From: a virus | Taxonomy: Duplodnaviria; Caudoviricetes | Strand: one strand, 5' to 3' | DNA length: 38,710 bases | IMG/VR virus record: IMGVR_UViG_3300044260_000033 | Span: 1 to 38,710 of that record | Shown: piece after piece, positions 1-38,710 of the stretch | Layout: each line of letters starts with the position of its first letter | Position numbering within the stretch: the stretch's first letter is position 1 | The notes under the pieces: generated by a model | Databases searched by the model: none | Seen by the model: the letters and a program-made list of their open reading frames with translations, nothing else | What the model was told of the DNA's origin: nothing | Translations under genes and position numbers: made by a program

Positions 1-168
1 AACAGCGCGCCCGGCGACGTCGCCGCGGCCGGGACCGGGACCTCGTCGGCGCGCGACGACCACCGGCACGGCCGCGAGTCGTTCGGGCTGCTCGCCGACA
101 TCGTCGCGATCACGTCGACCGGAGCGGCCGGGACGAGCGCGAAGGTCCCGCACGCCGACCACGCGCAC
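1..168. repeat. Terminal direct repeat (copy 1); circularity overlap with 38543-38710
   Basis: 1-168 is identical to 38543-38710 except C41 versus T38583; the last 127 nt match exactly. Confidence 0.95.
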
Positions 169-201
169 GCGCTGTCGACGCTCGACGGAGGGAGCCCGTA
201 G
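1..201 (+). CDS. C-terminal part of the minor tail protein that begins at 37259 and wraps through the junction
   Basis: Frame 1 reads NSAPGDVAAAGTGTSSARDDHRHG...LDGGSP, then TAG at 199-201, directly before ATG 202; in frame with GTG 37259. Confidence 0.85.
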   Translation, partial: NSAPGDVAAAGTGTSSARDDHRHGRESFGLLADIVAITSTGAAGTSAKVPHADHAHALSTLDGGSP

Positions 202-2058
202 ATGCCTGCGCTGACGACGATCCAGGTCCGGCGCGGGACCGCGGCCGCGTGGACGGCGGCCAACCCGACGCTCGCCTCGGGCGAGTGGGGCAAGGAGACC
301 GACACCGGCAAGGTGAAGCTCGGCGACGGCTCGACGGCGTGGAACAGCCTCGGGTACTTCCTCGGCGCCGGCGGCGTCACGGGGTTCGCCACGCCGGCGG
401 TCGCGCTCGGGACCGCGGCCGCGGCCGGAGCGGCGACGACGGTCATCCGGTCCGACGCGACCATCGTGGCGTTCGACGCGACCGCTCCGACGACCGAGGC
501 CGTCGGCGGCGCGGCGGCGACCGGCTCGGCCGGCGTCGCGGCTCGGCGGGACCACGCGCACGCGATCACGAACCCGCTCACGACGCAGGACGATCTCTGG
601 GTCGGCGGCGCGTCCGGCGCTCCGGGCCGGCTCGGGAAGGGCGCCGACGGACAGGTGCTGACGGTCGATCCGTCGACGCACCATCTCGTCTGGGCGACGC
701 CGTCGAGCGGGTTCACGAACCCGATGACGACCAAGGGCGACCTGATCGCGGCGGCCGCCGGCGGGACCGCGACGCGGCTCCCGGTCGGGACCGACACCTA
801 CGTCCTGACGGCCGACTCGGCGCAGACGCTCGGGATGAAGTGGGCGGCCGGCGGTGGTGGCGGCGGCGGCGGCTCTGGCGGCGCGCTGGTCCTGCTGGAG
901 CAGCACACCGCCTCGGCGTCTGCGACGCTCGACTTCACGACGTTCCTGACCTCGTCATACGACGAGTACGTCTTCGAGTTCATCCAGGTGGTACCCGCGA
1001 CGACCAACGTCTCGTGGCAGTTCCTCATGGGAACCGGAGCCGGACCGACGTGGGACACGTCCTCCATCTACTCGACCGTCGGCTGGTACAGCGGCATCGG
1101 CGACACGCTGACCCCGCGGAACACCTCGGGGGCGGCCGCGTCGGTCATGGCGACGAACGTCTCGACGACCTCCAACCTGAGCATCAACGGGCATCTCCGG
1201 ATGTACGCTCCGGCCGCCTCCGCGTACAAGGCCTCGCTCTCCGAGATCAACGCGATGGCGGGCGGCAACTTCTATCACTGGGCGTTCGCTCACCTCTACT
1301 CCAGCACGACCGCCGTGACCGGGGTCCGGTTCCTGTTCTCGTCCGGGAACATCGCGTCTGGGATCGTCCGGGTCTACGGCGTCGCGAAGACCAACAGCGC
1401 GATCGCCGACGTCGTGAGCGTCGCGGCCGGCGCCGGGACGGTCGAGATCGACGGCCTGAAGGGCTCGCCTGACGCGGTCCCCGCGAGTCCGAGCGCGTAC
1501 GACGACGAGTTCAACACGCTCTCCGGCTGGACGACTCTCGGGGCGCTCGACACGCTGAACGCGACCGACGTCCCGTCCCACGTCCATCTCGCCAAGACAA
1601 CGAGCGGCATCCGCATCGACGGCATCTACAAGGCGTGCCCAAGCCTGCCGTTCACGGTGACGGCGCACCTGACCGACCAGCTCTGCTGGACCAACTACCA
1701 GCAGGCCGGTATCATGCTCGGCGAGGCGTCGCCCGGCAAGCTGCTCGTCTTCGGCGGCCGGTTCCACACGTCGTTCGGCGGGTTCGTCTGGGAATACTCG
1801 ACGTGGACTAACAACACGACGCACGTCGCGGACGCCGACACCTATCAGGGCGCTGTCTACAAGGGCGCGAGGTTCCTCCGGTTCGTCGTCCACTCATCGA
1901 CGAACGTCGACATCCTCGTCTCCGAGGGCGGCCGCTCGTGGGCTCCCCTCTACACCGCCGTCAACCCGGGCTTCACGATCGGCTCGGTCGGCCTCCACCT
2001 CTACGGGTACTCCGGCGCGACCGTCGAGTCGTTCGTGGACTGGATCAGGTTCAGCTGA
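202..2058 (+). CDS. Tail fibre / receptor-binding protein with Mtd_N-like N-terminus
   Basis: N-terminus [46 protein letters not shown] matches the Mtd/hyaluronidase-type anchor; two NPxTTxxDL...RL...VLTxD repeats; Gly linker; beta-rich, possibly lectin-like C-terminal domains; last gene of the tail module. Confidence 0.8.
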
Positions 2059-2062
2059 TCCG

Positions 2063-2115
2063 CGCAAGATAGGGTCTGGACAACGGCGCGCGGAACACCT
2101 ATGGTTGTCGTGGTC
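2063..2115 (+). promoter_or_regulatory. Early promoter P1 (TGGACA-N17-TATGGT)
   Basis: -35-like TGGACA 2077-2082 and -10-like TATGGT 2100-2105; 21-nt block identical to 15296-15316. Confidence 0.7.
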
Positions 2116-2155
2116 GGAGCAGTCAACCGGCCGGGACCAGTCGAGGAGACGAGAC

Positions 2156-3292
2156 GTGAACGCAATCCAGCAGGCCATCGCCGCGAGCGGACGGAGCAGC
2201 TACTGCAGTAAGTGCGGGAGCCTCAAGCCGGTCGGCGAGTTCTACATCCGCCCCGACGGCCGCGTCTCGGCGATGTGCAAGGCGTGCAAGGCGCAGTACC
2301 GAGCGACCAAGCGCGGCTCGACCCCGCGAGCCCCGCGAGCGACGACGGCCAAGGTCGCGAGCCGCTCCGCGGTCCAGGCGGCGCAGGCCGCGGCCGCGCA
2401 GGTCTCGACGGCTCCGACGCCGGTCGCGCGAGCGATCGCCAAGGTCAACTCCGACTACAAGCCGGCGCCGGACCTCATCGCCACCTGGGCCGCGGTCCAG
2501 CTGATCGCCGCCGACGGCGAGCCGTCCCCCAACATGCTGTTCGTCGGACCCTCCGGCTCCGGCAAGACCGAGGCGGCCCGGTATCTCGCGGCGCTCTCCG
2601 GTCTCGACTTCGTCAAGGTCGACGCTCCGTCGATGACCGACCCCGAGGCGTGGTTCGGCACGCGCGAGGTCGTCGTCGAGAACGGCTCGCCGCGGACCGA
2701 GTACCACCCGTCGGCGTTCGTCGACGCGCTCACCCGCCCCTGCGTCCTGCTCATCGACGAGGTCAACCGAGTCTCGGACGCGGTCCGGAACATCCTCCTC
2801 GCACTGCTCGACGCGACCCGGCAGGTCACCAACCCGATCACCGGCCAGACGGTCGTCCGGCACCCGGCGTCGTTCATCCTGATGACCGGCAACGTCGGCC
2901 TCGCGTTCACCGGGACCTACGCGATCGACCCCGCGTTCTTCACCCGCGCGCTCACGACGGTGTTCGACTACCTCCCGGCCGGCGACGAGAACCGGCTGGC
3001 GGTCGACCGGACCGGCGTCTCGGCCGAGTCGGCCGGCCTGTTCGTCCGGTTCGCGAACGACACGCGCGCCCGCCACAAGACGGACCCCGACTTCCCGCCC
3101 ATCTCGACTCGCGAGGTTCTCGAGGCCTGCCGGCTCGTCGCCCGCGGTCTCGACGTCGACATCGCCGCGCACCAGGTCATCATCAACGCGGCGTCCGAGG
3201 ACGGCGGCGCGCAGTCCGTCAAGGCCGACCTGGAGCGCATCTGGCTCGGCATCCGGCCGGCGGTCTCGTTCGTCGGAGCGCCCCGCGCCTGA
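2156..3292 (+). CDS. MoxR/CobS-like AAA+ ATPase with N-terminal Cys4 zinc finger
   Basis: Walker A GPSGSGKT, Walker B LLIDEVNR, TGN sensor, ISTRE sensor 2; N-terminal CSKC...EFY...CKAC; start GTG 2156 after AGGAGACGAG. Confidence 0.85.
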   Translation: MNAIQQAIAASGRSSYCSKCGSLKPVGEFYIRPDGRVSAMCKACKAQYRATKRGSTPRAPRATTAKVASRSAVQAAQAAAAQVSTAPTPVARAIAKVNSDYKPAPDLIATWAAVQLIAADGEPSPNMLFVGPSGSGKTEAARYLAALSGLDFVKVDAPSMTDPEAWFGTREVVVENGSPRTEYHPSAFVDALTRPCVLLIDEVNRVSDAVRNILLALLDATRQVTNPITGQTVVRHPASFILMTGNVGLAFTGTYAIDPAFFTRALTTVFDYLPAGDENRLAVDRTGVSAESAGLFVRFANDTRARHKTDPDFPPISTREVLEACRLVARGLDVDIAAHQVIINAASEDGGAQSVKADLERIWLGIRPAVSFVGAPRA

Positions 3293-3307
3293 TCAGCGAT
3301 CCGCGCT

Positions 3308-3342
3308 CGGCCGGCTCCGGAGACGGGGCCGGCCGTTCTGCG
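3308..3342 (+). terminator. Probable intrinsic terminator
   Basis: 12-bp stem CGGCCGGCTCCG/CGGGGCCGGCCG (one G-U) with GAGA tetraloop, followed by TTCTG. Confidence 0.65.
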
Positions 3343-3355
3343 TCCGCGCTGAAGT

Positions 3356-3400
3356 TAGGTCTGGACATCCGGCGCGGCGCAGGTACGATTGGCGTAGTCA
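3356..3400 (+). promoter_or_regulatory. Early promoter P2 (TGGACA-N16-TACGAT)
   Basis: GGTCTGGACA...TACGATTGGCGTAGTC, same layout as P1 and P3. Confidence 0.7.
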
Positions 3401-3419
3401 AGTCACGAGGAGACGAGAG

Positions 3420-5375
3420 ATGGCCAAGCGCAACTGGTGGAACGAGACCTCCGCAGCCGACGACGGCGCGCTCGACGACGACGACGCGTACATCGTCGAC
3501 GAGGACGAGACGGTCGACACCGGCTGGCTCGACGACTTCCGGTTCGACGACTACCGGCTCTCCGGCGCCTCCGCCTCGATCGGCGGGTTCTGGGGGGCCT
3601 ACGGCTCGGCCGACCGGACCGACACGGCCAAGCGCATCGCGGCCGCGCAGCGAGTCGTTCAGGGGTTCGTCAACACGTTCGCGACCGGCGACCTCCCGTA
3701 CCGCGTCACGTTCGACGAGAGCGTCGCGACCGCCGGGACCGACTTCGCGAGCCGGTCGGTCGTCATCTCCCACCGCCCGCTGTTCGACCCCTCGCTGACC
3801 GACGACGAGGCGAACACGATCCTGACGGCGATGGCCTGCCACGAGGCCGACCACGTCCGGTACGGCCGGCACACCGCAGCCGCGGTCGACGCGGCGTTCG
3901 CCGGCGACCGGAACCTCCGAGCCGCTCAGCGCATCAGCAACATCCTCGACGACTCGCGCATCGAGCGCCGGCACGTCGAGGACTACCCCGGCTATGACGG
4001 CATCTACACGCCGGCCATCGACTACGTCGCCCGGACGATGAACCACGGCGCGGTCCCGGCCGCGTCCGCGCTCTCGCCGATCGACGTCATCTGCGGCGCG
4101 GTCCGGTACACGAACCACGTCGACTGGACCGGCTCCGAGACCGAGCGCGACTTCTGGCTCGACTGGGCGGCTCGCGGCTCCGCGGACGACTCGGCCGAGA
4201 CGCACGTCGCGGCGGTCCGCGAGGCCGTCGAGCGGCTCGCCAGCCAGCCGGAGCCGGAGCCGGAGCCGCAGGACGGCCAGGGCAACGGCGAGGGCGGCTC
4301 GCAGAGCGGCGCCGGCGAGAGCGGCTCCGGCCAGCCGAGCGGCTCCGAGAGCGGCGAGAGCGGCTCCGAGAGCGCCGAGAGCGACGAGACCGAGAGCGGC
4401 TCCGAGCCGACGAACGGGACCGGGACCGGCGGGACGGTCGACGACACCTCGACGCTCCCGACCTGCTACGCGGACGCGATCGACGACGCGGCGCGCGAGA
4501 ACGGCGAGACGTCCGGTCTGGAGACCGACGAGGCCCAGGAGCTGATCGAGCAGGCCAAGGCGCTGGTCGACCTCCCGGACGGCAACCACGGCGAGGTCTA
4601 CTGGAGCGCCGACGGCGTCGTCGACACGCGCGACGACGTCGAGGCGAACGGCGCGGCGGCAGCGGCGGTCCGGTCGGCGTTCTCGCGGTCCCGGACCGGC
4701 CACTTCGACGTCGAGCGCGGCCACAAGTCCGGCCGGCTCGACAACCGCTCGCTCGTCCGCGTCGCGTCGAACGACTACCGGCTGTTCAACCGCCGGACGG
4801 CCCCGTCCGAGGGCCGGTACCTCGTCTGGCTGCTGGTCGACTGCTCCGGCTCGATGAACGGCCGGCCGATCGAGCAGGCCACGCAGGTCGCCTCGGCGGT
4901 CGCGCAGGCGAGCCGCGGCCTCCCGCAGCTCCGGCTCGACATCTGGGGCTGGAGCACCGGCTTCCGGCTCGGCGGTCGGTTCGGCGCCACGCGCGTCTGG
5001 ACGACCGGCGCCCCGATCAGCAACGTCGGCTTCCTCCCGAACGTCCCCGGCTCCGGCACCCCGGACGCCGAGGTTCTCCAGTGGGCGACCAAGGCGATCA
5101 AGGCAGCGGCCCGCCGGGACGAGACGCCGGTCATCATCATCGCGAGCGACGGCCAGGGCACCCTCAAGTACGCCATCGAGAACGGCGAGGACCACATCGC
5201 AGCGGCTCGCAAGGCCGGCGTCGAGGTCGTCTCGGTCGCTCTCGGCTCCGGCATCCACCGGGACGCGCAGGAGCGGATGTACGGCCCCAAGGGCTACATC
5301 CCGTGGGCCGGGAGCATCGCGGCGACGGCCGGACCGCTCGGCAAGCTGATCGGCCGCATCGCGTCGGGCCGGTAG
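3420..5375 (+). CDS. CobT-like protein: HExxH metallopeptidase-like domain, acidic linker, vWA domain
   Basis: CHEADH and NILDDSRIE; E/S/G-rich linker; GRLDNRSL; MIDAS DCSGSM, GTP, SDG; adjacent to the AAA+ gene. Confidence 0.8.
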   Translation: MAKRNWWNETSAADDGALDDDDAYIVDEDETVDTGWLDDFRFDDYRLSGASASIGGFWGAYGSADRTDTAKRIAAAQRVVQGFVNTFATGDLPYRVTFDESVATAGTDFASRSVVISHRPLFDPSLTDDEANTILTAMACHEADHVRYGRHTAAAVDAAFAGDRNLRAAQRISNILDDSRIERRHVEDYPGYDGIYTPAIDYVARTMNHGAVPAASALSPIDVICGAVRYTNHVDWTGSETERDFWLDWAARGSADDSAETHVAAVREAVERLASQPEPEPEPQDGQGNGEGGSQSGAGESGSGQPSGSESGESGSESAESDETESGSEPTNGTGTGGTVDDTSTLPTCYADAIDDAARENGETSGLETDEAQELIEQAKALVDLPDGNHGEVYWSADGVVDTRDDVEANGAAAAAVRSAFSRSRTGHFDVERGHKSGRLDNRSLVRVASNDYRLFNRRTAPSEGRYLVWLLVDCSGSMNGRPIEQATQVASAVAQASRGLPQLRLDIWGWSTGFRLGGRFGATRVWTTGAPISNVGFLPNVPGSGTPDAEVLQWATKAIKAAARRDETPVIIIASDGQGTLKYAIENGEDHIAAARKAGVEVVSVALGSGIHRDAQERMYGPKGYIPWAGSIAATAGPLGKLIGRIASGR

Positions 5376-5381
5376 GCTCCG

Positions 5382-5912
5382 ATGGAGACCACCGACCGCG
5401 TCCGGAGGGAGCGGGCCGCGAGGCTCGCCCTCCGGGTCGCGACGATCCGTCCGATGCTCGACTGGGACGACACGGCGGTCCTCGACCGGCTCTGCCGGTC
5501 CGGTCCGTCGCTCTCGTCCGTGACGCTCGCCGCGGACATCTACGGCGACCACCGCATCGGCTGGCTGACAACCGAGCTGTCACTGGACCGGCTCAACGTT
5601 CTCGGTCTCGTGACCTACCGGCTCGGCCAGCACGACGTGTACGTCGAGGTCCGCGCGACGCGGCTCGGCTACGCGGTCGCCGACGTCGAGTGGCGGCTAC
5701 CGCACGAGGTCGGCCGGTCCCGGCTCCGGGACTTCCCGGTCGGCGGGGACATGACCGAGTACCGCCGGCACGGCCTGTCGGCGGTCGGGATGAGCGACGT
5801 CGAGAGGATGCCGCTGGAGCAGCACTGCGAGGTGTACTACGACCACGCGAGCATTCACCTGGAGGCGCTGGAGGAGTGGTGGGCACGAGCAGACGGGAGC
5901 AAGCGACGATGA
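5382..5912 (+). CDS. Hypothetical protein (possible winged helix)
   Basis: Fills the gap with genome-typical codon usage; ATGA overlap with the next gene. Confidence 0.55.
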   Translation: METTDRVRRERAARLALRVATIRPMLDWDDTAVLDRLCRSGPSLSSVTLAADIYGDHRIGWLTTELSLDRLNVLGLVTYRLGQHDVYVEVRATRLGYAVADVEWRLPHEVGRSRLRDFPVGGDMTEYRRHGLSAVGMSDVERMPLEQHCEVYYDHASIHLEALEEWWARADGSKRR

Positions 5913-6091
5913 ACGTAGCTGAGGCGGCCGCGGCGCTCGGCGTCAAGCGGTCGGCGGTCCGCAAGGCCATCGCGCGCGGGACGCTACGCGCCACGAAGAC
6001 CGGCTGGTCGTTCGGAGCGGCGTACGTCATCGAGGCTCGGGACGTCGAGGCGTACCGGGCGCGAGAGGGCCGGAAGGGCAAGGTCCGATGA
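5909..6091 (+). CDS. Excisionase-like helix-turn-helix protein
   Basis: MNVAEAAAALGVKRSAVRKAIARGTLRATKTG...YVIEARDVEAY, typical HTH_17/MerR-like pattern. Confidence 0.8.
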   Translation: MNVAEAAAALGVKRSAVRKAIARGTLRATKTGWSFGAAYVIEARDVEAYRAREGRKGKVR

Positions 6092-7050
6092 TCACCGGCA
6101 TCAGGCAGCGGACGCCGGAGTGGCTCGCCGCTCGGCGGGAGGGCGTGACCGGGACCGACATCCCGGCGATCCTCGGCCTCTCACCGTACCGATCCGAGGG
6201 CGACGTCGCGAGGGAGAAGCTCGGCGAGACCGTCGAGCACGACGCCCGGACGCAGCGCCGGCTCCGGATCGGGACCGCGCTGGAGGACGTCATCCGGGCG
6301 GAGGACGAGGTAGAGCACGGCCACCGGCTCCGGCGCGTGAACCGGCTGATCCGGTCGCGCGACATCCCGTGGGCGATGGCATCGCTCGACTTCGAACGCC
6401 GGGACGGGACCATCGTCGAGGCCAAGTCGAGCCGGGACCGCCGGTGGGACCACGGCCTGCCGCCGGACGTCGAGGCGCAGGTGCAGTGGCAGATGGGGGT
6501 CTCCGGCCGGGAGCACGCGCACGTCGCCGCTCTCCGGTACGGCTCGGACCTCGAGTGCTACGACCTCGACGCCAAGCCCGACGACTTCGCCGGGATGATC
6601 ATCGTCGCCGCGGACTTCCGCCGGCGACTCGCAGAGGGAGGGCCGTTCTCGGAGACGCGCGAGAGCATCAGCCGGGCGTGGCCGGCCGACAACGGGATCG
6701 AGATGATCGCCGACGAGACGCTGGAGGCTCTCGTCGCCGAGTACCTCGCCGCCAAGGCGGCAGCCAAGAGCGCGGACGAGGCCGAGGAGGCCGCGGCGCT
6801 CGCGATCAAGAGCCGGATGGGGCCAGCTGCCAAGCTGACCGGCGCCGGCTGGCACGCGACCTGGAAGCAGAACCGGCCGTCCCGGACGACCGACTGGGAT
6901 CTCGTCGCGTCGGCGTATCGTCGGCTGATCGAGGAGCTGGTCAACGAGGCCGAGGCTCTCGCGCAGGTCGACGCGATCGAGAGCCTCTACACGCGAGAGG
7001 TGCCGGGCAAGCGACCGCTGGTCGTCCGGCGTGACAAGGAGACGAGATGA
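6088..7050 (+). CDS. YqaJ/lambda-exonuclease-like recombination nuclease
   Basis: EWLAARREGVTGTDIPAILGLSPY, ASLD, VEAK, QVQWQM motifs. Confidence 0.88.
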   Translation: MITGIRQRTPEWLAARREGVTGTDIPAILGLSPYRSEGDVAREKLGETVEHDARTQRRLRIGTALEDVIRAEDEVEHGHRLRRVNRLIRSRDIPWAMASLDFERRDGTIVEAKSSRDRRWDHGLPPDVEAQVQWQMGVSGREHAHVAALRYGSDLECYDLDAKPDDFAGMIIVAADFRRRLAEGGPFSETRESISRAWPADNGIEMIADETLEALVAEYLAAKAAAKSADEAEEAAALAIKSRMGPAAKLTGAGWHATWKQNRPSRTTDWDLVASAYRRLIEELVNEAEALAQVDAIESLYTREVPGKRPLVVRRDKETR

Positions 7051-8213
7051 CAGAGGACAAGGCACTGGTCCCGGCGCGCGAGTGGGAGGAGGTCTCCCCG
7101 GCGGAGATCATCGAGTCGGTCGTCATCGGAGGCGACCTGTCGAAGCTGACCCCGCCGCAGCGCGTCGCGTACTACGCGCGGGTCTGCTCCGAGCTGGGGC
7201 TGAACCCGTACACCCAGCCGTTCGCGTATCTCTGGCTGGGACGCGGCGACGACCGGAAGCTGGTGCTGTACGCGAAGCGCGACGCGACGGACCAGATCAG
7301 GCGGAACCTCGGCGTCAACATCACCGCGCTCGACTACCCCTCGATGCCGGAGGGCCTGTTCGGCGTCACGGCGCACGCGCAGTACGGGAGCCGGACCGAC
7401 ACCGCGACCGGCATCGTGTCGGTGATGACCTACGATGGCCGGAACCGTCTGACCGGCGAGCTGCTCGCCAACGCGATGATGAAGGCCGAGACCAAGGCCA
7501 AGCGGCGCGTCACGCTCTCCATCGCCGGGCTCGGACTGCTCGACGAGACGGAGATCGCGAGCATCCCCGACGGCGAGCCGGCCGGCGTCGACGACTCGGG
7601 CAACATCGAGACCCCGCCGGCGACGGTCTCGGACGTGATCGCGGCTCGCGTCGCGGCGATCCAGTCGCCGGTCGTCGAGCCTGTCGAGGCGGTCGCGTCG
7701 ACGGTCGACGGCTCGGGACCGCTGTTCACGGTCGGTGGCGTCCCGCTACCGCGAGAAGCGGAGCCTGAAGGACTGACGAAGGCCACAGATAATCCGGATG
7801 ACGGGTCCCAAGACGTGGAGCCGGAGCCGGAGCCGGACGAGCCGGAGCCAACGATGACCCTCGAGGCGTTCGTCGCGTTCGTCGCGAGGGGGTACGACCG
7901 CGACGCGGTCCGGTCGACCGCCCGCGAGCTGTACCCCGAGGCGTCCGGGTTCCGGCAGCTCTCAGAGGCCCAGCTGGCCGTCCTCGCCGAGGCGGTCGCG
8001 ATCAAGTACCCGCTCCCGGCTCCGGCGACGGCCGAGCCGCCGGAGGAGTCGGAGGAGGAGCTGCTCGCCACGGTCATGTCGGCCGAGGCGTCCGAGGCGC
8101 TCCCCGCCACCTGCAACTCGCGGTCGCCGTTCTCTGACGCGACCTGCGTCAAGCCGATCGAGCACGCCGGCGTCCACACGGCGTCGCTCGCCAACGCCAC
8201 CGAGACGTGGTGA
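7047..8213 (+). CDS. Single-strand annealing protein (RecT/Bet- or Rad52/ERF-like)
   Basis: Directly after the exonuclease; VCSELGLNPYTQPF, LYAKRDATDQ, NAMMKAETKAKRRVTLSIAGLG; acidic Pro-rich tail. Confidence 0.7.
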   Translation: MTEDKALVPAREWEEVSPAEIIESVVIGGDLSKLTPPQRVAYYARVCSELGLNPYTQPFAYLWLGRGDDRKLVLYAKRDATDQIRRNLGVNITALDYPSMPEGLFGVTAHAQYGSRTDTATGIVSVMTYDGRNRLTGELLANAMMKAETKAKRRVTLSIAGLGLLDETEIASIPDGEPAGVDDSGNIETPPATVSDVIAARVAAIQSPVVEPVEAVASTVDGSGPLFTVGGVPLPREAEPEGLTKATDNPDDGSQDVEPEPEPDEPEPTMTLEAFVAFVARGYDRDAVRSTARELYPEASGFRQLSEAQLAVLAEAVAIKYPLPAPATAEPPEESEEELLATVMSAEASEALPATCNSRSPFSDATCVKPIEHAGVHTASLANATETW

Positions 8214-8224
8214 GGAGAGACGAG

Positions 8225-8560
8225 ATGAGCAAGCCCCTGTTCAACGCGGTCATCCGGATCAAGCACACCGGCAACGGCGTCGCCGCGACGGCGCCGGAGG
8301 TTCTCGGCCGGGACGGTCAGTGGCACGAGCTGGCCGCGTCGTCGATCAGCGAGCGGACCGGGACGCACGGGACGACCGTGACGCTCCGGATGCCGGGACG
8401 CATCGAGTGGGTCGACATCGGTCCGGCGACCGAGACCCACCTGGTGTGCGACATGTGCGAACACGTCGAGCCGACGCTGGACCTCGCCGGGCAGGACTGC
8501 CCGACCTGCGGCGCCGGGACGATGGTGGAGGAGCCGGTCGCGCCGGCTCCGGTCCCGTGA
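8225..8560 (+). CDS. Hypothetical protein with C-terminal zinc ribbon
   Basis: ATG after AGGAGAGACGAG; CDMC...CPTC. Confidence 0.65.
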   Translation: MSKPLFNAVIRIKHTGNGVAATAPEVLGRDGQWHELAASSISERTGTHGTTVTLRMPGRIEWVDIGPATETHLVCDMCEHVEPTLDLAGQDCPTCGAGTMVEEPVAPAPVP

Positions 8561-8811
8561 ACGGCGACGGCGCGGACCTCCGGGACTTCGCCGTCCAGAT
8601 GCGCGCTGTCGTCGACCAGTTCTCGGTCGGCGCGCAGCGCGCGTCGGACGCGCTGACCGAGTGGGCTCGGCTCTACGCGAGCAACGCGCTGATCGGCTCC
8701 CTCCCGGACGTCCTCCCGACCGTCGACTACCCCGACGAGCGCGGCTGCCGGCTCTGCGGAGCCACCATCGAGTTGGGATGCTGCACGCGGTGCGGCGTCC
8801 CGGAGGAGTGA
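8557..8811 (+). CDS. Hypothetical protein with C-terminal Cys cluster
   Basis: GTGA overlap start; CRLC...CCTRC. Confidence 0.5.
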   Translation: MNGDGADLRDFAVQMRAVVDQFSVGAQRASDALTEWARLYASNALIGSLPDVLPTVDYPDERGCRLCGATIELGCCTRCGVPEE

Positions 8812-8812
8812 G

Positions 8813-9547
8813 ATGACCACCGACACGACGATGCCTGACGGCCACTGGACCTTCGACGCGAGCGTCACGGACGCGTTCGACGATATGCTGGAGCGGTCCA
8901 TCCCGGCGTACAACGTGATGCGCGACCTGACGACGTCGCTCGCGGTCGCGCACCTGCAGCCGGGGACCGCGCTCGTCGACCTCGGCTGCTCCCGAGGCCA
9001 GGCGATCGGCCACGTGCTCGACCGGCTCGACCACGACACCCCCAACTGGCGCCGAGCCGCGGTCGACGGGACGCGGTTCGTCGGCGTGGACGTCTCGGTC
9101 CCGATGCTCAACGCGGCCCGCCAGCGGTTCGCCGGCAACCGGCTCGTCGACATCCGGCCGTGCGACCTCCGGACGTCGTACCCGGACGAGATGGCGTCGG
9201 TCACGCTCGCGGTCCTGACCGTCCAGTTCACGCCGATCGAGCACCGGCTACGTATTCTCCAGAACGCGTACAACCACACCGTGCCGGGCGGCGCGCTCCT
9301 GATCGTCGAGAAGCTGCTTGGCGAGTCGGCCGAGCTGCACGACGTGTACGACCGCGAGTACCTCCGGATGAAGGCCGCGCACGGCTACACGCAGGAGGCC
9401 ATCGTCCGCAAGAAGGCGTCGCTAGAGGGCGTGCTCGTCTCGACGTCGGCGCGGTACCTCCAGCACATGCTAGAGGGTGTCGGGTTCCGGTACGTCGACG
9501 CGTACTACCGCTGGCTGAACTTCGGCGGCTGGGTGGCGGTCCGATGA
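8813..9547 (+). CDS. cmoA: CmoA-like carboxy-S-adenosylmethionine synthase (class I SAM-dependent fold)
   Basis: WTFDASVTDAFDDMLERSIPAY, LVDLGCSRG, GVDVSVPML, LTVQF, PGGALLIVEK, GYTQEAIVRKKASLEGVL and RWLNFGGWVAVR all follow the CmoA pattern. Confidence 0.8.
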   Translation: MTTDTTMPDGHWTFDASVTDAFDDMLERSIPAYNVMRDLTTSLAVAHLQPGTALVDLGCSRGQAIGHVLDRLDHDTPNWRRAAVDGTRFVGVDVSVPMLNAARQRFAGNRLVDIRPCDLRTSYPDEMASVTLAVLTVQFTPIEHRLRILQNAYNHTVPGGALLIVEKLLGESAELHDVYDREYLRMKAAHGYTQEAIVRKKASLEGVLVSTSARYLQHMLEGVGFRYVDAYYRWLNFGGWVAVR

Positions 9548-9843
9548 CGCCGGACGACCAGATGAGCCTCGCGCTGTTCAAGTTCTGCCACGAGGCTATG
9601 CACGGCCATCTCGCTCGGCTCGTCGAGTCGGGCTCCGGTCCATCGTCCCTCGAGGCCGACCTGCTCGGACCGCTCGCTATGGAGATGTTCTACGGCGGTC
9701 TGAGTCTCGCGCTCCGGTACCCGGCCGAGGCCGCGCTGTACCGCGAGCAGATGCGCGGGATCGCTCCCGGCCGCGAGGCCGTCGAGCGGACCGAGACCGA
9801 GGACATCGACGCGCTCGCTGCGGCGACGAGGAGGCCGGCGTGA
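9544..9843 (+). CDS. Hypothetical protein
   Basis: ATGA overlap with cmoA; MTPDDQMSLALFKF... Confidence 0.55.
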   Translation: MTPDDQMSLALFKFCHEAMHGHLARLVESGSGPSSLEADLLGPLAMEMFYGGLSLALRYPAEAALYREQMRGIAPGREAVERTETEDIDALAAATRRPA

Positions 9844-10088
9844 GCAAGCCGCGCCACTTCGGACAGCAGCTCGTCCAGCGAGGGCCGGTCCCGCGCCGGC
9901 TCCAGGAGTCGATCGACGAGGCCGAGCGGCTCGCGTTCGCCGTCGAGTGGCGGGACGCCGAGCACCGGCTGGACCTGATGGAGCGCGCTCCGCACCGCGT
10001 CCGGATGATCATCCGCCGGGACGAGGAGCGCGCGTACGAGGAGGAGCTGCGGCGTCGAGCCGCGGAGGAGACCGATGGAGAGGCCTGA
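9840..10088 (+). CDS. Hypothetical protein
   Basis: GTGA overlap; GAGGAGG RBS upstream. Confidence 0.55.
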   Translation: MSKPRHFGQQLVQRGPVPRRLQESIDEAERLAFAVEWRDAEHRLDLMERAPHRVRMIIRRDEERAYEEELRRRAAEETDGEA

Positions 10089-10287
10089 TCCGCACCGGAT
10101 GCCGCTCCGCGTCCGGCTCGCGTACGTCGTCCACCGGCACGTCCTGAACCCGCTCGCGTGGCGCTACGCGAGACCGCCGGGACCGCAGTGGGGGATCGTC
10201 GACCGCATCGACCGCCGGCACCCGCTCTGGCGGCTCAACGACCGCGTCGCCAACGTCTGGACGTCGTGGTGGGTGGAGCACCTATGA
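10075..10287 (+). CDS. Hypothetical Trp/Arg-rich small protein
   Basis: GGAGGAG RBS; stop overlaps the MTase ATG. Confidence 0.5.
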   Translation: MERPDPHRMPLRVRLAYVVHRHVLNPLAWRYARPPGPQWGIVDRIDRRHPLWRLNDRVANVWTSWWVEHL

Positions 10288-11765
10288 GCGACCTGACGCA
10301 CGCGTCGTTCTTCTCCGGTATCGGAGCGTTCGACCTGGGGCTGGAGCGCGCGGGGTTCCGCGTCGTCTCGCACGCGGAGGTCAAGCCGTTCTCGTGCGCG
10401 GTCCTGGAGACGCACTGGCCGGGGGTCCCGAATCTCGGCGACATCAACGCCATCTGCCCTACGGGCGAGGGCGACCACGAGTGCGAGATACCGCCGGCCA
10501 CCGTCTGGTCGGGTGGGTTCCCGTGCTCCGACTTCTCCATCATGGGACTACGGAAGGGACTGCTAGGTGGCAACCGATCCTCCCTCGGACTGGTCTTCCT
10601 CGACCTTGTTCGACGACACCGCCCTCCGTTCGTCGTCCTCGAGAATGTCCCCGGGCTCCTCTCTTCTCATGAGGGCCGGGACCTTGCGCTCCTCCTCAGT
10701 GTTCTGGAGGACATCGGGTACGGGTGGGCGTTCAGGCTTCTGGACGCGCGACACTTCGGACTACCCCAGGCGCGACGGCGGCTATTCATTGTCGCGGCTG
10801 CTGATGCCGAACGTGCCGGAGCGGTTCTCGATGACGTCACGGACCGCGGCGTGGATGCTGCGTCGTTCGGAGGACCGAGCGGAGCCGCTCTGGCCGGAGG
10901 TAGAGACGGCGCTGATCAGCGTCCTGCAGTCGTCATCGGACCTACATACGCTCCTCGCTCAGACGCCATCGTCCGCACCGACGGGACTACGTTCCCGATC
11001 ACGCCCGGCAACCTCCAGTACGTCCTCGACGAGCCAATCACCATCCAGCGCCGAGGGTTCTCCGGAGCCGACGTCCGACGGGACGGAACAGCCTACACCC
11101 TCCTCCCCGACGACGCCGGCCGACAGTACGTCACCGAGCCGATCGTCATCGAGCGGCACGGCCACTTCGAACCGCAGGTCAAGCGGGACGGGACGGCGTA
11201 CACGATCCTCCCGGTCGGAGCCGGCGGCAACATCGGACAGCAGTACGTCGTCGACCGAGGACCGGGACCGACCGTTCTCGCCGGCGTCTTCCCGAAGCGA
11301 CGAGAGCAGCGCTCCCCGAGCCGAGCCGACGGGAGCAGCTACACCCTCACTCCCGGAGTCATCCCCTACGTCGTCGAGCCCGGCGACTGGGACGACCTCC
11401 CTGATGTTCGGGGAGACGGAGGACTGGGAGGAGACCGAGACGGAGCCGGAGCCGGAGCTGGTCTCCGGGCTCTCGCTCCCGCAGAGGATCATCGACCGGC
11501 TCCTGACGGAGACGATCCCGCCGGTACGGGTCCGGCGCCTGACGCCGACGGAGTGCGAGCGGCTGCAGGGCTTCCCGGATGGCTGGACGATCCCGTCGGA
11601 GACGGCGTTGACCCGGTGGGGCCGCAGCATCTCGACACCGCTCGATGGCACGTCCTCGGACGCGCTTGCCCGGTCCCTGTCGTCGAGTGGATCGCGCTCG
11701 GCATCCGCGCAGTCATCAACGGAGACGAGGTGAGTGGTGAAGACGCAGACGCAGCAGGTACTTGA
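10284..11765 (+). CDS. DNA cytosine-C5 (carboxy)methyltransferase, alpha polypeptide (motifs I-VIII and X)
   Basis: FSGIG (I), GDI (III), GGFPC (IV), ENVPG (VI), QARRRLFIVA (VIII), ARWHVLGRACPVPVVEWI (X); motif IX is absent from this frame. Confidence 0.88.
   Translation: MSDLTHASFFSGIGAFDLGLERAGFRVVSHAEVKPFSCAVLETHWPGVPNLGDINAICPTGEGDHECEIPPATVWSGGFPCSDFSIMGLRKGLLGGNRSSLGLVFLDLVRRHRPPFVVLENVPGLLSSHEGRDLALLLSVLEDIGYGWAFRLLDARHFGLPQARRRLFIVAAADAERAGAVLDDVTDRGVDAASFGGPSGAALAGGRDGADQRPAVVIGPTYAPRSDAIVRTDGTTFPITPGNLQYVLDEPITIQRRGFSGADVRRDGTAYTLLPDDAGRQYVTEPIVIERHGHFEPQVKRDGTAYTILPVGAGGNIGQQYVVDRGPGPTVLAGVFPKRREQRSPSRADGSSYTLTPGVIPYVVEPGDWDDLPDVRGDGGLGGDRDGAGAGAGLRALAPAEDHRPAPDGDDPAGTGPAPDADGVRAAAGLPGWLDDPVGDGVDPVGPQHLDTARWHVLGRACPVPVVEWIALGIRAVINGDEVSGEDADAAGT
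10567..11733 (+). CDS. Overprinted +1-frame polypeptide (C5-MTase beta subunit carrying motif IX)
   Basis: 388 codons open inside the MTase gene; contains SLSRLL...ERFSMTSRTAAWMLRRSEDRAEPL and RRLTPTECERLQGFPDGWT (11533-11589); AAGGGA upstream of GTG; true start uncertain. Confidence 0.7.
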   Translation: MATDPPSDWSSSTLFDDTALRSSSSRMSPGSSLLMRAGTLRSSSVFWRTSGTGGRSGFWTRDTSDYPRRDGGYSLSRLLMPNVPERFSMTSRTAAWMLRRSEDRAEPLWPEVETALISVLQSSSDLHTLLAQTPSSAPTGLRSRSRPATSSTSSTSQSPSSAEGSPEPTSDGTEQPTPSSPTTPADSTSPSRSSSSGTATSNRRSSGTGRRTRSSRSEPAATSDSSTSSTEDRDRPFSPASSRSDESSAPRAEPTGAATPSLPESSPTSSSPATGTTSLMFGETEDWEETETEPEPELVSGLSLPQRIIDRLLTETIPPVRVRRLTPTECERLQGFPDGWTIPSETALTRWGRSISTPLDGTSSDALARSLSSSGSRSASAQSSTETR

Positions 11766-12003
11766 CGCGCTCCGGGAGCGCGGACCGGAGGGGCTGACGC
11801 CTCTCGACGCGCAGCGGTGGATCGGGACGATGCGGCTCGCCGCTCGCGTCTCGGACGCCAAGGAGCTGCTGGACGACGACGAGGAGATCATCACCGAGCG
11901 GTTCCGGACGCCGGGAGGGGCGGTCGTCGCGCGGTACGTCCTCCGACGTAGGACGGTCCGGGAGGCGGTCCCGATGACGCTCTGGCCGGAGACAGGACGA
12001 TGA
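11734..12003 (+). CDS. Winged helix-turn-helix protein (HTH_39-like)
   Basis: TQTQQVLDALRERG..LTPLDA...IGTMRLAARVSD...VVARYVL; GGAGACGAG upstream. Confidence 0.7.
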   Translation: MVKTQTQQVLDALRERGPEGLTPLDAQRWIGTMRLAARVSDAKELLDDDEEIITERFRTPGGAVVARYVLRRRTVREAVPMTLWPETGR

Positions 12004-12290
12004 GACGTCGCACGGGTCTTCGTGGCTCTTCGGGCACGTCGATCCCGCCGGCGCTCAGGCTGGAGGTCCTGGAGCGCGACCGCGGCTGCGTCGGGTTCGG
12101 CCGGTTCCCCGGCTACTGCGCCGGCGCGCTCCAGCTAGACCACGTCCGCGCGTCGCACGGGATGGGGATGAAGTCCGAGACCGAGGTCGGGAACCTCGTC
12201 GCGCTCTGCGGCGCGCACCATCAGTGGAAGACCGAGCACGGACGCGTCGCGCGTCCCATCCTGCTCGCGTACCTGGAGACGAGGGCATGA
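12000..12290 (+). CDS. HNH endonuclease
   Basis: VLERDRGC...LQLDHV...GNLVALCGAHHQWKT. Confidence 0.85.
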   Translation: MRRRTGLRGSSGTSIPPALRLEVLERDRGCVGFGRFPGYCAGALQLDHVRASHGMGMKSETEVGNLVALCGAHHQWKTEHGRVARPILLAYLETRA

Positions 12291-12625
12291 TCAGCAGCCC
12301 GTACCGGCCACGGCCGGTGGAGCACGACGAGGAGCTGGGGCCCGTCCGGTACTGCCCCGGCTGCGACGAGTGGTGGCCGGACGACGAGGAGTTCTGGATC
12401 GTCTCCCCGCCGCACGAGGTCGGCGAGGTCGGACGCTACCGGGACCGGACCTACATCCGCCGGACGCCGAGCCAGAAGATCCTGTGCCGCGCCTGCCACT
12501 ATGAGCGCAAGCGCCGGTGGAACGAGCGGAACGACGTCGACCCGGAGCGGCGGGAGCGCCGGCTGCGCCAGATGCGCGAGAGCGCGAGACGCTACCGGGT
12601 CCGCCGGCGAGAGGCGGCGTCCTGA
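12287..12625 (+). CDS. Cys4 zinc-finger protein with basic C-terminal helix
   Basis: CPGC...EFW...CRAC followed by an Arg-rich helix; GGAGACGAG at 12275-12283. Confidence 0.65.
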   Translation: MISSPYRPRPVEHDEELGPVRYCPGCDEWWPDDEEFWIVSPPHEVGEVGRYRDRTYIRRTPSQKILCRACHYERKRRWNERNDVDPERRERRLRQMRESARRYRVRRREAAS

Positions 12626-13191
12626 TGCCGGAGCGCGAGGCCAAGGGCCGGATGCTCGTCCGGGAGCTGATGGCCGACCGGGAGTTCATGACGGCGTTCT
12701 CGGCCGAGGAGCGCGAGTGGTACCTGCTGACGTCGCTGTTCGCCGACGACGCCGGCTACCTCGTCTGGGACGTCGAGAGCAACGCGGCGAACCTCTACCG
12801 ATACGAGACTCCGCGTCATCGAGTCGTGAAGGTCCGACGGATCGCGGCCAAGATGATCAGCGCGGACAGGCTCGTGGAGCTGGAATGCGGCCGCCACGCG
12901 TTCATGCCGCGGGTCGCGAGACGCCCTAGGGGGATGAAACGGGAGGACGGCGTCCGTCGAGAGCACTCCGAGTGCACTCCCAGTGCACAGGGTGAGCAGT
13001 CGGATCGAGAAGCGGAGAGTGCTCAGGGAGTGCACTCGGACAGCTCAGCTGTGCACTCGCCTTCCCTTCCTTCTCCAAGCCATACCAATCCCACGCGCGC
13101 GACCGCGCGCGACGGGCTGAGGCCACTGAGAGAGGCGCTGGTCGCGAACGGCCTGGACCCGGCGCTGCTCCCGGAGAGGAGGTCGCGATGA
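12625..13191 (+). CDS. Putative replication initiator / replisome organiser
   Basis: RMLVRELMAD.EF...WYLL...FADDAGY N-terminus resembles phage O-like initiators; internal DNA repeat array and PSLPSPS linker. Confidence 0.55.
   Translation: MPEREAKGRMLVRELMADREFMTAFSAEEREWYLLTSLFADDAGYLVWDVESNAANLYRYETPRHRVVKVRRIAAKMISADRLVELECGRHAFMPRVARRPRGMKREDGVRREHSECTPSAQGEQSDREAESAQGVHSDSSAVHSPSLPSPSHTNPTRATARDGLRPLREALVANGLDPALLPERRSR
12961..13078. repeat. Iteron-like palindrome array, probable replication origin
   Basis: GTGCAC-centred palindromes near 12970, 12981, 13028, 13049; perfect 15-bp inverted repeat 12967-12981 / 13026-13040; pyrimidine tract follows. Confidence 0.6.
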
Positions 13192-13580
13192 TCTACGTCG
13201 TCGGCGAGCGGCTCGGGACCGGACGGAGCCGGCATCGTCTCGCCTCGCTGTTCGGGGTCTCGGAGGAGCAGATGATGGAGCACGTCGTCTGGGTGAACCT
13301 CTGGGACTATCCGGGGGCCGTCCCGGACAACTACGCGGCGATGATTGAGCAGGCGGCGCTCTACACGGACACCGTCGTCCTGCTCGGCCGGAGGGTCGCC
13401 GGCGTGTTCGCTCTCGGGACCAAGCCGTGGCTGACGCGGATCGTCCGGAACGCCGGCGCCGGTCCCGACGTGCTCGTGATCCCGCATCCGAGCGGCCGCA
13501 ACTTCTGGTGGAACGCCAAGGCCAACGAGGACGCGGCTCGGTCCCTGCTCCGGGCCGCGTGGATGAGGAGCGGACGATGA
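13188..13580 (+). CDS. Uracil-DNA-glycosylase-superfamily-like protein
   Basis: IYVVGE, WVNL, VVLLGRRVA, VIPHPSGRNFWWN. Confidence 0.65.
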   Translation: MIYVVGERLGTGRSRHRLASLFGVSEEQMMEHVVWVNLWDYPGAVPDNYAAMIEQAALYTDTVVLLGRRVAGVFALGTKPWLTRIVRNAGAGPDVLVIPHPSGRNFWWNAKANEDAARSLLRAAWMRSGR

Positions 13581-13906
13581 ACGAGTCGGCGTTCAAGCGG
13601 CGCGTCGTCGCGCTCGCGCTCCAGTACGGCTGGGAGTGGATGCACGTCCGTCCGGCTCGGACGAACCGGCCGGGGGTGTGGAAGACGCCGACCGACGGGA
13701 CGCTCGGGGCCGGCTGGCCGGACCTGATCCTCGTCCGCGGCCGGCGGATCATCGCCGCGGAGCTGAAGGCCGAGGACGGCGTCGTCTCGGCCGAGCAGAG
13801 CCGGGTCCTGGAGCACCTGTCCGACGCCGGCGTCGAGACGCACATCTGGCGGCCATCGCTCTGGGAGTGGGTCGTGACCGCTCTCGGTCCCGAGGAGGAG
13901 TCATGA
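13577..13906 (+). CDS. VRR-NUC-like PD-(D/E)xK nuclease (possible Holliday junction resolvase)
   Basis: MNESAFKRRV...GWPDLILVR...AELKAEDG..SAEQ...WRP. Confidence 0.8.
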   Translation: MNESAFKRRVVALALQYGWEWMHVRPARTNRPGVWKTPTDGTLGAGWPDLILVRGRRIIAAELKAEDGVVSAEQSRVLEHLSDAGVETHIWRPSLWEWVVTALGPEEES

Positions 13907-14148
13907 ACGAGGACGAGCTGTTCCACGGCTACCGCAACACCGCTCCGGACGTCAAGCCGGTCACGCGGACCTTTACCCTCGGCCGGCTACGGTTCCGGCC
14001 GTGCGACTGCGGCTCGTGGCTCGGGTTCGACCACAGCAAGCCGGCCGAGTGCCAGCGGCTCGTCGAGACCCACCAGCTGACGGCGCGGCATCAGGCGTGG
14101 GCGACCGAGGTCAACTACCGGCTGGCGCTGCAGGGGGAGCTGCTCTGA
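13903..14148 (+). CDS. Hypothetical protein
   Basis: GAGGAGGAG RBS, ATGA overlap; CDCG..H..H. Confidence 0.5.
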   Translation: MNEDELFHGYRNTAPDVKPVTRTFTLGRLRFRPCDCGSWLGFDHSKPAECQRLVETHQLTARHQAWATEVNYRLALQGELL

Positions 14149-14369
14149 TGGACGTCATCGACGCCGAGATGCCGGACGGGACGCCGGTCCGGTGGTCGCT
14201 CCCGGACTTCGTCGCGATCGCCGACGAGCGGTCGCGGCCGTGCCGGTCCTGTGGCGCTCCGATCCTCTGGTGCGTTACGGTGTACGACAAGCGCGCTCCG
14301 ATCAACCAGGACGGGACGTCGCACTTCGCGACCTGCCCCGACGCTGATAGCTGGAGACACCGGCCATGA
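14148..14369 (+). CDS. Small zinc-binding phage protein
   Basis: CRSCGAPILW...DGTSHFATCPDA. Confidence 0.6.
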   Translation: MDVIDAEMPDGTPVRWSLPDFVAIADERSRPCRSCGAPILWCVTVYDKRAPINQDGTSHFATCPDADSWRHRP

Positions 14370-14512
14370 GACCACCGGGATGGCTCGCGCAGATGGACCG
14401 CGGCACGCTCTCCGAGGACGGCCGCTCGATCATCGTCACGTTCCGCGTCCGGAGATGGCACCCCGGCTACTGGTGGGCCGTCATCCGCGCGACCTACCTC
14501 CGCCTCCGATGA
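14366..14512 (+). CDS. 48-aa hypothetical protein (not in the ORF track)
   Basis: MRPPGWLAQMDRG...RATYLRLR; ATGA overlaps at both ends. Confidence 0.5.
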   Translation: MRPPGWLAQMDRGTLSEDGRSIIVTFRVRRWHPGYWWAVIRATYLRLR

Positions 14513-14769
14513 TCCTCGCGGCGATCGCGGTCAACGCGGCCGACCTCTGGCTCTCGTGGACCTACATCCTCGCGCACGGCGCCGGCGAGGCGAACCCGCT
14601 GATGGCCGGCGCGCTCTCGCTCGGACTGCTCGGCGGGCTCGCGCTGAAGGCGTCGCTGCTCGCGGTGGTTTTGGCGGCCGCTGCGCTCAAACCCCGGCGG
14701 GCCCGGCTCCTGATCGCGGCCGTGACGGTCGCAGGAGGTCTCGGCGCGCTCTCGGCGGTCGTGGCGTGA
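14509..14769 (+). CDS. Membrane protein (DUF5658-like)
   Basis: Three hydrophobic helices; ADLWLSW...GAGEANPLM...LK motif. Confidence 0.6.
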   Translation: MILAAIAVNAADLWLSWTYILAHGAGEANPLMAGALSLGLLGGLALKASLLAVVLAAAALKPRRARLLIAAVTVAGGLGALSAVVA

Positions 14770-15305
14770 GGAAGCTCTCGCCGCTCCAGGACGCGCTCCT
14801 GTTCACGGTCGCGGTCCTGATCATCGCGGTGATCCTCCTGATCACCGTCCTGTTCCCTCCGGCGGTCCGGTCCGACCAGCCGACGGTGTACGCTCCGCTG
14901 CCGTCGTCGGCGTTCTCGCCGATCCCGGAGCCATCGAGTAGGATCGCGCCGGAGCCGGCGACGCCGGCGCCGAGCCCCCCCCCGAGCCCGGCGCCGAGCA
15001 GGACGCCAAGAGCGCCCGCCGGCTCCACCCGCATCGTCGCCTCCATCTCGGTCGTCGCCGGCGTCGCGACGTGGTACGCGTGGCGTCCCGGCGAGGCGGC
15101 CGCCGGTCCCGGTCTCCGGTCCGCTCTCGGTCCCGACTGGCGCGGGACCGTCGTCATCGTCACTGCCGGGGCTCGCTCCGTCCGGGTACGGCTCACCGAC
15201 TGGTGCGCCTGCCCGGGCGGGCGAGTGATCGACCTCGACTCGCGGTCGTTCGCCGCGCTCGCTCCGCTCTCGGCCGGCGTGCTCTCGGTCTCGGTCGCAA
15301 GATAG
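14766..15305 (+). CDS. Membrane-anchored RlpA/expansin-like double-psi beta-barrel protein
   Basis: N-terminal TM helix, Pro-rich linker, GVATWY...VRVRLTDWCAC...VIDLDSRSFAALA. Confidence 0.7.
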   Translation: MRKLSPLQDALLFTVAVLIIAVILLITVLFPPAVRSDQPTVYAPLPSSAFSPIPEPSSRIAPEPATPAPSPPPSPAPSRTPRAPAGSTRIVASISVVAGVATWYAWRPGEAAAGPGLRSALGPDWRGTVVIVTAGARSVRVRLTDWCACPGGRVIDLDSRSFAALAPLSAGVLSVSVAR

Positions 15306-15347
15306 GGTCTGGACAATCTCGCTCCCGCACCTACGATTGACGTAGTC
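15296..15347 (+). promoter_or_regulatory. Early promoter P3 (TGGACA-N16-TACGAT)
   Basis: TGGACA 15310-15315, TACGAT 15332-15337, then TGACGTAGTC. Confidence 0.7.
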
Positions 15348-15364
15348 GCACCGCAGGAGACGAG

Positions 15365-15577
15365 ATGAAGGCAACCATCCAGCAGCTCGCATGGTACATC
15401 GAGCGCGACGGCGCGACGCTCTCGCGCCGGGACGGCCGGTGGATCGTCCGAGCCCCGCTCCTCGGCGGCTACGCGGAGTGGTCGCTCTCGGACGCCGAGA
15501 ACGACGAGCTGAACGCGGAGCGCGACCGAGTGTACAAGCGGCTCGCCGATCGCCGGCGAGCGGCCGCAGCCCGATAG
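15365..15577 (+). CDS. Hypothetical early protein
   Basis: AGGAGACGAG-ATG immediately after P3. Confidence 0.7.
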   Translation: MKATIQQLAWYIERDGATLSRRDGRWIVRAPLLGGYAEWSLSDAENDELNAERDRVYKRLADRRRAAAAR

Positions 15578-15592
15578 TCACGAGGAGACGAG

Positions 15593-15883
15593 ATGGACTA
15601 CCAGCGCGCAGCGATCAACGCGGAGACCCCGCGCCGGACCCACAGCCGCGGGACCGACGGACGCTACTCCGTCGAGGCGTCCGAGATGCGGCTCCCGGTC
15701 GGCCAGTGGCCGATCAACCTCACGCTCCCGACGGCCGAGTACGGCGTCGTCACGTTCAAGCGGTACCCCTACGGTCGCGACGAGTACAGCCTCCCGGACG
15801 TCGAGCGCGACGCGGACGGCGACATCGTCGCGGTCCACTACTACGGCCCGATGGGCATCCACCTGGTCGTCTGGAACGACTAG
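15593..15883 (+). CDS. Hypothetical early protein
   Basis: AGGAGACGAG-ATG; SVEASEMRLPVGQWP...LVVWND. Confidence 0.7.
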   Translation: MDYQRAAINAETPRRTHSRGTDGRYSVEASEMRLPVGQWPINLTLPTAEYGVVTFKRYPYGRDEYSLPDVERDADGDIVAVHYYGPMGIHLVVWND

Positions 15884-15913
15884 GCCACCAGTCAGTCAGA
15901 ACGGAGACGAACG

Positions 15914-16279
15914 ATGAACGCCAAGACCACCGCCACCTGCGGGAAGCTCGTCGGCAACTGGAAGTGCCAGCTCCCGACCGGCCACGCCGGCCGACACGGG
16001 ACCAAGGTCGTCGAGACCGCCCGCAAGGTCGTCGCCGACGGCCTGCTCGGCATCCTCAACGGGACGACGACCGCCGACGCGGTCATCGCCGACCTCGCTC
16101 CCGTCCTCGAGACCAAGCACTGCAAGGGCTGCTCGTCCGACCTCCCGCGGTCCGCGTTCTCGACGCGGTCCTCGGCCAAGGACGGCCTCAACCCGCTCTG
16201 CCGGACCTGCCGCGGCGGTCGCCGGTCCGCACGCCGGCAGGCCAAGCGGCTCGCGGCGTCCCAGGCGGTGGCGTCGTGA
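15914..16279 (+). CDS. Protein with two zinc-binding motifs
   Basis: N-terminal C-x8-C-x5-HAGRH; C-terminal CKGC...AF...KDGL...CRTC. Confidence 0.7.
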   Translation: MNAKTTATCGKLVGNWKCQLPTGHAGRHGTKVVETARKVVADGLLGILNGTTTADAVIADLAPVLETKHCKGCSSDLPRSAFSTRSSAKDGLNPLCRTCRGGRRSARRQAKRLAASQAVAS

Positions 16280-16497
16280 GCGCCGTCTTCGACCGCCACC
16301 ACCACGGCCGGTACGCGTCCCGCGTCCGCGTCGAGACCCCCCAGGGGTCGGCGTACGACGGCCGGCGCGGTCTCGTGATCGACCGCGTCGGCTCCGTCGA
16401 CGTCCCGACCTACATCGTCCAGCTGTCGCCGACGCTCGTGCTCCCGTTCGGAGCCGGCGAGGTCGTCGTGATCGACGAGAGGAGCAGGTACCAGTGA
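16276..16497 (+). CDS. Small SH3/KOW-like protein
   Basis: RVRV...YDGRRGLVID...YIVQL...PFGAGEV; GTGA overlaps. Confidence 0.5.
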   Translation: MSAVFDRHHHGRYASRVRVETPQGSAYDGRRGLVIDRVGSVDVPTYIVQLSPTLVLPFGAGEVVVIDERSRYQ

Positions 16498-16670
16498 AGC
16501 TGACCGTCGAGGAGCAGGCCGAGGTCGCCGAGACGCTCGACGAGCGCGCGGACGCGGCACGGCCGGTCGACCCGGAGTGGCAGATGGCTCTCGACGAGGC
16601 GGCCGAGGAGGCCGGCCTCCCGGAGCCGGACGGAGAGTTGACCAAGCGCGCGCAGTGGGGAGATAGGTGA
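16494..16670 (+). CDS. 58-aa acidic hypothetical protein (not in the ORF track)
   Basis: GAGGAG RBS, GTG start; MKLTVEEQAEVAETLDERA...QWGDR. Confidence 0.55.
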   Translation: MKLTVEEQAEVAETLDERADAARPVDPEWQMALDEAAEEAGLPEPDGELTKRAQWGDR

Positions 16671-16774
16671 TGGAGATGATGCAGCTGCTGATGGACGTCG
16701 GGTTCGTCGTCGTCCCGCTGCTGGTCGGTCTCGCGGTGATGCAGGTCTACAAGGCGCTGTTCCCGCGCGGATGA
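16670..16774 (+). CDS. 34-aa single-transmembrane peptide (not in the ORF track)
   Basis: TGATG overlap, GGGGAG RBS; MEMMQLLMDVGFVVVPLLVGLAVMQVYKALFPRG. Confidence 0.55.
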   Translation: MEMMQLLMDVGFVVVPLLVGLAVMQVYKALFPRG

Positions 16775-16789
16775 TACGGATCGACCGTC

Positions 16790-16798
16790 TGATACGAT
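16790..16798 (+). promoter_or_regulatory. Extended -10 promoter (TGnTACGAT)
   Basis: TGATACGAT, the same -10 hexamer as P2 and P3; predicted start about 16804-16805 coincides with the first stem base. Confidence 0.5.
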
Positions 16799-16803
16799 GA
16801 TCC

Positions 16804-16936
16804 GAGCGGACGGGTTGCCTGACTAGCCGAAGCGAGGTGGTCGGGTACTCGTCTCCCCGGCCTCGGCCCGTCCGCTCAACCTCCCTCAGAGACCGGCTCC
16901 CAATGCGGCAAGGCACCGGGAGCCGGTCTCGTGTGT
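16804..16936 (+). ncRNA. Candidate structured small RNA or leader with an anti-RBS loop
   Basis: 11-bp stem 16804-16814 / 16867-16877; inner stem presenting CTCGTCTCC (16848-16856); linker AACCTCCCT; 13-bp stem 16889-16901 / 16918-16930. Confidence 0.55.
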
Positions 16937-17003
16937 ACGCTGGCGCGGTGCGCTAGACTCGGGAGCCGTGGGGACCGACGAGCACCTACGGAGACGAGCC
17001 GAC

Positions 17004-17246
17004 GTGACAGACCAGCCCGGACCATCCTCTCCCAGCCACCGTCGCTGGGACGACGGCTCGGGGCCGGCCATCTCGATCCGCCAGATGGTCATGGACCACG
17101 ACGAGGCCATCGACGACCTGCTCATCTGGAAGGCCGAGCTGCGCGGAGCGTTCCGGCTGATGACCCTCGTGATGGGCACGTCGCTCATCTCGCTCGTCGT
17201 CTCGGTCGTGACCATCATCGCGCTGATCGCGGAGCACAAGCCGTGA
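17004..17246 (+). CDS. Small membrane protein (coiled coil plus C-terminal TM), lysis-module associated
   Basis: GGAGACGAG at 16990-16998, then GTG 17004; hydrophobic C-terminus. Confidence 0.6.
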   Translation: MTDQPGPSSPSHRRWDDGSGPAISIRQMVMDHDEAIDDLLIWKAELRGAFRLMTLVMGTSLISLVVSVVTIIALIAEHKP

Positions 17247-17350
17247 CTCCGTCGCGCCGGCTGGAGCTGCTGGTCTACCTCGCGATCGTCATCGCGGTCG
17301 TGACGCTCTCGCTCCAGCTGCTCCACCTGATCCTCCACCTGGGAGCCTGA
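17243..17350 (+). CDS. 35-aa transmembrane peptide
   Basis: GTGA overlap; RRLELLVYLAIVIAVVTLSLQLLHLILHLGA. Confidence 0.5.
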   Translation: MTPSRRLELLVYLAIVIAVVTLSLQLLHLILHLGA

Positions 17351-17353
17351 GCG

Positions 17354-17884
17354 ATGCCGATCGTTATCCGGGACGAGACCCACTTCGCACCGTACGACGA
17401 CCCGGCGCAGGTCATCGTCGACCTCGCCGACTCGGCGACCAAGAGCATCCACATCGACATCTACGGGTTCACCTACGCTCCGCTGATGGACGCGCTGATC
17501 GCCGCCCACCAGCACGGCGTCGCGGTCAACATCGTCGCCGACCACACGCAGGCGGCCGGTCCCGCGGAGCGCGTGCAGCTGCAGCGGCTCGTCGACGCCG
17601 GGATCGACGTTCTCGTCGGGACCTCGAGCCGCGGAGCGATCGACCACTCCAAGTACATCATCATCGACGCCGAGCTGGGACCGTCCGACCCGCTCGCGTG
17701 CGTCGGGTTCGGCTCGTTCAACTTCAGCGAGAGCGCGAGAGCGCAGGACAACACGTTCTCGGTCCGGAACGACGGCGGGCTGGTCGCCGCGTTCCTCGCC
17801 AACTGGCAGCGCGTCCACGACGACGCGTTCGACAAGCATCCGGAGTGGCAGGTCACTCCGAGCATCGGAGGGAGCGGATCATGA
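17354..17884 (+). CDS. Phospholipase D superfamily protein (single HKD, Nuc/Zucchini-like)
   Basis: LADSATKSIHIDIYGFT, HSKYIIID (HxK-x4-D), GSFNFS. Confidence 0.85.
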   Translation: MPIVIRDETHFAPYDDPAQVIVDLADSATKSIHIDIYGFTYAPLMDALIAAHQHGVAVNIVADHTQAAGPAERVQLQRLVDAGIDVLVGTSSRGAIDHSKYIIIDAELGPSDPLACVGFGSFNFSESARAQDNTFSVRNDGGLVAAFLANWQRVHDDAFDKHPEWQVTPSIGGSGS

Positions 17885-18681
17885 CGCTGCTGAACGGGCT
17901 CGACGTCTCCAACTACCAGAACGGGACGCCGTCGCTCGCCGGCCAGTCGTTCCTGATCGCCAAGGCGACAGAGGGGCTGACCTACGCGGACCCGACGTAC
18001 CACGAGCACACCGCGGCAGCGGTCGCGGCCGGGAGGCGCCACGGCGCGTACCACTTCGGCCACTCGGGGCTCGACCCGGTCGCGCAGGCCGCGTACCTCG
18101 TCGCGCACGCGCCGGACGCGCAGTTCTACGCGCTCGACTCGGAGGGCGCGACGCGGATGACGCCGGCCGAGGAGACCGCGTTCTTCGCCGCGCTCGGCAA
18201 GGACAAGCCCGGCGTCAAGCGGCTCCTGTATGAGTCGCTCTCGGGGTTCGACCGGCAGGTCGGTCAGGACGCCAACTGGGTCGCAGACTGGGGCAACACG
18301 CCTCCCAACATCCCGTTCGCGTTCTGGCAGTACACGTCGAACGGCTCGATGCAGGGATACGCCGGCCGGCTCGACCTCGACCACTTTAACGGCGACCAGG
18401 CCGCGCTCGACGCGTTCTGCAACGTCGCACCGCCGCATCAGTGGCAGCTCCACATCGCGGCCGGGACCAAGGTGGTCTACTACGTCTCGGCGTTCGGAGC
18501 CGGCGGATGCATCGCCGGCTGGACGTCCCGCTCTTGGCAGGGCAACGCCAGCTCGGCGCCCTGTCGCGCACCCGTCGTCCGGCCCGGATGCTCGTCCGGC
18601 TCGGCCAAGGTCGCGTACGTGACGGCTGGCGTCTTCGCTGGCAAGTTCGTCCGGCTCTCGGGCGGCGTCAGCGCATCGTGA
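17881..18681 (+). CDS. GH25 muramidase endolysin
   Basis: GLDVSNYQ, IAKATEG, GAYHF, ALDSE, WVADW, FWQYTS, LDLD. Confidence 0.9.
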   Translation: MTLLNGLDVSNYQNGTPSLAGQSFLIAKATEGLTYADPTYHEHTAAAVAAGRRHGAYHFGHSGLDPVAQAAYLVAHAPDAQFYALDSEGATRMTPAEETAFFAALGKDKPGVKRLLYESLSGFDRQVGQDANWVADWGNTPPNIPFAFWQYTSNGSMQGYAGRLDLDHFNGDQAALDAFCNVAPPHQWQLHIAAGTKVVYYVSAFGAGGCIAGWTSRSWQGNASSAPCRAPVVRPGCSSGSAKVAYVTAGVFAGKFVRLSGGVSAS

Positions 18682-18691
18682 GGAGGGTCTC

Positions 18692-19021
18692 GTGACCGTA
18701 ACCGTCCCGGACTTCAGCGCGCTGCAGCCGGTCCAGTTCCTGATCATCCTGGTCATCGTCGCGCTCGTCGACTTCGCGACCGCCGTGCTCGGAGCCATCC
18801 GGGACAAGACGTTCGCCTGGGACCAGCTCGTCGTGATCGCGCAGTCGCACGGCGTCAACCGCATCCTGCCGATCGGCGGCCTGTTCGCAGTCGGCGTCGT
18901 ATCGGCGACCGCGTCGCTCTGCTACCTCGCCGACGCGCTGCTCGCGGCGTACGTCGTCGAGACGCTGATCAGCGTCAACGGGAACATCTCGCGACCGGCG
19001 CCGACACCGCCGGCGCCCTGA
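18692..19021 (+). CDS. Holin
   Basis: Two to three TM segments directly after the endolysin; VALVDFATAVLGAIRDKTF. Confidence 0.65.
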   Translation: MTVTVPDFSALQPVQFLIILVIVALVDFATAVLGAIRDKTFAWDQLVVIAQSHGVNRILPIGGLFAVGVVSATASLCYLADALLAAYVVETLISVNGNISRPAPTPPAP

Positions 19022-19068
19022 TGCCGCCGGTCCATCGTCCCCACTACCGCTCACCGGAGGAACAGCTC

Positions 19069-19305
19069 GTGGCATCTCTCGACGCTCTGACCGCGGCCGT
19101 GACGCAGCTCGGCGCGGACATCACCAAGGAAGCGACCGACGTCACGAACGCGATCGCCGCGCTCCAGGCGACCATCGCCGGCCTCCAGGCCGGGACGATC
19201 ACGCAGGCGCAGGTCGACGCGCTCACGACGCAGGTCACGGCCGCCGACGCGGCGGTCAACGCGCTCGACGCGAGCCTGCCGCCGGCGGCCGCTCCCGCGC
19301 CATGA
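19069..19305 (+). CDS. Small Ala/Thr-rich coiled-coil protein
   Basis: GGAGGA RBS then GTG 19069 (upstream ATG 19021 is an alternative); heptad pattern. Confidence 0.55.
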   Translation: MASLDALTAAVTQLGADITKEATDVTNAIAALQATIAGLQAGTITQAQVDALTTQVTAADAAVNALDASLPPAAAPAP

Positions 19306-19493
19306 GCCGGCGCAAGCACCGTCCGTCGAAGGCGTCCCGTCCGGCGAGCCGGCGCTACATCGACTCGGCCATGCGGCGTCTCCGGGACGACGTCGTCCGA
19401 GCCGTCCTCTGGGCCGGTCGCCCGGACGTCGTCGAGCAGATGACGCAGGAGCAGATCGAGCGCCGGCTACGCGGCTATGGTCGCGGCCGGTAG
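19302..19493 (+). CDS. Small basic protein
   Basis: ATGA overlap; Arg-rich. Confidence 0.45.
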   Translation: MSRRKHRPSKASRPASRRYIDSAMRRLRDDVVRAVLWAGRPDVVEQMTQEQIERRLRGYGRGR

Positions 19494-21474
19494 CGTCGTC
19501 CGTCCTACTCGCGCGCCGGGGCAGGTCGCTCCCGGCGCGCGGGAGCGCGCTCGCGGCTCGTCGGCTCGGCGCGGCTACGGTCGGGGCTGGCGCGCGGTAC
19601 GGCGCAACCACCTGCTCGACGAGCCGCTCTGCCGTAGCTGCGGCGCTCTCGGCGCTCACGTGGACCACATCGTGGAGCGGCGGGACGGCGGGACGGACGA
19701 CGAGTCGAACCTGCAGACCCTCTGCAGCTCCTGCCACTCCCGCAAGACCCTCAAGCGGACGCGGGCCGGCCGGAAGTCGGCGCACAATACCAAACCGGCG
19801 CCGGCCGGAGACCGTTACGCTCGTTTCCGCGAGAGACACCTGCAGGTTTCTCAGCCCCCCTCGGCGGTGGCGGCCGGACCGCAGCAGATCACGGGTACGA
19901 CGCCGGAGCAGCTCACCCTCGTCCCCACCCGGTCTCCGCTCCGGCCGTTCACGATGCGGCACTGGCGGCGGTGGACGTCCGACCTGATCCTCGACAACGG
20001 CGAGTCGTGGCACCCGGAGGGCTTCCAGGACGCGTTCGTCGAGGACGTGTTCTCCGGCGTCAAGGAGGCGTGGCTGGTCGTCCCGGAGGGGAACGGCAAG
20101 TCGACCCTGCTGAGCGGGCTCGGGCTCTACCACACGGAGCACCGGCCGCACGCGTCGGTCCCGATCGCCGCGTCGAGCCGGGAGCAGGCGGAGATCATGT
20201 ACCGGCAGGCCGAGGGTTTCGTGCTCCGGTCGGACCGGCTCCACCGGACGGTCCGGAGCGACCTGCAGGCGGCCAAGGGCAAGCGGAAGCTCGACGTCCC
20301 GCTGTTCGTCTGCCTGGAGGGCTATCGCCGGATCAACCACGCGGAGGGCGGCCGCATCCAGGTGTTCGCCGCGGACGACCGGACCGGCGACGGGATCATC
20401 CCGACGCTCGGGCTGCTCGACGAGCTGCACCGCCACCGGGACCTCGGCCTGTACCGGACGTGGGCCGGCAAGCTGCTGAAGCGCGACGGCCAGGTGGTCG
20501 GCATCTCGACCGCCGGCGAGCCGGGAAGCGACTTCGAGCAGACGCGCGAGGCCATCAGGCGCCGGAGCACGGCCGTCGAGTCTCGGGGGTTCTTCACCCG
20601 CTACGCAGGCTCCGGCGTCGTGCTACACGAGTGGATGGTCCCGGCCGACGTCGAGCCGGACGACTTCCGGGCGGTCAAGCGCGCGAATCCGCTCCGGAGC
20701 ATCACGGTCCCGGACCTCCGCGAGAAGTTCAACAGCCCGACGATGACGCTCCCGCACTGGTCCCGGTTCGTGATGAACCGGCCGACGCGCTCGTCGACCG
20801 CGGCGATCGAGGACCGTGAGTGGGCGCTCGCGGCGACCGACGAGGTCATCCCGGAGGGCGAGCCGGTCTGGCTCGGTCTCGACGTCGCGTGGAAGTGGGA
20901 CACGACCGCGCTCGTCCCGCTCTGGTGGGCGTCGCCGGAGCACCGGCTTCTCGGGCCGGCGACGATCCTGACCCCGCCGCGCGACGGCTCGTCGCTCGAC
21001 CCCGACCTCGTCGAGGCGGCCCTACTCGCGGTCCACGCGCGGAACCCGGTCCACACGGTGGTGATGGACACGACGCGAGCCGAGCAGCTGGCGACCTGGA
21101 TCGCGCGGACGCTCGGCGCGACCGTCGTCGACCGGCCGCAGACGTCGCTCTGGGCGGCCGCCGACTACGCGTCGTTCACGGAGGCGCTCCGCTCCGGCTG
21201 GCTCCGGCACTCCGGCGACGCCGGCCTGACCAAGCACGTCCTGAACGCGATCGCCAAGCCGCTCCCGGACGGCCGCCTGCGGTTCGACCGGCCGGCCGAC
21301 AACCGCGTCGCCGGCGCCGAGCAGGAGCGGCGAGTCATCGACGCGCTGACGGCGGCCGCGATGGTCCACTCGGTCGCCGCAGAACCCGCCGAAGAGCCCG
21401 AGCCTACACCTGGACTCCTCGCGTATTATGAGGCGCAGATCGCGGCCGCCACTGCCGCGGCGAGCGGAGCCTGA
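19477..21474 (+). CDS. terL: Terminase large subunit with in-frame N-terminal HNH endonuclease
   Basis: RGYGRGW...PLCRSC...VDHI...NLQTLCSSCHSRKT (HNH); VPEGNGKST, LLDELH, ISTAG, ANP, LGLDVA..WDTTA, IDALTA (TerL). Confidence 0.88.
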   Translation: MVAAGSVVRPTRAPGQVAPGARERARGSSARRGYGRGWRAVRRNHLLDEPLCRSCGALGAHVDHIVERRDGGTDDESNLQTLCSSCHSRKTLKRTRAGRKSAHNTKPAPAGDRYARFRERHLQVSQPPSAVAAGPQQITGTTPEQLTLVPTRSPLRPFTMRHWRRWTSDLILDNGESWHPEGFQDAFVEDVFSGVKEAWLVVPEGNGKSTLLSGLGLYHTEHRPHASVPIAASSREQAEIMYRQAEGFVLRSDRLHRTVRSDLQAAKGKRKLDVPLFVCLEGYRRINHAEGGRIQVFAADDRTGDGIIPTLGLLDELHRHRDLGLYRTWAGKLLKRDGQVVGISTAGEPGSDFEQTREAIRRRSTAVESRGFFTRYAGSGVVLHEWMVPADVEPDDFRAVKRANPLRSITVPDLREKFNSPTMTLPHWSRFVMNRPTRSSTAAIEDREWALAATDEVIPEGEPVWLGLDVAWKWDTTALVPLWWASPEHRLLGPATILTPPRDGSSLDPDLVEAALLAVHARNPVHTVVMDTTRAEQLATWIARTLGATVVDRPQTSLWAAADYASFTEALRSGWLRHSGDAGLTKHVLNAIAKPLPDGRLRFDRPADNRVAGAEQERRVIDALTAAAMVHSVAAEPAEEPEPTPGLLAYYEAQIAAATAAASGA

Positions 21475-23705
21475 TGGACGCCCTAGACATCCCGACGTTC
21501 ATCCGCAGACCGGAGCTGCTCAAGGCCTCATCGTCACCGCTCGCCCCGGCGGTCCTCCCTCCGCCCCCGACTCGGGTGGCCAACTCGTGGGACGCGGTCC
21601 GGACGACGGACCTGACGGCGCTCGCGCAGCGGGTGATCAACGAGGACCTCGGCCCCGGCGTCCCGATCACCCCGGTCCACCCCGAGAAGACCGAGCCGCG
21701 GCTGTTCGACTACACGCCCGGCTACAACATCGCCATCACCCCGCGGACCTTCGAGGACCTCACGTTCGCGACGCTCCGCGGTCTCGCCCGCTCGTGGGAC
21801 GTCGCGGCGCTCTGCATCCAGCGGAACATCGACGACCTCCGGCAGCTCCACTGGGAGATGCGGCCCAAGGCCGTGCCGGGGATGGACCGCGGCGCGGTCC
21901 GGGACCGGAAGCGGCGCCTGGAGGCGACGCGGGCCGAGGCCGAGGGGTTCTGGTATACGCCGGACCAGGAGCACAGCTGGTCGGGCTGGGTCGCGATGTA
22001 CTTCAAGGACCTCTACGAGGTCGACGCGTCGACCATCTACCTCCGCAAGCGGCTCGACGGCACGCTCTACGCGGCGCAGCTCGTCGACGGGACGACGATT
22101 GCCCCGCTCGTCGACGAGCGCGGCCGGCCGCCGGTGCCGCCGGAGCCGGCATACCGGCAGATCATCCGCGGGATGCCGTGGACGATGTACGCGAACGACC
22201 TCCAGCTGCCGCCGGACGAGCGCAAGCTGTCGTTCGACAAGATGCAGATGGTGTACGAGCCGTTCTGGCCGCGGACCGACTCTCCGTACGGCCATCCGCC
22301 GATGGAGTGGGTGATCCTGACCGTCCAGCGCGCTCTCGCGCGGCAGGTGCTCGACTTCCGGCTGTTCAACGACGGGACGACGTCGTACGACTACTGGAAG
22401 ATGCCGTCCGACTGGACCGAGGGGCAGATCAGCTCGCTGCAGGCGGCGTACGACAAGCTGATGAGCCTCCCGATCAAGCGCGCTGGGCTCCGGTTCATGC
22501 CCGGCGGCCAGAACAGCGGCATCGAGCACGGGTTCATGGAGCCGAAGACCGAGGGCGAGGAGTTCCTCCTGCACGTCGGCTGCGCGGCGTTCAACCGCTC
22601 GCCGATGGAGATGGGGTTCATCCGGTCGTCCGGCGGCGCCGGGCTCGGCGGCAAGAGCGTCGCGCAGGAGCAGGGCAAGGCGGCCAACAAGGGGGTCCGC
22701 GCGGCCGCGTTCCACCTGAAGGGCATCGTCGACCGCATCACCGCCCGGTACTTCTCGGATGAGCTGGAGCTGGTGTTCCCGGAGCTGGAGGACGTCGAGG
22801 ACGCGGAGCTGCGCGCGAAGGCCGAGGACATCCGGCTCCGGAACGGCTCCGTGAGCATCGACGAGGTCCGGCTCGACCGGGACATGGACCCGATCGGTCC
22901 GGCCGACAAGCCGGGCAACATGATCTACCTCGGGACGAACCCGCCGGTGTCCGCGCTCGACGCGATCGAGGGCCAGCTGGCGCCGGCGATGCCGGCCGGC
23001 GGGAACCCGCCGAGCCCGACGGCGGTCCCCGGGCAGGCGACGTCGGAGACGCCGGTGTCCAAGGTCTGGGACCACCTCCCGGACCTGGAGTCGTTCGCCA
23101 AGGCACTCGGCGGCAAGCGGCTCGACTTCAAGGGCGACCTCGCGACGGTCGTTCACCGATACCTGCTCCGGTCGTACCCGGCGAAGGACGTCGAGTGGGT
23201 GCTGGACCCGTCCGTCCACTGGTCGTACGAGCCGACGGTCAAGCTGTCCGACATCAACATGGCACGGCGTCCCGGCGGCCGGAACGAGGAGAAGGTCAAC
23301 AGCATCGCGTCCATCGTCGAGGACGGCGCGTCGCTCGACCCGCTCGTGCTCGTCGACGCCGGCGACCCGGCCGGCTACACGATCGCCGACGGCTACCACC
23401 GGACGCTCGGCGTCGAGCACGCCGGGAAGGACGCGGTCCCGGCGTTCATCGCGACCGGCGTCGACCCGGAGATGGTCCGGACGATCAGCGGCCCGATGCA
23501 GGCCGACTCGGCGAGCATCCAGAAGGCCGACCTCGCGCGCTGGCGGCGCAAGTCGCTCGCGTCGCTCCGGCGCGGCCGCGGGGCCGCGGTCCCGTTCGCC
23601 TCCGAGGCGATCCCGCCGGCGACGGTCACGGCGCTCTCCGCGGCGCTCGCGGTCGCTCCAACCCCGACCGCGGTCCGCGCGGTGTTCGACGTACTGGGAG
23701 ACTGA
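21474..23705 (+). CDS. Portal protein with C-terminal ParB/Srx-like domain
   Basis: Follows TerL; LVDGTTIAPLVDERG, AYRQIIRG, SPYGHPPME, SIDEVR; C-terminal DPLVLVD...IADGYHRT. Confidence 0.8.
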   Translation: MDALDIPTFIRRPELLKASSSPLAPAVLPPPPTRVANSWDAVRTTDLTALAQRVINEDLGPGVPITPVHPEKTEPRLFDYTPGYNIAITPRTFEDLTFATLRGLARSWDVAALCIQRNIDDLRQLHWEMRPKAVPGMDRGAVRDRKRRLEATRAEAEGFWYTPDQEHSWSGWVAMYFKDLYEVDASTIYLRKRLDGTLYAAQLVDGTTIAPLVDERGRPPVPPEPAYRQIIRGMPWTMYANDLQLPPDERKLSFDKMQMVYEPFWPRTDSPYGHPPMEWVILTVQRALARQVLDFRLFNDGTTSYDYWKMPSDWTEGQISSLQAAYDKLMSLPIKRAGLRFMPGGQNSGIEHGFMEPKTEGEEFLLHVGCAAFNRSPMEMGFIRSSGGAGLGGKSVAQEQGKAANKGVRAAAFHLKGIVDRITARYFSDELELVFPELEDVEDAELRAKAEDIRLRNGSVSIDEVRLDRDMDPIGPADKPGNMIYLGTNPPVSALDAIEGQLAPAMPAGGNPPSPTAVPGQATSETPVSKVWDHLPDLESFAKALGGKRLDFKGDLATVVHRYLLRSYPAKDVEWVLDPSVHWSYEPTVKLSDINMARRPGGRNEEKVNSIASIVEDGASLDPLVLVDAGDPAGYTIADGYHRTLGVEHAGKDAVPAFIATGVDPEMVRTISGPMQADSASIQKADLARWRRKSLASLRRGRGAAVPFASEAIPPATVTALSAALAVAPTPTAVRAVFDVLGD

Positions 23706-23707
23706 CG

Positions 23708-24271
23708 ATGGCATACGGACCGCTCCCGATCGAGGCGACCGAGGTCCAGACGCAGACGCTCGACGACGTCCACGCGGCGACGACGTCGCCGACCGGCTCC
23801 GTGAGCGCGCTGCTCCCGACCGCGGCTGAGAAGGCGGCGCTCGACGCGGCCGTGGCGCCGGCGGCCGGCAACGCGTTCGCGACGCTCGACGACCTGGAGT
23901 CGATGCTCTACACCGGCACGTACGCGTTCGCGAAGGGAGCCGCCAACCACTCCGTCGTGACCATCCAGGTGCAGGACCGGCACGGCGTGAACCTGACCAA
24001 GCCGACGATGGCGATGGTCTGGCTCTCCGACGCGGCGTCCGGCGCCGGGCTCGCGGCGGTCGACCCGACGACGTTCACGATCACGACGGGGTCCGAGCTG
24101 ATCGACCCGGCGACGGTCAAGAGCGCGATGATCATCCAGACCGACGCGACCGGCAAGGCCGTGGTCGACATCCAGAGCGTCGCGAAGACGCTGTACTACG
24201 TCGCGCTGCAGGAGTTCGGCGGCGACGACGCGCACGTCTCGCGCAAGATGGTGTCGGGGGACTACGGATGA
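23708..24271 (+). CDS. Hypothetical virion-associated protein
   Basis: GGGAG RBS; beta-rich; lies between portal and protease. Confidence 0.6.
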   Translation: MAYGPLPIEATEVQTQTLDDVHAATTSPTGSVSALLPTAAEKAALDAAVAPAAGNAFATLDDLESMLYTGTYAFAKGAANHSVVTIQVQDRHGVNLTKPTMAMVWLSDAASGAGLAAVDPTTFTITTGSELIDPATVKSAMIIQTDATGKAVVDIQSVAKTLYYVALQEFGGDDAHVSRKMVSGDYG

Positions 24272-26202
24272 GCCTGATGCTCGACGCGGCCGACGCGCCG
24301 TTCCGGATCACCGCGCCGATAGAGCACATCACCAAGCTGGACGACGGGACGCTGCTCGCGCACGTCGTCGTCACGTCGGAGCGGCCGGACAGCCAGGGCG
24401 AGGTCGTCGACTACGACGGGTTCAAGGCTGCCGCTCCCGGCCTGATGAAGTGGGCCGTGCTCGGCCAGATGCACGACCCGGACCGGAGCGACGCCGGGAC
24501 GATCCTCCGGCTCTATCTCGACGACGAGGCGCGCAAGGCCGAGGCCGACATCCACGTCGTCGACCCCGTCGCGGTCCGGAAGGTCCTCAGCCGGGTGTAC
24601 AAGGCGGTGTCGCTCGGCGGGACGAAGCTCGCGGTCCGAGCCGACGTCGTCGCCGGCCGGCCGGTCCGGCGCATCGTGAAGATGATCGCCGAGGAGCTGT
24701 CGCTCTGCCCCGTCGGAGCGAACCTCGACGCCGTGATCGCTAAGCAGTACGTGCTCGCGAAGCGCGGCGACGCTCCGGCCGACCTCTCCGAGGAGGACCG
24801 GCACGCGCTCGTCGACGCGGCCCGCGAGTTCCTCGCGAAGGCGGAGGCGGCCGACCCGGACGTCGGCGGCGGTCGCGTCCGGTCGAAGATCCCGAGCAAG
24901 GACTTCGTGTTCCCGGAGGACGCGCCGGACGGCGGGTTCCCGATCACCAACCAGGGCGACCTCGACGACGCCGTCTCCTCGTGGGGGCGGTATAAGGGTC
25001 CGCACTCGTTCGACGAGTTCAAGAGTCGGGTCAAGCGCATCGCCCGTCGCAAGGGGCTCTCGCTCCCGCAGGCGTGGCAGGAGGAGAAGAAGATGGCCAA
25101 GGCCGCACGGAGGGCCGCCGATGCGGCCGAGCCCGAGACGACGGGGGAGCCGATCGTGAAGGCCGCTCCACCGCCGGACGACGCTAAGGACGGCGACGGC
25201 GGCGACGCCAAGCCTCCGTTCCCCGGCGCCAAGCCGCCGATCAAGGGCGGGAAGAAGGCCGCTCGCAAGGCGCGCAAGATGGCCAAGGCCGAGGCCCGCA
25301 AGGCGCGGCTCGCCAAGGCCGAGCGGTTCGCCAAGGGCAAGAACAAGACGATCAAGATGCTCGCCGAGGCGCTGGAGGCCGTCACCTGCGCTATCTCCGA
25401 GGAGTCGGACGAGGGCGACGCCGAGGCGGTCAAGGCACTGACCGGGATCGCCGACGGTCTCCACGAGCAGCTGATGACCGAGGCGGCCGAGGTCCACCCG
25501 GACGACGGCGACGACGACGACGACGTGGAGCCGATGGACGTCGACGACGAGACCGCGATGGCGTACGCCAAGGCTCGCCGGCGCGCGGCCGACCGCGCTC
25601 CGCGGCTCGCGAAGCGCCTGCGGAAGCAGGCGAAGGCCACAGCGGCGCTCCGCAAGAGCCGCCGGTCCCTGCGGTCCGAGCGGAGCCAGCTCCGCAAGGC
25701 CGCGTTCCTGACGTCGGTCCTGACCAAGAGCGGGTCGCGCAACTCCAAGAGCGACCTCGCGAAGATCGACGCGATCCACGCGGCGACCGTCGACCTCGGG
25801 ACGACGGCGCACCGGATCGCCGAGGAGCCGCCCTCCGGCGACCTCCCGGCGGCCGACCCAATGACGAAGTCATCGACCAGCCTGGCAGACCAGATGCGAG
25901 AGGCCCTGCAGGGCGTGCTCCCGGCCGAGAAGCTGACCGCGCTAGAGGCGAGGCTCGCCGCGCTCGACGAGAAGTCGGACGCACAGGGCGGGATCCTCGC
26001 GAAGATCGCGAAGCAGCCGACGGACGGCGGCCCGTACACCGCAGTACTCCGCGGCCCCCAGCCGGAACCGGAGGGGGAGACCCGCGGCGACCTGCTCGCG
26101 AAGGCGGCCACGCTGATCGACGACCCGCGCCTGCGAGAGCAGGTCTCATCGGCCGCGGCGCTGGAGATGATCCAGCGCGGTCGGTCGTCCACCAACACCT
26201 AG
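24268..26202 (+). CDS. Prohead protease / scaffold fusion
   Basis: DSQGEVV, QMH, KVLSRVYKAVSLGG, EELSLCPVGAN (HK97-type protease); long charged helical C-terminus. Confidence 0.75.
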   Translation: MSLMLDAADAPFRITAPIEHITKLDDGTLLAHVVVTSERPDSQGEVVDYDGFKAAAPGLMKWAVLGQMHDPDRSDAGTILRLYLDDEARKAEADIHVVDPVAVRKVLSRVYKAVSLGGTKLAVRADVVAGRPVRRIVKMIAEELSLCPVGANLDAVIAKQYVLAKRGDAPADLSEEDRHALVDAAREFLAKAEAADPDVGGGRVRSKIPSKDFVFPEDAPDGGFPITNQGDLDDAVSSWGRYKGPHSFDEFKSRVKRIARRKGLSLPQAWQEEKKMAKAARRAADAAEPETTGEPIVKAAPPPDDAKDGDGGDAKPPFPGAKPPIKGGKKAARKARKMAKAEARKARLAKAERFAKGKNKTIKMLAEALEAVTCAISEESDEGDAEAVKALTGIADGLHEQLMTEAAEVHPDDGDDDDDVEPMDVDDETAMAYAKARRRAADRAPRLAKRLRKQAKATAALRKSRRSLRSERSQLRKAAFLTSVLTKSGSRNSKSDLAKIDAIHAATVDLGTTAHRIAEEPPSGDLPAADPMTKSSTSLADQMREALQGVLPAEKLTALEARLAALDEKSDAQGGILAKIAKQPTDGGPYTAVLRGPQPEPEGETRGDLLAKAATLIDDPRLREQVSSAAALEMIQRGRSSTNT

Positions 26203-26217
26203 CAGGAGCCCCGACCG

Positions 26218-27702
26218 ATGGAACAGGTCGACGGGTTCACGACCGAGTCGCAGCTCAAGGCCCTCGCTGAGGTCAACGCCCTCCGCTCCCAGGTCAACGA
26301 GCAGTTCGGCAAGGCCGGGAACACGACCACGACCGGCATCACGACCGGGACCGGGCTCGTCTCGATCCCCCTCGAGGCGCCGGCCAAGTCCCTGTACAGC
26401 GTCTACACCCGCCTCCGGCAGCGCGTCCCGCGCGAGTCGGACGGGAAGGGTGGTCTCTCGATCACCTGGCGCGCACTGACGAGCATCTACAACGGTGGAT
26501 ACGACGCCGGCATCGCAGAGGGTGCCGTCGGCTCCACCGTCCAGTTCACGGAGGCCGACGTCTCGGCCGCGTACAAGACCCTCGGCCGGCTCGCCTCGGC
26601 GACCTACGAGGCCATCAGCGCCTCGCAGACGTTCGACGACGTCGTGTCGAAGGCCACGCTCGGCGGCCTGCAGAACCTGCAGGTGTCCGAGGAGCTGTCG
26701 ATCATCGGCGGCTGCGCGACCGGGATCGCCAAGCCCGGCGCCCTGTCGTTCGCCGACACGGTCGCGGCCGGAGCCGGGAGCCTGACGCCGTCCACCGCGT
26801 ACTACTACGCGGTCTCGGCGGTCACCCTGCTCGGGACCGACTGGGTCAACGGGACCGGCGCCCGCGGCATCGTCTCGGCGGTCGACTCGCCGAACGAGAC
26901 CGACGCCGTGACCGGCAACCACACGACGACCGGGTCGGGCGCAGGCTCGACGGCGACGGTCGTCAACTGGGCGGCCGTCCCCGGCGCGTTCGCGTACAAC
27001 GTGTACGTGGGCACGACGAGCACCGTCCACTTCCGGGCCCAGGTGACCGTGAACACGTTCACCCTGAGCACGGCTCCGTCCGGGACGGGTAACCTCCCGA
27101 ACGCGGCGAACCAGACGGCCAACGCGCTCCAGTTCGACGGCATCGTGACGCAGGCGGCCCTCGCCTCCGGCGCGCTGCTGAAGGACATGGCCGGCGCGTC
27201 CCTGACCGCCGGCACCGGCTCGGTCAACGAGATCGACGCGATGCTGGAGACCCTCTTCCGGACCCCGAAGGTCGCGCCGAGCCTCCTGCTCGTCTCCGGC
27301 CACGAGGCCCAGACGATCCGCAACCTGGTCCTCTCGGCCGGGACGTCGGTCTCCACGCAGCGGTTCAACGTCGACGTCGGACCGGACGGCGCCATCCGCG
27401 CCGGCTCCATCTTCATGGAGTACACCAATCCGTTCTTCCCCGGCCAGCCCATCGAGGTCATGGCGCACCCGTACATGCCGCAGGGCACGGCGGTCGTCCT
27501 GACCGAGAAGCTCCCGCCCTGGTACCCGAACGCGAACGTGCCGAGCACGTGGGCGGTCGACACCCGGCGTGAGTTCTACAGCATCGAGTACGCGATCGCG
27601 ACGTCGTCCGGCCGCGTCAAGCCCATCGGCGTGTACGTCGAGGAGGTCCTCAAGGGGTACGCCCCGACGTTCACCGGCGTCATCCAGGGCATCGGCGCAT
27701 AG
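26218..27702 (+). CDS. Major capsid protein with Ig/FN3-like insertion
   Basis: Follows protease/scaffold; LEAPAKSLY...LRQRVPR, EVMAHPYMPQGT, YVEEVL..YAP; internal YYYAVSAV...VNWAAVPGAFAYNVYVGT. Confidence 0.8.
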   Translation: MEQVDGFTTESQLKALAEVNALRSQVNEQFGKAGNTTTTGITTGTGLVSIPLEAPAKSLYSVYTRLRQRVPRESDGKGGLSITWRALTSIYNGGYDAGIAEGAVGSTVQFTEADVSAAYKTLGRLASATYEAISASQTFDDVVSKATLGGLQNLQVSEELSIIGGCATGIAKPGALSFADTVAAGAGSLTPSTAYYYAVSAVTLLGTDWVNGTGARGIVSAVDSPNETDAVTGNHTTTGSGAGSTATVVNWAAVPGAFAYNVYVGTTSTVHFRAQVTVNTFTLSTAPSGTGNLPNAANQTANALQFDGIVTQAALASGALLKDMAGASLTAGTGSVNEIDAMLETLFRTPKVAPSLLLVSGHEAQTIRNLVLSAGTSVSTQRFNVDVGPDGAIRAGSIFMEYTNPFFPGQPIEVMAHPYMPQGTAVVLTEKLPPWYPNANVPSTWAVDTRREFYSIEYAIATSSGRVKPIGVYVEEVLKGYAPTFTGVIQGIGA

Positions 27703-27706
27703 CCGA

Positions 27707-27751
27707 GAGCGGACGGTCCCGGCCTGGCCCTCCCGGCCGGGACCGCTCCGC
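27707..27751 (+). terminator. Stem-loop after the major capsid gene
   Basis: CGGTCCCGGCC 27714-27724 / GGCCGGGACCG 27735-27745, extended by GCGGA/TCCGC; no U tract. Confidence 0.5.
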
Positions 27752-27768
27752 GGCAAGAGGAGGCCAAG

Positions 27769-28038
27769 ATGGCCAAGTATCGGTTCACTGGTCCGGAGCC
27801 CCGCGACGACGTCCCGGCGTCGTTCGAAGAGGGCGTCATCGCTCCGTGGACGCTCGCCGAGCTGATCGACGCCGGCCACGTCGAGCGTCTCGACGCTCCC
27901 GCTCCCGCTCCCGTCCCGGAGCCTGCTCCGGAGCCTGCGCCGGCGCCTGAAGACGCCACGAAGGCCACAGCTACGGTCGGCGCGCGGCGTCCGTCCCGCC
28001 CGGCCGCTCCGGCTCGTCCCGCGGCTCGGAAGCGGTAG
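27769..28038 (+). CDS. Small Pro/Ala-rich protein
   Basis: AGAGGAGG RBS; typical small gene after the capsid gene. Confidence 0.6.
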   Translation: MAKYRFTGPEPRDDVPASFEEGVIAPWTLAELIDAGHVERLDAPAPAPVPEPAPEPAPAPEDATKATATVGARRPSRPAAPARPAARKR

Positions 28039-28047
28039 CCCGAACCG

Positions 28048-28677
28048 ATGAGCGCGTACTGCTCGCTGGCCGACGTCAAGCAGAGGATGTCAGGTGACGT
28101 CCCGACGATGTCGACCGCGTTCGACAACACGATCACCGCGCTCATCACGGACATCTCCGACACCATCGACGACGAGATCCGGCAGCTCCGCGCGCAGCCC
28201 GACGGGTGGACGATCCTCCCCGGCTCGCCGACGACGAGGCGCTACACCGGCTCGCCCTACCCCGGCTCCGACCTCCTGCTGATCGACGACGCGGTCGCGG
28301 TCTCGTCGGTCGCGCTGCTCGACGTCACGGGGAACGTCGTCCAGACGCTCGTCGCCGGGACCGACTGGCTCCCGTTCCCCCTGAACACCCTCCCGATCAT
28401 CGGCCTGACGATGACGCGGAACCGCTGGCCGTCGAACGCCGGCGGCGTGCAGGTCGGGCTGACGCCCGGCTACTCGGCGACGGTCCCGACGGACCTGAAG
28501 CTGGCGACGGTGGACGAGGTCATCCGCGCGTACCGCTCCGGACTCGCCGGCGAGACCGACACCGTCGGCATCGAGCCGTTCCGGCCGCAGCCGCTGACGC
28601 GCGCACTGCTCGCGAGCACCTACCGCGCGATCCACCGATACCGGCTCGGCTCGTCGTTCCTCCGGAGCCCGTCGTGA
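28048..28677 (+). CDS. Head-tail adaptor (gp6/gp15-like)
   Basis: AYCSLADVK...ALITDISDTID...GYSATVPTDLKLA. Confidence 0.75.
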   Translation: MSAYCSLADVKQRMSGDVPTMSTAFDNTITALITDISDTIDDEIRQLRAQPDGWTILPGSPTTRRYTGSPYPGSDLLLIDDAVAVSSVALLDVTGNVVQTLVAGTDWLPFPLNTLPIIGLTMTRNRWPSNAGGVQVGLTPGYSATVPTDLKLATVDEVIRAYRSGLAGETDTVGIEPFRPQPLTRALLASTYRAIHRYRLGSSFLRSPS

Positions 28678-29099
28678 TCGTCGTCGAGCGCATCCCGCAG
28701 GTCACGGCCGCGCTCGTCGCGGCCGGCGAGGTGAAGATCCCGCAGGCCGTCCGGCGCGTCACCGTCGAGGGCGCCAAGCCGCTCCGCGCGGCGATCCGCG
28801 CCGAGGCTCCCGTCGGGAAGCGAGCGCGGCCGGCGCAGAACGACACGCCGGGGAACCTCCGGCGGTCGGTCCGGTACAAGGCATCGCGCGGCTCCAAGGG
28901 CGAGCGGTACACGGTCGGCGCGTTCGGACGCGGCTCCGCGCACCGCGGGCTCGTGATCTACGGCCACGAGAAGCGCGGAGGCGGCGGCCGGACGCGGGCC
29001 AACAGCTTCGTCGAGCGCGGCGGTCAGGCGGCCGAGGGCGCGGCGGTCGCCGCGATCAACGCGGCCGCGACGGCGGCGATCAAGGCGGCGATCGGATGA
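28674..29099 (+). CDS. HK97 gp10-like tail completion protein
   Basis: IRAEAPV...TPGNLRRSV...LVIYGH...RANSFV. Confidence 0.7.
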   Translation: MIVVERIPQVTAALVAAGEVKIPQAVRRVTVEGAKPLRAAIRAEAPVGKRARPAQNDTPGNLRRSVRYKASRGSKGERYTVGAFGRGSAHRGLVIYGHEKRGGGGRTRANSFVERGGQAAEGAAVAAINAAATAAIKAAIG

Positions 29100-29578
29100 G
29101 CAGCGCGATCGCGGCGGTCGTCGACTACACTGCGGCGCTCGCGGCCGGCATCGCGGGCGTCGCTCTCCCGAACGGCTCGACGGTCGGGGTCCGGTCCGTG
29201 TACGGCGCCGGCCAGGGCGTGATCCTCGACCCGCTCCGGCCGGGAGCGTTCGTCCAGCCGGTCCCGGACGCGCCAACGGAGCCGTTCGTCCACTGGTCGC
29301 GGCTCCCGGACGCGCCGACGATCGAGTGGGTCTCGATGCAGTCCGTCGAGCTGACGTGGACCGTCCCGATGCGGCTCTGGCTCCCGCGGTCCGACTCGGC
29401 GACGGCGGCGCAGACGGCGCTCCCGTTCTATGACGCGTATCTGGCGAGGTTCACTCCGGACTACACTCTCGGCGGGATGGTGCTCCGGTCGTCGATCAAG
29501 TCGATGAAGCCCGACACGGACGAGTCGTGGTTCTGGCTCGACGTCGAGCTGGAGGTCGTGGAGGTGGTGGTCTACTGA
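29096..29578 (+). CDS. Putative tail terminator
   Basis: Position and size; D.TLGG.V motif and C-terminal beta strand. Confidence 0.55.
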   Translation: MSSAIAAVVDYTAALAAGIAGVALPNGSTVGVRSVYGAGQGVILDPLRPGAFVQPVPDAPTEPFVHWSRLPDAPTIEWVSMQSVELTWTVPMRLWLPRSDSATAAQTALPFYDAYLARFTPDYTLGGMVLRSSIKSMKPDTDESWFWLDVELEVVEVVVY

Positions 29579-29787
29579 TGGACGGCTACGAGGAGCTGGA
29601 GCGGCTCGGCCAGCCCTACTGGCAGTGCTCGACGTGCCCCTACGGCTCGATGAACCGCTCGCTGACCGAGGCGCACGTCCGAGACCACGCGCCCCGAGTG
29701 ACCCTCGAGGAACGGCTGGCCGCCGAGCAGGCTCCGGCCGAGGCGCCGGTCGTCGCCTCCCCACCCACGCCCCGAAGGAGGAGATGA
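29578..29787 (+). CDS. Small protein with a C2H2 zinc finger
   Basis: YWQCSTCPYGSMNRSLTEAHVRDH = C-x2-C-x12-H-x3-H; GGAGG RBS, TGATG overlap. Confidence 0.6.
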   Translation: MDGYEELERLGQPYWQCSTCPYGSMNRSLTEAHVRDHAPRVTLEERLAAEQAPAEAPVVASPPTPRRRR

Positions 29788-29790
29788 TCC

Positions 29791-30165
29791 ATGGCCCGAA
29801 CCGCCCTAGCAATCCAGCAGCCGCCGGGAGCGTACCCGGCCCTGCCGCTCGGGGCTCTCGCCGCGCAGCTGACGTTCGCCGCGTCGACGGGGACCCCCAA
29901 CTTCGACGGGTTCGTCTCGACCGGCCGCGAGGTGCTCGTCTGCTACAACAGCGGCGGCGCACCGGCGACGGTGACGGTCCACTCGGTCGCCGACGCGCTC
30001 CAGCGGACCGGCGACATCACGTCCTACTCCGTCCCGGCCGGAGCGTGGGCGATCCTCGGCCCGTTCTACCAGTCGGGCTGGAAGCAGTCGGACGGCACCA
30101 TCTGGGTCGACACGTCGGCGACGACGCTCCAGCTGGCGGTCGTTCGGCTCCCGTCGATCCCGTAG
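29791..30165 (+). CDS. Hypothetical structural protein
   Basis: AAGGAGGAG RBS; beta-rich; upstream of the tail tube gene. Confidence 0.65.
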   Translation: MARTALAIQQPPGAYPALPLGALAAQLTFAASTGTPNFDGFVSTGREVLVCYNSGGAPATVTVHSVADALQRTGDITSYSVPAGAWAILGPFYQSGWKQSDGTIWVDTSATTLQLAVVRLPSIP

Positions 30166-30184
30166 CAGGAGAGGGTACACGCTG

Positions 30185-30619
30185 ATGGCAAGCAACGCGG
30201 TCGCCGGCCCCGGCTGGCTACTCCAGCACAGCGCACTCGGGGCCGGCATCTACACGACGGTCACCGAGGTCAAGGACATCAAGGGCCCCGCACAGGCGCT
30301 CGACACGGACGAGATCACGAACCAGTCGAGCCCGAACCAGTACAAGGAGTTCATCGCGACGCTGCTCGACGGCGGCGAGGTCACCTTCCAGTGCGTCTGG
30401 GTCCCCGGCGACGCGACGCAGGACTCGATCACGGGCCTGCTCTCGTGGATGCAGAGCCGCGGTCTCCAGGACTGGAAGCTCGTCCCGCCCGGCACGTACT
30501 CCTCGCACGTCCTGACGTGGAGCGCGTACGTCACCAAGTGGGACACGGCCGCTCCGGTCGGGAAGCACGCGACCATCGACGTCACGCTCCGGATCACGGG
30601 ACCCGTCGCGACGGCGTAA
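30185..30619 (+). CDS. Major tail (tube) protein
   Basis: VTEVKDIKGP...YKEFIATLLDGGEVTFQ...AYVTKW...TLRITG, lambda gpV-like. Confidence 0.85.
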   Translation: MASNAVAGPGWLLQHSALGAGIYTTVTEVKDIKGPAQALDTDEITNQSSPNQYKEFIATLLDGGEVTFQCVWVPGDATQDSITGLLSWMQSRGLQDWKLVPPGTYSSHVLTWSAYVTKWDTAAPVGKHATIDVTLRITGPVATA

Positions 30620-30634
30620 CAGGAGGCGGCCAGC

Positions 30635-30844
30635 ATGGCCGGAGGCTACGGGCGCTCACTGCTCGTCTGGCGGGACGGTCCCGACGGCGTTGGCGACACG
30701 CCGGCGACCGTCCTGCCAGCGATCATCGAGCGGCTACGGGAGCTGAACCGACGCGAGGCGGCTCGTGAGCTGTCCCTCGCGATCACGCACACCGAGGAGG
30801 CTCTCCACTGGCTGGAGGCTCTCGACAAGAGGAGGTCAAGATGA
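30635..30844 (+). CDS. Acb2/Tad1-like cyclic-nucleotide sponge protein
   Basis: WRDGP...VLPAIIERL...RELSLAITHTEEALHWL; AGGAGG RBS. Confidence 0.6.
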   Translation: MAGGYGRSLLVWRDGPDGVGDTPATVLPAIIERLRELNRREAARELSLAITHTEEALHWLEALDKRRSR

Positions 30845-31266
30845 CCGCTCTGACACGCGACGCGATCCTCGAGGCGGACGACCGCATCGTCGAGCAGGTG
30901 GAGGTCCCGGAGTGGGGCGGCCACGTGTTCGTCCGCTCGCTCTCCGGCGCGGAGCGCGACGCATACGAGTCGGGGATCGCGAGCATCCGCTGGTCCGGGA
31001 CCAAGCCGACCGTCGAGTCGAACCGCGCGAACGTCCGCGCTCGGCTCGTCGCGATGGCGACGGTCGACGAGAACGGCCGGAACCTGTTCACGGACAAGGA
31101 CGTCCTGATCCTCGGGCAGAAGAACGCGGCCGCGCTGGAGCGCGTGTTCACGGTCGCGCAGCGGCTCTCCGGCCTCTCCGACGAGGACGTGGAGGAGCTG
31201 AAGGAGCAGCTGGGAAACGCCCCGAGCGACGGTTCTGGTTCGTCCTCGCCCGAGACCTCGGCATGA
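30841..31266 (+). CDS. Tail assembly chaperone (G-like)
   Basis: LTRDAIL...VEVPEWGGHVFVRSLSGAERDAYE...VDENG. Confidence 0.85.
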   Translation: MTALTRDAILEADDRIVEQVEVPEWGGHVFVRSLSGAERDAYESGIASIRWSGTKPTVESNRANVRARLVAMATVDENGRNLFTDKDVLILGQKNAAALERVFTVAQRLSGLSDEDVEELKEQLGNAPSDGSGSSSPETSA

Positions 31267-31439
31267 GCGTCGCCGAGGCGCAGGCTCGCATCAGCTCCCG
31301 CGAGTACGCGGAGTGGATCGCGTTCTATGCGCTCTCGGCCGAGGAGCCGGAGCCGTCGGACGACGAGATGGCCGCCAAGGCAGCCGCGTTCGCCGGCCGG
31401 TTCCGTGATCCGGGGACCGTCAGTCAGGAGCGTCGATGA
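31212..31439 (+). CDS. Tail assembly chaperone -1 frameshift extension (GT-like)
   Basis: Slippery G GGA AAC at 31212-31218; -1 frame reads RRFWFVLARDLGMSVAE...ISSREYAEWIAFY up to the TMP start. Confidence 0.8.
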   Translation, partial: GKRPERRFWFVLARDLGMSVAEAQARISSREYAEWIAFYALSAEEPEPSDDEMAAKAAAFAGRFRDPGTVSQERR

Positions 31440-33838
31440 GCACGATCGGTGAGCTGCTCGTCCGCATCGGCGTCGACACCAAGCCGCTGACCGCCGGCAT
31501 CGCGCAGGCGCGCGGGGAGCTGGCCGCTCTCGACGGCGCCGGCGCGGCCGGTGGCGGCGGTCTCGCGAACCTCGGGAAGGCGGCCGGCGTCGCCGGAGCG
31601 GCGGTCGCCGCAGGAGCCGCGATCATCGGCGTCGAGGCGGTCAAGTCGGCCGCGTCGTTCAACGACGCGATGACGCAGATCCAGACGCAGGCCGGCGCGA
31701 CCGCGGCGCAGGTCGACCAGTTCAAGGGCCAGGTGCTCGACCTCGCGACCGTCGTCCCGCAGGGACCGGACGCTCTCGCGGCCGGCCTGTACCACGTCGT
31801 CTCGGCCGGCTACGCCGGCGCGCAGGCGATGGACGTCCTGAAGCTCGCCGCGGAGGGCGCGTCGGTCGGCCACGCCGACCTGGAGTCGACGACCAACGCG
31901 CTGATCGCCGCGCTCAAGTCCGGCGTCGGCGGCGTCCAGAACGCGTCGCAGGCGATGGGGGTGCTCAACAGCATCGTCGGCGCCGGGAACATGCGGATGC
32001 AGGACCTCACGGACGCGATGGGGACCGGCGTCCTGTCGACGGCGAAGAACTACGGTGTCAGCATCCAGGACGTCGGCGCGGCGATGGCGTCGATGACGAC
32101 GCAGGGCGTCCCGGCGATCGACGCGGCGACGCGGATCAACTCGGCGATGCGGTTGATGGCAGCGCCGACGTCGGCGGCGCAGAAGGCGCTCGCCTCGATC
32201 GGGATCACGTCGACGCAGCTCGCGACCGACATGCGTCAGCCGCAGGGGATGCTCGTCGCGCTGACCGACCTGAAGACGCACATGGCGACCGGCGTCCCGA
32301 ACGCGGTCAAGCAGATGGTCGCGTCCATCGAGGCGTCGAGCAAGAAGCCCGCGGACGCGATCAAGAGCATCACCAAGGAGCTGACAGGTCTCGGGTTCAC
32401 CGGCGCGCAGGTGCAGGACGCGCTGAAGGGGCACTTCGACAAGCTGAACCTCTCGGCCGAGCAGCAGGCGGCGCTGATCGCGCACGCGTTCGGCGGCAAG
32501 CAGTCCGGAGCCATCCTGACGCTGATCGGGAACCTCGGCCTGCTCGGCGACAAGGAGAAGCTCGTGGCGGCCGGCGCCGGCTCGTTCGGCGACGCGTGGA
32601 CCGCGACGCAGGAGGACACGAAGGTCCAGGCCGAGCAGCTGAAGGCCACGTTCGACTCGCTGATGGTCTCCATCGGCGAGGGGCTCATCCCGGCCGTCAA
32701 CGCGATCGTCCAGGCCATCGCTCCGGTCCTCAAGGGGATGGCCGACTTCGCCCGTCAGAACCCGCAGCTCGCCGGCGTGATCCTCGTCGTCGTCGGCGCG
32801 CTCGGCGCGCTCGCGGCCGCGATCGCGTTCCTCGGTCCGGTGTTCGGCGCCATCGGCGCGGCGGTCGGAGCGGTCGGCGTCGTGCTCGGCTCGCCGATCC
32901 TCGTCCCCATCGCGGCGATCGTCGCGGCGCTCGTCCTGCTCGTGACGCACTGGCAGGACGTCCTGAACGGCGTCCAGGTGGTCGTCAACGCCATCGCGTC
33001 GTTCGTCGCCGGAGCCGGTCAGGCCATCTCCGGTCTCGGCGACCTGATCGGCCAGGTGTTCAACAGCGTGCTCGGCGCGATCCAGTCGGTCATCGCGACC
33101 ATCGGGAGCATCATCGGCTCGGCGATCGACGCGTGGGTGACGCTCTACATCCGCATCCCGATGCGCATCGCGTCGTTCGTGACCGGCGTCATCGGCCACT
33201 TCCTCGACCTCGCGTCCCGCGGTCTCGGCATCGTGACCTCGTTCGTCGGCTCGGTCGTCTCGTTCATCCTCGGCATCCCGGGCAAGGTGGTCGGGCTCGT
33301 CGCCGGCGTCGTCGGGACGTTCGTCCAGTGGGAGCAGCAGGGCATCGCGACGGTGCTCGGGTTCGTCGGGCAGGTCGTCTCGTTCGTGCTCGGCATCCCC
33401 GGCAAGATCATCGGCGGTCTCTCGGCCGGTTTCGCGAACCTCGCCCGAGCGGCGATCAGCGCGTTCATGAACATCTTCGGCGGCATCGTCGACAAGGTCA
33501 AGGGCGTCATCGGCTCGATCCCCGGCATCGGCGCGATCGTCGGGGCGGCCGGCAACGTCGGCTCGGCGCTCGCCGGTCTCGTCCCGCACCTCGGGACCGG
33601 CTCTCCGTTCATCCCGCAGGACATGCTCGCTTTCCTCCATAAGGGGGAGATGGTCGTCCCGGCGGGACCGGCAGACGCGCTCCGGGGCGCGCAGGGCTCT
33701 TCGTCAGCCTTCGGCGCTCCGAGCAGGACGACGAACGTCGCGGCGATCAACGTCTACAACCCCGCGCCGGAGCCGGCGAGCACCTCGGTCCGGCGCGAGG
33801 TCGCCAAGCTGCAGCAGCTGACAGCGTTCGGGTACTGA
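31436..33838 (+). CDS. Tape measure protein (TP901-like)
   Basis: IGELLVRIGVD N-terminus, AASFNDAM, LYHVVSAG, amphipathic repeats, AFLHKGEMVVPA. Confidence 0.9.
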   Translation: MSTIGELLVRIGVDTKPLTAGIAQARGELAALDGAGAAGGGGLANLGKAAGVAGAAVAAGAAIIGVEAVKSAASFNDAMTQIQTQAGATAAQVDQFKGQVLDLATVVPQGPDALAAGLYHVVSAGYAGAQAMDVLKLAAEGASVGHADLESTTNALIAALKSGVGGVQNASQAMGVLNSIVGAGNMRMQDLTDAMGTGVLSTAKNYGVSIQDVGAAMASMTTQGVPAIDAATRINSAMRLMAAPTSAAQKALASIGITSTQLATDMRQPQGMLVALTDLKTHMATGVPNAVKQMVASIEASSKKPADAIKSITKELTGLGFTGAQVQDALKGHFDKLNLSAEQQAALIAHAFGGKQSGAILTLIGNLGLLGDKEKLVAAGAGSFGDAWTATQEDTKVQAEQLKATFDSLMVSIGEGLIPAVNAIVQAIAPVLKGMADFARQNPQLAGVILVVVGALGALAAAIAFLGPVFGAIGAAVGAVGVVLGSPILVPIAAIVAALVLLVTHWQDVLNGVQVVVNAIASFVAGAGQAISGLGDLIGQVFNSVLGAIQSVIATIGSIIGSAIDAWVTLYIRIPMRIASFVTGVIGHFLDLASRGLGIVTSFVGSVVSFILGIPGKVVGLVAGVVGTFVQWEQQGIATVLGFVGQVVSFVLGIPGKIIGGLSAGFANLARAAISAFMNIFGGIVDKVKGVIGSIPGIGAIVGAAGNVGSALAGLVPHLGTGSPFIPQDMLAFLHKGEMVVPAGPADALRGAQGSSSAFGAPSRTTNVAAINVYNPAPEPASTSVRREVAKLQQLTAFGY

Positions 33839-33841
33839 CAG

Positions 33842-34645
33842 ATGACAGCGATCCTCAACCGCTGGGGGTTCCGGGGGGCTCTCCTGAACCGCTCCGACCT
33901 CCGGGTCCGGCAGATGACCGGCGTCAACGCGGTCCCGGCGCTCCGCGGCAAGGACTTCCTGACGATGAACCGGACCGGCCAGCTCTGGGTCCGGAAGGTC
34001 TCCGACTCGCGGCGCATCGCGCTGGAGCTGCTCCTGACCGACGTGTACCGCGGCGGGGAGATCCAGACGCTGCTCGACGAGCTGGCAACGCTGTTCGCCG
34101 ACCGAGCGCAGGGCGCGCTCGTCCACTACCACCCGGACGGGACGGTCCGGACCGCGCAGGCCGAGGTCGTCGACTGGATGCCGGCCGACTCCAAGGCGAA
34201 CATCGGCGCGCTCTACCTCGGCGTGGCCGACTTCCACCTGTCGGACCCGTGGTTCTACACGCCGGCGGTCGCCGTGACCGCGAGCATCCCGTCCTCCCCG
34301 ACGTCGTTCTCGTTCACCAACCCGGGGAACGCGTACCCGTGCGGACCGCAGGGCACGCTGACGCTCGACCTGCTCGGACCGATCAGCAACCCGGTGATCA
34401 CGAACACGACGAACGGCGTCAGCGTCACGATCAACGTCGTCGTCGCGGCGACCAAGCACCTGATCATCGACGTCGCGGCGTACACCGCGCTGAACGACGG
34501 CGTCAACGCGATTGGCTCGGTCCAGCACTCCGGCGCGACGGACTTCATGGTCCTCCAGCCCGGTCTCAACACCCTGAGCGTGACCGGGACCGGGATGACC
34601 GGAGCGACCGCGATCACCGTGACCTACACCCCACCCTACGTCTGA
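33842..34645 (+). CDS. Distal tail protein (Dit-like)
   Basis: Directly after TMP; F..SDPWFY, TNPGN, GPISNPVITN, LQPGLNTL. Confidence 0.75.
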   Translation: MTAILNRWGFRGALLNRSDLRVRQMTGVNAVPALRGKDFLTMNRTGQLWVRKVSDSRRIALELLLTDVYRGGEIQTLLDELATLFADRAQGALVHYHPDGTVRTAQAEVVDWMPADSKANIGALYLGVADFHLSDPWFYTPAVAVTASIPSSPTSFSFTNPGNAYPCGPQGTLTLDLLGPISNPVITNTTNGVSVTINVVVAATKHLIIDVAAYTALNDGVNAIGSVQHSGATDFMVLQPGLNTLSVTGTGMTGATAITVTYTPPYV

Positions 34646-34655
34646 GGACCGACCG

Positions 34656-34982
34656 ATGCCCAAGGCGAAGCAGCTGACCGGACGAGCGGCGATCGTCGAC
34701 GACGACGAGACCGCGTGGCGAGCCGAGTACCACCGGCGGCTCGTCCATCCGGACCCGCAGGAGGTCCCTCCGCTCCCGACGTGGACGGCGTCCGAGCACG
34801 TGACGCGCGAGCTGCTCGGCCGGTTCATCGAGAACCGCGAGACCGGCGTCGTCCACGACGTCCGGAACGCGACGCCGGCGTGCGACGTCGACGGGATCGC
34901 GCGCGGGACGTTCTACCACTTCATCTCTGAGGTCCCAGCCAGCCTGACCGACTGCGCGCACTGCATCGGAGCCGAGCGATGA
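34656..34982 (+). CDS. Hypothetical protein with His/Cys motif
   Basis: TGVVH...C...CAHC; GAGGA RBS. Confidence 0.55.
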   Translation: MPKAKQLTGRAAIVDDDETAWRAEYHRRLVHPDPQEVPPLPTWTASEHVTRELLGRFIENRETGVVHDVRNATPACDVDGIARGTFYHFISEVPASLTDCAHCIGAER

Positions 34983-35848
34983 CCTATCCGGCGATCCCCG
35001 ACCGGCACATGCCCTACGACAACGACGGGACGGTCGTCCTGCAGCGCGAGGACTACCCGATCACCGGCCAGTCGCAGTTCTACCCGACCGGCGTGAACCT
35101 CCAGCAGTGGAACGGCTACGCGAACGTCATCACGTCGGCCGGCGCGACGTACGACTACTCCACGATCCTGTTCTTCTTCCCGGAGCAGCGAGAGGTCTCG
35201 GCGCTGTTCGTCGCGGCGGTGACGACGCCGTTCTCGGGGCTGGCGTTCTTCTACTGCGAGGGCAGCAACAACACGACGAACGGGAACGACGGGACGTGGG
35301 AGACCGCGACGCTCGGGACGCCTCCGACGGTCGCCAACAACTTCCCGCCCAAGACGTGGGACTGCTGGCGCTCGCTGATCGGGACGGTCTCGTTCACCGG
35401 ACCGAAGGCGACGCTCCGGCTCCGCGCGGCGCCGAACAACCCGGCCGCCGGGTGGGCCGGCTGGAGCATCGTCCACGTCTACGGTCAGAAGGCCGCCGGC
35501 CAGACGCCGGACGACGTGATCTTCCTCGACCAGGCGACCGCATACGCGGAGTTCACGACCGATCTCGACTTCGGCGACCGGCCGCTCGGGACGACGTCGG
35601 TCCACCAGTTCAAGGTGAAGAACGCGTCGGCGACGCACACGGCGAACACCATCAACATCCAGTGCAACGACGCTGACTTCGCCATCTCGACCGACGGCGT
35701 GACCTACGTGAACACGATCAACATCGCGTCGCTCGCGGCCGGCGCGAGCAGCAACGTGCTCTACGTCCGGAACACGACGCCGAACCCGGGCGCCGCGCTC
35801 GGTCCGCGGTTCGCTCGGATCGTCGTCACGGTGGCGTCCTACACATGA
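34979..35848 (+). CDS. Minor tail protein
   Basis: Beta-rich; discoidin-like EGSNNTTNG.DGTW and C-terminal Ig-like LDFGD...FKVKN. Confidence 0.6.
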   Translation: MTYPAIPDRHMPYDNDGTVVLQREDYPITGQSQFYPTGVNLQQWNGYANVITSAGATYDYSTILFFFPEQREVSALFVAAVTTPFSGLAFFYCEGSNNTTNGNDGTWETATLGTPPTVANNFPPKTWDCWRSLIGTVSFTGPKATLRLRAAPNNPAAGWAGWSIVHVYGQKAAGQTPDDVIFLDQATAYAEFTTDLDFGDRPLGTTSVHQFKVKNASATHTANTINIQCNDADFAISTDGVTYVNTINIASLAAGASSNVLYVRNTTPNPGAALGPRFARIVVTVASYT

Positions 35849-36255
35849 GCGGCGGCGCGGCGACCTACTACGGCAACGCGATCCTCGACCTGATCGGCCA
35901 GGGGTTCACCCCGCCGGCGACGGTCTACTGGGCGCTGTTCTCCGTCGCTCCGACCGACACGACGTCCGGGACCGAGCTGACCGCCGGCGCGGCTCCCGGC
36001 TACGCCCGAGTGGCCGTAACCAACAACGCGACGCAGTTCCCGAACGCGTCGAGCGCGACCAAGGCGGTGGCCAACGCGGTCGTGTTCCCGACGAACAGCG
36101 GCGGCGGCGCGTGGCCGGCCGTCGTCGCGTGGGCGCTGTTCGACGCGTCGACCGCCGGGAACATGCTCATCTGGGGGACCGCCAACAGCCTCGCGTGCCC
36201 GGCCGGACAGGCGATCACGATCCCCGCGTCGACGACGTTCGCCTCGGTGGCCTAG
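35845..36255 (+). CDS. Minor tail / tail-fibre-associated protein
   Basis: VYWALF...GTEL...GYARVAV...ALFDASTAGNML. Confidence 0.65.
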   Translation: MSGGAATYYGNAILDLIGQGFTPPATVYWALFSVAPTDTTSGTELTAGAAPGYARVAVTNNATQFPNASSATKAVANAVVFPTNSGGGAWPAVVAWALFDASTAGNMLIWGTANSLACPAGQAITIPASTTFASVA

Positions 36256-37257
36256 ATGCCGAACCTGACCATCCAGCCGGCGGCGGTCGTCGTCACCGGC
36301 TCGGTCCAGCGGCTCCAGAGCGGGCCGGGCGCGCGCTCGCTCTACGTGATCGAGAACAAGGGGATGGAGGCGCTGTTCGCCGGCCTGACGCCCTACTCCC
36401 GCGGGCTCTATCTCGTCGAGAACGAGGGCGTGCAGGCGCTCTCGGTCGCGGCGCGGAGCCTCTACGCCATCGAGGATAAGGGCATCCAGGCGCTCTCGGT
36501 CGTCGCACGCGCGGTCTACGTCGTCGAGGAGACGCGGGATCTCCCGGTACAGCCGTGGCTCCTGAAGCTCGACCCCGGAGCGCAGTATCCGCTCGGAGCG
36601 GTCGACCTCTACGGCGACGGGCTCGGACAGTTCACGGAGGTCGCGGCCGGCTCGACGATCACGGCGTCGTCGACGAACGGCGGGAACGTCCCCGGCAACA
36701 CGGTCATCCGGACGTCGGCGCTCAACCAGTGGAAGTCGAACGACGGCAACACCGCGTGGATCAGGTTCACGTTCGGCTCTCCTCAGACCATCTACGGGGT
36801 CGCGCTCGAGGACACCATCTACGATGCCGTGAACGCGTGGGGCACGCCGCTGTTCCGGTTCTCGGACGGCGGTGCCGACGTCGTCGGCGGCTCCGGCGTC
36901 CCGCAGCCGACGGCGTTCTACCGGCCGACCGAGTACCCCGTCGGAGCGGTCCGGACGCTCTACGTCCTGCCGACCGAGCGGACCGGGATCACCTGGATCG
37001 AGGTCCGGGTCTACCTGACGTCCGGCGGCGGGACCAACCGCGGGCTCTCGCAGGTCTGGGTGCTCGCGGATCAGGGCCAGAACGCCGAGGCGTCGGTCGC
37101 GCTCCTGAACGCGCTCTCGATGGGCACGACCGGACCGTGGCTGAACCGATCGCCCAACTGGTGGCCGGCCAACTCCGGCGTCCCGGTCGCGAAGGCCGTG
37201 ACGGTGATCGTCCCGTCGACCGGCGTCTCGGGGCTCGTCAAGGTCCAGGAGTCGTGA
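36256..37257 (+). CDS. Minor tail protein with N-terminal repeats and a discoidin-like domain
   Basis: Four R.LY..E repeats; ITASST...QWKS...AWIRFTF. Confidence 0.6.
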   Translation: MPNLTIQPAAVVVTGSVQRLQSGPGARSLYVIENKGMEALFAGLTPYSRGLYLVENEGVQALSVAARSLYAIEDKGIQALSVVARAVYVVEETRDLPVQPWLLKLDPGAQYPLGAVDLYGDGLGQFTEVAAGSTITASSTNGGNVPGNTVIRTSALNQWKSNDGNTAWIRFTFGSPQTIYGVALEDTIYDAVNAWGTPLFRFSDGGADVVGGSGVPQPTAFYRPTEYPVGAVRTLYVLPTERTGITWIEVRVYLTSGGGTNRGLSQVWVLADQGQNAEASVALLNALSMGTTGPWLNRSPNWWPANSGVPVAKAVTVIVPSTGVSGLVKVQES

Positions 37258-37258
37258 C

Positions 37259-38710
37259 GTGCCGCGGCTGAGCAACGGCCTGTTCCTCGACGTTCTCTCG
37301 GCGCGGCCGCAGGCCGGCGTCCCGCTGGAGATCACCGTCTGGGACGGCGCGAACCCGGCCAACATGCTCGCGCAGCTCCAGAACGCGTCCGGCATCCAGT
37401 TCCAGCACGTCCAGAGCGACGTCGGCTCCGGCATCTTCCGCATCCCGATCGCCGACCCGAAGGCGACGACGGCGAACATCCGGGAGGGGAACCTCGTCAA
37501 GGTCCGGCTGAACGACGTCGACGTGTTCCCGTACTTCATCGAGGCGCCGCGGCTCGTCATCGCCGAGTCGGGCGACTCGCTCTGGGAGCTGAAGGGCGGC
37601 GGGGCGCTCGGCTATCTCCAGCAGGGCGTCGTGTACCCGCCGGGATGGCCGACGCCGACCGGGACCGACCGCGTCTGGACGTCGGCGACCGCCGGGACCG
37701 TCCTGAAGACCATCATCGACGAGGCGCAGGCGCGCGGCGCGCTGACGCACATCACCTACGACTTCACGGCGTCGGTCGACTCGCTCCACGACCCGTGGGA
37801 CGCGAACCTGACGCTGACGACGCACGCCGGCACGACGGTGCTCGACGTCGTCCGGCAGCTCGTCGCGCTCGGGATCGACGTCGAGGTCACGCCGAACCTC
37901 GTGTTCCGGGCCTACAAGGCCGGGACGTTCGGCCGGGACCTGAGCACGTCGGTGATCTTCCGGAGCGGCCGGCACATCGTCGGCGACGTCCAGAAGGTCG
38001 GCATCCGGAGCGCGCTGCAGAACGCCGAGCTGGTGGAGGGCGCGGCCGGGAAGTTCGTCGAGGTCAACGACCCGACGTCGCAGGCCGATCCGTACACCGG
38101 CCGGCGGGAGGGCGGTCTCCGGTTCACGTCGTCGAGCGACCCGACGACGCTCTCCAACGCCGGCTCCGCGCAGATCGCGCTCTCGCAGGCCGACTCAAAC
38201 GCGGTCTCCGTCCCGCTAGAGCACGGGACCGACGCCGGGAACTTCACGCCGTACGCGGACTATGAGCCCGGCGACTGGGTGGCGCTCGACGTGCCCGGCC
38301 AGTACGCGGCGCAGCGGTTCCAGCTCCGCGCACTGACGCTGACGCAGCTCGACAACGCCAACTACGGGATCACGGCCGACCTGAACGCGGTCGCGATCGA
38401 CTACCTCGTGCGGCTCCGCAACGCGCTGGCGAGCACGTCCGGGACCGGCGCCGGCGCGACGTCCGGCGGCTCGGTCTCCGGCTCGCTCGGTCTCGGCTCG
38501 CCGGTCCCGGTCACGGTCCCGCTGACCGGGAACCCGGCGACGAACAGCGCGCCCGGCGACGTCGCCGCGGCCGGGACCGGGATCTCGTCGGCGCGCGACG
38601 ACCACCGGCACGGCCGCGAGTCGTTCGGGCTGCTCGCCGACATCGTCGCGATCACGTCGACCGGAGCGGCCGGGACGAGCGCGAAGGTCCCGCACGCCGA
38701 CCACGCGCAC
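37259..38710 (+). CDS. Baseplate hub / Tal-like minor tail protein (continues into 169-201; about 494 aa; missed by the ORF track)
   Basis: GTG 37259 open to the window end: MPRLSNGLFLDV...SDVGSGIFRI...EGNLVKV...PYADYEPGDWVAL; no in-frame stop seen. Confidence 0.75.
   Translation, partial: MPRLSNGLFLDVLSARPQAGVPLEITVWDGANPANMLAQLQNASGIQFQHVQSDVGSGIFRIPIADPKATTANIREGNLVKVRLNDVDVFPYFIEAPRLVIAESGDSLWELKGGGALGYLQQGVVYPPGWPTPTGTDRVWTSATAGTVLKTIIDEAQARGALTHITYDFTASVDSLHDPWDANLTLTTHAGTTVLDVVRQLVALGIDVEVTPNLVFRAYKAGTFGRDLSTSVIFRSGRHIVGDVQKVGIRSALQNAELVEGAAGKFVEVNDPTSQADPYTGRREGGLRFTSSSDPTTLSNAGSAQIALSQADSNAVSVPLEHGTDAGNFTPYADYEPGDWVALDVPGQYAAQRFQLRALTLTQLDNANYGITADLNAVAIDYLVRLRNALASTSGTGAGATSGGSVSGSLGLGSPVPVTVPLTGNPATNSAPGDVAAAGTGISSARDDHRHGRESFGLLADIVAITSTGAAGTSAKVPHADHAH
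38543..38710. repeat. Terminal direct repeat (copy 2)
   Basis: Matches 1-168 with one mismatch. Confidence 0.95.

Follow-up and report, generated by a model that had tools for sequence, protein, structure and literature searches.

The virus genome described here carries a locus from which the phage likely makes carboxy-SAM (Cx-SAM), and from which what is likely a two-chain C5 transferase probably puts 5-carboxymethylcytosine (5cxmC) into the phage DNA; we assign this reading a probability of roughly 0.7. The window, the whole stretch of 38,710 nt that was analysed, is IMG/VR record IMGVR_UViG_3300044260_000033 (Caudoviricetes). The transferase is best read as a convergent, two-chain and possibly multispecific carboxymethyltransferase, and the formation of 5cxmC and its anti-restriction role are inferred. 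The carboxymethylation pathway itself is already published. Carboxymethylcytosine was first shown as a DNA mark in 2025, for the CmoA-CmoX-CmoY system of Synechococcus phage S-B43 (Yang et al. 2025, PMC12783734; CmoX is PDB 8YF3), and the original prediction had mentioned a natural pair of CmoA and a methyltransferase in a cyanophage. SpCmoX accepts Cx-SAM only and shields DNA from HhaI (PMC12783734).

The cmoA-like gene and its surroundings

A 168-nt overlap of the sequence ends indicates that the genome is circular, complete and ~38.5 kb in size; with its GC content of 71% and tail genes of siphovirus-like type it fits the small high-GC siphovirus that had been predicted. The cmoA-like gene, expected ~740 bp upstream of the transferase in a chain of overlapping genes, lies 736 nt from it, and the gap is bridged by three small overlapping ORFs (Table 1) that gave no meaningful family match and are probably outside the system. 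Within 5300-13000 no sigma-70 promoter-like site was found. The word frequencies of the genome (CG o/e 1.36 and GC 0.93, with CTAG and CATG low) provided no usable hint of a methylation or modification target.

Table 1. Features of the putative carboxymethylation locus (positions in the window)
Feature	Positions	Strand	Remarks
cmoA-like carboxy-SAM synthase	8813..9547	+	ATG start, 244 aa
Three small overlapping linker ORFs	9544-9843, 9840-10088, 10075-10287	+	70-99 aa
Alpha chain of C5-transferase	10284..11765	+	ATG start, 493 aa
Motif IV GFPCSD with predicted catalytic Cys81	10515..10532	+	
Shine-Dalgarno-like GGAAGGGA, in-frame TAG stop and proposed beta GTG start	10552..10569	+	alpha codon 95
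Beta ORF, nested in alpha	10567..11733	+	+1 frame, GTG start, 388 aa
Conserved beta segment SLSRLL...FSMTSRTAAWMLRRS	10786..10869	+	
Four tandem cassettes (..DGT/Sx[FY][TP][IL]xP..)	10938..11381	+	in alpha; ~30-40 aa each
Motif IX (RRLTPTECERLQGFPDGW)	11533..11586	+	beta frame only
Arg460 codon CGC in motif X LGRACPVP	11661..11663	+	

The top PDB match of the CmoA-like protein is E. coli CmoA (4GEK, E 2.8e-28, residues 10-243); it also matches PHROG 4752 (E 6e-62), scores 136 bits against NCBIfam TIGR00740, under the cut-off of 193, and is 24% identical to the CmoA of the S-B43 system. Of the contacts or conserved residues that PMC3663124 names, seven are retained (Y33, D56, G58, S60, D93, D118 and E166, corresponding to E. 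coli Y39, D62, G64, S66, D89, D117 and E164), and V134 replaces Asn132. The original prediction had cautioned that Arg199, which binds carboxylate in E. coli CmoA (PMC3663124), appeared to be Lys. Lys201 does align there, but the caveat carries little weight because the validated phage SpCmoA has Glu at this position; judged by its sequence, that enzyme does not require Arg199. The 121 CmoA rows that we aligned have R (89), K (28) or Q (4) at this position, and PMC7496830 states nothing on it.

Arg460 and the descent of the alpha chain

The alpha chain has motifs I (SFFSGIG), II (EVK), IV (GFPC), VI (ENV) and VIII (QARRR), a variable region and motif X, and is without motif IX. Its predicted structure is equally close to HhaI (Z 19.7, rmsd 3.0, 203 aligned) and to CmoX 8YF3 (Z 19.4, rmsd 3.4, 195 aligned), in a model whose mean pLDDT is 48 and falls below 50 across residues 191-459. 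The Arg that had been noticed at the motif X Asn of C5-methyltransferases is Arg460. In an alignment-profile comparison its segment falls on HhaI 291-320 with Asn304 at the same position, that stretch by itself being weak (i-E 15), and by alignment Arg460 is the equivalent of SpCmoX residue 350 and HhaI residue 304. The residue is invariant in the 21 members of a group that we refer to as the Arg clade. In the same column 98 of the 99 sisters have Asn (one not called), and the 137 further representatives have Asn (129), Asp (2) or an uncalled residue (6); Arg occurs in none of the 229 sisters and representatives with a called residue.

In a tree of motifs I-VIII, which is without a true outgroup and whose bootstrap is not fully settled, the 21-protein Arg clade (100/99) is nested within the Asn family, and an AU test rejects a joint clade with the SPPC (SpCmoX) group (p 0.00068). 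Motif IV reads GFPC in 20 of the 21 proteins and GVPC in the other, against SPPC in 120/120 SpCmoX homologues. By these comparisons the transferase lies outside the CmoX lineage, having neither the SPPC motif IV nor common descent with SpCmoX, and the change from Asn to Arg probably arose within the Asn-bearing two-frame family, apart from CmoX.

A survey of the co-occurrence of cmoA with Arg in motif X, which had been proposed together with the prediction, bears out an association. At the studied locus the proximity of cmoA to the transferase is seen directly in the sequence. Among the CmoA matches listed, seven of the 20 other Arg members are indirectly linked to a CmoA homologue, that is, by the same source and an equal-sized longest contig (two pairs were re-checked), as compared with one of 99 Asn sisters, whose contig is too short for both genes (Fisher p 1e-5); the remaining 13 Arg members are without a match among the 119 other CmoA matches listed. 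A cmoA gene is present at 0/160 sister-family loci. The eight paired CmoAs fall in one 23-row branch (SH-aLRT 91), and the CmoAs around this branch lie next to ParB-fused transferase genes and genes for SPPC/Arg CmoX. Further Arg-clade loci were sought with single-protein scans, which returned none, with alignment scans, which returned Asn/Asp sisters only, and with clade-specific DNA patterns, which had no matches in viral contigs or in genome contigs; cultured phages and plasmids contained distant catalytic-domain matches only. The pairing of a CmoA with an Arg-bearing C5-methyltransferase is the published CmoA/CmoX signature, and together with the way that Arg tracks cmoA within the clade it fits the carboxymethylation system that had been predicted.

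The two chains might instead form an ordinary or dual-cofactor methyltransferase that produces mostly 5mC in vivo, with Arg460 tolerated rather than switching the cofactor. Methylation is compatible with a basic residue in place of the Asn of motif X, as the engineered Asn-to-Lys enzyme M.MedI-N377K still methylates fully with SAM (>99% protection; PMC12015181), and the site can drift, since some SPPC-family enzymes have Met or Leu there; the absence of Arg199 from the phage CmoA-like protein points in the same direction. We nevertheless consider this unlikely: a tolerated residue would have to be invariant in one clade, absent from all called sisters and representatives, and coincident with cmoA, while the Arg-bearing SpCmoX takes Cx-SAM only and the validated phage CmoA is likewise without Arg199.

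A probable second chain in the nested frame

The ORF that had been predicted to encode the C5-methyltransferase is present at 10284-11765, but by itself it specifies an incomplete enzyme: by sequence, motif IX is absent from alpha and present in the nested +1 frame, which is the layout of M.EcoHK31I. The beta ORF matches positions 209-300 of the PF00145 profile (E 2.4e-6), and its conserved segment is weakly similar to the small-domain segment that follows motif VIII in Dcm (conditional E 0.0035).

It is decidedly improbable that beta is not a separate chain, whether because alpha acts by itself, because programmed frame shifting takes the ribosome into the +1 frame and back again to yield one chain, or because the gene is decayed or misassembled. 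The GTG start and the beta protein are predicted from sequence, beta residues ~125-275 are low-complexity Ser/Thr, and open +1 frames are not unusual in a genome of such GC content: codon resampling produced one of 389 codons in 166 of 5000 trials (3.3%), so that openness alone is weak evidence. Against these points, in all 21 members of the Arg clade motif IX is missing from the main frame and its shadow, D.D[GR][VM]R, persists in alpha. Motif IX is located in the +1 frame only in 65 of 110 non-redundant sister genes, in the main frame only in 39, in both in none, in neither in six and in the +2 frame in none, and over codons 15-110 past the catalytic Cys the +1 frame is without stops in 129/136 genes, as compared with 0/136 for the +2 frame. 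Selection in the beta frame is indicated by a ~90% identical relative from a separate run, where the five substitutions in motif IX and the codons immediately ahead of it (11524-11586) are silent in beta at 4/4 codons and change alpha at 5/5. A contig at depth 68 is identical, with no differences (it may be the source of this DNA), a single chain would require two frame shifts, and M.EcoHK31I, as far as its description in PMC2836561 goes, provides a proven precedent for a separate beta.

A sequencing error behind the out-of-frame motif IX was ruled out by the clade-wide absence, the agreement of the contig and the frames of the sister genes. A frame-wise comparison of conservation at sister loci (beta 0.89, alpha 0.55) was discarded, since 11 of its 68 stretches did not lie within an open alpha frame.

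Proposed mechanism and fate of the mark

In the pathway that we envisage, CmoA, by homology, would turn SAM and host prephenate into Cx-SAM, and ribosomes would translate alpha from the ATG at 10284 and beta from the GTG at 10567, in the layout of Table 1. The two chains would assemble as in M.EcoHK31I, with beta providing motif IX as well as a portion of the small domain. Cys81 would attack cytosine C6, and Arg460, as positioned by alignment, would grip the Cx-SAM carboxylate in the manner of SpCmoX Arg350. The tandem cassettes, which by pattern match number one to five per protein across the Arg clade and are shuffled, are by their position and shuffling probable target-recognition modules, and would probably define one or several target sequences. 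With no CmoY detected, 5cxmC likely stays a free carboxylate, and it likely blocks host restriction enzymes.

The possibility that 5cxmC is a mere intermediate, which an enzyme of the host or an unrecognised protein of the phage (from one of the small ORFs, for instance) modifies onward, is suggested by the S-B43 virion DNA, which contains only the glycine amide (PMC12783734), and by the three ORFs without family match between cmoA and the transferase. It appears highly improbable: searches of the complete genome by tblastn (E 0.05) with three CmoY queries and with two ParB proteins returned nothing, although a remote ligase could escape the former, and the SGGxDS motif is absent from the six-frame translation. 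The linker ORFs are small, and they look dispensable since one matched pair, joined by the indirect link, fits on 2549 nt with ~330 nt to spare. That CmoA serves another purpose, such as draining SAM to counter host defences or modifying tRNA, and lies near the transferase incidentally is barely credible, for even though the genes are 736 nt and three ORFs apart and 68/160 related-CmoA loci have a ParB-fused non-C5 transferase-like gene instead of or beside a C5 enzyme, the C5-transferase is the only DNA-transferase-like gene detected in this genome, no cmoB-like match occurs among the ORFs scanned, and the substitution that the transferase bears is the only one known to favour Cx-SAM.

Relation to known enzymes

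The reading of a carboxymethylation system places this locus beside that of S-B43, in which a phage cmoA likewise adjoins a C5-transferase that has Arg where HhaI has Asn304, and the transferases share the catalytic Cys, the motif II Glu, ENV and, for the predicted model, the fold (Z 19.4). They differ in that the CmoX of S-B43 has SPPC where the alpha chain has GFPC, with 27% identity over 116 residues, and carries motif IX in one chain rather than in a second frame; the tandem cassettes are a further difference, the target of CmoX is GC, and unlike S-B43 the genome has no CmoY or ParB that we could find. With GFPC in place of SPPC, the enzyme falls outside the 5,615-sequence filter of PMC12783734, and the terms GFPC, R199, heterodimer and reading frame do not occur in the text of four supplements of that paper.

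As described in PMC2836561, the alpha subunit of M.EcoHK31I has motifs I-VIII and motif X together with the variable region, and its beta subunit, encoded entirely inside alpha in another frame, has motif IX; judged from this description, the division of motifs is the same here. M.EcoHK31I makes 5mC at YGGCCR within a restriction-modification system, whereas the present enzyme comes from a phage gene that is an orphan, has cmoA as a neighbour and specifies Arg in motif X, a long beta (388 aa) and several cassettes. In M.MpeI N374K and M.MedI N377K replacing the Asn of motif X by a basic residue allows the use of Cx-SAM (PMC12015181), but these enzymes are engineered, monomeric, CG-specific and still SAM-active, and have Lys rather than Arg. 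Several tandem variable-region modules, as here, are found in SPR, H2 and other multispecific Bacillus phage C5-methyltransferases; by the summary in PMC8936443, those modules are proven target-recognition domains, while here that role is putative and the modules are overprinted by beta.

A wider proposal is evenly balanced in our judgment, namely that the locus represents a second natural origin of DNA carboxymethylation: a two-frame heterodimer, possibly multispecific, in which cmoA and the Asn-to-Arg change came together independently of CmoX, which is retargeted by cassette shuffling under a two-frame constraint, and which leaves unconjugated 5cxmC in the virion. If true, this would be the first split carboxymethyltransferase, and its product would be an end state that has yet to be seen in any natural genome. 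The carboxymethyl switch would then be convergent, as the present comparisons indicate, and the published SPPC filter would miss whole lineages. The natural pair of Asn and Arg sisters (GFPCQD/GN versus GFPCSD/GR, with EID versus EVK in motif II) offers a means to find the other changes that a methyltransferase needs in order to prefer Cx-SAM. Split C5 enzymes serve targeted editing and carboxymethyltransferases serve direct 5mC sequencing, and an enzyme whose target cassettes can be swapped is a candidate tool. Codon-optimising the annotated ORF for expression by itself would destroy beta, and as the enzyme appears to be encoded in two frames, such a main ORF would probably be inactive.

The cmoA-like gene and the motif X arginine

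The C5-transferase of this phage (alpha) and the cmoA-like ORF upstream of it would, judging from their sequences and with a probability of roughly 0.7, work like the CmoA/CmoX pair of Synechococcus phage S-B43. According to Yang et al. 2025 (PMC12783734), the phage CmoA produces carboxy-SAM (Cx-SAM), CmoX, with Arg350 at the position of HhaI Asn304, forms 5-carboxymethylcytosine (5cxmC) at GC with Cx-SAM as its sole cofactor, and CmoY attaches glycine. The natural phage pairing of CmoA with a methyltransferase that the original prediction had mentioned is a published system.

Small overlapping ORFs form a chain across the 736 nt between the cmoA-like ORF and alpha, in agreement with the predicted spacing of ~740 bp. 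The predicted motif X Arg codon (11661-11663) is that of Arg460, and its proposed equivalence to the usual Asn is borne out by a profile of 86 homologues, which aligns the Arg460 segment to HhaI residues 291-320 and places Asn304 and Arg460 in one column. Motifs are numbered I-X by the standard C5-MTase scheme. In the AlphaFold model of alpha, confidence is mostly good for residues 1-190 and 461-480 but not for the stretch that separates them; the model resembles HhaI and CmoX equally well. A point against carboxymethylation is that engineered enzymes with an Asn-to-Lys change are reported to keep methylating with SAM (PMC12015181).

The cmoA-like product scores under the NCBIfam CmoA cut-off, and its Y33, D56, G58, S60, D93, D118 and E166 correspond to residues that have been named for the E. 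coli enzyme; at the Asn132 position it has Val and SpCmoA, the S-B43 enzyme, has Leu. The prediction had cautioned that Lys appears to replace Arg199, described as a carboxylate-binding residue of E. coli CmoA (PMC3663124). Lys201 does align there, but SpCmoA, whose activity is biochemically validated, has Glu at this position, and the caution loses force accordingly. Among 121 aligned CmoA rows (the 120 matches listed plus one cultured-phage protein) the column holds Arg in 89, Lys in 28 and Gln in 4, and the Lys just before it is invariant.

Coordinates of features in the window and in comparison loci (L numbers)
Feature	Position	Details
cmoA-like ORF	8813-9547	E. coli CmoA, E 2.8e-28; PHROG 4752, 6e-62
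alpha	10284-11765 (+)	start ATG; 493 aa
beta ORF	10567-11733	predicted start GTG; 388 aa, +1 frame, entirely within alpha
four tandem cassettes of alpha	10938-11381	
motif IX RRLTPTECERLQGFPDGW	11533-11586	in beta frame
winged-helix gene	11734-12003	GTG directly after beta stop TGA, same frame (region 11731-11765); overlaps final 32 nt of alpha
tail-fibre-like gene	202-2058	Mtd_N domain
MoxR-type pair	2105-5375	AAA (CbbQ/NirQ-like) ATPase, then VWA/CobT-like protein
UDG-superfamily-like ORF	13188-13580	weak match, E 3e-4
ORF with PLD-like nuclease domain	17354-17884	E 9e-15
terminase large subunit	19477-21474	one ORF, HNH domain at N-terminus
ParB-fused gene	L166:702-2237	Gordonia phage Evaa gp2
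ParB-fused gene	L168:2324-3880	Pseudomonas phage SM1 gp052
third Arg lineage	L220:6917-7996; L247:6908-7987; L303:6917-7996	single-chain GFPCAT C5-transferases
C5-transferase right after cmoA	L169:4184-5182	Staphylococcus SPbeta-like phage; motif X VGGVIN, no Asn/Arg

A transferase in two overlapping frames

Motif IX is absent from the main ORF of alpha and lies in the nested beta frame, the same layout as in M.EcoHK31I, whose beta chain is described as encoded within alpha in a different frame and supplying motif IX (PMC2836561). Upstream of the predicted beta GTG lies GGAAGGGA, then a TAG stop. An open +1 frame arose by chance in 166 of 5000 resamplings, so that openness alone is weak evidence. 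Sequence comparisons beyond openness nevertheless show that the second frame is real, because motif IX is in frame in none of the 21 proteins with Arg in motif X (the Arg clade), all of which keep a motif IX shadow in alpha, and because sister loci, stop counts and substitutions point the same way. Among 160 sister-family loci (motifs IV-VI seen in 159, motif X in 129), 110 were non-redundant; here motif IX was found only in the +1 frame in 65 and only in the main frame in 39, never in both or in the +2 frame, and was not found in 6. In all 65 +1-frame cases the uninterrupted frame starts no more than 20 codons away from the catalytic Cys, and codons 15-110 past this Cys are free of stops in the +1 frame of 129 of 136 genes, compared with 0 of 136 in the +2 frame. 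A contig of ~90% identity, found in a second run at a depth of about 5, carries five substitutions in 11524-11586; all are synonymous in the beta frame and they alter five codons of alpha. Most sister genes with a main-frame motif IX likewise keep an open +1 frame across motifs V-VIII, so that the N-terminal beta segment seems to be needed wherever motif IX sits.

Descent of the Arg clade

The best 120 of 303 alpha matches comprise the 21 Arg proteins, which are the best-scoring and form a tight group (motif X Gly-Arg invariant, motif IV PCSD, motif II EVK), and 99 others with Asn at the motif X position in 98 and one uncalled; 137 additional representatives have Asn in 129 and Asp in 2, with 6 uncalled. 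A 70-row tree was built on motifs I-VIII, so that the Arg of motif X had no part in it. Its rows were 13 Arg-clade members out of 21, 40 sisters (36 with Asn, 3 with Asp and one uncalled), 11 SPPC/Arg enzymes and 6 other proteins; three rows whose core could not be extracted were left out. The Arg proteins fall in a single branch (100/99) within two supported sister-family branches, distant from SpCmoX, in a tree with no true outgroup and a bootstrap not fully settled. A constraint joining it with the SPPC group was rejected (p-AU 0.00068), and the Arg clade would have an origin separate from SpCmoX. The survey of Yang et al. 2025 kept sequences only if SPPC and Arg were both present (PMC12783734); the window enzyme, with GFPC in motif IV, differs from CmoX in falling outside that definition and outside CmoX descent. 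The literature covered, which excludes most subscription papers, yielded a single natural carboxymethylcytosine system and no two-frame one.

Pairing with cmoA could be scored indirectly, by longest contigs of equal size and identical source label. With the 119 other CmoA matches listed, 7 of the 20 other Arg proteins were paired, as against 1 of 99 Asn sisters, whose contig is too short for both genes; tblastn found cmoA in 0 of 160 sister loci, many of them short. In an 84-row CmoA tree all eight paired CmoAs fall within one 23-row branch (SH-aLRT 91, quick search), some clustering being expected of rows taken from top matches. This branch sits among CmoAs flanking SPPC/Arg CmoX and ParB-fused transferases. 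The simplest history would be that a two-frame methyltransferase lineage gained cmoA and the Arg.

Other cmoA neighbourhoods

A third Arg lineage has motif IX in frame, motif X CGRTVTIPV and cmoA directly downstream, and forms its own long branch, separate from the Arg clade and SpCmoX. Four SPPC-family enzymes (L171, L172, L174, L175) replace the motif X Arg by Leu (IGLMV) or by Met (CGMSV, IGMSV) and nest among Arg enzymes in the transferase tree; they have possibly lost Cx-SAM use. A ParB-fused, non-C5 methyltransferase-like gene lies near cmoA relatives in 68 of 160 loci (L179-L338), and such proteins are candidates for a second class of Cx-SAM acceptor.

Targets, product and genome

The cassettes of alpha number 1 to 5 per Arg-clade member, in varying order (pattern match). 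Several targets are plausible for the window enzyme by analogy, since multispecific Bacillus phage enzymes are reported to have tandem target-recognition domains (PMC8936443). Neither a CmoY nor a ParB homologue was found in the window genome, so modification would probably stop at free 5cxmC.

The window is the entire record, and the 168-nt overlap between its termini makes a complete circular genome of ~38.5 kb most likely. Terminase, tape-measure, Dit and Sipho_Gp37 matches predict a siphovirus-like virus, which, with 70.6% GC, accords with the high-GC siphovirus first proposed. The scan of 31 window ORFs gave no reverse transcriptase match. The sequence occurs at depth 68 with zero differences in one sediment-metagenome run, which may be the record's own source.

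Follow-up and report, generated by a model that had tools for sequence, protein, structure and literature searches.

The locus at positions 10284 to 11765 of a phage genome raises the question of whether one stretch of bases can encode both parts of a cytosine-C5 DNA transferase in two overlapping reading frames and, if so, which group the enzyme would transfer. The window, i.e., the whole stretch of DNA that was analyzed, is the 38,710-nucleotide IMG/VR record IMGVR_UViG_3300044260_000033. An earlier note on this DNA had described transferase motifs I to VIII and X in one frame (alpha) and motif IX in the +1 frame (beta), and open reading frames and Pfam searches on both frames bore out this description. 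We consider it very probable that the locus encodes a two-chain, two-frame enzyme and, given such an enzyme, quite probable that it transfers carboxymethyl; taken jointly, a heterodimeric two-frame cytosine-C5 carboxymethyltransferase is likely, as judged from sequence comparison.

The phage genome has a GC content of 70.6%, and its ends overlap, the first 168 bases recurring at the end with 167 of 168 identical. Most of this DNA was found in a single sequencing run, from a sediment metagenome that is probably its source. The genome appears complete, and the 42% completeness estimated in the IMG/VR record itself is taken as an underestimate because of this overlap. The two-frame gene sits in the early region, which also carries genes for a YqaJ nuclease, a CmoA homolog, an HNH protein, a uracil-DNA-glycosylase (UDG)-like protein, and a VRR-NUC protein. 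The CmoA homolog, a predicted carboxy-SAM synthase, was matched to the E. coli CmoA structure 4gek (E value, 2.8e-28), to phrog_4752 (E value, 6e-62), and to TIGR00740 with 136 bits, which is under the NCBIfam cutoff of 193; it is at most 41.5% identical to phage CmoA-like genes. Its gene ends 737 bp upstream of alpha, with three small genes in between. The small UDG-like gene lies at 13188-13580 (Pfam E value of 3e-4, below the cutoff). Elsewhere, a single open reading frame (19477-21474) encodes a terminase large subunit with an N-terminal HNH domain, and a gene pair (2105-5375) encodes an AAA ATPase and a VWA-domain protein of the CobS/CobT-like phage type. Several 6-bp palindromes were strongly depleted on both strands of positions 1 to 38542 (ACCGGT, 0 versus 37 expected; GAGCTC, 0 versus 28; AGCGCT, 2 versus 48), which fits restriction avoidance, and the short-word bias of the genome indicated no target site of the enzyme.

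Features of the two-frame gene and of the nearby cmoA-like gene
Feature	Positions	Strand	Basis
cmoA-like gene, predicted carboxy-SAM synthase, 244 aa	8813..9547	+	Structure, profile, and phrog matches
Alpha chain, 493 aa: C5 cytosine transferase motifs I-VIII, target-recognition-like repeats, spacer, motif X	10284..11765	+	ATG 10284, stop 11763-11765
Alpha motif IV, Pro80-Cys81-Ser82; catalytic Cys intact, Ser at the M.HhaI Gln82 position	10521..10529	+	21/21 clade members
Ribosome-binding-like, purine-rich GGAAGGGA, 7 nt before the beta GTG	10552..10559	+	Sequence; putative function
Beta chain, +1 frame relative to alpha, 388 aa from GTG 10567 (362 aa from ATG 10645), wholly nested in alpha	10567..11733	+	ORF; full-length called homologs P0121-P0123
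Beta N module: W..SG..G..W..T..P stretch and SLSRLL...RFSM...WMLRR block	10705..10929	+	Family alignment; profile versus 3lx6
Alpha: four RxDGxx[Y/F]T[I/L]xP-type target-recognition-like repeats; beta, same bases: Ser/Thr-rich linker	10929..11381	+	Alignment
Beta C module: acidic tract, LSLP..I..R, motif IX, conserved helix after motif IX; alpha, poorly conserved spacer	11404..11632	+	Conservation, codon adaptation
Alpha motif X, with Arg460 (11661-11663) at the M.HhaI Asn304/SpCmoX Arg350 position	11643..11723	+	Alignments; main text of PMC12783734

Two overlapping frames and their conservation

Alpha contains the stretches FSGIG, GGFPCSD, ENVPG, QARRR, and RWHVLGRACPVP and has no in-frame motif IX, which is found in beta as RRLTPTECERLQGFPDGWT (11533-11589). 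Both frames matched the Pfam DNA_methylase family, each over its own part of the profile (positions 3-163 for alpha and 209-300 for beta). A beta profile aligned to the Dcm structure 3lx6 (E value, 3.4e-4) over motif IX and over the segment after motif VIII, which in single-chain enzymes is the counterpart of the beta N module. Because both modules align in this way to the single-chain Dcm, beta appears to supply two scaffold segments that flank the target-recognition region.

An assembly error was excluded, because one contig of run X1 spans 8700-12300 at a depth of 68 with no differences and no gaps, and because all 20 close relatives are likewise without an in-frame motif IX. Run X1 is probably the source of this DNA and thus not independent, and the comparison was made with contigs, not raw reads; an independent run, X5, contains a relative approximately 90% alike over 10285-11902. 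The compensating indels that the earlier note had proposed to look for were not seen in the X1 contig, and the split was shared by all 20 relatives.

Codon adaptation was compared with that of 14 reference genes, which range from 0.70 to 0.82. Alpha scored 0.73 at its start, 0.22 to 0.42 over 10479-10928, and 0.54 in the repeats, in agreement with the departure in codon usage that had been noticed near 10480-10960. Over 11382-11630, beta is the codon-adapted frame (0.69 versus 0.24 for alpha), and this switch of frame is the strongest local signal. The beta-frame linker is not adapted (0.33). Alpha is poorly adapted (0.42) even over 10479-10566, ahead of the +1 stop at 10564; this may be a relic of a longer beta such as that of relatives or the cost of the ribosome-binding-like site. 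The open +1 frame of 388 codons, to which attention had been drawn before, is indeed present but is weak evidence alone because of the high GC content: given the alpha protein and the codon usage of the phage, the probability of staying open is 0.04 to 0.06 for the whole +1 frame and 0.14 to 0.17 for the middle linker. Thus, the two-frame case rests on conservation.

A search with the alpha protein gave 303 matches, the best 120 of which were examined for motif IX. The clade comprises 21 members including the window, the 20 close relatives (50 to 87% identity) being derived from JGI, Logan, ENA, and NCBI. All 20 relatives read through to motif X without an in-frame motif IX and have an off-frame motif IX shadow; the in-frame pattern was found in 1 of the 120 best alpha homologs and in none of the 21 clade members. 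The mean identity of motif IX was 93% (11 homologs), versus 37% for the alpha spacer (20 relatives). Besides, beta is continuous in three independent homologs (P0121-P0123) with 51 to 68% identity and differing linker lengths; these full-length homologs come from a search favoring long open frames, which also gave one partial homolog and seven short calls of 96 to 118 aa that contain the C module only and lie on contigs of 0.9 to 2.6 kb. In alpha, Met followed by Ile, Met, Thr, Asn, or Lys forces a +1 stop. Such pairs were absent from the overlap both in the clade (0 of 6,055 residues versus 4 of 2,319 outside; 19 of 21 members scored) and in the sister family (0 of 11,115 versus 28 of 12,547; 66 of 99 scored), although the conservation and dipeptide counts are from related rows and so are not independent of kinship. 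Among the 19 substitutions listed in the gene, four fall in the first 19 codons of beta and are silent in alpha, and the four that lie in the N block form a mixed set. The three listed for the motif IX module, which come from independent runs, alter alpha but not beta.

The clade is small, because a profile search at full scale returned just four representatives at 50% identity. Scans of viral contigs with single proteins (alpha or CmoA) found no relative, alignment scans for clade loci found relatives of the Asn/Asp type only, and motif-pattern scans gave no true match, the one pattern match being an off-frame false match in a portal gene.

The split itself was overrated in the earlier note. 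When 160 related loci (134 distinct) were fetched, the block and motif IX lay together in one +1 frame in at least 60 distinct loci, and 19 distinct loci had the block in the +1 frame but motif IX in alpha; the remaining distinct loci were truncated, split otherwise, or missed by the patterns used. Sister loci also have additional repeats between the end of beta and motif X. The layout varies further: in L002, L008, L013, and others, the +1 frame starts much earlier, upstream of motif VI, with a stretch (FPSRYS...DTLT) like the alpha repeats, so that target-recognition-like repeats can occupy either frame. In L065, L066, L069, L070, L075, and L077, alpha ends shortly past motif VIII, beta is the block alone, and motifs IX and X occur together in a later frame, a layout that suggests three pieces.

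With regard to the start of beta, GTG 10567 has the purine-rich site upstream and is common to P0121, and ATG 10645 is at the position of Met17 of EcoHK31I beta, as compared by eye with published primers. The alternative start at ATG 11404, which had been put forward earlier, is not supported: it has no ribosome-binding-like site upstream, and most of 11 homologs have Leu, Asp, or another residue in place of its Met, with differing called starts. The pattern of substitutions in the first codons implies that the extreme N terminus of beta is weakly constrained, so its start is uncertain.

The model of alpha as a single chain had a mean pLDDT of 48 and was confident only in the core and the last helix; a fold search with it returned C5 methylases, 8YF3 among them, and was nondiscriminating. 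A 42-residue motif X query matched no methylase in the PDB, although a profile did. The alpha-beta complex was modeled, as had been recommended. Its score was 0.82, whereas the best of three controls had 0.00; this mark is attained by 116 of 157 solved pairs and by 2 of 215 mismatched ones, but the model may pass because the chains resemble solved single-chain methylases. The runs had at least 26% of contacts in common, the partner had a pLDDT of 48 or more, and alpha is linked to both beta modules by the confident contacts.

Cofactor pocket and origin of the clade

Arg460 aligns to Asn304 of M.HhaI; in a CmoX-type phage enzyme, its counterpart is Arg. At this motif X position, Arg was present in all 21 clade members, versus Asn in 64 and Asp in 1 of 65 aligned relatives. 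The other 234 alpha-search matches had no Arg (Asn, 214; Asp, 1; unscored, 19), the seven extra Arg rows being cluster members of the clade. Sister loci L001-L160 also had no Arg (Asn, 126; Asp, 7; not scored, 26; no motif VI, 1); a loose pattern had flagged seven of them as Arg, but a stricter pattern confirmed none of these. Furthermore, the residue after the catalytic Cys is Ser in all 21 clade members, versus Gln in 227 of the 234 other matches and in all 159 loci, and the three CmoX-type enzymes have Ser, Ser, and Ala there. An Asp at motif X (YAACGD) in L078, L137-L139, L141-L143, L145, L219, L223, L245, and P0476 is a third pocket state.

In the CmoX report, Arg350 of SpCmoX binds the carboxylate of carboxy-SAM, and the wild-type enzyme takes carboxy-SAM only (main text of PMC12783734). 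Gln82 and Asn304 have been described as the residues that limit bulky cofactors in M.HhaI, and shortening of Gln82 lowered methylation approximately 16-fold and favored bulkier cofactors (PMC3526304). An Asn-to-Lys change at the Asn304 site is described as turning ordinary enzymes into carboxymethyltransferases, which still methylate with SAM and which serve in direct methylation sequencing (PMC12015181). Since the pocket is altered and a predicted carboxy-SAM synthase gene is near, the window enzyme is likely to add carboxymethyl, not methyl; because the SPPC motif of CmoX is absent and the engineered Lys variants retain methylation with SAM, the product may be mixed.

cmoA was found in none of 160 Asn/Asp-type loci (DNA around the loci, median 7.4 kb) and in none of 80 further loci. 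Runs X3 and X5 contain cmoA-like and methylase-like pieces on separate contigs, so that the linkage of cmoA and methylase in the clade is known from the window genome alone. In staphylococcal phages, methylase-like genes beside cmoA (L164, 6684-7682; L170, 5491-6498) lack both the Arg and the Ser (GSPCQ; motif X, VVGGV) and, by these motifs, represent a third kind of cmoA partner.

We propose that a second ribosome entry at GTG 10567 (or ATG 10645) would produce beta, whose N module would pack on the motif VII-VIII region of alpha and whose motif IX module would pack on alpha residues 33 to 44 and motif X, while the Ser-rich linker would stretch passively as alpha repeats are gained or lost. 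Cys81 would attack C6 of cytosine, Arg460 would hold the carboxylate of carboxy-SAM, and Ser82 would make room for it. The product would be 5-carboxymethylcytosine, probably without further amidation, and the modified cytosine may shield the phage from restriction. A search for a CmoY-like gene in the window (tblastn, 4 CmoY-like queries, E value of 0.05) gave no match, nor was a ParB-like gene found; the CmoY amide ligase is frequent but not universal in CmoA-CmoX-CmoY systems.

Based on a tree of motifs I to VIII, the clade is a single branch with support of 100/99 that groups with Asn-type two-frame enzymes (97/90), and its monophyly with three CmoX-type enzymes was rejected (p-AU of 0.014). 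This tree contains 38 of 153 prepared rows and 166 columns, with Arg460 left out, Ser82 included, and the three CmoX rows on a long branch; a quicker 103-row tree agreed with it. In these trees, the clade nests among Asn-type two-frame methylases, and common descent with CmoX was not recovered. The lineage thus likely arose, independently of CmoX, from a two-frame methylase with the ordinary Asn/Gln pocket. We lean toward the reading that DNA cytosine carboxymethylation arose in nature a second time and independently; a two-frame heterodimeric methylase would have gained cmoA together with the changes Gln82 to Ser and Asn304 to Arg. The novelty that had been placed in a putative carboxymethyltransferase is likewise supported, and the lineage moreover appears independent of CmoX. 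In titles and abstract openings of the literature (subscription papers being outside this scope), we found no description of a two-frame or GFPC-type carboxymethyltransferase, and the main text of the CmoX paper, supplements aside, contains neither "heterodimer" nor "reading frame" (PMC12783734).

Competing explanations and their implications

It is rather unlikely that the two-chain enzyme uses SAM and makes 5-methylcytosine or a mixture, with cmoA employed otherwise, e.g., in SAM draining or tRNA modification. Such an enzyme would accord with the missing SPPC motif, with the full protection of DNA described for an engineered Lys variant with SAM (PMC12015181), and with the fact that cmoA is not directly adjacent, some phage cmoA genes being without an annotated C5 methylase beside them. 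However, the two pocket positions are changed together in all 21 members, both toward the CmoX state, the donor range of wild-type SpCmoX speaks against it, and no other C5 transferase was found in the complete phage genome. The pocket changes might instead point to another bulky donor or to a complex that binds DNA but is catalytically dead, which we regard as improbable: although Lys34, Met87, Trp455, and His456 on the pocket side are also clade specific, and SpCmoX R350N is inactive with both donors, indicating a sensitive pocket (main text of PMC12783734), Cys81, Glu120, and the motif VIII arginines are invariant in the clade alignment, and the CmoA homolog is an obvious source of the donor.

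As for the number of chains, the enzyme might consist of three pieces, the beta N module being separate from a motif IX module started near ATG 11404, with the linker open by chance. The chance of an open linker given above, its lack of codon adaptation in the beta frame, and the seven homologs called as C-module proteins would all suit such an arrangement. We nevertheless find it unlikely, because a ribosome-binding-like site and a conserved Met are lacking at 11404, the short calls come from short contigs, beta is continuous in P0121-P0123, and forced stops are absent from the overlap. A single polypeptide made by programmed +1 and then -1 frameshifting, with motif IX stitched into alpha, would restore the usual order VIII-TRD-IX-X; it is very improbable, since in every one of the 21 members alpha has no stop across the motif IX shadow, sister loci have repeats between the end of beta and motif X, and M.EcoHK31I has been shown to function as two chains (PMC2836561). 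Moreover, one chain cannot hold both, because the beta N module and alpha motifs VI to VIII are read from the same bases. The least credible explanation by far is an assembly artefact or a decayed gene with two compensating indels: contigs rather than raw reads were compared, but the contig is gap free, and the same split recurs in dozens of loci as well as in the 20 relatives, which come from four databases.

If the proposed reading is true, the switch from methyl to carboxymethyl would be evolutionarily cheap, with at least two occurrences by the same two substitutions. Searches based on SPPC would underestimate the phages with 5-carboxymethylcytosine, and an SPPC survey would have excluded the window clade. 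The enzyme would also add a carboxymethyltransferase scaffold with one to six exchangeable repeats, the range counted per clade member with a loose pattern, and possibly with new or multiple target sequences, and its natural split would suit targeted-labeling designs. Furthermore, the gene offers a simple test of whether unannotated two-frame phage methylases need a hidden beta chain.

Comparison with known enzymes

M.EcoHK31I of E. coli HK31 (YGGCCR) is described as a two-chain C5 methyltransferase in which motif IX belongs to beta, a chain read from a different frame of the alpha gene (PMC2836561, PMC3404938), and it works as two chains (PMC2836561). The window gene has the same plan, i.e., an alpha with motifs I to VIII, a target-recognition region, and motif X and a nested, other-frame beta with motif IX. 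The M.EcoHK31I-type reading given earlier is consistent with this nested motif IX frame, with the Met17 match, and with the same spacing of 28 residues from the W-S-N-S-G block to the LSQVL block (by eye, primers in the supplement of PMC2836561). The SLSRLL...RF block, which had been likened to the EcoHK31I beta family, also matches by eye in the primers. The primer comparison and the alignment with look-alike loci L103 and L117 indicate that the two betas are homologous; the M.EcoHK31I record was found neither in the plasmid collection nor by searches with a look-alike locus. Whereas EcoHK31I beta, according to the same source, ends just past motif IX, the window beta adds the acidic tract and helix around motif IX. 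It is 362 to 388 aa long, unlike the M.EcoHK31I type, because the linker crosses four alpha repeats; the distance from motif VI to motif IX is 898 nt in the window and 316 to 520 nt in related loci. Unlike M.EcoHK31I, the window gene belongs to a phage, has no restriction partner seen, and has cmoA near, and its pocket has Arg and Ser instead of the Asn and Gln of related loci.

By sequence, the two-frame layout is not new, being known from M.EcoHK31I and common in phages. The unannotated two-frame phage C5 methylases (phrog_116 for alpha; L001-L160) are the direct sister group, with the same +1 block and motif IX.

SpCmoX, together with SpCmoA and SpCmoY, constitutes the system of Synechococcus phage S-B43 (PDB 8YF3; main text of PMC12783734). 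Like SpCmoX, the window enzyme has Arg at the M.HhaI Asn304 position and a small residue following the catalytic Cys, and its gene also has a phage cmoA nearby. SpCmoX, in contrast, is a monomer with SPPC, whereas the window clade has GFPC (20 of 21) or GVPC (1 of 21) and is split over two frames; the CmoX-type genes of RB11-B, S-CRM01, and TurkishDelight are single chains as well. The published CmoX survey listed 5,615 candidates filtered for SPPC and Arg350 (main text of PMC12783734). The same two pocket positions are altered in the engineered M.MpeI N374K, M.MedI N377K, and M.HhaI Q82A/N304A (PMC12015181, PMC3526304), but these variants are laboratory made and single chain, whereas the Ser/Arg pair of the window clade is natural and fixed. 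Thus, the best reading is that the window enzyme falls outside the CmoX family as published but probably functions like CmoX and is built like M.EcoHK31I.
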